64,000 nucleotides of DNA from positions 62,001 to 126,000 of the forward strand of contig NOWV01000123.1 in assembly GCA_003344405.1 (NCBI GenBank), read 5' to 3'. The notes under the pieces were generated by a model. The model did not search any database, had not been told where the DNA came from, and worked only from the letters and a program-made list of their open reading frames with translations. This document shows positions 1 to 64,000 of this stretch, in pieces. Both the position numbers and the translations under genes were made by a program. Positions within the stretch are counted from its first letter, which is position 1. Every line of letters begins with the position of its first letter. This DNA is from Trichoplax sp. H2. Its lineage: Eukaryota.

Positions 1-3000
1 TAATAAGTAATTGTTCCATAATCTTAATATTTCTCAATTAATAATAGAAAAAATCTAAAATATCTTGCTATAAGCATAACAATTAGCTATTTTATCACTT
101 ACATCTATCTAAAGATGATCGTATACTAAAATATCGAAGAGAATTATTGTAGGAAACATCTGCTTATTATTAAAGTATAATTGTCTCTTCCTTCTTTTAC
201 GACTCGTTTTATCATCAATGAATATTATTCTAGATATTAATACTTCTGGTGTACGTGGAAGAAAAGGATTTGCTTTCTAATTCATCAACATTTTCTGCAT
301 GAACGTTATTGTATTGAGACAGTATTTTATAGATTTTAGCTCATATTTTTTTCCATACACTTCTTATAGGAGTTTTAAATTGAGTAAAATCATTATGATA
401 AATAAATTACTGGGCTAATATTATTTCATTGCTTTCACCATTATTTCTCAATCTCAAACTTATATCAAGATATGAAATATTTTTTGTTGATAGAAATAAA
501 TTTATAAATAAACAGTAATAATAAAAGTTATCAAATTTATTATATGCCTTTACTTCTTTTCGATATCAGTAGCATCAATGTTCAGCTATACTGATCAGTA
601 ACTCTAACAGTAATGTTTATATCATTGATTTATGCCGCTTACTGCTCTAGTATAAAGCTTATTGTCGATTTATTATACAGTTTAGCCTATTAAATGCCAG
701 TAGTACTCAACCCATTTTAAGTTAAAATTCCTTAAACATAACAATTTGCTCTTACTTTATGTTTTCTAATAGTGTTCCATTTTTACTCTACAATACACTA
801 AAAATTATTCTTTGAAAGTACCATCTGATGGATAACAGTTAATATTCACAAGTCCTGTTTTATCATTGACGCTATATATTAGATTGAGATATAATTAAGG
901 TAGATAAGGCATGTATTTTTAAGATAATCGAGAATAGAATATCGCTCCTACAGTAATTTAAGTAAATTTGAAGTTGTAAGAAGTGACAGGGGTCACCAGC
1001 TCATTGAAATTGGATATGAATTATCGACTGAAAAAAATGTAATTAATTCAGCCATATTTGCGCATTATATTGCAATATCATTGGTACAACAAAATTTTGT
1101 AAATATAGTAGAACTTTCTGTATTTTATTCAAATATCAACCGTAAGCAATTCTTTTTAAATGCAATTTGTATAATTTGTGTACCATATTTCGTTATTGAT
1201 ATTTCTTGTGTCGTCAATAACATTCAAGTTGTTCGGTAAAAGAATTGATTAATGACATGTAATACTGTATAACTGTAGCGTAGTTGTCATGTTAACAGTA
1301 CATAATCTAATGAATAGGCCATGGCCTTTCACCTCTATAAGTTATTTTAATAAATGGCGCATTGCTAGTAGTTACAAAGATTATAAAGTAAATGAACGCT
1401 AGATTTAAGATTAATTGTTTTTTAACAAACCTCTCTTATCATTTACCTACCATTATTACCTTTCCATCGTACCAGGCGTTTTTCTAATTCCAGTCGCAGT
1501 ATCTTACTAATATATCTTCTATGTAATTTCAGATTTTATGAAATTTCTGAGTTTATTTGTAAATTATACCGAATAAACACTTTCGAGAAAAGATTTCGAA
1601 GTATCTTATGTCATTATCAAAATTTTTTAATATAATAACTTGAACATATCACGCCGATTGAGAAGATTTTTCTATTTTATAGAAAAAGTACGCATATGGG
1701 ATTATGTTCATGTATTTCATAGATGAAGTTAATACTAATTCTAAATTATTGAAGCATCGTGAGTCGGCCTAACTGATCATTGACTTCGAGAATAGAATTT
1801 GTTCAACATGATGTTACTAATAGAAGTAATGATAGCAATTGTAATAATATCGACCGATCTAAATTGAAACTAGATTCCAATAAAATCAGTATGTTGCTTT
1901 AATATCATTAAAATGATAAAATAACGGATTGAAAATTCATTTAAAGTTCTCAGCATACGAGTATTAAAGGATTCATTTCATTATACAGTGGTTATTGAAT
2001 TTGGTAATGTAAGATTGCCATGATGGTGAATACCAATAATGAACACTTAATCTGAGAAATAGCAGTTTATATTAAAAATTCAACTAGCAAAGCTGTTTGA
2101 AATTCGATACATTTTAAAAGTTATCCTTATTTAAAATGAAACTATTAATATAATAGTTATCGGTGCAATAAAGCCACTATAGTACAGATTTTACCAAAGG
2201 TTGTATGAGCAATTCCACATCATTGAAGTAATTATAAGCTGGTAGCATTAGTAACTAAATGAATATTACTTCTAACTGTTGAACTTATTCTTATGATTAA
2301 GGATATTCTAGTGTTAAAACATGAGCTGCTAAAAAGCATTGGCATCGAATTGTCTACGACTGCATACATGAAGTTGTCACGGTACGAACTACCGTGAAGA
2401 AATAGCTATCTAAATTTGGTTAATATAATATAGTGATATTATATTACAACTAGTTACTTATAATAGGAATTACTCTAATTATAAATGTGTTAGAGTAAAT
2501 TTAATGCTGTGCTGTAATGTGTACTGAAATGATTCTGTGAATAGACATGTTGTAGTCCGAATGTGAAAAACTAGTTAGTAGATGTTCTCACCCAAGTATT
2601 TTTATAAGATGACTCATGAATGTTAGCTGCTGTAGAAGGGTATATAAGCCCGTCAGATATTTAAATAAAGTAGTTCTCAATTGTCTAGTTGAATTTAACG
2701 TAGAATCAAAGGCGTCTAAATTCTTGTGAGGGAGTTAAGGGATACTGAATCCCAGAGACTATAGTAATTTAGAGATTTTTTTTACGTTATCCTTGTCACG
2801 AAGCTGGTTTGTGACAGAAGTCAGTATAAATAAGTCGTTGCAAAAATAAGTTCGTCGAAGATCGTAATGCTAGTCTATAATGTCCTTCCGTCTAATAATA
2901 CTACTGTCATACAAGGTAATACTTATTTCGATTTTTATCTTTATTGTGCTCTATATCCAGACCCTAATTAATACCAATTTGAAACGTAGCTGAACCATAT

Positions 3001-5756
3001 ATCTTGACACGCAGTAAAATATAAAGTAAAGAATGCAATCTCGCAACGATTATAAAAGAACATCTGGGGCCATTTGAAGTAGAGCTGTGATATATAATAT
3101 CATCCACTTGATCCTAGCTTAAAATGGTCTAATTTAATCTTTCAGTTTTATAGTCTTCGAAATTAAAGATAGAAATTCTGAATCCCTGAAAATTTCATTA
3201 TTCAAGCGAATAATGCAATAATTAAATTACTCATCTTTTTATATCTTAAAATAATTATTATTTGAAGCAGAATTTGTTTTTGACTCCTTATAATGGCCTT
3301 CCATTAACATCTGGGTAGTATACAAACGAGTGAACAATTGAAATCTTAGATACTTTCTTAACATGAGTATATCGGATATTCGTTTTCATGTGGCATACTT
3401 ACCTATTTTGTCTTCATGCTGTTCCCTATGCTTTTCATAAACGTTAAGCAGTAAATGAACGATTTTCTTTCAGCCAATTTGTTATATAAATCTAACGATT
3501 ATCATTAAACTATACGAATATACCGTAAATCATTAAAATTTGGTGAAAGGAATAAATGGATTTAATAAAACATACTGTCGTTTGGGTACTGAAAATATCG
3601 TGGCATTCAAGTTTAATTTTTTCCCTGATATATTAAAATTTTTAATCATTAGTGCTCCAGCGAATAAAATTCATGACTGGGTATTACAGAATTATTATTC
3701 ATAAAGTGCCAAACTTGATAATTAATTAGCTCTAACTTATTTTAGTCATGAATTGACTATTGTTATTCGATCATTATCGTCGGCAATCCAAGTTTATCAC
3801 TGATTAAAATTGAAAAAAAGTTAATGAAGGTCTGAATATTATACGTATCGATGAGACAGATAAATTTATCTGTGAATTTAATCTACATGTTAAATAGCCA
3901 TTACTGTTCAGATAAACATAGCGATAGATTTGCAATAATAATTTAAATTGAACATACATTTAGTATTTTTTATTTTCTTATTATACAGCCCGTTAAATAT
4001 TGTTCCGAAAATAGAAACCGAGTAATTCTATACTGTAATTTACCTTAATTTTGTATCCACATCAAAGATGACTTATATTTTTTGAATCTATTACATAATA
4101 GATATGGGATCATGGTAAAAATAAATTTTGACACTGCCCTGTAATTAACTATACTGTCCTAGTGAATTATTATTAAATTTTAAGTAATACTATATTTTAA
4201 TTCAGGATTAAATCATATTTACAAATAATCTTTATGATACCTACCGTAAAACTACATTGAGGATATGAGTCATAGCTAGAACAATTTATGAAATTTCTCA
4301 ATAATGAGTTTAGCTAACTTCAATTACTGCTAATTTAAAATTTAAGTAAAGCCATAGTTTTAATTCAGTAATACAGCTATCTTGCTGAATCTGTAGCAAG
4401 TCTGAAGTTCATTAATGGAAAGTCTGGCTCACAATGAATATACTTTTGGCTTAGATCAGTTATCGCTAAACTTCAAGATAGCTAATACCTTGATTTTTTC
4501 AGTATTACCATATGTCTTTTAACTTGGTAACCTTTCGGAGTATGAGTAGCAACATTAAGCAAGTTAGCTGGAATAAATGAGCGTATGGATCTAATAAGCT
4601 AGCTGATGACTTAAAAGTTTAAATTTTCAGAATTAGCTTCCTTAATTTAACTACAATATGTTAGTTCTATCGTTATTAATTTCATTGTCAATTACCTGTT
4701 TTAAAATTTGTGAAAATATAATTTATAATTAATTCAATCTTTTCGTTTTTACTCTGTAGGTCAATAACCTGAATTATGCTCTCATAATATATTACAATAA
4801 CAGTGAGGATATTCATCAGCTTCGGGATATAACACGAATTTAATTTAAATAAATGCATTTGTGGAGTAATTAACAGTCAGTTATCATTAATAGTATTACT
4901 GATGGCATGATTCAAATCGAATGGGGAAAAGAAATTTACACAAAATGGTGTCCTGCACATAGTTTTTATTATGATCAAATAATTAATTATACGGCATTAT
5001 CACTTTCTATTTGATTACACAAATGCAAAAAAATTGATTAAACAATTATTAAAGATTTGACTATAATCAAATGGAATTGCACTTTGCTGACTACAGAATG
5101 AGTAAAATCATGATAGTAAAAAATTTTTGTCCGTACCCGTATGGCTATAATGTAACTGCTTGTACTTAATAAAAGTACAGCGAATTGTAGACATCAGACT
5201 AAATGACATTGTCTGATTAGACAAAAGCAATTTCTGAACTTATTTAGATATTTTACTTATTTTAAAGAAAGGACATACTAATTAGTTTGATTTTAATAAT
5301 AGCTAATTCGAGAACTGGCTATCTTTATGAATTGAGGAAAGAAATAAAAACTAGAGATGAAAAGATATTTAAGTATTGCAAAACGTAGAATTGTTAAAAG
5401 TGTTGAACTTATAATAGAAACAACTATTAATATAGTACTATTCCTGTTCTGAGAATTAGATAAGAAAATGATATAATTAATTACTGTGATTGAAAATACG
5501 AGTATAAGCGATTTTAAGTGTGGAATGTATAACTGAATACCTAATCATCTTCTTTTTAACGCTAAATATAGCAAACTCAATGATAAATTTCTTCCATAAT
5601 GTTGGACAAGCGAATATTGAGATCAAATCAGATTTCTTTTCATATCGATAGCAATCGGTCCTTCTTTGGTCATTTAAGTCAATCAAATCATTCTGTAAGC
5701 CCAATTGATGTCATATTCATTCAAGTAAGCTCGATTTAAGCCCAAAAATCTATCGA

Positions 5757-6899
5757 TTATCCATGATAACTAGCAACGGTTCGTCGACTCTCTATAACAG
5801 TTATTGTAGTAGAATTATTACTGCGGATTGATTCGGCCTTATTAATTACGGTCTTAGTTATAAGAACACAACAACAACATTGAAGGAAGTTGGTCAATTT
5901 TTGGGAATATAACTTTGCAAAGATGATATAAATGGTAGGATGGATAGCTGGACTAAGGTAAAAGAATATCATCATAATGGGTGATGTATCTTGCCATAAT
6001 GCTGCCCTAACAAATGCTAAGGATAAGAGATCGCTTATCAAAGCAATTAAACCTGGTATCCATGACAGTAGCTGGATAAGCATCATACAACTAGTTAACC
6101 AAACTATTTGCATCTCATATTGACGTCGACGCAAATGCTGATAGATTGGAGGACCGCGTAAAAAGATGATGCTATAAAGCAAAATAATAGCCAAAAACAT
6201 GATTAAAAGTATACCAATAACAGTCCATATAATCACTTTTAATATTAAATCTGTATGATGGCCAATGTAACACAGGTTTTGCAATATGTGGCCGAGCTGT
6301 TTAGAATTTCCATTCGGTAACATTAAGAAACGTGTGCTATATGTCAACGTCATCACAAATCCAAACAACCAACAGCTTAACATCATGATATGAGCTACTT
6401 TGAAAGTGATTCTATTCTTGCGTTTAGGATAACAAACACAAATAGTTCGATCGATGGCCATAACTAAGGAAATCATCACTGATGCGGTTAAGGATATCAT
6501 TGAAAAAAAACGCGCTATCGTACACGTTGAATTAATTACTGCTTCAATAGCTTGAGTTTTACTTAGTGTTAAGTTATCATGCTTTGATTGTCCTAGAGCA
6601 GAATAAGCTGTATCATAATTATTAATGAGGTATAAATCAGTATTAGCAATCATAAATAAATAAATTGCGCCAGACATATTGGCCAGGCACAAATTGATCA
6701 AGAAAATTTGTGGGATTCGTAGAAATGTTTCATCAATGCGATAGTGCTGTGGGTGAATTTTTCGTGGCAGCAACTTAATTATCGTCAGTTTAAATGCCAA
6801 CAAATATGCATTACCTAAAATGCCCATAATACTTAGTGCCCATGTAAGAGTGCGTATTACAGTTAATTGGACATTTGAGGTACTCGTTTGATCCAACAT
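5757..6899 (-). CDS. Intronless class A (rhodopsin-like) GPCR, LGR/RXFP-like 7TM core without an LRR ectodomain
   Basis: ORF 5757..6944; first ATG at 6899 gives 380 aa. Seven hydrophobic segments: TM1 GILGN; TM2 FLINLCLANMSGAIYLFMIANTDLY (resembles the LGR-type NLAxADxxMGxYLxxIAxxD); TM3 CTIARFFSMISLTASV..AIDRTICVCYP; TM6 SWIP; TM7 HPTIY. Cys cluster in the C-terminal tail. Confidence 0.9.
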   Translation of the reverse strand: MLDQTSTSNVQLTVIRTLTWALSIMGILGNAYLLAFKLTIIKLLPRKIHPQHYRIDETFLRIPQIFLINLCLANMSGAIYLFMIANTDLYLINNYDTAYSALGQSKHDNLTLSKTQAIEAVINSTCTIARFFSMISLTASVMISLVMAIDRTICVCYPKRKNRITFKVAHIMMLSCWLFGFVMTLTYSTRFLMLPNGNSKQLGHILQNLCYIGHHTDLILKVIIWTVIGILLIMFLAIILLYSIIFLRGPPIYQHLRRRQYEMQIVWLTSCMMLIQLLSWIPGLIALISDLLSLAFVRAALWQDTSPIMMIFFYLSPAIHPTIYIIFAKLYSQKLTNFLQCCCCVLITKTVINKAESIRSNNSTTITVIESRRTVASYHG

Positions 6900-9800
6900 G
6901 ATTGCAATAGAAGCGATTTTCAATTCAACTTTTAAAATATCCACAAAATAGAAAGTTACATAGGAATACTCAGGTTGAAAGAATTTCCAACGATGAATAT
7001 TGTCAGGCTACACCTCAAATGACGATAAGTTTTACTAGCAATACCAGAGTTTAGGTGAAATTTATTGTTATGAGCATTGCTCGTGGCTAGATGCTAACAT
7101 AAAGCGTAAAGATGGAAGTTAAATTGTACTATCTTATCTATCAGAATGATCATTAGATAATTATATCTCTGTCTATAATATTTCCTATTGTATCTTGGGA
7201 TACTTATCTATCGTCGTCACTTCCATATCATTGTTTTGCTTGTTTACTCGAATGAGATATTATCCAAGCATAACTCCCGGTCCGCTCCCTTTCATCTTCT
7301 GCATACCATTATCGGATTGTAAGGCTAAAGACATTAAGATGAGAAAACGAATTTTAAGCCATCCTTTTCATTGATAATATCCGTGTAATGCTTTTACATC
7401 TAATCTTTTGTAAATCATAAACCAAGGCCAACAGTAGATTAAACGAAAGCATAATACCAAAATTCAATGATGATGAAACCTATTGTCTAGATTTGCAGAC
7501 TTGATTGTAATCAATTTTCGTCTCAAAGTATGGGAAATTATTGAATACAACAGAAGTTGGAAATAAAATATTAAGCTATTGTATAGTTATTCTAATGTAC
7601 CTGAAGCTGAAGTTATCGTGACCATATTGTTTGAATCTTAATAGTTCTACTGCTGTACTACCGTTAGAAGCAAAATTTGATATGCATGTTCCTATATTTA
7701 AATCAGGAATAGAAAAGGACGAAAGAAATGCTTCTTTAAGATGATTTTAGACGTTAAAAGTCTAAAATATTTTAGCAGACATCAATCAGAGTTAAATGAA
7801 GTTTAGCAGATTGTCTCGATCTTTAGTGGTTAAATGTTGTTTCATAATCATTTAAGTATTAATAAAGTTCTTAACTTTAAATATTACTGATTTATTCAGA
7901 GACAAGTTTCCATGGAAAAACAACTAAAGAATCAAGTAGATACGGTTATACCATTATTTTCTTTTAAATTAGCCTACAATAAAAGTCACTACTACAGAAG
8001 GATTGTTTAATTAAAGCTAAGTTTTACGTGTATGTTGATTTAACAATGGCATTTTGCAGGATGTAAACAACGATAGTTATGGCAACGACGAAATATAAGC
8101 AAAAATTGACCTTAATCATCACATACTGAGTACCTTAATAAGTATTATTTGTATGACTATGAAATATATTTTTAGTTGCCATATGGATTACTCCAGGAAT
8201 ACATAAGTGATAAATAATTATGTAGCATAGATGTGGAAGGACGGTATTCTTCGCCTATAAGTATATATAATACAATTTAACAGGCGCGAAACATATTCTC
8301 TTAGCATGGTATTAACGTTAAAGTTGCAAATGTTTGCAATATTTACATAAAGAGTGGTTATAGGTAAAGAATAGAGGCGGGAAGTATAGATTGGCGAAGC
8401 TTTTAAAATAATTATCTTACGTTAGTACTTGCAGTTAACCAGATATAAAGCACTATTGCTGATTACTAATTGACAATTTATTATCAATATTGATCTGCAG
8501 ATTTATTATTATCATTTGAAATATTTATTCGCTTTAATCAATCTCTAGCCATTTCTTTTTGGCTCTCTTATCTTTCTCGCTAATATATTTTTTATGATAG
8601 TAAATATTTTAGATCTTCCATTAGTTCAATTCTAAGTAAATACAGTCATTGCATAGGATAGATTCAGATCATAATTAATAGGTATCACGATCGGTATACG
8701 ATCGATAAGATTGTTCGTAAATTATCTATGCTTTACCAATGGATGACGTTAGTGTCGTTTATATATTTATCTTAAGATATATTTAGTAGCCCATAATTAT
8801 AGACTGAATGATAGATGCTATGCTAGAGTGCGAATGACTATATACAGTACAATAAGATGCTGAGCTACTAATAAGGTTAGAGGTAAAAATAGAACTGTAA
8901 ATCATATATTAGGATATGGTTAGCTCATTATACTTTAAGTGGTAGAAATAATGTCTTCAAAATCACTGTAATCGTTTCCATTTTGGAATAATGGTGGTTC
9001 GCTGTAAAATAAAGTTACTAATAATAGCTTGATTAAATATAAAATAGGGTAAAATGTTGCTATGCTGATTGTAGCTGCGAAGGCTGCGGAGAGTATAAAA
9101 CAGGCGACATTAGATTATCTATTAGTTCTTTCTAGGAGTCTTTCAGTAGTTATATTCGGCTAGAGTAGAGTTGTGTGTATCTAATCTTAGCATTAGATCT
9201 AATAGAGTTCTAATTTTCTAGAAATTTTGAATTTTAGTGATTGGGTTTTATCACGGAGGGTTTACCTTATTTTTCTACTATCTAAATTTATCTGACGAAA
9301 TAAAACGTGTATCATATCTTTGCTTTCTTCTCAATTCTTTTAATTAATCCTATTTAGAATTATTAGCTTAAAAAAGCTATAATGGAGGAGGTCGAATTCT
9401 CTATACTAGTATGCTAAGAAAAAATAATAAAATTTCCTGCTTCAACGTCTAAGTTAGTATTTGTTTTTGCCCTCCTATCAAATCATATTAAGGATTACGG
9501 AAAGCACGTTTATTAAACTCTTTTTATTACTGTTTTCTACTTTTCTTGATCTTTTTTAATATACAGTAGATTTGTGAATAGTATGATCATTGCATCAAGA
9601 AAACTAGTAATTGCTTGCTAGATTAAATGAGAGATAGCAGGATTACCTTAATGCATTCATTTTGGTATCATTCATTTATACCTTAATTAATACTGTATTG
9701 CTTTTGATTATCCCTTATTCCGTATTTCACAACTGTAGGTATTTATAGGATATCAATTCGATAGCTTAAGGTACAAGTGAATTTTAAGTTTTGCAGCAGA

Positions 9801-12800
9801 TTTACTTATCATGGTATATTTGCCTCTTGTAATATTATGCAGATGCTATTAAGGGTTGATGGTAACGCAAGCCTTATGAGAGAGGAGATGGCATTTGACG
9901 AAAGTAATTTTATCATCTATTCACAACTCAGATTAAAACCATAAATTAGTGGCATTGAAGAGGAACAAGAATCTACAGTGTTATTGTACATACCATAATT
10001 ATGCTGTATGATATCATTGTATGGATGCTAAGTTTTAACTTTTATCAGTCTGTATTTGCATAGTACAAAAGTAGTAATGGATCCATTAGTTGGTAATTAA
10101 TCTTTTCAAAAAAGATCTTACACCACTAATTGTAGTAATGATGTAATAGCTTTCTATTTGACAAGGATTGTTTCATTAACATTAGTATCTTTTACTGGTT
10201 CCAGCCAATACAAAAAGCAAATATAGTTCAAAGTGATACCAAAGAACTGTAATAGCAGGAGACTATTACTCGGTCATTGCATTAATTTTTCATGAAGTAT
10301 TACGCTATTAGATTGATGTCGTATAGTATTTCGGACATTTAAAATTTATTATTGTAAAAATGTTATTAGTTTAATTTGAGATCAATTAAGCAGTTTTTGT
10401 TATTTGCTGATAAGTTTCAGTTATTGCTACAGTATAGTGAACGCAATCAGAAGCACATAGATAATAAAATTGCTATAGTCTAGACTTAAAATTGATATCT
10501 AACGGTGTTGTAAGAGATTGTAACGTAGTCATGAAATCGTAATCCTGAGATTTATGTCGATGTTGTGCAAAGCTTTAATAGAATAATCAAAATAGGAGGC
10601 GTAAAAATAAGAATACGTTTTATCGCAAATATCAAATAAACAATAAGAAATCGCTTTCAAATAATTCTGTTTTGATTATTAAAGAAATCGAAAATTAGCG
10701 CGTGTCAATAAAGACGCATGGTGAAAGCATAAGCCCTTATAATACTAAAAGTAAGCTTTTCTAAGAATTACACTATAATAATAAAAAGTGCGGTCATGGC
10801 ATTATGTTAGAATCAAGTATTTTTGGACAGCATTGTATTTCCTTGGGTGAGCTTCAAAAGAGAAAAGAAAAAGTAGTATTAAAAATTTAACATTGTATGA
10901 GAAATTCCAATCTTTGATGAATGCTCAGTAGATTTATTTAGCAATGTTTACCTTACATATGATATATACAGTACTCGTATTAACGTATTTACAATCTGAA
11001 AAAATTAAAATGGTTTGTTCTCAATTACTAACCATAGCATACTGTATAATTTAATAGCTATTTAACGTGATTAAATGCATATTTATTTCTTTACAAATCC
11101 TAGAAACACCTGCCATTAATGGTACATAAAGTTTTATGATAATCGATAAAAATCATATTATTATTCATCACGAAAGAACAATCTATTTCATTATAGTTCT
11201 AATTTTTAAAGAATAATGCCTAAGATTCTTACCATCTTTAGACTTTATTATATATTTCTCCGTTTGCTGTTAAACGATTAATCTTGAAAGCATTTATTTG
11301 TTATTAAACAATTAAATGACACCCATTTTAGGTTGAATTAACCGTGAATTTGTTATGGTGTCTTAATTTGGTACTATGATTACATAGTTAATAGATAGAT
11401 TAGTTTGTCCGGATCTTAAATTCTCTTAAAAGATTATAGTATGACTAGATTTTCTACCCATAATTTAGTGTTGTTATAAGTCTTTAAAATCCCCGTCGTG
11501 CTGCTTATAAATTATAATTTTATAATAGTTGTTGCATTATGTAAAAATTAAAGCACCACTGTTTCTAAGTCTTCAATTAAAATTCCAATTTCTATGTTCC
11601 TGTGCCAAATTTACTGCGCTTATCCTTTGCAGCCGCTAAATTTGGTGCTATAGTATCTCTAACGCCTATTTGTTAGGAGGTTTTCTATATAAGTGAAATA
11701 AATACCTGATATTCATATATATTTATTGTCTTTGGGCTTGTATATATAGTGATTCTAAATAGGGCCCAGATGTGAGGCTTAATCTCACGATTTAAGAAAG
11801 ATTAGGTGATTTAGCCAAAAGCTGTCAGTGAGAATATATCAATTGATCTGGCATTCTAAGTACTGTTTTAAGAATCATCAAAGAGAGTTTAAAGCGCAAA
11901 TATTGCTTCTAGCTTTTATTTAGTCATACTAACTTATTGCTACTTACAAACAAACATTGTCGCTAATTTCAAGCTACGGATTTGCTGTTTTGTAATTGTA
12001 CCATCAATTAAATCTAGATAGGATCTGTCTTTCACTCACCTTTCATTATCTAATTGCTTGTCAAATAGCGTCAGCAGTTTTAAAAAGCTTAATATGTTTA
12101 TGCTTACGTGAAGGGAGCATTAATGACAAAGTTAAATGTAAGGTATTGATTACGAAATTCTATATATTTAGGTGTTAATAGTTGCTGAATTCTGTGGATA
12201 ATCCTCTTTAGAAGATTAGACGTCTCAATCGGATACAGTAGGAAACTTTTCTAGAAATGCTCTGATCCTTCCTTCTACATGGGTATATGCTAATTTTTTT
12301 AGCTAGGTTACGGGTGGTACTTACGAGCCAATTTGTCTGAATAATTTATCACAGTAGAAATTTGCTTATAATTTATTAAGTAGCAAACCATAATCGATAA
12401 GATGGCTTTACATTAGTTGATTCTCTATATTGATGGGAAATAATATAAATGGTATCTTCGTTTTATTGACGATTAAAATATCTTAGACAGATGTTTTTTG
12501 CCTGTCAACTAATTTTATACCCAATGTCGATAGAATATCGACGTAAGCTGTAGTATGCTTGCGATATTGATATCAGTTGCGCGCGTTATATTAGTATTAT
12601 ATTAGTTGCTGATAGTAGGCCGTGCAGTCACTCTTTTTTTAGAGTGTAGAAGTACTTCGTAGTTTTAAGTTTTTTTTATATTTTATCAGGTCTGTTAGTT
12701 ATCAAAGTTGCCTTATTATTGTTTTGAACATCGTTTAATTGATTAAATTGATTTAAACTTAAATATATTTTATATTAAATTGATCTGAACTTAAAAAAAT

Positions 12801-13987
12801 TTTATATTAGTTGATGTTTGAAATATCTCAAGAAAATAAGTTGGTTAGATCAGTATTACAATTGTTTACGTGTAGAGATTAATAAGGACTAATACAATTA
12901 TTAATTAATTGTTAATTTATTAGTTTTAATATTTTACTTTCATATATTAACTAATTTCTTAATTAAAAGAGTTGAATTACTGATTGGAAATCTTTAATCA
13001 AAAGATTATACCTCTTGGCAATTTTCTCTAACTGACTAGAAAAGAGCCAGAATTGTGTTTGCTACGTAGTAATTTGCACAAATTTACTAATTTGGTGTTG
13101 ATATGATATTACTTTACAAACTGTAACTGGTATAGTATTTTACCGTAAAACTGAACAATAAAAACTACAAAATTGATTACGTCAACGTAAAATTCGTTGA
13201 TTCTTTTCTCTTGTTTTGCCCGGCCGTTATATTTTATGTACCTAAAGATAATATAAGCTTCTTATTATTCATTCAGTGGCTGATCTTTAACTAGGCAAGT
13301 GGGGAATTTGCTGTCTTCACAGTGTTATAATCCTGTTGCTTTTTGCCAACGGATTGATAACAATGAATGTATGGATACGTGTATTTCAGCGGTAGGTAGT
13401 GTGAAATACTAGTATTTCAAAAGCTTTGAATAGCGTATTGAGTACATTTGCATGGACCTTATTTTTTTGCTGATGCCAGAATTTTTTCGAATTTAAACAG
13501 CATTCATTTGATTTTATACTTTTTCTATTGCCTATCTCGTAGCTTCTGCTTGATTTTAATTCATGATGAGTCCATTATCTAGCTGAAGGACATATGCAAT
13601 TTACCCTTAAAGGTAATGATTTGGTTAGATTGAAAAGAGGCAATCTTTTCTACTGTATTTGTTTCGAAATATGACACATATTCATCTGGATTTGCTAACT
13701 GCGAACTGCTATGCTCATCGTATCAGCTTGATTGAATTTAATATGCCGGCTTGCTGAGGTTGTTCAGAACCGCAAGTTCATAAGTAAACAATTTTATAAA
13801 ATATGAAATGTTTATAATAAATAACGGCGTAGAATAACGACCATAAGATAATTCTGATATGGTAAGACTAATCTTTTTATTATGGTAAAATCATACCGTT
13901 ATTCAATATATCAGCGTTAGATGTTGTAGACTATGTTGATATCATTTCTAAGCGTAAAACTTTTAAAAATCATACGGAATACACTTT

Positions 13988-14100
13988 TGACCTAGATGAA
14001 CATATTATTTGTCTGCACGATACAAATGTTCCAGCTTAATTTATCTGCGTCAGCAGTTTCTAGTTAAGCCATCATACAATATGAATTTCATCTGAGATCA
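13988..14100 (-). promoter_or_regulatory. SECIS element (type II) in the 3' UTR of the DEP-PH-GPx gene
   Basis: Minus strand reads ATGAT-GGCTTAACTAG-AAA-CTGC-TGAC-GCAG-ATAAATTAAGCT-GGAA. Elements: AUGAN at 14075-14071; helix II (GGCTTAA/TTAAGCT); unpaired AAA at 14059-14057; apical mini-helix CTGC/GCAG; NGAN at 14032-14029. Lower helix TGATCTCAGATGAA..CATATTGT pairs with ATAATATG-TTCATCTAGGTCA. It lies about 160 nt downstream of the stop codon. Confidence 0.85.
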
Positions 14101-14233
14101 TATCAAGCATTAGACGGTATGATTTTAATACGTTGAGAAAGCTGATTACATGCTACTTCATTTTTCTAATAAGAAAAAAATCTAGGTAAACACATCTGTC
14201 AAATTAAGCCAATGTTTAGCGATGTGCCGGCTA

Positions 14234-17200
14234 CTATTTCAGTAATTCTTTAATAGTTTCTTCGATTTCCTGTAACAGTCATGTTATTGAAAAAGTTAAC
14301 TACAGTATATACATTGCAGAGACGAAAACGAGAAATTTAATTCTATTATTACAATAAATTAACTATTAATTAAAGTTATTGTATTTTTGATGCTTACTCA
14401 TATTTAAACAAGCAAACAGATTTATGAAGGGATTATATTTACTCACCAATGGCGCAACTGTTGGTGAGTATCGTTGAACCGGTACGCCCTCTTTATTGCA
14501 GAGAAATTTACTAAAATTCCATTTAATAAAATTTCCTAATGTCCCTGGTAAACGAGATTTCAAATATTTATACAGAGGAAGAGCCTCTGATCCATTGACT
14601 TTAATTTTACTGAAGAGCTGGAATTCAGCGTTGAAATTTTTTTCTGCAAATTCTTTTATTTCTGCGTTAGACTTAGGTTCCTGATGAAATTATTAATGCA
14701 ACAGTTATCCAATATTGCAATGTAATACGAATCGCAATATAATTTAAATATCTATTTCAATGTTACGAATGATTGATTGTACGAAGACGAGGTTAGGGCT
14801 GACAATGAGTACATTTAAGCTAATGACATAATCGACATCACTAAATCAATTTAAGGGATATTTTAATCAGTTCAGTGAAAATCTACTTCAAGTCAGGTAC
14901 GATAGCAGCGAATGTAACATATGACTGTGCCTAGCATAGTACCAGGCATAGCATTAGTATCTTCGTATCTATAGTTTTACTAGAGCCAATGAGACTTATC
15001 AATTATAATTATTCTTAATGGATGCAATCATTAGCTTTAGTAATTCATACACATTGCGGTTAGTTCTATAGTATATACTTTTATAATTAAAAGGACTATG
15101 GTTGGCTGTGTCATATCAAACTAACATAACGTACAACATTTTGGAAGTAGTGAGGTTAATGTTTTCGGATGATTTCTGAAAAGTTACTAATTTGGCGCTT
15201 TAATACAGTACTATATGCTTAATTAATTCTACCAGGATTGACTTACTTGATTTCCGAACTGGTTACAAGGGAAGCCCAGTATACGGAGTCCAGACTTTGC
15301 ATACAGCACGTGCAGTTGCTGCAGTTGAGTGTAGTTCTTTTCCGTTAGCCCTCAAAAAGACGCTACATTCACGATTAGCGTTACATATCCTCTACATTGA
15401 AAATTAAAGCTCTAAATCAATACAAATCATGATACGTAAGTGATAATGTCATACAATCTTTTGCTCAATATACGTACTTATACTTCTCCAAGCTAATTTC
15501 ATCACCGTCGATGGTATTGGCTTTAAATGGGTAAATATTTGGGGACTTCCCGATCTCTTCATTGATTTCCTATATTAGGGATAAGGGCATACCACTCATA
15601 ATTAATTAATTGTTTATTAAGAAATGAATCAATTAATTACCAGTTTCAATAAAAGTAATTATATTGTTAATAATTATAAGTTAGCCTTATAAAAAGTATT
15701 TTAACATTTAATTTCATCATTTCTAGAAAAATAAAAGACTACTTACTTCTTTACTTCTACCTATTTTTACACCCATTGCTTCTAATTTCTTCATCCAAGC
15801 TAGCTGATCATTTTCATTTGGCACTAATAGCATCATATCTATTATAACAATAATGCATATATAATGCATAAATGAGTTACGCACAAAATTTAATCTACTA
15901 GCGTTCATTACCTTAATCGATTTTATGATCAGGCAATAATATGTGCAGTTGTAACGTATTGAATACGTATTTATACTCAACGTATAGTATTACAGTATAC
16001 TAGCGCAAACGCCATATACATACTGCTAATTCGCTTTCCGTTTTCAACATTACCTTGGTACTGACTTCCTTCATCGAATGTAATTTCTATGGCAGTGTCA
16101 TCATTACTAGTTACTGAAGCAACGGTCATTTCTTTCAGAGGAAATGCCCGCTTCGGATACGGGTCCTAATCCAAAGTTTTAAGATATTCAGTATCTGTAC
16201 AATAATCTCATGCTAATTTGTCTAGTAGTATATCATGGTATCTTACCAATTCTGATCCATATTTGAAAAGAAATTCCTGAGATGGAGCGACAACATAAAA
16301 AGATCTTGAGTTCATAAACATGCCTTTTCGTTCCATATACATACTGTAAGATCCACATTCTCCGGTGACGGTTTTAGCAGATGGCCCCGTATTACTATTC
16401 GGAGGGTCTGGATATGGATACATTAAACAAAATTTTAGTGTGGAGTATTGTATTAGCTATTCAGGATAACAGTAAAATCATGATATCAATCTTACATTAA
16501 TACATAATTTTACAATTTACTTACCATCTTCTTTAAAGCGATAAAATAAGTAGCCGTCTTTGAAATTGTGATCATCGACGACATGATGGATAATACCAGT
16601 GTCTAAGATTTGCTGAAATACATTGATGGCAAATGAACAATCAATTTCATAGGTAGGCATATTTTATAGAGTAAAATTATTAGCACAATTAATTGGTAGC
16701 ACAATTATTTTATAAATTTTAAGAGTAGCGTACAAATACGAATAAAAAGAATAGTAAATCCATTATTTTGTTGCATAGATTTGTAATGTCTTTGTGTTGT
16801 AATTTTTCCTACCTGGCCAACTTTGATAGCTTCTTTGCGGTCATCCGCCAAGTTTTCTTTAACAAACCAATCAACTGCTTCACTACCTATTTTCATCGAT
16901 TGAAGGTTTTATAGTTAACAGTAACCATAATATATTGTATGTATCTATTACGAGAACATTTTATTGTTCAAAGATTATGTTACTGTATACGTTGCAATGA
17001 TACAAAAGAGTTCTGTCTGATTGCGAAAGATATTTCCGTAATAATTCACCTATAAAACATTTGGCGTATGTTCTGAAATGGTAGATCCTGTCTTTGATAG
17101 AAATACCACTGGATCCCCTAAGACGTTTAGCAATGTCTTCAGCCTGTATGCATTCATTGTAAAAAATTTTGAACGTGATTATGTTCGTTAGTACTTAAAT

Positions 17201-17344
17201 TAATAATATATATTAGTGACGATACAGTACTAAGCAATCGTCATTTGATGTAAAAATGGATTACTATAATAGTTATAGATTACAAATTGTACTTAATTAG
17301 CGGCTGAATACCTGTTCAACACTTAAGGTACAGGATGAAGACAT
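14234..17344 (-). CDS. Selenoprotein: DEP domain + PH domain + GPx4-type (phospholipid hydroperoxide) glutathione peroxidase, about 386 aa, Sec TGA at 15354-15352
   Basis: Exons (minus strand): 17344-17312, 17143-17050, 16886-16813, 16612-16525, 16407-16247, 16165-16054, 15838-15747, 15569-15478, 15391-15247, 14680-14447, 14269-14234. All introns are GT-AG and phase-compatible; total 1161 nt. [112 protein letters not shown]. GPx: [43 protein letters not shown]. Confidence 0.9.
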
Positions 17345-18820
17345 TTTGCTAATCTTTCTTACAGACGAAGAAAGGAAACGCAACAATTTGACAGAAGATG
17401 AGATTTTCTAATCTCTAGTACCGTTTTAAGGAGAATGTTAAAATATAAGTTAGTTATACGCATGAGTATTTCTATGTAAAAATTTACCCTGTACTGTAAT
17501 GTAACTGCAAAACATTTACGAATTAATCAATTATTTAATATGGTAATTATGCAGTATTATAATTCATAATCATATATATATATACACTGTACATAGAATA
17601 TATATAATCGATCTTGCAGATAATGTTGTTAATATTACTAATGACCTCTTTCGCGAGTCATGACCCCTAGAGACCTGCCCACCAAGAAGTCATGATGACG
17701 ACTAGGTACTGTACATTTAGTGTACCAGTGATACGAGTAGAACACAGCACTCTAAGTACGCTACCGTACAGTATATAGGACTGTCCTGTATTGGGGCTAT
17801 ATAGCACCGCAACGTCTGTCGCACAAAGCATACGGTATATCAATGCAGGACCATACAATGATCATGCGTTCTCGTGTAATATTAGAATTAGGGAAAATAA
17901 AATAAAATAAATTAAATTAAGATTAAAAATTTGATTTTAAATCGATAGTGTATGCCCTTAATTTAGGTTCAGCGTGTACTTCATTATGGGGCTACTAAGA
18001 AAGGAATAGTGATAGTATCACTGCCGTACATTTGATTTGACCTAAAATTTTTGTGCTAGCTACTAATGACTTGTATGAGGTTAAAACTTGTTCCAAGAAA
18101 ATCGCTGACTCGTGTCCTTTCTACCATACAATCGTGCTAGCATGTCAGTATTTCATTTCGTATTTTAGGTTGCAATATTTCTTATGGTATTAAGTTCCAA
18201 TAGCCACTTGTGAAATATGACAGAATGTTGTATTATAAACACTACATTACTATACAGTATAAGAATGAGTAGAATGGATAATAGTCACAACACTACAGTA
18301 CTGTACTCCAGTATTGTTTTTACATCACTCTTAACACTCTTAAGAAGGTTTATATAATTGGTAACTCTTTTTAAGATTCGTAGATACATATACTGTACTG
18401 TATACTAGTGTAATTACTAGCGAAGGCAATTCGCTCTGTGAAAACCAAAGTGCAGGTTTCGTCGTGGGTTATTAAGGTAAAATACTTTTAACGGTCCCTG
18501 GTTTTGCATGTGATTATTATTCTTAGGTTAAATAATAATTAATCATTATTTATAATTATTAGTACTTACTGCACAAAAGTGTTTATGTTGATTTCCAAGC
18601 TTCTAATCTGCTTGTCTGAAAGCCACGACACTGGTTTCAATCCTGAAATATCAGTGCGACACGCTTAAAAGATTCTGACGTTAGTATGCGCATGTGTTCA
18701 CGGTATGGTTTTGCACAGTATGATGAACTGTAAATTACAGTACAGTCTCTGCAATTTAAAGTGTCACCTCAGTCCGGTTTGCACTGTGGCACTGTGGCAG
18801 TTCTGTTCAAACGACTTTAG

Positions 18821-19021
18821 GTACTGTACTGTACACTGTACTGTACTGTACTGTACAGTGCACAGTACAGCGGTAGCCGTAAAGTACAGTACAGTACTGT
18901 ACAGTACTTGCAAAGACAACCACTACCGACTGCCGATCAGTGATTAATACAGTACTGTACTGTACTATTAAGGGTACTATTTAACTGGCGTGGTGAGCCT
19001 TATACTGTACTGTACACTGTA
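18821..19021. repeat. TACAG/CTGTA (GTAC-rich) low-complexity cluster
   Basis: Dense runs such as gtactgtactgtacactgtactgtactgtactgtacagtgcacagtacag. Confidence 0.85.
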
Positions 19022-19216
19022 CAGTAGTCCCAGCCATAATAACCTCTATTACTCAGATTCTCATGCGTAAATAGCTTAAACGATGATACATTATTGTAAG
19101 AGTCTATAACTCAAATTTCATGCGATTATTCAAAGAGTAAGAGAATAATGTATCATCGTTTAAGCTATTTACGCTGAGTATCTGAGTAATCGGGGTTATT
19201 ATGGCTGGGCCTACTG
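19022..19216. mobile_element. MITE-like fold-back element with about 74-bp terminal inverted repeats
   Basis: Left arm 19022-19095 (cagtagtcccagccataataacc..gatacattatt) is the near-perfect reverse complement of right arm 19144-19216 (aataatgtatc..ggctgggcctactg). CAGT termini, flanked by TA on the left and CA on the right, reminiscent of Tc1/mariner-type ends. Confidence 0.7.
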
Positions 19217-19222
19217 CACAGT

Positions 19223-19272
19223 ACAGTTTTCAAACAGCAGTGCTGTACTGTACGCTGCTGTTTGAAAACTGT
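19223..19272. repeat. Short perfect inverted repeat (18-bp arms)
   Basis: acagttttcaaacagcag - 14 nt - ctgctgtttgaaaactgt. Confidence 0.85.
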
Positions 19273-19298
19273 TCAGGCATACAGTAAAGTAGTGTAGC

Positions 19299-19484
19299 TT
19301 AAGGATGTGCAAAGTCAACCCGAAGCCGTATTTAAACCCGGACTCGAGAGCGGGGTTCGGGTTAAGAATTTCTGTTATGATACAGTGGTCATAGCGATTT
19401 GACTCATTTCGGGTTAGAATATCAACAATCGGATCGGGTTTTATCGGGTTCGGGCTGCCTTTTCACTCTATTGCACAACACTGG
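19299..19484. mobile_element. Possible non-autonomous hAT-like element
   Basis: Degenerate termini (taaggatgtgcaa ... ttgcacaacactg), repeated AACCCG motifs on the left and CGGGTT motifs on the right, and a 7/8 flanking direct repeat agtgtagc (19291-19298) / actgtagc (19485-19492). Confidence 0.45.
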
Positions 19485-19770
19485 ACTGTAGCCCTTAGTT
19501 AGGTCTTTAAATTTTTAAGGTATTTACTTTAAATTTGAGTGAAATTTTACGAATACAGATCACTACAACCTTGAGCAATGGCACTTAGTATTTTATTATT
19601 ATTTTTACTGCATTACTGAGTTTTTTTATTTCTTTGAAATTTCGAATACAAACTATCAGTCACTGGTACGTGTACGGTCGGTTCAACCAGTATACAGTAC
19701 TAGTCATGCTGAATAGTGGTCTTTTTAGAAGGAAGATGCGAAACACTAGTGTCTGGTAGAGTAGGGTAGA

Positions 19771-19925
19771 GTACCGTACAGTGTACAGTACTGTACAGTA
19801 TTCACTAGTCACTACTCAGTGCTAGAGTCATATGAGTCCTTCTCTCTTTCTGTACCGTGCCGCAATACGGTACTGTATTGTACTGTACAAGTGTACATAC
19901 TGTACTGTACAGTACAATGTACAGT
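19771..19925. repeat. TACAG/CTGTA low-complexity cluster
   Basis: Repeated gtacagtgtacagtactgtacag-type units. Confidence 0.8.
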
Positions 19926-21604
19926 TGGCGTCGTTCCCATCGAATAGCTGCATAATTATAACTTATGGTTTAATATGGCGACGTCCTGTAGATGTACTGT
20001 ACGTTTATACAGAAGTTATTGGATTTGGTTGACTACAATTGTTATACATTGTAAATTGTCAGATGTGTTAGGACAATCATTCTCTGAGAGCCAAAAGTGC
20101 TTACTTGTTTGATAATGTAGTGTAGTACAGTATTAATGTTTTATTATTCTTGGAATTGCCGCAAGCAAAATTAAAACAATACTGTAGAGAAAACAAGTTT
20201 AAGAATAGTCTGTCTACCGCTACAATTGACAGATTGAGACAGCAAGACGGTTACCATGCTAATATGATAATACAAGTAGTGTATACTGTATGTTACTTTA
20301 AGTGCATATGCGCCACCTTTTCGGTGTAGCATTATTCGTATTAATTTGTTCGTTTGCATTCATAATTTTACATTGGACAGTATATGCTTAAAATACGAGT
20401 AATTTAGTTTTGGACGAAATGTAAAATGAAAGGTTGCATTATTTTAGTTGTACACTTGATGAGGGTATTGTGTCCAATGTCTCATCAGGCACTTCTCGAG
20501 GTTAAGAAGTCCAGGATACTAGACAAGAAGCTAAACAATTGGTACTGTGTGATGGAGTATTAGTGTCTGTGACTCTGTAGTATCCTCGGCCGAAAGTCTG
20601 AGTAATTGATAAAGGATTAATCTCCATATGCGTACTCTGTGCTGAGCTTGATAGCGTCAAAGTAGGTCAAAAAAGCCGGAGTATAGTGCTGATTAAATAT
20701 TATTAACTTCGATATGCTATTATCGTAAGATATGATCAATTCCACTATACTGGACACATACAGTATATGATGTAGGACACTGGCAGATTCTATGTGCGGT
20801 AGCGTAGGGCTGTTGAGAAACATTGTTAGATAACCGTTTGTTTAAATATTTTGCCTGAAGGTGCACAAAGTCTGAAGGAAAATAGTAATTCATTCAGAGA
20901 CCCTAATTACCCCCCTAATCATCATCAGCTGTATCACTGTTAGCCAAGGATTGATGTACTTGTATAGATATTTGAAAGGCGTTTATCTTTTAATTATAAC
21001 TATTCCATTCGAAAGTGGTGTAATATTACTTACTATCAGTCTATCACCGATATAATGTTTAAATATATATAGGAGTTTTCGGTGCAAAACTCAATCTTTC
21101 CCTCTAGTGAAAGATCATTTAGTTTTCACTATATTTTGCAATCTAGTACTTGACTGTCATTACGAAGGGCTGCCCTGGCTTCGTAATAATACTGTAATAA
21201 GAATAATATTATTATATAATGATGCAAAAAGGTAGTTTTAGCCATTTAGGCAGAATCCAAGCATGCATGAATTAAAGTGAGCAAATTTAAGTCAGTACGA
21301 CAGTAAGTTTTCAAAAGTGCCTGAACCAATATTGTAGGAAGCTGGACACTTCGTTCTAGAAAAGGTTAGGCATTAAAAAAAAATGTTCGCTTTGTGTCGA
21401 ACCGTAAATAAATAAGACTACATTTGCCTTCGGCAAGTTATTATAAGATTTCCCAAGCATGTATACGAAAGTAGCGTATTGAATAGTGCACTGCTATGCA
21501 GTACACTGGTATGTACAGTAAATGTTTACTAATGTCGTTGGCTGTTTACAAACCAGTAGTCTTGGTGTCTCCTCATTTAAACCGTACGGCTTACGATTAT
21601 GATT

Positions 21605-21863
21605 ACTGTACATGTACTGTACTGTACTGTATGTACACTACATTGTACTGTAAAGTACAGTACAATATGATGTTGAGTTTACAGTAAGTTACTGTACACT
21701 ACAGTACAGTATACTGTACCGTACAGTATATCAGAAATACGGATTGCGCCCGTGCAAAAATTTTAGATAGTGTACAGTACCGTAGCTTTACTGTAGCTCT
21801 GTACTGTACAGAATTTCTCAACAGAGTCATTGTACTGTACACTGTACAGTACGGTACAGTACA
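21605..21863. repeat. TACAG/CTGTA cluster about 1 kb upstream of the ZSWIM start codon
   Basis: Dense tactgtac/tacagtac units. Confidence 0.8.
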
Positions 21864-22860
21864 ATAGGGTCTACCCGATCTACCGTAATATTTACTGTTT
21901 TAACTGCAAATCGGAAGACCCATTTTCTTCTCAGCGGCATGCCATTCATTTACTTTGCAAATTTTTTTGTAATGATTCACAAGTATCTTTTTATTTTGGT
22001 CATTGAATCACATATAGTATTCTAACAAAAACTGCAAGTAGCTTCGTGTTTTATTTATTGCTGTATGGGATACCGTATATTACTCTATTACAGTATTTAA
22101 ACTATTACGAGAGTTGCAGCCAAAGCTTGCTAAGCTAAACGTGATTCATTTATCAGATTACTCATGCATTTTGCCATCTAGAAATACATAAAAATAATAC
22201 CCAATTGCGTAAGGTCTACAGTACAGTACTGTAGACTATATAGTGTACGCTGAATTTACTATATTTTAGATAAAGTCAACTTGGCATAGGGTATCCTTCA
22301 CCTCATGATAGATATCTTTATATGAGTTAAACAATCTGTATGTACAGTAAGTACTCATTTACCCTTAATAAAAAGTTAAAAAGTTTTCAATGTGTTAGAT
22401 TTGTGTAATCGTGCGGAATGCAAAATTGGATGAGCATAAGATTATATTTAACTGATATGAAAATATGTGAGTTAGCCAGCACATGTAAAATCGTAATTCA
22501 TACTGTTGTATGCACTGAAGAGTTAATGAGTGACGTCTAAATAACGCCTAGACCAGGATAGCAAAGGTGGCAAAGGAAAATGACTAAAGAACTATTACCA
22601 AATCTGCTATTATTATGCATATTAGGCTCACTATGCGGAATGGATAATTAGCTGCACAGGTCGAGGGGGGCAATCATCTCCGTCATCATTGTGCTATTAT
22701 TATTACCATTATTAATGCCCTTTTTAGATATGCCAAAGCCGAGCTAAATATAATAAACAACAAGAAGGTAGAGGATGAAAGAGATTTTTTATTAAAAGGA
22801 AGAGAATAAGAAAGCGCACGCGCATACCTATTAATGTTTACAAAGCTTCAAGTCCGCTGA

Positions 22861-30968
<8,108 letters not shown>

Positions 30969-32540
30969 TGATTTGTGTATGAAATATAATTATTGATGAA
31001 AAGTAATATATACAATATAAAGTATGTTATTTGTATAAATTGGCGTCTTAACATGCTGTTGATCCCTGTTTAACGTTTGTATCATATATATCGATTACCG
31101 TAATAGAAAAATGGATATGACATGTCATTTGCCTCTATTTCATGTTTCCATAGAATGACTGTACTTTATTTATTAGTTATAATTATTGTTGAAGCCGGTC
31201 TTTATTGAGCTTGTTCGTAAACTAATGTGTATACATGTGTTATTTATTATATTAGCTACAGTACATATTTATATCATATAACGAAAGATTTCTTAATTAT
31301 TTTCACTTTGGCCCACTATGTCATATCTATTACGCTATTGATATAATTCTTGTCTGTCTTTTCTAAAGCAATCTTTGTTGCTTGTACTATTTATTGCGGC
31401 TTTATAAGTTATAATAGACGCGCATTTTGTGTTTATTTGATACCAATTTGTCAGCTTATACGGTAAGGTGAATATCATTAGAAACAATTAAATTGCAGCT
31501 ATAATGTTCCGTTTGTTAATTTCATCTATACCAACATATACATACATGTAGCTGTTACGCTTCCTTCATTGATTCCGTTTGAGTCGTTGCTTAAGTTTAT
31601 GATCACATCTAAAGTAAATAACTGTATTACAATTGATGATCTGTAGCTATTCCTACAGTATTGATCGTGTGCGCTTTGTATAATGTATGCCATATTTTTG
31701 AAGTCTGTTTTATATCTGTTTATCATAATGCGACTACTACTAAAGATTGTACTAAACTGTGAGGATAGTTTGAACGACGAAAAGTATTTTATATGACTGG
31801 TTTAAAATTCAATGATTTACGTTGTAACTGTTATGACATCATATGCATAAAAGCGATCTCGTTTAATATCGTGAACGAAATCTAACCTCAATATTAAATT
31901 ATATAATTTGTAATGTATTTTACCCATGGTTCGATTCCTAAAATTGCAATAAAGATCCTAAGTTTGATAAGAATCATTACGTGTCACTGTATTGGATTGT
32001 TGCTTTTTAATAAATGCATAGAATTTCGTTGTATTCATTGCTCGCTATATTACTTTCACTCCTCACACAATACCGTACTCTCTTTAATACTGCACAGGAA
32101 TACGGAACTTGAATATTTTTGATAGTGTCTAGTACTAGTAATGTAGTTATGAAGCAGAATATATTATAATACAAGTATCGATTTCAAATACAGTGTTACC
32201 GTTACACCGGACTCAATAAATGTGATTGAATTGGTTATAAAAATTGTGGAATTCTTATTACCTAAATGTCATAGACCGTTTTAAATGGTAATACTATCTA
32301 CAAGGTTGTCATGTATCGCTCAATTACATTCTTAAAAGCAGGAGTAACTTATGAGTAATCTTTGGCTCTATAAGCCGAATTATTGCGCGTTAACGTATCT
32401 AATAATTATGATAAGTTTACCTACAATTTTCACAAAAAATCCTTATTTTATTATCATAACGGCAATATTTATTAACAACACATAATACATACAATATTGG
32501 GTTTGATTATATAATAGTTAACGAAATATTATTGCTTCGC

Positions 32541-35500
32541 TTAAGAAACTAAGCGATATGTTATATATCTTCCTGCAGTTTCACTTGGCCTGATAATTCT
32601 TACAAACTAAAAAAGAAAAAATATTCTAATAGTTAATCTCTGAATCAGGAATAAGGAGACCAGACAATTTTCGTACCTGCCCTCTCTTTAAACCATAATA
32701 ACGAGCTACAGGATCACCTACTTGAATCCTAGGTAATTGATGCTCCTTTAATTTGCTGATTAAAATGTCGAATTAAATTAATTTTGTGTTACATAGTGAT
32801 TATAATAAAGTTTTGGTCCAAAATTACGAAGCTTACATACATGCATCCATGTTATGACATATCGATCAGTTAGAACTTACTATCTAGCTAGAAGCTCAGC
32901 CTTTTCTTCAGGACTCATGACTATATGTTTAGGAACTAAATGATGTTCGGTTATATTTATCATTAATTCGGATTCCATGAATGATTCCAATGTGTATTTA
33001 GGAGCCATATCGATCAAAGACTAAGAAATTGCATTGGCGATAGAATTCGAAGATTTAACATTAGAAGTATATTAGCAAGATCAATTTTGCGAATGATCTG
33101 CAAACAAACCTGTTTCGCGGTTGGAGTCATTCCAGATTGTATGATGATTATAGCGCGATTGATATTCTCTCGCTGCATTCGTTGGCAGTATCTACATAAG
33201 CAATGTTATTCGAAATTATAGCAGAATAATATTACAAACGTCATGTAACTAAGTTGTTGTCTGAGCAACAAAAGTTTACTTTTTAATCGTGTTAATCCCC
33301 ACTTTAGGCTCGTCCGGGAAGAAAACAAACAGTTGTTCTGCGTAGATATGTAAGTTATATTTAATTTACTAATGCTAACAATGCTATGACTGTTTAAGCT
33401 TGCTAGAGATATAATCTTCATACACAAAAAGCAAACTATGGAATAAAGCAGTCGGCTTGCGTGCACCGTAGACGTATTGAATAAGTTTTACCTGTAGGAT
33501 CATCGATGTGATGCACCAACATGGATAATAATCCGCGTACCTGGCTACTTTCACTATATAAGTATAAAAATGCAATTCTAGTATATACTTCTTCTACAAA
33601 GATACAAAACACAACTTAAAAAATTATGTAATGCCAAGATAGTGGATGATTAAAGATAGATACAGTATCTGCTATTTCAAGGTGCTAAAGTAGATAGATA
33701 GGGAGTTAGTGTGTACAGAATTTATAAGACTCAATACGTAGTCAATCGTAGAGTCACATTTAACCGTAAATAATTAATTACCGCATAGATAAGCTAAACG
33801 ATCTACAGTATACACGTTTAGTATTTTGTCGATAAGGGGCCATGGGCATAAACTTATTAATTATTACAACGTTTTGTGATAACAACAAAATTAACGGTTG
33901 ACCTTCTGACTGTGATATTTGCCCAAAAATTCCTCAATTGACCTATATCAATTGCTTTTATACAGTGTATATCACTGATATACGGTAATACGTAAGTTTG
34001 CAGTTATATCTTCTCGTATCAGAGGAAACACTACGCCATTGCTGTTTTAATCTGCTGGGATACTTGAATAATTTGAAGCCCGTAGCACAGTACAATATAT
34101 GAAAAAAACTGAAATGCATTCGCGTTAGATATTAGTAAAGATGATATACACAGAACTTTGATCTTCCAGCAAAAGAGTCCACAACATACTACATACGAGT
34201 ATACTAGTCGATTACAATGATGATTCTGAAAGAATTATTTGGGAGGGTATTAAAAGGTTTGTATCATCGCGGTAACTGCTGTACAGATGCTCTTTTGAAA
34301 GTAACGGAATATATAAAAGTGCCTTATACATAATATATTCAATCAAATTTAAGAAAATTTAGTGCTATCTTTGAAAACGTGATTGAATTACATTCAGAAG
34401 TATCTATAAGATATTTTTGTATTACCTCATTTCGCTGTAAAACTGTTCATGAAATTGATCGAACGTTTGATCCAATTCTTCCTGCGATACCATATACCCT
34501 CTGTCATGGCACATCTATAAAAGTAGGCGATAGATACAGTAAGTTATCTTGGTTACGATTGTATCCAGAAAAGATCTATTGCAAGCCCATTCGGAGAAGT
34601 TTTAATTACAAGGACTATAACCTTTTGGCAATACTACTGCATAAGACTCAAGCAATACAGTCGATGATGAACTGATCACTGATCGGGTAGTGATGTAGTA
34701 TCGCAAGTGGACAATATATAACTATATATAGTTTTAATTACAAGGACTATAACCTTTTGGCAATACTACTGCATAAGACTCAAGTAACACAGTCGAGGAT
34801 GAACTGATCACTAATCGGGTAGTGATGTAGTACTGCAAGTGGACAATATATAACGTAGGCATTCTTTTAGCATCCATTTTCAATATGCTCAGCAAGAACA
34901 GTATGGTCAATCGGAAATATGCACATTAACCGACCTACTGTAGAGGCGTAAGTTTCGAAAAAGAAAATCTTTAACTGCAATGCGAACTATACGCGTTATC
35001 ATGTCCACTGTACAGTCCTGTATATAAGTGAGAAGAGCATAGTCGAACATTGAACCAAAATAGTAATGTAAATTTTGAAAAAGGAAATTTCAACCATAGT
35101 GATAGTATATATACACTAGGCGTACAGTTACTGCTCTTGTCGGATATATGAGAGGGACTTTATGCCATTCATTGATTAGACGATACAGGTCTAGCTCTCG
35201 ATTTTGTCAATACTGTATATCAGAATAAGATTGAGGGCAAGAGCTAGGCAACTGAGTATTCCATTGGTGGTGATTGAGTTATCATCATCTTGGCAATTTT
35301 TCTTCAACATTTACTCTCTATTGACCGGACCGGTATAGCTTAAGGTGTAATATACTTTTCATAACTACAGCACTATAATAACAATGATCGATCCTAGAAT
35401 TGCTGACAATGATAGACCTCGCTCAAATGAAGATGCAGTCCAGTTACTGTACATGATCAGTGGTGTACTGTAGATTATGACTTTCGTCTAGAAGACAAGT

Positions 35501-35693
35501 TGCGATCGAAACTTTTGAATGTTGGATATACTTTGAGGTATAATCTAACTTCAGGACATGGAATTCATCAAGCCAAATTAACTCCATGATGTATGTCAGT
35601 AGTCTTAAGCGAATAACGATAACAAATAATGCATACTTGCATGACAGTTTTTCTGATCCGCCATAACTTGTAGGCTTCTTCTTCGTCTTCCAT
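32541..35693 (-). CDS. POLR2E: RNA polymerases I/II/III shared subunit RPABC1 (RPB5), 210 aa
   Basis: Exons 35693-35637, 34514-34426, 33553-33492, 33337-33280, 33191-33110, 33020-32881, 32755-32677, 32606-32541 (633 nt). [89 protein letters not shown]. Confidence 0.97.
34598..34854. repeat. Tandem duplication, 132-bp period, about 2 copies, in POLR2E intron 1
   Basis: agttttaattacaaggactataacc..ggacaatatataac starts at 34598 and again at 34730, with a few substitutions. Confidence 0.92.
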
Positions 35694-35798
35694 AACTGCT
35701 GCCCGTTGTCTTGGAGTAGTTTGGTACCCATGTAAAAAGGTTAGTCTACTCAGTACAGTCGTTCCAATGTTTTGCGCATACTCACGCTTTACGCCATA

Positions 35799-36330
35799 CA
35801 GTACAGTACCACGATGTTGAACAATAGTGTACAGTACAGTACTGTACAATACAATAGAGGGTCTCTAGTGTACTGTACACTGTACAGTACAGTACTGTAC
35901 ACTGTACAGTATACAGTACTGTACTGTATACTGTACTGTATGAACAATGTACTGTACAAAATACAGACAGTACTACTGTATACTGTACCACTGAGGCCGA
36001 GAAGGGCCAACCGCTTTCTTATACTATTCCACGAGCACGTTTTATCGCCAGCATTTTTCGCGAGTACATGAAATTGACTTGATCTCGCGTTCTGATACCT
36101 CGAACATAGCGTGTATCGGTACAAGTAAGAATAAGTCTCTATTTCTCGTACATCAATTTTCTCGTCAGGCAAGTTAGGACGAAATGCTTAGTACTACAGT
36201 ATACTGTACTGTACTGTACTGTAGTAGGGACGCCCACAGTACAGTACAGTACTAAACTGTACTGTACAGTGTACAGTACTGTACACTGTACAGATAAACT
36301 AATTTCACCCCGAAAAATGTACTGTACTGT
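35799..36330. repeat. TACAG/CTGTA clusters immediately upstream of POLR2E (35799-35990 and 36191-36330)
   Basis: Very dense tacagtacagtactgtacactgtacag units starting about 100 nt upstream of the POLR2E ATG. Confidence 0.88.
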
Positions 36331-36361
36331 AGCTAAAAGACCGGCATTTTACGGTACAATA

Positions 36362-36605
36362 ATCGTCTCTAAACTAAAGTACTGTCATAATGAGGTGTTT
36401 GGCACAATATTTTGGACGAGATGAGGGCAAAGTGATCAGTCCAGGTCCAGGTCTTCTCCTACACTTTGTAGCCAGTGTACAGTATAGTACACTACAAGTA
36501 TAAGAGAAGACCTGGACCTGCCTGGACTGATCACTTTTGTCCTCATCTCGTCCAAAATATTGTGCCAAACACCTTGTTATGACAGTACTTTAGTATAGAG
36601 ACGAT
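36362..36605. repeat. Long near-perfect fold-back (about 115-bp arms), MITE-like or hairpin-RNA locus
   Basis: atcgtctctaaactaaagtactgtcataatgaggtgtttggcacaatattttggacgagatgagg.. is the reverse complement of ..cctcatctcgtccaaaatattgtgccaaacaccttgttatgacagtactttagtatagagacgat. Pairing continues to a roughly 6-nt loop at 36481-36486. Confidence 0.9.
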
Positions 36606-39174
36606 CGATTTTACATGGACTGATTTTTTCCATATTAAGTTAAGCAATATGGCATTGAATCTTATTATCTGTTACTAACTTCTGCTTGGAAATAGTTATA
36701 TAAGATCGTAGATGTTATTCAATTAGTACCAGGGAGTTAGAAATCAGACAAGCAAGCTCCATACTAAGGAAGCATTTTTCGATATTGATGGCCCTCATTG
36801 GGTAAGAAAAGTCCGTCTGTCTGGTTTACAGTACAGTGTACACTAAGTTCACACTGTAAAGTTTACACTATGTACTGTACTAGACTTGATTACCATTGGG
36901 CAAGTTTTAACATGAAACCGGGAAAATTCAATTTTAAATTCACACCGTTGAGCGAACTAGACGGTAGTTGTTGATTGTAATCAACATCGACTGCACATTA
37001 GCATTCATTCTAAAGTTGATTTCTCCTTGTACAACTTATCATTAACTCTTTGCTTGTTAGCAACCATATTACTATAATATCCACAACGAAATTCCAGTAT
37101 ATATTTATTGTAGTATAGTTACTATTGATTGATCAGTTCATGACTTATTCCAATCGATAAATGTGAAATTGGCTTGGCTCAACCATTTATCCAGCTAAGG
37201 TAATACCGCCTGAATGTTTCTAGAAATTGTTATTCGATTGCATATGGTACCCTCTATAAACTACAAGCTCAATTTGCGCTAACATATAGTTTACCATCGT
37301 TAAAGTCAATACTTTATTGCTATCAAAAAATAGCAATCTATCCCGTCTACAGTGGATAATAAAAGTAATAAATAGAAATATTACAGTTATAGAAGTTGAT
37401 CTTGTGCTAGTCATTTATTAATGCATTTATCGTTATTGAGTGAATCACCATTAATTCAGCTCATTACTAGCTTTGTTTTATCTATTACCCTATGACTATG
37501 AGGATGCCATCATCGTACTCGTTACTATTTAAACTCATTCATCAACAAACATCCAATGCCTCTCGATTGCATGCGTACTGTACTGTATACGTATGTGTAA
37601 AATGTTATCAACTATGATTACAAATGAGCGTTATGCTTGATGTCGTTCTTGCCATGACATTAAGTAATACAGCAAATATTGTATGTCATCATCTTACACA
37701 AAATGAATCTTGGACTTACCTATTTTGATAAGATTAAATTAAAATTCGTTTAAATGACATCAACTCGATAGGCCTACATTTTCCAGAATAGTCCTGAAGA
37801 TTACTTTGAAAGACTTTAAATTTAACTATGGTGGAAACAATATCTTACAGCAATTGAAAATATTAAACATTGCCTAAACGCCAGAATATCTGGATCTTTT
37901 TCGCGATAAGGATAACAAAATATTTAGGTACGTACTACCCAGAGTCTAATATGGTTATGACGTATACATACATACTTACGGTATATGCACATACTTCTCT
38001 CTCCAGTAACGTAACTAAAATTTGTAATTCTTTCATCCTTTACCGAACAGTAGAGTACACTAGTATTATACTATACTTTATATAGTAGAGTACTCAATCT
38101 TGATTCCATTACAGTATTTGTAAAATAAAGGATGAAAGCTTCCGAAACGTTGCATCCGATCCACATATAGTTTAGTATGACAAATCATTGATGTGCTATA
38201 TTATTTTCTAACGTACCGCTAGACAAACGGTAGGCGTTCATCTATTGATGTTATGTTAAATATGATCGTTTATTTACCAATTCAAATCTCTAGACGGCGC
38301 AAGCTATACTAACGTATGGAGAGGTACTGTAGATTCTCTTTCACGTACAGTAGAGCAATAAGTCGTTCAATGGTAATAAATGTTCAGAAGTAGCAACAGA
38401 CTAGAAATCCAAATATATTGCACTATACAGTATCTACTCCTGAGACGCACATAATTATTGTATTCTACGTTTTAAGAGTAAGTTCGCACGATAGCATATC
38501 GACTTGTTATTTATTTACTATAATAACGCATGTTTGATCGCTTTTAAGTACTGTACTGTACAGTAATGTTGTAAAGAGATTCCGTCGGATCGTTCTATTC
38601 TAATATACTGTACTGTACTCAGTGTACTGTAATATGCCTTGCACAACCTTATATAAACTCCTGCTTGCATATTTTGTAGCTACTTAAACGAATGAACATA
38701 ATAAAAAAATGTGCTGTAATGACGCAACAAATACCAAAGAAAATACCAGTACTGTAATGTACAGTATCCTAAACGACTTTACATTAAATAATAATATCAA
38801 CAAAAAGATACGCCAAAGCGATATCGTGATATCTAAATTTGATACGCATGCTATACGTACGATAGTGCCATATTTAAGAATGTCTACGAGTATAACAAAA
38901 TATTATGAGAAAAATTTATTTATGGCACTAGCAATATGCCAGATGAATGTAATTCACTTAAATATCTAGAAGTTAAGCGACAATTCGTTCTTGGGATAGC
39001 CCACGAGATGGAATATGCTCTTATATTGCTTACTTTGTTATAAGTAATGTACTGTTCTTAATAGAAGTAGCTTGTTTTATTTTATTTTATCATTAGGATT
39101 GTGTATTAATAAACGCAATAAAAGAAGGTTCTGCGACGCATAAGTGATATATTTCAATCTATGTATGTTTTTAG

Positions 39175-41428
39175 ATGTCTGGAGTAAAAAGAAGTCAACC
39201 TGATGGCGGTCATAGTTGTGGTAAAAGTTACAACAGCTTTGGCCAGGTAAATCAGTCTAATCTGATTTTTATGCTTGTGAATGATCTCTATACTGTAATT
39301 ATTGCCATTCTTTTATGGTATAGCGTTTGTTACTCGTCATCAAATTAAATGTAGGATTATTTGTTCATATGCAATATCATTGGACGTGATTCGGTGTATT
39401 ATGTACTTATTTTGTTTAGCTTTTGTAATACGAGAATGCTGTAGCATGATGTTCAACATAAGTTATGCTACAGATATCTATGATATGTTAAAGTTAATTT
39501 TACTTCTTACGTATTATTTTAATTGGTAATAGTATACATTCACCACGGAGGAACAAGAAGCTGTTCAGACGGCATTAAAGCAAAAATTAGGCCCAGAATA
39601 TATTAGTCAAAGGGTCGGCATGGGCGGTAAAAAGGTTAAGCAATAGTTATGCTATTATTTGTATAATATAATTCAACTGCAAAACTCTAAACCTACTGTA
39701 CTATTGTAATGTACTCGTATGTACAGAAAATTTTCCTTATAATTATAATATGATTGCTTAGCACGAGTATATAGCATATTGAAATGGCTAGATTATTCGA
39801 TTTAAACTTACAGATTATGAATAAATGCCACAGGTATCGTAGGTATTGCAATATATTGATTACATGAGTATATACCATGATACATAGAGTTATATAGCGT
39901 AACACCAGATCACAGTAATTCAATTATTTTCGTACAGTATCTTGTATGCGTATACTACGTAAATAAACAAGATAAATTGATGGAGAATAAACTCTGTTAC
40001 AGATAGCCTATATTGAGGGATGGAAAGTATTGTCCATAGCAAATGAAATTTTCGGTTTTAATGGATGGTCTCACTCTGTTACCAGTCAAACGATTGGTAT
40101 ACTAACTTTGTGATAGATGATAGTTTTACGGATCTACCTTGCTGGCCATTAAAAACTTAGCATATGCTTGTATCTATGATAGATTTCGTCGATCAGATTG
40201 GAGCTAAGTTTTATGTCGGTATTTGTGCATTTGTCCGAGTTCAACTAAAGGTAAGTAAATTGTGGAAATCTTTAGGGTATTTATTGATAGCTATAGTTCA
40301 TTGAGAAATTTTATTTAAAAGGATGGAAGTTTCCACGAAGACGTAGGATACGGTGTTGCAGAGGGAATGAAGTCAAAAGCTTTATCGCTTGAAAAAGCTC
40401 GTAAGGAGGCCGTAACAGATGGCCTTAAGAGGGCTTTAAAGTACGTTGTTTGTCACGTAAACTACTTTGAGATAAATGTTTATAAATCTGATATTTGTGT
40501 TATTGGAAATTTTTTGATCTTGTTACAGCTTTAAAGTACTGTACTGAGCCATCGCTGCACTTAGGTTTTAAAATATCGGCGTATCCCGATGATATTAATC
40601 TTTACGTTTTTACATTAAATTTTAAACTTTAGGAGTTATGGACAAGCCCTTGGTAACTGTATCAATGATATTTCATACTTAAATTATATTTGCAAGCTAC
40701 GTGACGAAAAGGTTAGTGTAACAGTAGCTTTGATTTGAGTCTGAGATAGTAAATACTACTTAAAAGCAAGTCTGTACGTGTTTAATGGCCGATCTTTTAG
40801 GCTCAATATTTACAAAAAATGCCTTGTTTTACGTGCATGGTTGCATCAGTTTAAAGAGTTGTATTCTTCCTCTCTATGTTATTTTAGTCTCCGCAATCCT
40901 TTGATATCAGAGAGATGCGTCGACCATTTAGTACTAACCTAATGAAAAATGGAAAGCGCCCTATAGATCCTAGTAATACGGTTGGTATGGTTGAATATAA
41001 TATCAAAAAGCGTAAAGAATCAGATAAGGGACTTTTATCTGGAGCAGGTTATTATTTAATTGAGGTAATGTTGCTGTATTAAAAGAAAAGTTAACAAAAA
41101 TTGTGTTATCGTTCTTACGTAGAAAATAAAACATTTACTAAGAGCAGCGTTTCGGCTAAGATGGCTTCATGTTCTTCTGTTAAAAAATTTGAATTAATTC
41201 CCGAAGGTAAACTAGATTGGATTTTGTTTGATACATTCTAAATTAGTTTTTGTTGAAATGCCAGAACAGTAACCTCATTTAATGCAGTATCTGAGTTAAA
41301 TTAGACGGACAACTTTCTCTTATTCCTAATTGGACGCTTGTATGCATTCAGATGATTTAGATTTGCTCCTTTCTGAGGCATTACAAGACGAAAATTCGAG
41401 TGAAAATTTAGCTTCTCCGAAACAATAG
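39175..41428 (+). CDS. RAD52: DNA repair protein RAD52, about 284 aa
   Basis: Exons 39175-39246, 39533-39634, 40003-40096, 40183-40250, 40322-40440, 40633-40711, 40888-41047, 41123-41206, 41352-41428. [103 protein letters not shown]. The last three exons rest on splice signals and reading frame only. Confidence 0.93.
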
Positions 41429-43225
41429 TAGCAGCATAAAGTGCTGCCTTAATTTGTTCTGAAAATATTATCAAAACATCGTCTTTATTGAGATATACTA
41501 TTAGTATAAATTACGGTCGTTAGCAACGATACGACTTCTACAAACGGATTTCGCAGTTGCTATTCAAATAATTTTTATTTTACATACTTTTATCATTACA
41601 AGCAAGAATTTAGATTTGAGAACTATTGTATATTGGTGTAATGATAACTGCATAGCTAAACAAGTGTACATTAGTAAAAGGTCTAGATCATAGTCATCCA
41701 TGAAATCTACTTAATGACTTTGTAAATTATACAATTCTATTTTTGGCGTCAAATTTGCTACTGAGCACTTTTGCCACTGGCTAGCTAAAGTAGCTTGGTT
41801 ATAGTAAAGCTACCGGTATTCAATTCTTTTCTTCTCAGCTTGATACATTTAGTATGAATTCGCCTTTGGACATAATCTATTATTGATGATGCAAGAAATT
41901 AGTAGTTTATAAACTTTGTAACATATCATGGTTGAATTTCTGGTTGTTTACATCATAGCGCATACGTTAGTAACGATATAAACGGAAAATGTATTTGGAA
42001 AAATGAATCATAAATACAATTTAATACGGCAATATTGTTTAGCTTTTATTGGTTTGTAAATCTTGAACTGAAAATTTGATAAGACGTATATAAGTATTTT
42101 ATTAGGAAATGCAATGTAACAATTTTACTAATTTTGTAGACTAAACTCGCAATGAAAACATTGTCATTTGTTAAGTATAATTTCTATAATGCAATAAAAA
42201 ATGTATCTAAAGTGATACCCCGTAATGTAAATACTGAGAAAGTGCGCAGTTTCTTGCGAAGGATCACTAACGAAATAAGTACATCCCCCAAAAAGTTACC
42301 TAGTGTTTTTACTATACTAACTTTCGTACTTTTACAATGAAGAGCCCTTTACAGATATTCAGTTTTCTACTTTAGTAAATAATTATATGTTCACCTGTGT
42401 ACCTGTAATATTATTGTTTGCATTTTAGTTCTAGTTATGATTAATCTTGTAAGTGTATTGAATATATTACTGCACTGCTGTAACGTAAGTAACTATAAAT
42501 AATTGTAAAGAGAGGCTAACATTGTCCCTCGCTTACGTGAATAAAAGAACTAGCTTTTTAGTCTGCAATATATCGTAAGTCTGGATATCCAATGCGTGGT
42601 TTAGTACAGTATGACTGCACGATATACCAGAATCGGAACATGATCATGGTGAAGAAAATCTGTATATGTATTATTGTATACTTGTGAACACCCTTATATG
42701 TCGTGCAGTATACATCGTCAGTATTCTGTGAACATTACTAATTATAACTAGTATAAAATGAATTCGGAAATATCGATTAGTAAACTTTGTAGATTGAGAT
42801 ATCAGCCTTTTCAATCTAGCTAACTACGCCTATATACGTTGTAATGTATGTTTTCTCCACTTTAGTGCATAGATTCTATTTGAAGACTATAATCTTGTCT
42901 ACTGATCAAGAGAAGTCTCTAATCTAGTTGTCAGTAGCATGATTAGAATAAATCCGTGCAATAATATTACAAGGAGTGGTTAAAATAACAGATTTTCTTT
43001 CTTTTTTTCGATCCAAGCAATGTATCGTACAATAATTATGTATATCTGAAATAACAAAGATACTTCGCATTATTAATATGAGGGGGTTCTGTGCGTTACT
43101 TTAATTAGATGAGTATATCCTTAGTATGATACGAGAAAGATTCTAAACGAAGAAGAATTCCTTTATTCAGACGTCGAGGAGATTATCAGCGTGCTCTAGG
43201 CAGGAATAGGAAAGGTAGAGAATCG

Positions 43226-43768
43226 TGAGATACACAATGAGATAAGAATTGAGGAATGCATGTATTAAAGACGTGCACTACCACTATTTTATAAAGTGCT
43301 GTATGGTGTATTTATTTTGTTTTGAGATTGCCAAAGTCCTTCTCGAGGTGCTTTGAATACTGAAAAGACCTATCAATTTCATACCAGTGTGTATAACCAT
43401 TACCTACGGGTACATATAATAATATTTATTTAATATGATGTTACAGTGTTAAATACTGTATTACAGTAGAAATAACTATGTTAGGATAATTCTGTTAGAC
43501 TATCCTTATTTAGTTAACTTCTAATTTGGATATACTGNNNNNNNNNNNNNNNNNNNNTGAGATACACAATGAGATAAGAATTGAGGAATGCATGTATTAA
43601 AGACGTGCACTACCACTATTTTATAAAGTGCTGTATGGTGTATTTATTTTGTTTTGAGATTGCCAAAATCCTTCTCGAGGTGCTTTGAATACTGAAATGA
43701 CCTATCAATTTCATACCAGTGTGTATAACCATTACCTACGGGTACATATAATAATATTTATTTAATAT
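43226..43768. other. Assembly gap (20 N, 43538-43557) flanked by a 211-bp near-identical duplication
   Basis: 43226-43436 matches 43558-43768 with two substitutions seen (ccaaagtcc/ccaaaatcc; gaaaagacc/gaaatgacc). Confidence 0.9.
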
Positions 43769-44124
43769 TACTATTACTTAATATACAGTAGTCTGTTTAA
43801 TTTATGAACAAGATTCTGAAAACAAAATGAACACACTGTACAATAGTAATGGGCACTTACGATATCATGGACTCTCCTAGACATAGTGTAGGTATGACTC
43901 GACATGAAGTACATAATATTACACTTAGCATTAATTCCATACTCATCTCTAGTTATGTTCTGGTTTAGCCTCTATTGCACGCATACTGTACAGTGTATAA
44001 ATGATCTTGTTCTCGTTGAATTCTAATCGTAGAATAAGTATGCTTTTGCGAATTTAGTCCAGTGCTGTATAGTAGACTGTATTAATAAATGTAAATTTTA
44101 AATAAATCAAGAAACTCCCAACAA

Positions 44125-44357
44125 CTTCATGGTTTGGTGTACAAAAGTGGCAGTCTCCGGATATCAATTCTGAAGGAATTGTATATACTAAAAGTCAACT
44201 ATCGCCGTTTCAAATACTGATGGAACACCATTTTAAAAAATGACAAAAACTGGCGTTGGATCAGTAATTTAAAACGGGAATAGTCCACTTTTAGCAAACA
44301 GAATTCCTTAAGAATTTATATCAGGAGACTATCACTAATATGCACTAAAGCGTGAAG
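44125..44357. repeat. Diverged long inverted repeat (about 110-bp arms), old MITE-like fold-back
   Basis: cttcatggtttggtgtacaaaagtggcagtctccggatatcaattctgaaggaatt..tactgatggaacacca aligns colinearly with the reverse complement of tggcgttggatcagta..gaattccttaagaatttatatcaggagactatcactaatatgcactaaagcgtgaag. Confidence 0.75.
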
Positions 44358-44699
44358 CTGTACTCTTTTGCAAGGAGCTGCTGTAGAGCCAGTGGCTAAA
44401 ATGGAAAGAAATTATTCACGACTTGTCAACTTTGTTGACAGTACTATAGATTGTAACTCAAATAATTTCATAGTGTAGTTTATTAAGAATAGGCAAAACT
44501 TTTCACTAATAATTTTGTTTCACGATTCTGTACATCGGCAACGAGAAACAACTACAAGATATCAAGTCATTTGTTGGCATTTTCATAATATTATATTCCA
44601 TTGATATCGCTCGCTATATCGATTAGACTAGCGAATTGCCGTAGAATAGTTGGTTACTGTACAGTATACCGATATGGATTGCATGTCATTCATTGTACA

Positions 44700-44976
44700 T
44701 AGCAAGCATAAGCAAGTTTCAAATAGAAAGTGTCTAGTCTAATGGTATAGCAAGCATAAGCAAGTTTCAAATAGAAAGTGTCTAGTCTAATGGTATAGCA
44801 AGCATAAGCAAGTTTCAAATAGAAAGTGTCTAGTCTAATGGTATAGCAAGCATAAGCAAGTTTCAAATAGAAAGTGTCTAGCCTAATGGTATAGCAAGCA
44901 TAAGCAAGTTTCAAATAGGAAGTGTCTAGTCTAATGGTATAGCAAGCATAAGCAAGTTTCAAAGAGAAAGTGTCTA
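44700..44976. repeat. Minisatellite, 48-bp unit x about 5.8
   Basis: Unit tagcaagcataagcaagtttcaaatagaaagtgtctagtctaatggta starts at 44700, 44748, 44796, 44844, 44892 and 44940. Confidence 0.95.
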
Positions 44977-45248
44977 ATCAATGTATTATACCGAAGAATA
45001 TGAATGGAACACAATACTATGAAAATATCCCTAAAGAAGCTAATTATCTTTTAGTTCTTTCTCGTTACCAAAATGTCATAAAAAAATGTTCATAACTGGA
45101 AAAATTTGATCTACCTATTCTTCAATAATGCAATAAAACTAATTCACAATCGATCCTATTATCCCTCAGAATTTCAACGACAAAGTTGACCCATTACGAC
45201 TAATTTTCTTTGAAATTTTGGCCATTCTAGGCGTATCAAGGGTATTCA

Positions 45249-45481
45249 TGTACAGTACACTGCACAGTATTGTGCTGTACAGTATAATAGTGTACTGTAC
45301 AGTACAGTACGATAGTGTACAGTACATACTGTACTGTACTGTACCGGTTATCAACATTACTGTACCAGTACTGTACAGTACTGTAGGACTGTAAAGCAGG
45401 AGCACAAAGTACTGTACACTGTACAGTATGGGTTTTTCACTGTACAGTACTGCAAAGAAGCTACACCGAGTACAGTACCGT
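45249..45481. repeat. TACAG/CTGTA cluster immediately upstream of TTC39
   Basis: Dense units ending about 100 nt before the putative ATG at 45585. Confidence 0.85.
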
Positions 45482-45584
45482 ATATAGCCACACCTATGTC
45501 GCTCTGCCCTTCTTGTTAGTAAAGTCAACCATTGGCCGCTGGCGCTTTCTAAAGCGAGAGAGTAAAAATTGATCGATTTTCTTC

Positions 45585-48500
45585 ATGGCTTCTCCATCTT
45601 CTTCATCATCTTCATTGTAAGTTGACCATTGCTGCATGCCCATTTTAGTCTGTAGTCTATTTTATGCAAGGTTAATTACTACTTGGGTTTGGTAGTCTTT
45701 AATGGACACTGGACATATCACACGATTGTACCGTACACGCTATAGAGTTGGAGGGTTAATTCATTGTTGTAAGATGCAGTCTGCCACTGTCGCAATTTTT
45801 GTTCAATGATGATATATTTCATGGCCGTATTTCATCCTATTCTAGGTTAGATACGATCTACAAAGATCGTTATGAATGATACTAATAGAGCGATTGTGTG
45901 AACTCCACTCATTGCATACTGTTGACGTTAAATGAAAGGTGGAAATCATTCCATTTTACTGCTAGTATCCTAGTCTACCCGAGTCAATGTCATTTGCCAC
46001 TGCCTTTCACTTGAAGAAAATAAATAAAAAAATGAAATCGCTTTTACACTTTCTTCAGAGTTAATCTACATGCCTGCTAGAATAGAATACTTGGGCCTTA
46101 TATTATGCAGATAATAGACTATACAACAGTAGAAACGAAATGACAGTTCAGTGTCGTTTTGATGTCCTGTCTATTAACCAATGATAAAAATAAAATTTAG
46201 CCTATTATTCCTGATAACTAGTCAAGAATTTTAACCATCATAACATCATAATGGACGATAATCATTATAATAATACTTTATCGTGGTTAAATTAATAAAT
46301 ATCGTAATCTGATAGTTTACATCAACATTCCTTCAAAATTTTCTTGCAATGAGTTTAATTCTACCAATTATAATTATCAATTTGAATCATGTTAGGCATA
46401 GAATTGTTGAAAAGGCTTGTTTATCATGACTGGTTGCCGGCATTTGACCAGACAGATAATAGTATGATATTATCTATCTGCCCTGTGCAGTATGAGACAC
46501 CCTTTCCCCTTCACGGTCAAATTAGACAAGGACAGAACTGTATAAGCAGGATCGTCCATTAATTAATTATTAATTCTTTGACTTTCGCCAGTAAAACTCA
46601 ATCTGTCTAATCTGGAATGGGCGTTGAATATTGGACGTGTATCTACTGTAATATCCAAGTAGGAAGGTTTTCTCTACTATTAGCGTAGTACTTACTGTAT
46701 TAGGTTAGACTTGACTAACTTTCAAAGATATTATTTTTAGTTGAATCGCAATCTCGATTAATGGAAATCGAAGGACAATGCCCTAACTCTTTTCTTTTCA
46801 AAGGCTTATGATTGCATATTTTACTAGCTGTTGTAGTGTTTATTTATACGTTATTCGAGCATAGAATAAAAGGATGTGCTGTTGTGATCGAGAGATATCA
46901 TACTGTAGAATAAAAAATTCAATGATAATTATAGATTGATAGTTTGACTCATGTAGATAGAATAGATATTCAATATCGTAGTACTGTACAATATAATGAA
47001 AAACTTTAGCCTTGACGCTCTACATCATGGATGATAGTTTTTTAGTTTTAAAAGTTTATCGTACTACTTTCTTGCTACCTCATCTACCTTATCTAACTTA
47101 TCATTCATCACGATGCGACTACAGTATTTTTATCAAATGCACTTTCTCTCTGTTCATCGTGTATAGAGAACACTTGGGAGATCATAAGAGTTTATGGAAA
47201 TGAATCTGTTACATTGAGCTATGGATGATTAGAGAGGTCTACTAGTATATAGTATACTGCCTCATGATCATTTCATCATTTGAATTAGCGTAAAATGTCT
47301 TCATCATCAGCAATTAATGACTCATTTGATAATCATTATTAATGACGGGCGCGGATACTGTATATGGATACCCTTTAATGGGCTAACTTTCATCTTAGGA
47401 AAACGATGGAGTTCTTAATTTTATTCCAAGTGTTGTCCACCAACTGTTAATAACGATGCACTATGCAGCATACTTGTATCCTACTATTACAGTAATGATA
47501 ATTATTATTACAGGGGTAATTTTGCCAACAGTGTTATCGTGATCAAGCCGACTTTTACACTAAATTTTCTTTATAATTGTTTAAAAGTTGGAAAAAAATT
47601 TGGATCAAGCGTATTAGTCTAATGCACTTGATCCAAAAATTGAATGTCCTAAATGTATCAGACTGAACGTGAGCATCCTTTCCTTGTTTGTATATTTACT
47701 CTAATAGTATAGCACTATTATTTCGACAATAACTTAATCAATTCGAGGTAGGAATTACAGATTGGTAATTCCCACTGAAGTAACTGCGTACGGGACGATT
47801 CTATTTCTCCATCCACACTTTCGCTTTCGGAAAGCCAAAGACAGCGCAATCTTAATACTGTTGTGTGGAACTGGATATATTTGCAGATGGATACTACAGT
47901 AGGCGTACAATGTATAGTATGCGAATATCTACAAAAAAATGCATTGCCCGTAGTGAATGAACTTTAGATTTAGTAGACTGATATTATACTGGGTTGATGA
48001 TCTCGATTCGAGAATTTAAAAATAATAAATAAATAGCCTATTGAATATTACTTCCGAACTTTCTTAACGGTTTTTGACGAATAGATGCATTTATTTAAAC
48101 TCTTTTTCAATAGTCTTATATACCATAATGTGAAGTATTAATGAGATTAGTCGCGTTCGTCTGTAGGGATAGGGAAATGCTAATCAATATTCTTAATCAG
48201 TAGAATGTGTCCTAATAATCAACCTCTACGAGTCTTGGTGTACTTGTGGCTAGCTAAAATACGAAAATAATAAATGACACGGTTAACCTTCCACTTCTAC
48301 TGCTTCCTAATCATAGTTATGATAAATAGGATCAAGTTCTTACACTAGATGTCATCCTGTACTTTTTCTATAAAAAATTTGGAGGGTATACGTTTTACAT
48401 AACATAAGTGCGGTATTCTTATGCAATGTAATGAAGCCCGTCTAGAATTAGTCAATGATTTGATATCTTGTGTTTTACTAGTTGACTATTAGATCATGTC

Positions 48501-51500
48501 TGAAATAACACATACTTCACAAATATAAAACAGTCTTTATATCAATAGATAGCAGATAATAAATATTGAGAGGACTAACAATATTTGTGTAATCATATAA
48601 ATTATTCTTTTATAACGTATTATTGTGATTGATCTATTGCTGTACTACTGTATATCGTTCTATATTGTTAAATTTTACAGTTATTCATTGCGATAACTTT
48701 TTTGCGGTGTATTTTAATTGATTCCCAATATACGTAAATTGTAAATGTACGAATTAATGTATAGAAAGGTAGTTCATGTACTGTACGTTAATTATAAATA
48801 ATAGTTCTACTAGTACAGTGACTTTTAGGGGTGTTTACGCTTTGCTGCATTGTTGTGAAATTAGAACAGCAATAGTAAGCTGCCGCTGTACTACTGTTAT
48901 TGACGAGTATACCAAATAGCGCTCAATTTATTGCAATATAACACTTATTTTTAATAAATCTATTTTTTCTTCTTCATTTAGAAATGATAATGAAGATGAT
49001 CTTGATATAACGTTAGAACAAGCTACCCAGGAAACTGCAAGAGCGTTGGATCTATGCTTTAATAACAAATTTAAAGAAGCAGAAATTATGCTGAAGCCAA
49101 GGTTAAACTTGATGATGTGATCGTTTATTCAATAGTCAGTTAATGGATTAGAGTTTTAATTGATGCTAATAATTACTACAGTACTGCATTATGAAATTAG
49201 TTATTATTACAACATTCAATTCATACATAGTTAATTAATTTGGGAGTTATATATTGTTCTAAAGTCATAGTCGATATCGTTCGCCATATCTGATTGGTAT
49301 AACGCACTTAAATTGAATTTTTGTTGTCGAATGGGCAGCACATTAATGAGTCTACTTGTATTCGGCGTAACAATTGCACGTAATGCGCGGTTCCAACTTA
49401 GTAACTCGGTGTAGAGCTATCATCCAGGATTCTAATTACTAAAATTAAGATCAGCCTTACTGTATGTAGCAAATTTTTGCTAACGTGGTGTACGCACATT
49501 CATGGATTGCGGGTAGTAATCATATTCTGTGTATATAGGTATAGCGGTCTGTGGCATAGGTATTTAGCAGAATACATGAGTATTTATAACGTGTGACGTA
49601 TTACCTTTCTTAACAAATTCCAATCTAGAATTAACTAGAGATGGAATTATGTGTGAACGGTGTATTTATCTAACACTTATAATTGCTTGATTTTGTACTT
49701 TTAGTATAGTTATTATCTTATCTAGAAAGTAGCTTTGTATTATTTAGATTACTATAATATTAAAAGTAACTATGAAAGAGATATTGGATAGATTAAAATA
49801 ATGCCTTGCGTTCTCCATGTTTACTTCAATTTTATTTTCGGCGCTGGATTTATTAAACTACTAATTTATTAATTAATAGGTCCGAGACCAGTATGTATCA
49901 TGCTTTAAGTTATGGGACTATAATGAATATACAAGCAATGATGACTTTTCAACAGGTAAGAAATGGTAGCAAAGTCTCTGTTGTTTCAGTTTGCCTATAC
50001 ATCTTATAATATCATTTCAAGTGTACATATGACTAATTTTAGAAGATATTTTTTGTGCGTATAGTTATGTGTATCAATAGTTAACCTTACGGTAAGAAGC
50101 AATTCTCACACCTCTGTATTATATCTTTGTAAGCGGACTCTTTCAAGTACTACTTGAGCGCTGATATAATAACTGCTATAATCTCTGAAGTTTGACTGGA
50201 CTAATTTTATGGACACTATATATTATAGCTGGAAATTTGGCTTAATTTAATCTATAATGGGTTGTTAGTACGACGGAAGGGGTTGAATTATGGAATACCT
50301 AATATCCGCTAGTCATATCGTTATACCGTATTACTCGAACATTTTTAAGTGCATTTTAATGTAGGTGAACATACCCGGAAACACTACCACAAATGTCTTA
50401 GTTTGGTTATTATTCAAATTAGTATATCATTTTTTTTATCGAGATATACTATAGTATTTCGTAAAGCTATTCAATTTATCAACATAGTGCTACGAGTCTA
50501 AAGTCATTTACGATTTGTTAAAGGTTATTGTGGTCCATTTGGTATTATTGTAGTACTGTTACGACCGTTAAATGTATTTTAATTCGTAAAGATATTTTCA
50601 AAGATATTTTACACCGTTTCAAAAAAAATTAATTGGCTAATTAAAGAAGAGCAATATGCCATGATAAAATATAGAGCAAATGCGAATTCGTACGTGTTTT
50701 GACTTGCTGATGCTTCTTAACAAATTATATTATTGTTATTAAGTCTATTACACAATGAAAAATATGTATAAAAATAGAACATTTGTAGCTACAATAGTAT
50801 AATTTCACATTGTATCAAATGTCAACTAGCATATGTCGTAGGTAATTAGAAAACTTTACGTCGAGAGATTTGAACTCTTAAAGATTAATTAATTGGTTTT
50901 TTAATTATTTCGTTGATAAAACCTATATTCGACGAGCTAGCTTATCATAAAAAGATTGTACGATATCATCAGAAGGTTAGATAGATTGTTAAAAGTAGTC
51001 ATACTTGCGTTACAATTAAGTATTAATTAGGTCTTAATGATCAATTTAAGTTTTCATATTCCTTTTATTTCAAGTATTTTCGTTAACTACTCAGGCTTCG
51101 ATGATGCTGTAAATTATTCGTAAAGTGATTAGTTTTTTCTCCAAACAAATAAATTTCTGTTATATTACATTCGCTTGCGCTATTTCTGGTTTTTTACGAA
51201 ACATTTTTGACGTTGACTTGATTGCAGTTTACAAAATTATGTAATGAAACATATGCTTTCTTTGTTAAATATTACTGAGTGTAATAACAGCGGTTACTAT
51301 TATAAATATTAAATTTTAATCCAATATTTTTTGATTATTATATATAATTCAATGGGAAACTCTTACTGGTGATGAATGACGATATTTAGTAATAATTATG
51401 ATGAAATGATGTAATATCGCTATTCCTTAATTGACTAATTCAGGAGGATATAATCTTGGCCAATAAAGTTCTTAAGAGTGCCGTTCGACTTTGCAATAGG

Positions 51501-54500
51501 TAACATATTTTGAATTTCATTATACATTTTTCACCTGCAGTAAGGTTTTGTACTCTGTAAGTTGTAGTTACATGAAGCATATTGGTAACGTAAATATAAA
51601 CTATCAGAGATTGAGTTGAATATAAAATAGGATGTTGCATAATTTGGCTAGTAGATAATGTCTCCGAGCTAGAGTATATCCCTTTAGCAGATAATTATTT
51701 TTGTAGATTTCGTCATAAGGAATCCTTTGTAGGATCTGTTGTTAATATCGCCAGAAAGAAGACATATGAAAATTATTCCGATGGTAACTTTCGTACTAAT
51801 TAGATTGACATTTTCATAATTTACTGTAGCTCTCTGAGGTACTATTTCGCAAAGAAATAGCATCTTGATCAAATACGTTATCAATTTTTGCAAATTTTTT
51901 GATTTGATTACAGTTGAAATTCATGCCGAATTATGTTACGCGGAATGCCTATTACAACGTGCCATACTCACATTTATCCAGGTTTGTCACATCTTGATGC
52001 GTATGAAAAACTTTCGTCGAAATTTGTAGTAATAAATCAAATACCTTTGTCTAAAATATGACTTTGATAGTTTCGTTAACTGCCAAAGTTAAATTTGTTA
52101 TTTTCTTGTCTACTTCATTACCCTTGAATAGGATGAAACCTTAATGAGCTTTATCAAAGGAGGAATTAAAATAAGGAATTGTTATTCATCTTATAAGTAC
52201 GTCTTCAAAGGAATCTATTTTATCGCTTTAATGATTATCTCAAATTAGTTTTGATTGAAATACAATTTTTTCTTCCGTTACGTTTCACAAAATATCAGAT
52301 TTGTGTGTAATAACATGTTAAACTCTGTTTCTATAGGGAGTGTATGCATATTTTGAAAGTCCGTAAAAATGGCACCGACCATAATTTAGATAGCAATTAT
52401 AAGAGCGGTGTCCATCTAGGAATAGGCGCCTTCAATTTGGTAAATAGATGAAGTATAGGCTTGCTAATGTATAGCTGTGGTATTACTTAGATGTTAGGCT
52501 TTTGCTGTCTTCAGAAGTCCAAACTGTTAAATTTGTTCTAGATTATATGTACTCTTGCTACATACTCGATGCTCTTCGGTATACAGTATTAGTATCTCAT
52601 GAGTTTATTCACTTTTGATCTTGTCCTTTTGTCATGGTAGATGATTTCTATGCTTCCGAATCGGATAAAGAGTTTATTAGAACTGATTGGATTCTCAGGG
52701 GATAAGGCGATCTAACTCTAGCAAAATCATTAGCACGCTTTCTACAATAATGCTTAACTAATGGCCGATAAAATGCTGGCTAACGAAGCTGCTATACTAT
52801 ATATTTAGGATTTAGGATTGCGAGAATTAAATTTAGGTTCCAACTGCCATAGCTTGCGCTCACCTCTTTGCTCGATGATAACTGTAACATATCATACGTT
52901 AATAACTTTTGTACTCGGTTAGTGAATCTATTTGCTGCGATATATATAATTTAATTAGCTAACAGATTTAACTGTTTATAATAGCCTAAATGTATTACAA
53001 TAATAATTTACAGCATTGGTAAGTAATGTTTATTTTGCAGCATCATAGCATAAGTCGATAATAATACCGGTCGTATTAACTTGCTTTAGGCACCGGTGAA
53101 GGAGATCTTAACTTTGCTCAAACGGTATTGCAGCCATGTTTAGCAAAATATCCTGAGGTTAGATTCTACTTTTTAGGTTGACAAGACTATGCTAACGACT
53201 AAATTTACGTGATGAAACTTCTTACTTCAAGTTTATTGGAACTTACTATAACTGAGTTATAACTGATCTGCTCTTATCGAATTAAATTGTTAAACCCATA
53301 GGCTGCTCTATTTTTGTATTTTGCTGGTCGACTCCATCTTGTCAAAGGAGATATTGATAAGGTACAACGTTAGCCAGTTATGTTATTGTTTTTCGAGTCT
53401 TACTGGACACTATTCTACTAACTATTTATTTTAAAGAAAGTATAAATTTGGAAATCTAATTATTATTGTATCAGGCCATCGCATATTTTCATGATTCAAT
53501 CAATTCTCAAGATCAATGGAAGCAACTACATCATGTTTGCTATTGGGAACTATTTTGGTGCAGCTGGTCAGATATTTTAATTTAAGATTTATGCTTTCAT
53601 GGCTAACATTTTTCAACGGCTAGTAAATAACACTTTATATCTCTTTTCTTTATTCACACGTAGTTTCAGGTTTGAATGGCGAGAAGCAGCGAATTACGCA
53701 GAAATTTTATACAATGAAAGTAGATGGTCAAAGGTTAGGCCCTGAAATTGATATTCGAGAAATGAATTACATTTCTAATATAATTATGAATTCACGTTCA
53801 AATCTTAAGAAACTAATATTGACATGTCTCTCCTAGGCGATGTATATGTATCAAAAGGCGGCTTGTCTCTCTATGATTCCAGAGGTGCCAGACGAAGAAA
53901 CTCGAGAGTTGTTTTTGTACGTAGCAAATTGATAGATTCTGTGAAAAAGTAATTCTTTTGCATTAGATTCTTTACAAAATTTTTGTTTACAGGAAGGTAC
54001 CATCATTGAAGCAGCGAATTGCTGGAAAGTCGGTTCCGGTGGAGAAATTTGTCATCCGTAAATCACGAAAGTATGTAAACGATCCTAATGGAAAGTTGCC
54101 CTTTCCCGCCGTTGTAAGTAGAAATAACGTTACGTCGAGATATATTATGAATTTGATAGCATACTGAATACTTAAAGTTAAAAGTATGCCTTAATTCTTA
54201 TTGTCGATCTGTAATATCAAGGAATTACTATATGCCTGGAATACGTTCCTAATGATTCGAAGCAATAAAGAAATAATTAAACAATTTTTGGACCTTACCG
54301 AGAATGTCTTAGAAGAGATTGAGAAAACAAGTGGTATGACCATTTATCCACCTAACTGGAAACGTTATCTGCGACATGACTAACATTTTAGCATTAATTA
54401 ACCTAGGGAGTAATAGATTATATGTGGATGAATGGTGCCTAGGAAAGTTAGTACAAGGAGTTTGCTTTCGTTATTTAGAACAAGAAGGTGAAGCGGTTAA

Positions 54501-54980
54501 ATGTTTTGTAGCAATTAAAGAAAGGTATGAAATGCGATAAACGTGTATGTTAATTAACTTATGCAAAAAGTGAATGAGCTAGCAGATTAATTGTTATATA
54601 TACTGTATTGTAATATTGTGACAGGGAAGACGATATAGTTTTAGATCACTACGTTGCTGCATATTCATATGTTGAATGGGCTATGATATACTTCAGTAAT
54701 GGTCAGTACAATCAAGCTAAAAAGAAATTGGAAGAAACAAAGTAAGTTACTGTATATTGTACATTGTACTTTATAACCGTTGTCGCCTTGTGCGTATTTT
54801 TGTATTTTTAAGTTAGAAAGAGCAAAAGAGTGTGCAAGGTTTTTAATGAGTTACTAAAATTTGCTCTATTGCTACAGAAAAAATTACAAGAATTATTCCC
54901 TTGAAAGCCGTTTACATTTCCGTATACATTCTGCTTTAGAACAAATTAAAGCAGTTAAAAACTCTCAAAAAAAGACGTAA
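45585..54980 (+). CDS. TTC39B: Tetratricopeptide repeat protein 39 (TTC39A/B-like, IML2 family), about 20 exons
   Basis: Putative exon 1 at 45585-45616 (MASPSSSSS, phase-compatible), then 48982-49101 (ALDLCFNNKFKEA), 49880-49955 (SMYHALSYGTIMNIQAMMTF), 51444-51499, 51707-51783, 51914-51981 (EIHAELCYAECLLQRAILTFIQ), 52132-52196 (DETLMSFIKGGIKIRNCY), 52337-52439, 52641-52706 (LLELIGFSGDK), 52809-52917, and further exons to a last exon at 54878-54980 (YSLESRLHFRIHSAL). The A versus B paralog cannot be resolved; exon 1 is less certain. Confidence 0.9.
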
Positions 54981-57300
54981 TGTCGTCTTATGTTATCTAT
55001 TATAATCTCTTAAAGGAAAGAAGAATAATAGCGATATACTGCAACATTATCAACTTTCACTTGCTCTTGTAGTACTTGCAGAATTAAACTTGATGTGTCA
55101 GCTGATTGCTTTGTTATTGTGCCATTCTAACTACTTCAGTAACAAATCACACTGCAAGTTAAATAAAATAAGTACATATATATATATTTTTACCGTACGT
55201 TCGTTAACTTGACATAAATCTTAAATCTTAGTGTTACATTGTGCACTACCTGCGTCGCCAACAGATGTTCGCTAGGAAAAATTTCTCAAATTAATGATTT
55301 GCTAAGAAATCTCTATGTAACTAATATCGTAGCAATTAGTGAATATCCTTTTATCGTTAACAAAATTATCATTTCTTTGGCCTACCGAGACGCTTTGTAA
55401 TTAAGATATCACCCTCGAAATTAATTATTGAGTTGTTAGCATAATAAGCAGAGAAGAGTAATGCCTTAATTTGATTATTAGCCCTGATTGATCAAGGTAT
55501 CGGTGCGCTACTAATTTTTGGCAAGGAAAATTGCTATTGCAGCAGTCAGTCAATGTTTTTCTGTTATGACAATATCTAAATTACGTTTTTTCTATTTTTA
55601 AGTCTGAAGCAGTATAATATTGAATTAATTGCATACTCTGTTATAATACCTAAATGAAAGATATGTAAGGGTATCATTACTGAATCATAATTAAAGTTCT
55701 ATTAATTTTCATTTATGAGCTTTTCTGCCAGTATCAAGTCAATTCTCGCGTATATTGTCATTGCTATACTGCTAAAATGCTTTAAAGCTACTTCATAAAT
55801 TCGCTTATTTATACTTTTATTTTGCTTCCTTATGATTTGATTGTTTTCATTTTATTAAGTAACTCACGAGTATAATATGTTAGATTAAGCTGTGATTGTT
55901 GGCCTGAGAATAATTATATGAGAGTGAAGAATTATTAGATTATAGATAGGTTTGTAATGCACTTATGCGTGAAGTTTTGACTATGATGCATTGCTAGCTA
56001 TTACCGACTAGACTATGAATACTTGTTGGTATGATATTGTTCATAATTTATACGTACATAAGGATGTATCATATGATCATATATTACACGTATATATATA
56101 TGTATTTATCAGATGGATGCTTTTATTTCCATGTGCAATAGATTATCCTTCAATTTCTATTATCGATTTGTTGTGTTATATCACTCGTGTATTATTAGGG
56201 TATTTATCGATTTCTAGCCCATCGATGACGTAAAGTATTAAGAAATCAAGATTGATTTCAAAGTATCGTTCTTCGTTATGCCGTTATTAACATCTTGACT
56301 GTAGGATAACAATTGCTGTGGGATGCTGCTATTTCTGTATATATTAACTGTGATTTTAGCAGTTTATTATTTTCTGTTTCGATATGGGATGTTCTTAGTT
56401 GGAAGAACTAATTTATTACGTGTTTGCGGTAACTGATTCCTTGACTGAGGTATTTGTGCTGTAAAAATGGACTGCTTTATTAGAATGTATCAGATACGAG
56501 ATCCATTTAACTGTAGGCGGTGCTCATTAATATGTATCACCTTATTTTAATGGCAAGAAATAATAAAAAAATTATCATTACCATCATGCTACGAAATATG
56601 GTCATAATACTGTTTTATCGATTCACCTTGATTATAGAATGATTTACGAAAAGACATGATTTTGTCATTTTTAATTTCATTAGTACAGTACTGTAGTACG
56701 ACTCGTAACTAATTTTATCCCGTAATCAATAAGTTGTTAGTGTCATTGGAAGGGCATGGATGTGCAATTGTGCATGCATGCATGCAAGGCAAGTGATCCT
56801 TTGTAGCAAAGACGGGAAAATGATCCGAGGCTTGTGAAGTTTCGATTGGAGAGTTAATTTGGGTCATAATCTGTTACGAGTGTATCCCGATTACCATGGA
56901 CTTGCATTCAACCTCGATGGTTGCATTTCAATCATTCTTAGTCCATACTGTAAATAAATTTTAGTTTATACTGCAAAAGTCTCTCCTCTTGGATCTGCAA
57001 TTGAGATATTGAATAACTTGAATACTGTATGGAGTTGTAATTCCACCTTGGATATTATTTTAGTATTTTCTCATTGCAGTACTGTGTAGTATAAAGAAAT
57101 CATTTACGTCAAGTTGGTAGACCATTATAGCAGCTGAAGTGTTTAGTGTTTACCTTACAGTTATCACTATATATACTGTAAGTCATCATGGATTAGTGAA
57201 CCAACTCAAGTTCTTCTTCCTCTAGTAATCCTCTACAGGTTTTGTCGAATCATGCACTGTCATGGCTACAATGCAGTTCTGGCCTAGCGGCCGCGGAACG

Positions 57301-57461
57301 GTACGGTACACTATCGGTCGCGGACCGGTACGGTTCGTAACAGTGTACAGTACCCTGCTCCAGGACTACAGTGTACTCTACAGTCTGTACTGTAGAAAGC
57401 ATTGGATACACTACACTGTACTGTACAGTGTACAGTGTACAGTACACTGACTACGACTGTA
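57301..57461. repeat. TACAG/CTGTA cluster upstream of UBE3C
   Basis: tacactgtactgtacagtgtacagtgtacagtacactg units about 450 nt before the ATG. Confidence 0.8.
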
Positions 57462-57904
57462 GCAGTTTTACTCATTCGTCATCACAATCGAAATTGATTG
57501 ATTGATTCTTTGAAATGCCATTTTGCCCAAGCGAACTTGGAGCTGTGTGGAATCCATTTCCTTTTGCAATCTCCATCCTTCTAAACGATTCAATATCAAC
57601 AGCACTGGATAGTGGCAAGTCTATTTTTGTATAAATAGGATAGTGTAGATTTTATTACTTGGATCAAGAGGAGAATTTTGTTTTCCGGTGACTAGCTTTT
57701 GGACATCGTGGATAGAAAATTGTAGACTAGCGGTTAAAGTAAGACAAAATTTTCAATCAATGACTCTTACCACGATATTACTATTGGTGATTTCAATCGA
57801 TGGAAGACACAACGGAACAGAGTGTTCTTCTATCGTGTTATAGGCTTGAATGTAGACTGGTGATAGAATAATCAATTAACGCTCACTTTTATTTATCCAT
57901 AGGT

Positions 57905-60900
57905 ATGTCGGCGCGATTCGGCTTTCATGGAGATCATCGACCCCAACGAATGGTTACACTTGGAGGTGTTAATAAGACTGTACGTAGAACATAAAGTGAA
58001 GTAAAACTATTATTCAACTTTGCAATATCTTTTCTATGCAGACGTTGACTTTGAGTTCATCCTAATCTCTGCATTTCTTTCGTGGAGTTTTTACTGAAGA
58101 GGGACGAAAATCGGTCTATTTGAATACCTTGTATAGTTTATGATCGATGTGATCTTACAAAGCAATCAGTGCTTTGTAGAAAATAGCGATCGTAAGCTAA
58201 ACTAAATACAGTACAAAGATATGTAATTATCATGAGACCGATGCCAATACTGTCCATGCTATCATGGAGCTGCTATTCGCACTACTGTAATGGCTGCTAC
58301 ATCAAGCTCTATTCTATCACATACACTTCATTTTAAAACTGATTCTGACACCAAACTAATCAACCAATCTGTTGGACTTATTAAAATACTGATAAATATG
58401 GCTCATCCAATACAAAAGGCTGCAGCAGAATCGAGACAAAATCGGCCTACATTCAATACGATGCTGATTGCAATCAGACAAATCTCAATGTCTAATTACT
58501 GTAAATGCTATCTAAATTACCTAACTGTTATTCGTACTACTGATTGCTCGATCACATTTTATTCTGTCTCGTGGAGTTCATCTTAAACTAATTCTTACGC
58601 TGAACTAGCCGACCAATCTACCATATTCATGCATGCAATATTGACAAATGTGGCCAATCCGAAAATGGAAAAGGATAGTACAGTAGCATGTGGAAATATA
58701 CAGTAATCTTGATTTTACTTATAGCATGTCATAATTATTCTTATTTTTGATTTTGACAGTTACTGTATTAATTGCAATGATTACTTATGCATCCTAGTAC
58801 AGTATAGTACTACTTCTACCTGAGTATTCTACCTCTTATCTTGATTGGTACTGTATTTTTAGTTGAAGTACCAGCTATAGCTTGTAATATGAATTGATAG
58901 GATATGTTGATTGATTGTTAGCCAATAGATCGTCCATGTCGTTAAGCTAGACCTTGCGCAAGCTAATCTACAGTTTAAAAGTCACCACCAATGTACCGCA
59001 ACGTTTATGTCTGCAATCGTTCATCGTAGCTATAAATCAAGTAATTAATGATACGCGTACGCGTATATAGCCTTCTAGCTCAGATTTTTCAGTCACCAAA
59101 AGAATTTCTACTTTTGATGTGATACTCAACATCATTAAAGGTGTCAGTTATTGTTCCTGCATAACTATTTAAAACCTGCTAATCGTTCTGGATTGGATTC
59201 AATTTAAAGAGTTAGGCTTGGTGTCTTTTGCTATCAGATATTAATTATACTTTATCCTAATAACAGGTAGAAAGGAATTCGTTTCTTAACCGAACCCAGC
59301 AAGAAAGACGGAAGCGACTGGTATAATATTAATCTATTTGGTCTCTTCTTAATTATTTAATATAAACTACAGCAATCCCACTATGATATTAATAATTAAC
59401 AGATTACATATTAAAAATTGTTGGAGATGTTTTAATAATTGTTTAGAACCAAGTATGCTTTATTCTAAATTACCAGGAACAACGTATGCGTAATGACCAG
59501 GCCAAAAAAATTCAGGCAACCTTTCGCGGTTATGTTGAAAAATTGCGACAGGTTTATAGATTTATTGTCAACTTATCTCGATACAAAATGTTGCCGACTA
59601 TATTGTAGCTAAGCTTATTTGGAAATATTTTACCACTTTTGATCAAGTCTTGCATTCTAAATTTTCACAGCGTACTAAGTATAGGAAAATTTTCGATCAA
59701 TATTTTGCGACTGAAAAATCGATTGACATGCTAAGTTCTAAAGATTTATTTACTTGTACACGATGGCTCTTATTTTATTACGATGCTAAGCAAGATGGTA
59801 ATAGATTGGTAAGATAACATAGATAGCAGTTTAAAATATTGGACTATGCAATGCAGAATGTACGTTTTGTAACTGACGCTACTAAGGTATTAAGGTGTCT
59901 TTTTATCCTTTGCAGCTTTCATTATGCAAATGCTACGTAAAACATAGATTGGAAATTTCCTCTATCCATCACATAAGAAAATTGATTTCTTTTTGCTGCA
60001 TGTAATGATAATATCATTGATTTCAAACCTTTTATCATTGCACAGCACTTCTTTCGATACGTTACTCGACGTTAATTCTAAAAACAAATTTTTTGTTCTT
60101 GGATTAGTTATATCAGCGACAATATTAATTCCAATGAAGGGATCACAATACCGTTACGAATGATAGAAATTTATACAAAAGCAAATACTTATGATAAATT
60201 TCAAGATATTACTCCAGTAGACTGCGTAAATATAGTCAACTCGTATGTAACTCAAAGAGGTGATTATTATAATGGGTTTAAGTATGTTTTTATATAAATA
60301 AATTCGTTCGTGCTTTAATGAATACTTACGAAATAATATTATAGGATTTTTCAAAGCTATGAGAGATTTATTTATACATCGAGTACCTGCAAGCATTGAC
60401 GAAAGCCCCAATCCACCTACTCCAATGGCACAATCCCTCCTCAAATTATTACTTAACGTCATTATTGGAACGTCCGATACATCAGCAGTTTTGTTACAGT
60501 TTTCTAAAATATTTCTATCTGGAACATTCTCACCTCAGATTACGCACTTCTTAGTACCTGCAATATGTGAAGTAGATAGTAGTTTCCCTTTATACCCTCT
60601 AATTGTATCGTTGGTAAAGAATGACCATCTAAAACAATCGAATCGACGGTTCACTTTAACCCCGCAGATTAATATCAGCGGTATAGAATTAGTAATGGAG
60701 CCTACGCCTACACTAGTGTATAATCTATTACAAATTGGAAAATCTAGAAAGGGTAATTATGAATAGTAATTAATGAATCAAAAGATTTGTAAAGGTTGTT
60801 CAACTATTGATACGGCTCATACTGTAATGTTATAATGATTTATGATTTTAGTCAAAACAATGCCATTGGATGTTAAGTTGCGATACTTGCAGGCAATCTA

Positions 60901-63900
60901 TCTTAGTTTCCCTTGTTTACGCAAAGAATTAGGTTAGTATCCGTTTAATACTAAGATAAGTAAGCAATGCTATTCTTTATTGTAGTTTATTCTATTGTAG
61001 ATATACTTTGTGTACATATATCCATATTGATGATTTATTAACTTAAAGTACTAATTGATTTAACATGTAAAGTTACTACTGAAGACGCTGAAAGTGATGA
61101 TGATGACGAAATATTTGATGTAAGAAATTCGCTGCTCAGCCTTTACGATCCGTTCAGTTGTTAACTCTTTTAATTTTAAATCTGCTCTTTTAGAGTTCGT
61201 CTGAAAATTTACAATTCATGAGACAGCTCTGCTTAGCCAAACTGGATGATAACTTACATGTAGAGCTACTTGTAGATATGGAAGCTATTAATAATAAGTA
61301 AGACAGCGACAATGGAATTACTAAATAATTTTTACTTAATGTGTGATATATTAATTTAACACTCGAACTTAAAATTCTCTATGAAACAAAAATGATTTTT
61401 AATAGGGATTTTAGAGTCAGAAGTCAGTTTGTACTATATGTATGTCTAATTTGCCATGCAGTCATTGCAAAATTGAAAGTTCCTTACTATAAATTAAGGT
61501 AAAACTATCGATATTTTTGCTGTTTCCTTGCTCAGCCTATGACATGTAATTAATGTTGCAAATCTCTTTGCTAAATTGATGTAGCTTGTTGTCAAAACTA
61601 TCTTTGCGTAAGGAATTTTTACATTCTTTATGGAGAATAATATGTTCATTAACTGCGACAGCTTCCTTAAGGTATGTTTACTATTTAGTATTGAATCTAT
61701 TCTGGAATTACCTTTGCTGCAATTGTGTGATATTTCTTTCATTTGTCCGTAACTTGAATTATGATAACTACTATCTACTTTAATGAATTTAAAACAATTG
61801 ACTTTTTGGTAGCTCGCAATCGAAATCAGTCTTGCAATTATTAAGTGGTTCATCCCAATTGGTTCACGAAGCTGAAATAATGAATGTACTAATACCCTTA
61901 TTACACACCTTTTGCTGTTGCCTGTACTTGTCATTTTGTTCTTTACATGATACAAGCTTTCAACAAGGTAAAAATTTTTCTGGGTGTAGTTAATTAGAGT
62001 TACCGATTGGTATATCCTGTTAAATGCTTATAAGTGAATAATTGACCCATTACAATCTTCAGTTGTTGTTTCGTATGTTACGTAATTTTATAAAAATCTT
62101 ACCTTAAGATCTTATTGGAATATTTTTAGATAGCGTCGATTTACCATTTGATTTAAATCAGATACGGGATCTATCGGCTAGGTTAAGAGATGCAGCTGTT
62201 GGTATAATTGGAGTCTGTCATTCTCGGCGAAGTAACCATCATTCTTCTTCAATGATTGCATTTAACAAAAGGCCTACGATAGAAGATAACAAAGCAAAAC
62301 TAACACAACAGTGGAGTTTTTACGAATGGCTAACTGTTTGCAGAAGTGTTACAAAACTGGTTAAACACCTATATGATCGAGATTCACGCCTATCATTTTG
62401 CCAGCCGAACCATTGGTTGTCGCCATTAGCTAATATTCAGATTGACAACGTAAGATTATCTACTGAAATTTTTCACTTTGTACAGTTCACAACTTAAAAG
62501 GGTTAACCATTTATTTTTGGAAAACATAGCTGGACTTAGAGTACTTTTTTAAAGATGAAGGTATAGCCTATGTTTCATGCGTTATTATTAACTTAGTACC
62601 TGATTGAAACTGCAATAAACACGTATGTATAAACTCACTTTTCTAATTAGAAATGAGAGGGCGTCCAACTCAAGAAGTAGCGCTGGTACAAGAGCTGCCA
62701 TTTGTCGTTTCCTTCCAAGATAGGATAAAGGTCAGCACATTATCTGTTTTATAATGGCGAATCATGTAATCTTTTAATATCATGCAATCATTGCTCCAAA
62801 TCATTAAGTTCGATATATTCTAACCTCTCTGTTATAGATCTTACACTACCTTGATCGCTTAGATGCAGATGCTAACTCGACTGGTTTAGAACAATTTATG
62901 ATGGGCTCTCTAAGTGCTGTAGTAAAGCGTGGTAGAATGTATGAAGATGCATTTAATGCGCTAACGAAGGAGAAAGGTTAGTAATCATCTACTATTATAG
63001 CGTAGCCACTTTTGCATTTCAGTGTTACTTATGTAATTTTAATTTTATTACTCATATGCGTATGTTGATAGCGCCAAATTTGAAGAAAAAGATTCGTGTT
63101 ACAATTTTAAATGAACAAGGATTAGAAGAAGCGGGCATAGATGGTGGCGGGTTGTTTAGGTATTATTTTTGTTACGTTTTATCTGCTGTCAACTTTGTAT
63201 TTATATTTATGTACTACGATTTAATCGCTTTTTGCTGCAGGGAATTTCTGACCGAGGTCTTAAAGGAAGGATTTAATCCGAACTATGGTCTTTTTAAGCT
63301 CACGCAAGATGGTTGTTTATATCCAAATTCAAATGTAAAGCTTCTTTTATCCGTTAATTAATTATAAATTAATTTTACAAACGCGAATTTAAGCGTACAC
63401 CGGTATTGGTAGTGTTGTAGCAACGATATATTATGATTATAATTATTGATACTCTTTACAGGTACCGGTTATAATTTCAAACTTTCGCGATCATTACTAC
63501 TTCTTAGGTAGAATTCTTGGTAAAGTAAGTTAAACTTTGCAAATATCAATTTTGTAGGATTTAATGTAATGAGATTACATTCTTAACTCTTATGTTCGCT
63601 TATGAAGGCAATATTTGAAAAGCATCTTGTTGAGTTACCGTTAGCTGGATTCTTCTTAAGTAAAATCCTAAGTGATAATAGTGAAGTCGGTATCCATCAT
63701 TTGGCTTCGCTAGATCCTGTGATGTACAAGTGTGTATAGCTTCTGGAACATTGTTGATGATATATTTTGTGTATTTAGTTTATTTTTGAAACTAAGAAAT
63801 TTGTTTAATATGTTTTTATTAATTACATCACTATCACATACAGAAATTTGTTGTCATTAAAGAGCTATCAAGGGGATATAGCAGACCTGGAACTCAACTT

Positions 63901-63934
63901 TACAGTCGTTAATGAAAATCTTGGCGAAGCGGAG
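57905..63934 (+). CDS. UBE3C: HECT E3 ubiquitin ligase UBE3C-like (3' end beyond the window)
   Basis: Exon 1 at 57905-57979 MSARFGFHGDHRPQRMVTLGG; 59267-59320 ERNSFLNRTQQERRKR; IQ motif KKIQATFRGY; LYDRDSRLSFCQPNHWL; ELPFVVSFQDRIK; HECT start IRVTILNEQGLEEAGIDGGGLFREFL, GFNPNYGLF, HYYFLGRILGKA, LASLDPVMYKNLLSLKSY. The catalytic Cys lies outside the window. Confidence 0.92.
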
Positions 63935-64000
63935 GTATGATAAATAATAATATAATAATGATTTCAAGAAACAATTTATTAAGTAAATTTTATATCTTTT

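Follow-up and report, generated by a model that had tools for sequence, protein, structure and literature searches.

The locus described here raises the question of whether Trichoplax sp. H2 produces a GPx4-type peroxidase, a DEP domain and a PH domain as parts of one selenoprotein. GPx4 is known as a small single-domain enzyme, and cells depend on it as their principal protection from lipid peroxidation and ferroptosis. An initial annotation of the 64,000-nucleotide stretch of DNA under study (hereafter the window) had proposed that 11 exons join the three domains in a single frame, wherein a TGA in the peroxidase active site is the only internal stop, and every one of these elements is present in the window (Table 1).

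Gene structure and transcripts

The spliced coding sequence comprises 1161 nt and yields 386 amino acids followed by a TAG stop, which corresponds to a predicted selenoprotein of approximately 44 kDa. Upstream of the ATG, an in-frame TAG is located 22 codons away in the same exon with no intervening ATG, and the more distal non-coding exon contains a short uORF whose start lies at -194. A tblastn search of the window with the spliced product matched only the gene's own exons and revealed no tandem copy.

Table 1. Features of the DEP-PH-GPx4 gene in window coordinates
Feature	Position	Strand	Remarks
DEP-PH-GPx4 gene, 11 exons	17344-14234	-	All introns GT..AG
Non-coding 5′UTR exon	18570-18653	-	At least 84 nt seen; 1155-nt GT-AG intron to 17414
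First coding exon with 5′UTR	17312-17414	-	5′UTR 17414-17345; ATG 17344-17342; codons 1-11, including Cys5
Exon 1, coding part	17344-17312	-	Spliced gene model
Exons 2-4	17143-17050, 16886-16813, 16612-16525	-	DEP, residues ~24-93; joints in RNA contigs
Exons 5-7	16407-16247, 16165-16054, 15838-15747	-	PH, residues ~115-210
Exons 8-11	15569-15478, 15391-15247, 14680-14447, 14269-14234	-	GPx4-type domain, residues ~222-386; joints in 4/4 runs
TGA, codon 262 (predicted Sec262)	15352-15354	-	Motif NVASF-U-GLT; in-frame in exon 9; sole internal stop of the coding sequence
TAG stop	14236-14234	-	End of exon 11
3′UTR	13761-14233	-	AATAAA at 13881-13876
SECIS-like hairpin	14019-14083	-	3′UTR; type 2 shape (AUGA, 12 nt, AAA, mini-stem, helix II, GA)

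The splice junctions of this model, including the proposed joining of 15747 to 15569 between the PH and GPx portions and all junctions upstream of it, were recovered from RNA: all 10 introns are seen as joints in RNA contigs. Single contigs from two runs, X9 (1676 nt) and X11 (1602 nt), cover all 11 exons from the 5′UTR to the 3′UTR, and a contig from X5 covers exons 2-10. The X9 and X11 contigs also carry the 5′UTR joint (17414/18570), with 84 and 42 letters on its shorter side. Among the four runs, X8 alone is recorded as RNA, and the other three are presumed to be RNA, as their spliced joints favour. Given that these data are assembled contigs, which do not show transcript starts or ends, the 3′ limits observed (13905, 13897, 13874 and 13761) do not fix the true 3′ end, and a minor GPx-only or DEP-PH-only isoform may be compatible with them. 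Low-depth contig cover of two intron stretches (14785-15046 and 15831-16037) was considered as a sign of isoforms and was instead taken to reflect unspliced RNA or DNA carry-over.

A fusion of this kind could in principle be created by read-through or mis-assembly of a DEP-PH gene and a neighbouring GPx4 gene, and a contig that runs across two genes is indeed no proof of a single transcript. However, the intron between the PH and GPx portions, which has the length of 177 nt originally claimed for it, is a canonical GT-AG intron of phase 0, and its joint (15568/15746) is found in RNA contigs of all four runs, which come from four studies. Moreover, exon 7 contains no stop and the last Met lies at or before residue 209. 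Because no Met follows this residue, exons 8-11 have no in-frame ATG, in keeping with the proposal that the GPx portion has no start of its own. Unrelated contigs also contain the same colinear fusion in the form of uninterrupted ORFs, and it recurs in at least 40 divergent relatives. When the spliced product was compared by BLASTP with one such ORF (L003), a single aligned segment extended over residues 10-381 (E 6e-84), and the fusion is not due to chance, because this one segment spans an ORF without interruption. We therefore judge an artefact to be exceedingly improbable.

The peroxidase domain and the reading of the TGA codon

When the TGA is read as selenocysteine (Sec), the GSHPx domain (PF00255, cutoff 27 bits) is complete: exon 9 matches profile positions 21-67 with 68.9 bits and exon 10 matches positions 68-108 with 42.8 bits. 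For exon 10, a stretch of 77 residues shows a gapless alignment with 2wgr and GPX4 chains, and GPx1, 2, 3, 5 and 6 align to this exon only in part. The motifs FPCNQFG (exon 9) and KWNFSKF (exon 10) both align to GPx chains, and the Gln, Trp and Asn of their NQF and WNF cores constitute the remaining residues of the catalytic tetrad. The structural model of a homologue, compared by Foldseek, reached TMt values of 0.85-0.90 with GPX4-type chains at approximately 50% identity (human GPX4, 0.87 and 50%; GPX2, 0.72). On the basis of these alignments, the peroxidase is of the GPx4-type short form, which lacks the subunit-interface loop of the tetrameric GPx1-3.

An alternative reading is that the TGA is a true stop, such that the product is a DEP-PH protein of 261 aa ending in a GPx stub of 40 residues, and the GPx exons beyond it are untranslated remains. 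Most database ORFs do terminate at this codon, and the SECIS match in the window is below threshold. Specifically, an Rfam SECIS_1 search of the 3′UTR alone (481 nt) gave a match to the full model in which the AUGA, AAA and GA elements are aligned, with a score of 21.9 bits against a gathering cutoff of 35 (E 0.094). The AUGA of this hairpin is located at 14075, which is 159 nt beyond the stop. This hairpin is the single match of a SECIS-core pattern within 128 kb, where shuffled sequence gave 0.28 matches on average; the pattern was devised post hoc with the candidate already seen. The folding energy of the hairpin is no better than that of shuffled sequences (z -1.25). The Rfam search over positions 13000-18500 (E<=1) reported no SECIS; its lysine-riboswitch match inside exon 6 was treated as a chance match.

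Several observations nevertheless speak against a true stop. Beyond the TGA, 124 further in-frame codons remain open across three more spliced exons, and these carry GPx profile matches and motifs as described above. The TGA occupies the same column in three related contigs (L001, L003 and L019), whose frames are open through this codon and share 35-46% identity. Of these, L003 holds a complete DEP-PH-GPx ORF of 383 aa with one TGA, and the ORFs of L001 and L019 are partial. Beyond the stop, both L003 and L019 have a clear SECIS hairpin, and its folding reaches z-scores of -5.2 and -5.7, respectively. The RNA contigs of all four Trichoplax runs differ in exon 9 only at positions outside the TGA codon. 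In addition, a published survey reports 28 selenoproteins for Trichoplax adhaerens, two of which are Gpx (PMC3473315). Termination at the TGA is accordingly a very improbable reading, and we hold it to be almost certain that the gene encodes a DEP-PH-GPx4 architecture with Sec decoding.

DEP and PH domains

On the spliced protein, the Pfam matches comprise a single DEP stretch, followed by PH and GSHPx. The DEP match is unequivocal (PF00610, 88.5 bits, E 2.8e-25, cutoff 32.7), and this part of the AlphaFold model has pLDDT values of 92-98. Foldseek comparisons match it to DEPTOR, RGS7, Epac2 and P-Rex1, whose DEP domains are the nearest solved ones; the P-Rex1 DEP superimposes with an rmsd of 1.6 Å over 87 columns at 37% identity. 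When a family profile was searched against the PDB, it likewise matched P-Rex1 DEP in two stretches (7e-54) and the DEPTOR DEP (2e-50). The Foldseek matches for DEP, and those for PH given below, were obtained from a second model; a Foldseek search with the full-length model of a homologue listed GPx chains only.

The assignment of the PH domain is less direct. The Pfam check proposed in the initial annotation succeeded for DEP and GSHPx and failed for PH, where the Trichoplax sequence scores 18.1 bits (PF00169, E 0.004) against a gathering cutoff of 25.1, though the homologues P0002, P0003 and P0004 pass with 26.5, 27.3 and 39.5 bits. In the AlphaFold model, seven strands and a C-terminal helix (196-208) are assigned to the PH part by DSSP, with pLDDT above 92, and Foldseek matches it to the PH domains of DAPP1 (TMt 0.81), dynamin (0.74) and ARAP3 (0.73). 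The family profile also matches PH domains in the PDB, for example 1v89 (4e-12) and 1eaz (1e-10), and Trp202 is invariant in 42 sequences. We therefore regard the fold as that of a PH domain, as supported by the model and by Foldseek, though the Pfam score is below its cutoff. Confidence exceeds a pLDDT of 92 throughout residues 11-220, and because no low-confidence linker separates the DEP and PH parts, the two may form one block.

The basic signature for phosphoinositide binding in beta1-beta2 of PH domains is K-Xn-(K/R)-X-R. The Trichoplax domain retains part of this basic signature (R-K-G ... N-S-R), many relatives have KKG..W-N-x-R, and the sponge clade has no basic residue in beta2. Given that the Trichoplax PH is also acidic (pI 4.85) and scores below the Pfam cutoff, its ability to bind phosphoinositides is doubtful.

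Relatives, annotation and possible function

The architecture is not singular to Trichoplax and defines a conserved family. The same fusion occurs in the sponges Geodia barretti and Halisarca dujardinii and in the choanoflagellate Salpingoeca urceolata; further members include many unnamed eukaryote transcripts. Among 41 family sequences, 38 stop at NVA[STC]x, with the Sec codon immediately following. In two environmental contigs the frame continues across this codon. No full-length form with Cys in place of Sec was present among the 150 and 31 matches listed in two family searches, which is weak evidence that such a form does not exist.

It had been anticipated that automated annotation would break this gene at the TGA, and three public records illustrate the point in different ways. 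The NCBI entry 'Glutathione peroxidase [Trichoplax sp. H2]' (P0001, 357 aa) represents the same gene, with DEP already joined to GPx and with precomputed Pfam tags for DEP and GSHPx. It is identical (100%) to the window exons outside exon 9, where another frame or splice dodges the TGA. The P0001 model has no Sec helix because exon 9 is read differently to avoid this codon, and pLDDT falls below 50 over the incorrect stretch (253-270). The Geodia model ends at the TGA and bears the name DEPTOR because it is truncated at the Sec codon, and the Halisarca model omits the Sec exon. DEPTOR has two DEP domains in tandem, as PDB titles also indicate, and a PDZ domain after them; we rejected this identity on finding only one DEP, followed by PH and GSHPx. 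The family is systematically mis-annotated through UGA truncation, the DEPTOR name or a wrong exon. Its being overlooked would be explained by ORF callers that end the frame at the UGA and by the naming of the remaining stump after its DEP domain. Counts of selenoproteomes and catalogues of DEP proteins are therefore inaccurate for these lineages.

The initial annotation also considered the architecture novel. Full-text searches of the literature retrieved no description of a DEP/PH-GPx fusion, and to this extent the claim stands; however, public protein records carry DEP and GSHPx tags without comment, and the fusion recurs in relatives. The main text of PMC3473315 mentions neither a fusion nor pleckstrin, and for Halisarca the available text of PMC8395497 mentions only 'GPX-like 2' expression. 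We consider the chances to be evenly balanced that DEP-PH-GPx4 is an old, pre-animal family (choanoflagellate, sponges, placozoan), apparently always with Sec and undescribed in print, that represents a second, scaffold-anchored use of GPx4 chemistry for either local ferroptosis-type defence against lipid peroxides at a defined membrane or a peroxide-to-signalling relay.

With respect to function, one gene would give rise to one spliced mRNA and one 386-aa selenoprotein, composed of a short N-terminus with Cys5, the DEP and PH domains, a short acidic linker and, last, a glutathione peroxidase of the monomeric GPx4 type. Sec262 would be the peroxidatic residue, inserted at the UGA with the aid of the 3′UTR SECIS, and the GPx4 domain would reduce lipid or other hydroperoxides. 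The DEP-PH block, possibly together with an S-acylated N-terminal Cys, would anchor the peroxidase to one given membrane or signalling complex, and the removal of peroxide would therefore be local. A Cys occurs within the first 9 residues of 22 of the 38 family sequences that begin with Met. Recruitment to specific membranes or receptors, as proposed in the initial annotation, is putative. Taken as a whole, this account of a single-mRNA selenoenzyme that removes peroxide where it is targeted seems probable to us; that the protein functions in removing peroxide at a membrane or scaffold, considered separately, is a tentative assignment of slightly less than even likelihood.

Alternatively, the GPx4-like domain could be a peroxide sensor that oxidizes a partner bound through DEP-PH. 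Its role would then be to couple H2O2 to signalling, by G proteins or otherwise, and not to detoxify lipids. A thiol-peroxidase relay of this type is formed by Gpx3/Orp1 and Yap1 in yeast. DEP and PH domains are typical of signalling scaffolds, and the closest DEP domains of solved structure are those of P-Rex1, DEPTOR, Epac2 and RGS7. The acidic PH, and the fact that the sponge clade has lost the basic lipid-binding signature, suit protein binding better than lipid binding. A search of the ESM Atlas with P0004 placed clusters of pleckstrins nearest (0.80), followed by a 541-aa oomycete GPx cluster (0.75), and we treat both as weak leads. However, such a relay has no known partner, and each of the 38 truncated family sequences retains Sec at this position. 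The GPx4-type fold is preserved too, and both features are typical of efficient peroxidases. Furthermore, the resolving Cys of relay-type GPxs is located after the QEP motif, and no Cys is seen in this stretch of the Trichoplax protein. For these reasons a relay strikes us as unlikely, and targeted peroxide removal is the reading we carry forward. The wiring of a conserved GPx4 to DEP and PH in early-branching animals and unicellular relatives suggests an ancient form of spatially restricted peroxide removal or sensing, and it provides a natural construct for asking how localisation affects GPx4 function.

Comparison with known systems helps to place the protein. Human GPX4 and the Schistosoma mansoni GPx (PDB 2wgr, 2v1m) are short, monomer-type peroxidases of the same thioredoxin fold. 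GPX4 has Sec at the same active-site position, and the Trichoplax 3′UTR contains a SECIS-like element. GPX4 is a single domain of approximately 170-200 aa, whereas the Trichoplax protein adds approximately 220 residues of DEP and PH ahead of it, and its GPx part, unlike GPX4, has no initiator Met. The precedent cited in the initial annotation for joining DEP to a thioredoxin-fold redox domain, the class IV glutaredoxins, is indeed in print (PMC13621322): the plant proteins consist of GRX, DEP and DUF547, and targeting to membrane sites is proposed and untested there. These proteins contain a glutaredoxin rather than a peroxidase, have no PH and no Sec, and differ in domain order and in their third domain, and nothing suggests that the two fusions share common descent. 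Finally, DEP adjoins PH in pleckstrin (PH-DEP-PH) as it does here, where one DEP is followed by one PH. In contrast to pleckstrin, P-Rex1, DEPTOR, Epac2 and RGS7, the Trichoplax protein has no second PH, PDZ, RGS, DH or GEF domain and carries a C-terminal catalytic peroxidase instead.

Gene structure and spliced transcripts

The coding region, read on the minus strand over positions 17800-13800, consists of 11 exons, joined by coordinates and separated by introns that all conform to GT..AG. The resulting 1161 nt provide 386 codons plus a TAG stop, and the sole internal stop is a TGA that falls within ..NVASF-U-GLT... The 11-exon model of the initial annotation was exact, in that its coordinates, GT..AG introns and lone in-frame TGA were all reproduced. 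We consider the ATG at 17344 to be the true start of the frame because the same exon has an in-frame TAG 22 codons before it and no ATG in between. Given that the final Met is residue 209, exons 8-11, which encode the entire GPx part, carry no in-frame AUG, and this agrees with the proposal that the GPx part has no start of its own. Domain borders match exon borders (DEP, exons 2-4; PH, exons 5-7; GPx, exons 8-11). The window is AT-rich, with a G+C content of 27-38%.

Features of the gene and neighbouring sequence, with positions in the window
Feature	Position	Strand	Details
Introns 1-10		minus	168, 163, 200, 117, 81, 215, 177, 86, 566, 177 nt (from sequence)
N-terminal codons including Cys5	17344-17330	minus	
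In-frame TGA	15354-15352	minus	codon 262
TAG stop	14236-14234	minus	
Candidate SECIS	14083-14019	coding strand	SECIS_1 match
PH-to-GPx joint	15568/15746		skips 177 nt; 4/4 runs
Joint	15838/16054		absent from X8
Joint	17142/17311		absent from X5
Additional non-coding exon upstream	18570 spliced to 17414		1155-nt intron; X9, X11
uORF in 5'UTR exon	18570-18700		18 codons; ATG at -194 from main start, out of frame
Low-depth contigs	14785-15046; 15831-16037		introns 9 and 6; X5, X8
Run-specific single-letter variants	13815-15805		e.g. 15286, 15297, 15298 (X8, X9); 15322, 15791, 15805 (X5, X11)
5-nt repeat runs	18820-18910; 18950-19020		TACAG/GTACA-type; directly upstream of 5'UTR exon
Open stretch	22861-23208	plus	115 codons, protein-like

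A search of public sequencing runs returned 20 entries covering all or part of the gene stretch, and many of these contain approximately 0.31-0.38 of the sampled words, which is near the proportion of the stretch that is exonic. Assembled contigs of four runs, drawn from four studies, were aligned to positions 12500-19000; X8 is recorded as RNA, and X9, X5 and X11 are RNA by our guess. In these runs, all ten predicted introns are visible as exact joints, bounded by CT..AC when read on the plus strand. Eight joints are common to all four runs, and the two that are each missing from one run are absent because the contigs end there. The junction for which RNA support had been sought (15747/15569) was thus recovered along with every intron upstream of it, and a PH-GPx splice recurring across four studies is difficult to account for other than by a joint mRNA. 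Single contigs of X9 (1676 nt) and X11 (1602 nt) extend from the 3'UTR to the 5'UTR, and one of X5 (1189 nt) from exon 10 through exon 2, although assembled contigs cannot set transcript ends or rule out minor isoforms. None of the differences in exon 9 falls within the TGA codon in any of the four runs. The gene observation is confirmed.

Several minor observations accompany these alignments. The low-depth contigs that cover intronic sequence (depth 4-8 versus hundreds on exons) probably derive from unspliced RNA or from DNA carry-over. The single-letter variants relative to the window differ by run, which suggests that at least two strains or haplotypes are present under the species labels. 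Many X8, X5 and X11 contigs have loose ends or odd joints at the 5-nt repeats, and these are probably a simple repeat that occurs genome-wide and disturbs assembly. The plus-strand open stretch probably belongs to an adjacent gene as one of its exons.

A GPx4-type Sec peroxidase preceded by DEP and PH domains

The encoded protein is a GPx4-type Sec peroxidase covalently preceded by a DEP-PH segment. The Pfam GSHPx profile matches exon 9, with TGA read as U, at 68.9 bits and exon 10 at 42.8 bits. Among the features held in common with GPX4 and Schistosoma GPx are a gapless alignment of exon 10 over 77 residues (2wgr, 2v1m and many GPX4 entries) and a GPX4-like fold in the model of P0160, a read-through translation of a full-length homologue; GPx1, 2, 3, 5 and 6 match exon 10 only partially. 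The P0160 model (mean pLDDT 81.2) gives a TMt of 0.90 versus 2wgr and of 0.85-0.87 versus human GPX4, at ~50% identity. The predicted protein also carries the NQF and WNF active-site motifs, which we take to be part of the catalytic tetrad. Separately, an ESM Atlas cluster (score 0.75) of oomycete proteins 541 aa in length, each with GSHPx, may represent another long, multi-domain GPx form, and is offered as a lead only.

In the Pfam check of the spliced protein, DEP (88.5 bits, cutoff 32.7) and GSHPx scored above cutoff, whereas PH, at 18.1 bits (E 0.004), fell below its cutoff of 25.1. The PH identity is nevertheless rescued by homologues that pass this cutoff (26.5, 27.3 and 39.5 bits), by matches of the family profile to solved PH domains (1v89, 4e-12; 1eaz, 1e-10; pleckstrin 1pls, 1e-9), and by the AlphaFold model of P0001, the 357-aa NCBI record for this gene. 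This model, built on a 42-sequence alignment, has a pLDDT of 92-98 over all of residues 11-220, and both folds proposed for the N-terminal part are borne out by it. The PH region forms seven strands and a C-terminal helix, and can be overlaid on the PH domain of DAPP1 with a TMt of 0.81 and an rmsd of 2.1 Å, as well as on other PH domains; for the DEP part, the structural matches include DEPTOR and the P-Rex1 DEP domain (rmsd 1.6 Å). Because the linker between DEP and PH lacks low-confidence residues in the model, the two may form a single structural block. The reading of the architecture as a DEP-PH-GPx4 fusion is therefore supported.

Relatives and their annotation

A search with the exon-5 peptide found one database protein, P0001, entitled 'Glutathione peroxidase [Trichoplax sp. 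H2]', with precomputed Pfam DEP and GSHPx matches; the window accordingly comes from this placozoan or one nearly identical to it. This record represents the same gene, with exon 9 replaced by an out-of-frame reading that evades the TGA, and the mis-annotated segment (residues 253-270) has a pLDDT below 50. Residues 1-225 of P0001 retrieved three further proteins of 262-276 aa, each with DEP, PH and the first 32 GSHPx positions, and each terminating at ..NVAS-x. A profile made from these four sequences was scored against 1.84 billion representatives and gave 5462 matches at E<=0.001, mostly multi-DEP proteins; the top scorers (P0005-P0020 and others) are 400-1700 aa long with 3-7 DEP-like stretches each. 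Among the 150 matches listed, 24 were single-stretch, and 20 of these 24 cover nearly the full profile. Twenty-two of the 24 were new to the analysis, and 21 of these terminate at NVA[STC]x; P0055, a fragment, stops earlier. A word-indexed search with 21 of these sequences gave 31 matches at E<=1e-20, 18 of them carrying DEP and GSHPx tags.

The architecture was thus found beyond Trichoplax, as the initial annotation had suggested looking for, in Geodia barretti, Halisarca dujardinii, the choanoflagellate Salpingoeca urceolata (EukProt) and environmental contigs. Termination immediately before the Sec position is seen in 38 of 41 tabulated family sequences, and the remaining three are P0160 and two annotation models, P0001 and Halisarca P0178, in which the codon is avoided. 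The expectation that automated annotation fails at the TGA was well founded: besides the out-of-frame exon of P0001, the Geodia protein (CAI8030419.1, 276 aa, 'DEP domain-containing mTOR-interacting protein', adjoined by a fragment named PHGPx) ends before Sec, and the Halisarca model (QZX63201.1, 'glutathione peroxidase isoform 2') skips the Sec exon. We rate the family as conserved, systematically mis-annotated and built from well-known parts.

Three environmental contigs provide the decisive control for the fusion. L003 contains a complete 383-aa DEP-PH-GPx ORF that reads through one TGA, located at the aligned position, and L019 and L001 contain partial frames. The Trichoplax spliced product aligns with L003 as one segment (residues 10-381, 36% identity, E 6e-84), and with the other two as single segments spanning residues 5-338 (46%, E 7e-107) and 143-381 (40%). 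Maximum likelihood applied to the N-terminal parts (41 rows, L019 excluded, P0001 cut at residue 247) gave a tree that splits into two groups with support of 100/99. One has Trichoplax and three sequences in a clade beside a 16-row group containing the Geodia cluster, and the other comprises 21 rows including Salpingoeca. Since the tree is unrooted and few rows are named, we claim only breadth.

A DEP/PH-GPx fusion was described nowhere in the published full-text literature searched. A metazoan selenoproteome paper assigns two Gpx selenoproteins to T. adhaerens (PMC3473315); the terms 'fusion', 'fused' and 'pleckstrin' are absent from its main text, and its supplements may show gene structure. 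In the parts consulted, a Halisarca paper mentions only expression of 'GPX-like 2' (PMC8395497). We therefore rate the fusion as undescribed in print yet visible in public protein records.

Candidate SECIS and proposed targeting

An Rfam search of 5.5 kb around the gene at E<=1 found no SECIS; the 481-nt 3'UTR alone gave a full-length SECIS_1 match in which the AUGA, AAA bulge and 3' GA are aligned (21.9 bits versus a gathering score of 35, E 0.094). A core pattern (ATGA, AA 10-13 nt on, 8/8-bp helix directly inside the ATGA/GA pair, span 34-62 nt), composed after the candidate was known, has one match on both strands of the window (128 kb), at the candidate, versus a mean of 0.28 in 50 shuffles. 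The folding energy of the candidate has a z of -1.25, and 24 of 200 shuffles fold equally well. In L003 and L019, clear SECIS hairpins directly follow the stop (Rfam 19.2 and 25.7 bits; fold z -5.2 and -5.7). A 3'UTR SECIS in the Trichoplax gene is likely but not proven.

In the nearest relatives of known structure, the DEP domains serve in membrane or receptor recruitment. A review passage describes DEP domains likewise (PMC13621322). These roles were counted for targeting, together with the basic GPx domain (pI 8.67) and an N-terminal Cys. In Trichoplax the PH domain has an acidic pI of 4.85, and the basic beta1-beta2 signature is incomplete in it and absent from the sponge clade, which we counted against simple phosphoinositide binding. 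The main rival reading is a peroxide-sensor relay in which DEP-PH would act as a scaffold. From sequence features, we infer targeting of the peroxidase to a membrane or signalling complex, where peroxide removal would be local. In 22 of the 38 family members that begin with Met, Trichoplax among them, the first nine residues include a Cys, frequently arranged as C-x-C or CC; this pattern is typical of S-acylation sites and may constitute a third membrane-anchoring feature.

Follow-up and report, generated by a model that had tools for sequence, protein, structure and literature searches.

The question raised by this locus is whether an in-frame TGA in a glutathione peroxidase (GPx) exon of the placozoan Trichoplax sp. 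H2 ends translation or is read as selenocysteine (Sec). The window, a 64,000-nucleotide stretch of contig NOWV01000123.1, carries on its minus strand at 15381-15343 the codons GTG AAT GTA GCG TCT TTT TGA GGG CTA ACG, with the TGA at 15354-15352. The first-pass annotation had read them as the motif VNVASF-U-GLT, with Sec at the catalytic position, in an exon spanning 15391-15247. The letters are as claimed, the exon limits coincide with the RNA joints 15391/15478 and 14679/15246 (cut +1) in two sequencing runs, X19 and X16, and the frame past the TGA continues as described through FPCNQFGNQ to a GT donor and then into exon 10 with EP... and KWNF. The exon was also said to be overlooked by the ORF track, and our frame check agrees: under the standard code, exon 9 gives a 40-aa piece and a piece of <20 aa, whereas with the TGA read through it forms a single open 60-aa frame, which explains its absence from the ORF listing. 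We conclude, with a probability of roughly 0.93, that the TGA is a Sec codon, and that a spliced DEP-PH-GPX4 mRNA with SECIS-directed Sec insertion is the best explanation of the locus as a whole.

The codon lies in an 11-exon gene (17344-14234, minus strand) whose spliced frame has 387 codons including the stop and specifies a 386-residue product with the domain order DEP (about 1-95), PH-fold (about 110-210) and GPX4-type GPx (about 220-386) (Table 1). All ten model introns have CT..AC joints (GT-AG on the minus strand) in spliced contigs. Record 10 of X16 is a single 1189-nt contig from exon 2 to exon 11, and X19, which is RNA-Seq on record, spans exons 1-6 with one contig and exon 7 to the 3'UTR with a second. 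RNA status is on record for X19 only and X16 was labelled RNA by guess; that its contig is spliced argues that X16 is RNA. The 90 nt upstream of the start have no ATG, and an in-frame TAG lies 22 codons upstream. In both runs the joint 15568/15746 (cut +1) connects exon 7 to the first GPx exon, and the intron directly upstream of exon 8 holds an in-frame TAG. The GPx exons are thus the C-terminal third of a DEP-PH-GPx fusion, not a stand-alone peroxidase. A stand-alone GPx would result if there were an internal start at the ATG ATG of exon 7; none of the contigs starts at this point and X16 contains the exon 6-7 joint, although contigs cannot show transcript starts. The public model of this gene (P0001, Trichoplax sp. 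H2, 357 aa) sidesteps the TGA by splice sites that are absent from the RNA contigs; its exon 9 is wrong, with 20 out-of-frame residues where 49 belong, and it lacks the catalytic centre.

Table 1 Features of the DEP-PH-GPx gene in window coordinates, with the evidence for each
Feature	Coordinates	Strand	Evidence
5'UTR, to limit of RNA contig cover	17345..17414	-	X19 record 15 begins at 17414
Exon 1 coding part, ATG 17344-17342	17312..17344	-	Joint 17142/17311 (cut +1) in X19
Exon 2, start of DEP	17050..17143	-	Pfam DEP profile 1-19; joints in X19, X16
Exon 3, middle of DEP	16813..16886	-	Pfam DEP profile 21-44; joints 16884/17048 (cut +2), 16612/16813
Exon 4, end of DEP	16525..16612	-	Pfam DEP profile 46-72, 30 bits; RNA joints
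Exon 5, linker and first PH strands	16247..16407	-	100% identity to P0001; model strands E117-146; joints
Exon 6, PH strands	16054..16165	-	Joints 16164/16246 (cut +1), 15838/16054; structure model
Exon 7, last PH strand, C-terminal PH helix with conserved Trp, linker	15747..15838	-	Helix H196-208; W202
Exon 8, first GPx exon, without own start codon	15478..15569	-	Joints on both sides
Exon 9, Sec exon (NVASF-U-GLT ... FPCNQFGNQ)	15247..15391	-	Pfam GSHPx 68.9 bits, profile 21-67; joints
UGA codon 262, read as Sec (probable)	15352..15354	-	Frame, runs, GPX4 column, conservation, relatives
Exon 10, GPx (EP..., KWNFSKF)	14447..14680	-	Pfam GSHPx profile 68-108, 42.8 bits; joints
Exon 11 coding part, TAG stop 14236-14234	14234..14269	-	Joint 14268/14446 (cut +1)
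3'UTR, to limit of RNA contig cover, 473 nt	13761..14233	-	X19 record 13 unbroken 14268 to 13761
SECIS-like element (form 2)	14019..14083	-	Rfam SECIS_1 match; folds

The GPx domain was identified from both exons that flank the intron after the Sec motif. Each exceeds the curated cut-off of Pfam PF00255 (GSHPx, 27 bits), and the two matches occupy adjoining profile positions. For exon 9, the 12 leading PDB matches consist of GPX4 entries, GPX4 designs and a chain whose name is simply glutathione peroxidase, and exon 10 gives an ungapped 77-residue match to GPx4-type structures. GPX1 aligned only over residues 49-73 of exon 10, whereas GPX4 and GPx4-type chains are gapless over both exons. Judged from these alignments, the domain is of the GPX4 (monomeric) type and lacks the GPX1-3 subunit-interface loop. 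In the PDB matches, codon 262 is aligned to the catalytic Cys/Sec column of GPX4-type peroxidases. The catalytic tetrad of GPx enzymes consists of Sec/Cys, Gln, Trp and Asn; the other tetrad residues had been called intact, and by alignment U262, the Q of GNQEP and the WN of KWNF do fall on the GPX4 columns. PMC8614756 gives as GPx signature motifs an NVA-[STA]-x-[CU]-G-[LT]-T block, LAFPCNQF and WNF[ST]KF, with 'some differences' allowed. All three are present in the product, with WNFSKF intact and one substitution elsewhere, and the first block departs from the listed sets at three positions (Y, T, F).

The N-terminal domains were assigned from profiles and a structure model. P0001, whose first 248 residues are those of the window product, matches the Pfam DEP profile (PF00610, cut-off 32.7 bits) with 88.5 bits over residues 24-93. 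The window protein scores 18.1 bits (E 0.004) against PF00169, below the PH cut-off of 25.1 bits, which was passed by eight of nine scanned relatives (28.5-45.2 bits); the sponge protein P0180 had no PH match in Pfam at E 0.01. The AlphaFold2 model of residues 101-210 has pLDDT 80-96 (ten-residue block means) and contains seven strands and a helix at 196-208; this predicted fold is a PH fold, a seven-strand sandwich capped by a C-terminal helix. Foldseek matched the model to the PH domains of DAPP1, ARAP3, dynamin and Slm1 (TM 0.73-0.80, normalised to target), and W202, in the exon 7 helix, is almost invariant in alignment A3. The GPx part of the model was poor (pLDDT 39-59, ten-residue block means, residues 251-300) and was not used, because P0001 is mis-spliced there and most alignment rows end at the Sec column.

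The alternative that survives best, though improbable, is that the UGA is a true stop, so that the sole product is a 261-residue DEP-PH protein that carries a GPx stub of 43 residues, and exons 9b-11 stay untranslated. The TGA is indeed taken as a stop by standard gene callers and in NCBI models, and among 34 relatives, 31 have been called as ORFs ending exactly one residue before the Sec column, while one reads W there, two are genome models without the region, and none has Cys. The conservation argues against termination. Identity to the coral orthologue P0169 is 50.5% in DEP and 27.5% in PH; within GPx it is 51.2% ahead of the Sec and 64.8% behind it, and the region past the UGA is better conserved between the placozoan and corals than any other part of the protein (64.8-66.4% over 122 columns). 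Relaxed selection past the TGA had been proposed as a sign against recoding; this conservation points the other way. Strain variants in the CDS comprise five synonymous and six non-synonymous sites, four of the latter after the UGA, which are too few for a within-genus selection test. The frame also stays open across two further introns, and the catalytic columns for Gln and Trp-Asn are retained. When 375 nt and two exon junctions separate a stop from the real end, an mRNA is normally marked for decay, yet the spliced contigs are deep. Some UGA termination beside Sec insertion is expected in any selenoprotein and may occur here.

The true-stop reading could also draw on the modest score of the SECIS candidate. 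The SECIS-like element starts 150 nt past the TAG stop and 533 nt past the UGA, on the right strand and inside the transcribed 3'UTR of the RNA contig. It scores 21.9 bits against SECIS_1, under the Rfam gathering score of 35, and is the best of 4227 families there, with an E-value of 0.97 when 5 kb are searched and of 0.092 for the UTR by itself (all 4227 families counted). Its putative parts are an AUGA core (14075-14072), a 7-bp helix II, an internal-loop AAA, a 4-bp mini-stem and GGA on the 3' side; the AUGA core, AAA and GA stand in the canonical arrangement with helix II and the mini-stem, and the lower helix is weak. None of the three runs covering the element shows a variant inside it. 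The plain MFE fold of the region was no better than shuffles (z -0.38), as expected since the element is built on non-Watson-Crick pairs, and we therefore did not use this result either way. At gathering thresholds Rfam had no match in the whole window, and ARAGORN found no tRNA in it. A Lysine-riboswitch match at 16056-16178 (15.7 bits, E 0.89) was rejected as chance; it lies inside coding exon 6.

It is considerably less probable still that near-cognate read-through or a variant code leads to Trp or Cys at the TGA. Its support comes from the W printed at the column in some automatic coral transcript ORFs (P0169 and P0173). This W is most simply the product of a gene caller with a TGA=W table, and P0165 is the same coral protein cut at the column. 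In the window gene, all three Trp codons are TGG and the terminator is TAG, implying that TGA is not a general sense codon in this gene; up to the terminal TAG, the spliced frame contains no in-frame stop but the TGA at codon 262, and no other TGA occurs in the 386 codons. In addition, a SECIS-like element is present, and Trp would be inactive at a redox-active column. The W readings of P0004, P0169 and P0173 are useful in another way, because from them the stop of the relatives, for which we have protein ends and no DNA, can be inferred to be TGA. The first-pass annotation had pointed to the orthologue column as a check, and it holds a stop or W in the relatives, with Cys in 0/34, the comparison being one of protein ends.

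Slimmer again is the chance that the gene is a decaying pseudogene whose original Cys codon was disabled by mutation to TGA. TGA is one base from TGT or TGC, but the gene is expressed with 10/10 introns spliced, it contains no further stop or frameshift, and the same stop is found in sponge, corals and amoebae with no Cys form among the 34 relatives. The earlier preference for recoding over a pseudogene is supported on these grounds. An error in assembly or sequencing that turned TGC or TGT into TGA can be dismissed, since none of the four runs covering the codon (four studies and two coded organism labels; RNA for X19, with X15, X16 and X3 entered as DNA) has another letter at 15352-15354, although elsewhere in the transcribed region the same runs do differ at 15 single bases; the raw-read check for TGC/TGT thus left TGA in 4/4 runs.

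Taken together, the reads, the relatives, the downstream conservation and the intact Gln and Trp-Asn columns favour the Sec reading at the catalytic position. All 34 relatives appear to keep Sec and none to have switched to Cys. Such retention is unusual for GPx4-type enzymes outside vertebrates and suggests strong selection for selenium chemistry in the fusion context. In this mechanism, the gene is transcribed and spliced into one mRNA that encodes the 386-residue DEP, PH-fold and GPX4-type protein, with codon 262 giving the predicted catalytic residue of the peroxidase domain. In eukaryotes, a SECIS recruits SBP2, eEFSec and Sec-tRNA for Sec insertion at UGA, and the form-2 element in the 3'UTR would likewise recruit this machinery so that codon 262 is read as Sec, not stop. 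Sec insertion and peroxidase activity would follow from this arrangement, and the DEP-PH module may direct an enzyme that reduces lipid hydroperoxides to certain membranes or signalling complexes. Sec in GPx is textbook knowledge. Together with the 28 selenoproteins, including two Gpx and selenophosphate synthetase (Sps), that PMC3473315 (2012) lists for Trichoplax adhaerens, this makes the recoding itself ordinary.

The fusion has a wider distribution. Proteins joining DEP, with or without PH, to GPx occur in placozoan, corals, sponge and amoebae, with no bilaterian among the named members. A phmmer search of 1.84 billion representatives returned mostly multi-DEP proteins among the best 150 matches, of which eight were single-stretch DEP-PH-GPx stubs. 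A metagenome scan for DNA of the relative P0005 gave one weak DEP-only locus (L001, 46% over 35 residues). No description of a DEP-PH-GPx fusion was found in the literature searched. A tentative extension, which we consider doubtful, is that these proteins form an old GPX4-type family fused to DEP (plus PH or a further DEP), older than animals, with every member seen to date Sec-dependent and the module either membrane-addressing or signalling-coupled. Such a family would span Amoebozoa, sponge, placozoan and anthozoans, with no named bilaterian, and could have escaped description because every annotation pipeline breaks the gene at the UGA. Its DEP-PH module might place a lipid-hydroperoxide reductase on phosphoinositide- or phosphatidic-acid-rich membranes or, alternatively, might connect a GPx that senses peroxide with DEP-type signalling partners. 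The main defence against ferroptosis is GPX4. If the extension is true, the family would represent an early, membrane-addressed form of this anti-ferroptosis enzyme, and an ancestor-like form of this kind would make it possible to test how the repair of lipid peroxides was targeted before bilaterians arose.

We compared the window protein with its relatives and with known systems. The closest kin are coral, sponge and octocoral proteins, from Stylophora pistillata (P0002), Desmophyllum pertusum (P0003), Pocillopora damicornis (P0162), Montipora (P0187), Geodia barretti (P0179/P0180) and Paramuricea clavata (P0067), which have the same three-domain order (Pfam DEP, PH, GSHPx), 41-46% full-length identity and a stop or W at the Sec column. 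Their public names are glutathione peroxidase, PH domain-containing protein, DEPTOR, PIKfyve-like and mechanosensitive ion channel; all records are cut at the column or have the Sec region removed, and none is annotated with Sec. The window PH is more divergent than theirs (Pfam 18.1 bits vs 28-45). In the amoebae Acanthamoeba castellanii (P0265, XP_004341938.1) and Arcella intermedia (P0207), an N-terminal DEP is fused to a GPx4-type domain, as in the window. The transcript ORF P0264 ends one residue before the Sec column and the next ORF, P0258, resumes just past it, and P0265 is, from its sequence, probably DEP-DEP-GPx, with a second DEP in place of the animals' PH.

Among characterised DEP domains (DEPTOR, P-Rex1/2, Epac2), those of DEPTOR and P-Rex are closest to the window DEP in both sequence and fold (E 8e-31 with the relative P0031; Foldseek rmsd 1.9 A), and DAPP1, ARAP3, dynamin and Slm1 have phosphoinositide-binding PH domains with a fold like that of the window PH-fold domain. 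Unlike the window protein, all of these are signalling scaffolds or exchange factors without a redox domain. For the catalytic part, mammalian GPX4 (PDB 7l8m, 2obi, 6hn3) is the best sequence match of exons 9 and 10 (E 4e-17 and about 1e-20). Both proteins have the Sec/Cys column in NVAS-x-U-G, FPCNQFG-x-QEP and KWNF, and neither has the GPX1-type oligomerisation loop; GPX4 relies on a UGA plus a 3'UTR SECIS, and the window gene pairs its UGA with a candidate SECIS. GPX4 is a single-domain enzyme of ~170 residues, with N-terminal targeting peptides in some isoforms, whereas the window GPx lacks its own start codon and comes after a DEP-PH module of 218 residues encoded by the same mRNA.

The in-frame TGA in exon 9 of this gene encodes selenocysteine, a reading to which we assign a probability of about 0.93. 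On the minus strand, the codon stands in the context GTG AAT GTA GCG TCT TTT TGA GGG CTA ACG, and its exon, delimited by an AG acceptor and a GT donor, forms one open frame when the TGA is read through and splits under the standard code into a 40-aa piece and a piece of less than 20 aa. The gene model comprises 11 exons with all introns GT-AG, and the spliced frame is 387 codons long with the TGA (codon 262) as the sole internal stop. For the comparison with public sequencing data, we found 24 runs, 20 of them containing part of the stretch, and compared four runs from four studies under two coded organism labels. X19 is registered as RNA-Seq, X15 and X16 are taken as RNA by guess, and X3 is a DNA run. 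All ten introns of the model appear as joints in the RNA contigs, nine in X19 and nine in X16, and the exon 9 limits proposed in the first-pass annotation match such joints exactly. No intron joints were present in X15 or X3, whose contigs pass through the introns like genomic DNA. One X16 contig of 1189 nt spans exon 2 to exon 11, the first X19 contig covers exons 1-6 plus eight loose letters matching the start of exon 7, and the second extends from exon 7 across exon 11 and on into the 3'UTR, reaching 13761. The 90 nt upstream of the start contain no ATG, and the frame is closed by a TAG 22 codons before the start. The first GPx exon lacks an in-frame ATG, and its frame meets a TAG in the intron immediately before it; therefore, the peroxidase is not translatable alone from that exon. 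A second contig of X3 (record 19, 6280 nt) and loose ends of X16 also touch two introns, where ~20 letters match before the sequence departs from the window; these matches are probably short repeats common to another locus.

Coordinates of the features of the gene and its surroundings in the window
Feature	Position	Strand
Start codon ATG	17344	minus
Stop codon TAG	14236-14234	minus
First GPx exon	15569-15478	minus
Exon 9	15391-15247	minus
TGA codon	15354-15352	minus
SECIS-like element	14083-14019	minus
Intron matches of X3 and X16	15665-15685 and 16705-16722	
K204E and Q199L (exon 7)	15791 and 15805	
T371R and V372T (exon 10)	14457-14460	
Rhodopsin-family frame	5757-7007	minus
Two adjacent long open frames	28906-30968	plus
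Short repeats and inverted copies	~18800-19950	minus strand view
Assembly gap, 20 N	43538-43557	

Other explanations of the TGA were weighed. A decaying gene would show relaxed selection downstream of the codon, as the first-pass annotation had pointed out, and this was not seen. Identity to the coral transcript ORF P0169 is 50.5% in DEP (93 columns), 27.5% in PH (120 columns), 51.2% in GPx before Sec (43 columns), and 64.8% in GPx after Sec (122 columns), and identity to a second coral ORF, P0173, is 66.4% after Sec; on these alignments, constraint on the protein is strongest after the TGA, contrary to relaxed selection. The runs show, within the genus, five synonymous and six non-synonymous sites, too few for a selection test, with no stop or frameshift among the variants of the compared runs. 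An assembly error, in which raw reads would carry TGC or TGT, is ruled out because the codon is covered by all four runs with no other letter in any, against 15 single-base differences elsewhere in the transcribed region in the same run tables. K204E and Q199L in the PH-GPx linker and T371R and V372T near the C-terminus form two clusters of non-synonymous strain differences; a further such difference is K281E, and the X19 contigs break inside exon 7, where the linker variants sit.

We also found a SECIS-like element 150 nt past the stop and 533 nt past the UGA, within RNA contigs of X19 and X16. We rate it a likely SECIS, still a candidate at an Rfam SECIS_1 score of 21.9 bits, below the gathering score of 35, and an E-value of 0.97 in 5 kb and 0.092 in the 473-nt UTR, all 4227 families counted; SECIS_1 is the best family in the UTR. 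In the alignment and the folds, a 7-bp helix II accompanies the AUGA core, the internal loop has AAA 12 nt past that core, a 4-bp mini-stem encloses a 4-nt loop, and the 3' side carries GGA, an arrangement we take to be the form-2 layout. Pairing in the lower helix is weak, and by plain MFE the fold does no better than shuffles. The three covering runs show no variants inside the element, and four substitutions and one insertion in the surrounding UTR.

The Pfam DEP profile is matched successively by exons 2-4 (positions 1-19, 21-44, and 46-72), and the public Trichoplax sp. H2 model P0001, which agrees with the window product in all of its first 248 residues, scores 88.5 bits for DEP. Exons 5-7 match Pfam PH with 18.1 bits, below the cut-off of 25.1. 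An AlphaFold2 model built on a 39-row family alignment (overall mean pLDDT 80.9; ten-residue block means of 80-98 over residues 11-250) has seven strands and a C-terminal helix in the PH region, which Foldseek places near the PH domains of DAPP1, ARAP3, dynamin, and Slm1 (TM 0.73-0.80 of target), and the N-terminus resembles the DEPTOR DEP domain (rmsd 1.9 Å). Exons 9 and 10 match adjoining parts of Pfam GSHPx (68.9 bits, profile 21-67; 42.8 bits, profile 68-108). Taken together, the DEP, PH-fold, and GPx matches make the 386-residue product a DEP-PH-GPX4-type fusion. In the PDB matches, the TGA, claimed earlier to be at the catalytic position, aligns with the catalytic residue's column in the motif NVAS-x-[U/C]-G, and the other tetrad motifs, GNQEP and KWNF, are both intact, as proposed.

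One database protein, P0001, 'Glutathione peroxidase [Trichoplax sp. H2]' of 357 aa, matches exon 5 with 100% identity, and automatic annotation in the databases also shows the DEP and GPx domain pair. P0001 shares with our model a 248-residue prefix and an 89-residue suffix, but has 20 residues in between against 49 from the RNA-supported exon 9; the 20 come from another frame of this exon, via an internal AG and an internal GT. Neither joint is among those of the RNA contigs, and therefore the public model skips the TGA and loses the catalytic centre. The models from corals (P0002, P0003, P0162), sponge (P0179, P0180), and Acanthamoeba (P0265) are broken at the same place, differently.

A length-matched search with P0001 returned 12 proteins, including unnamed transcript ORFs and counterparts with all three domains from the corals Stylophora pistillata and Desmophyllum pertusum (40-41% identity, 99% of query). 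In the alignment, the region around the Sec column is missing from both coral genome models, one transcript ORF has W there, and three ORFs stop one residue before. Cluster look-up gave a Pocillopora damicornis model that excises nine residues around the column, coral transcript ORFs of 383 aa with W there and the same protein also truncated there, two models of the sponge Geodia barretti that both end before it, and an Acanthamoeba castellanii DEP-DEP-GPx protein whose transcript ORF ends before it and the next ORF resumes after; the Acanthamoeba genome model excises the column. Further members are from Paramuricea clavata, Montipora foliosa, M. capricornis, and Arcella intermedia. Ten truncated members, used as a search profile, retrieved 68 proteins, from which we examined 34 (all with at least 84% query cover and one with a GSHPx Pfam hit) and dropped 34 that match the DEP domain only (21-40% cover, no GSHPx). 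Of the relatives examined, 31 end exactly after NVA-[S/C]-x, one has W, and two are the coral genome models; in all eight truncated relatives scanned, the GSHPx match ends at profile position 31-32. None of the 34 has Cys at the column, and the search length window of 138-492 aa would include full-length Cys forms (~380 aa). The alignment with orthologues proposed earlier thus gives a stop or W, and judging from the W readings, the stop is presumably TGA in these relatives, known here from their protein ends. The DEP-(PH/DEP)-GPX4 family is conserved and apparently Sec-only across Amoebozoa and non-bilaterian animals.

Elsewhere in the window, a 416-aa stop-to-stop frame with a rhodopsin-family 7tm_1 match (50.2 bits) is a probable single-exon GPCR gene ~7 kb downstream on the same strand. 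Two open frames of 352 and 316 aa, the second matching the ZSWIM4-8 C-terminal domain (222.9 bits), are probably large exons of a ZSWIM-type gene. The intergenic region upstream of the gene holds many short GTACAGTAC-like repeats and inverted copies, which may derive from a low-complexity satellite or from a mobile element in decay.

The mRNA is expressed and correctly spliced, and its UGA coincides with the catalytic column of a GPX4-type domain. According to textbook knowledge, SBP2 and eEFSec would carry Sec-tRNA to the UGA, and the selenol, activated by the Gln, Trp, and Asn residues, would reduce hydroperoxides. Known ligands are acidic membrane lipids and receptor tails for DEP domains and phosphoinositides for PH domains; therefore, the N-terminal module probably addresses the peroxidase to particular membranes, a speculative role that we favor at about even odds. 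A less likely alternative, by analogy with yeast Gpx3/Orp1, is that the GPx domain serves as a peroxide sensor or relay for a DEP-linked signalling partner; otherwise, the fusion would have another function. Compared with these, membrane targeting remains our preferred reading. Recoding at this TGA is ordinary as recoding; what the analysis adds is a corrected gene model and the identification of a conserved DEP-(PH/DEP)-GPX4 fusion family.

We found no description of a DEP-GPx or DEP-PH-GPx selenoprotein in open-access papers and preprints, a scope in which a missing description is not proof of absence. The accessible part of PMC8614756 gives three GPx signature motifs and contains no Trichoplax, Placozoa, pleckstrin, or fused, its 'DEP' word-starts being other words, and the terms DEP domain, PH domain, and pleckstrin are absent from that of PMC9925728. 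Trichoplax adhaerens has 28 selenoproteins including two Gpx and Sps according to PMC3473315, whose main text, as far as accessible, does not mention DEP, pleckstrin, fusion, or fused. Among known structures, the best PDB matches of exons 9 and 10 are GPX4 and GPx4-type chains, aligned over the whole length without gaps, whereas GPX1 aligns to part of exon 10 only.
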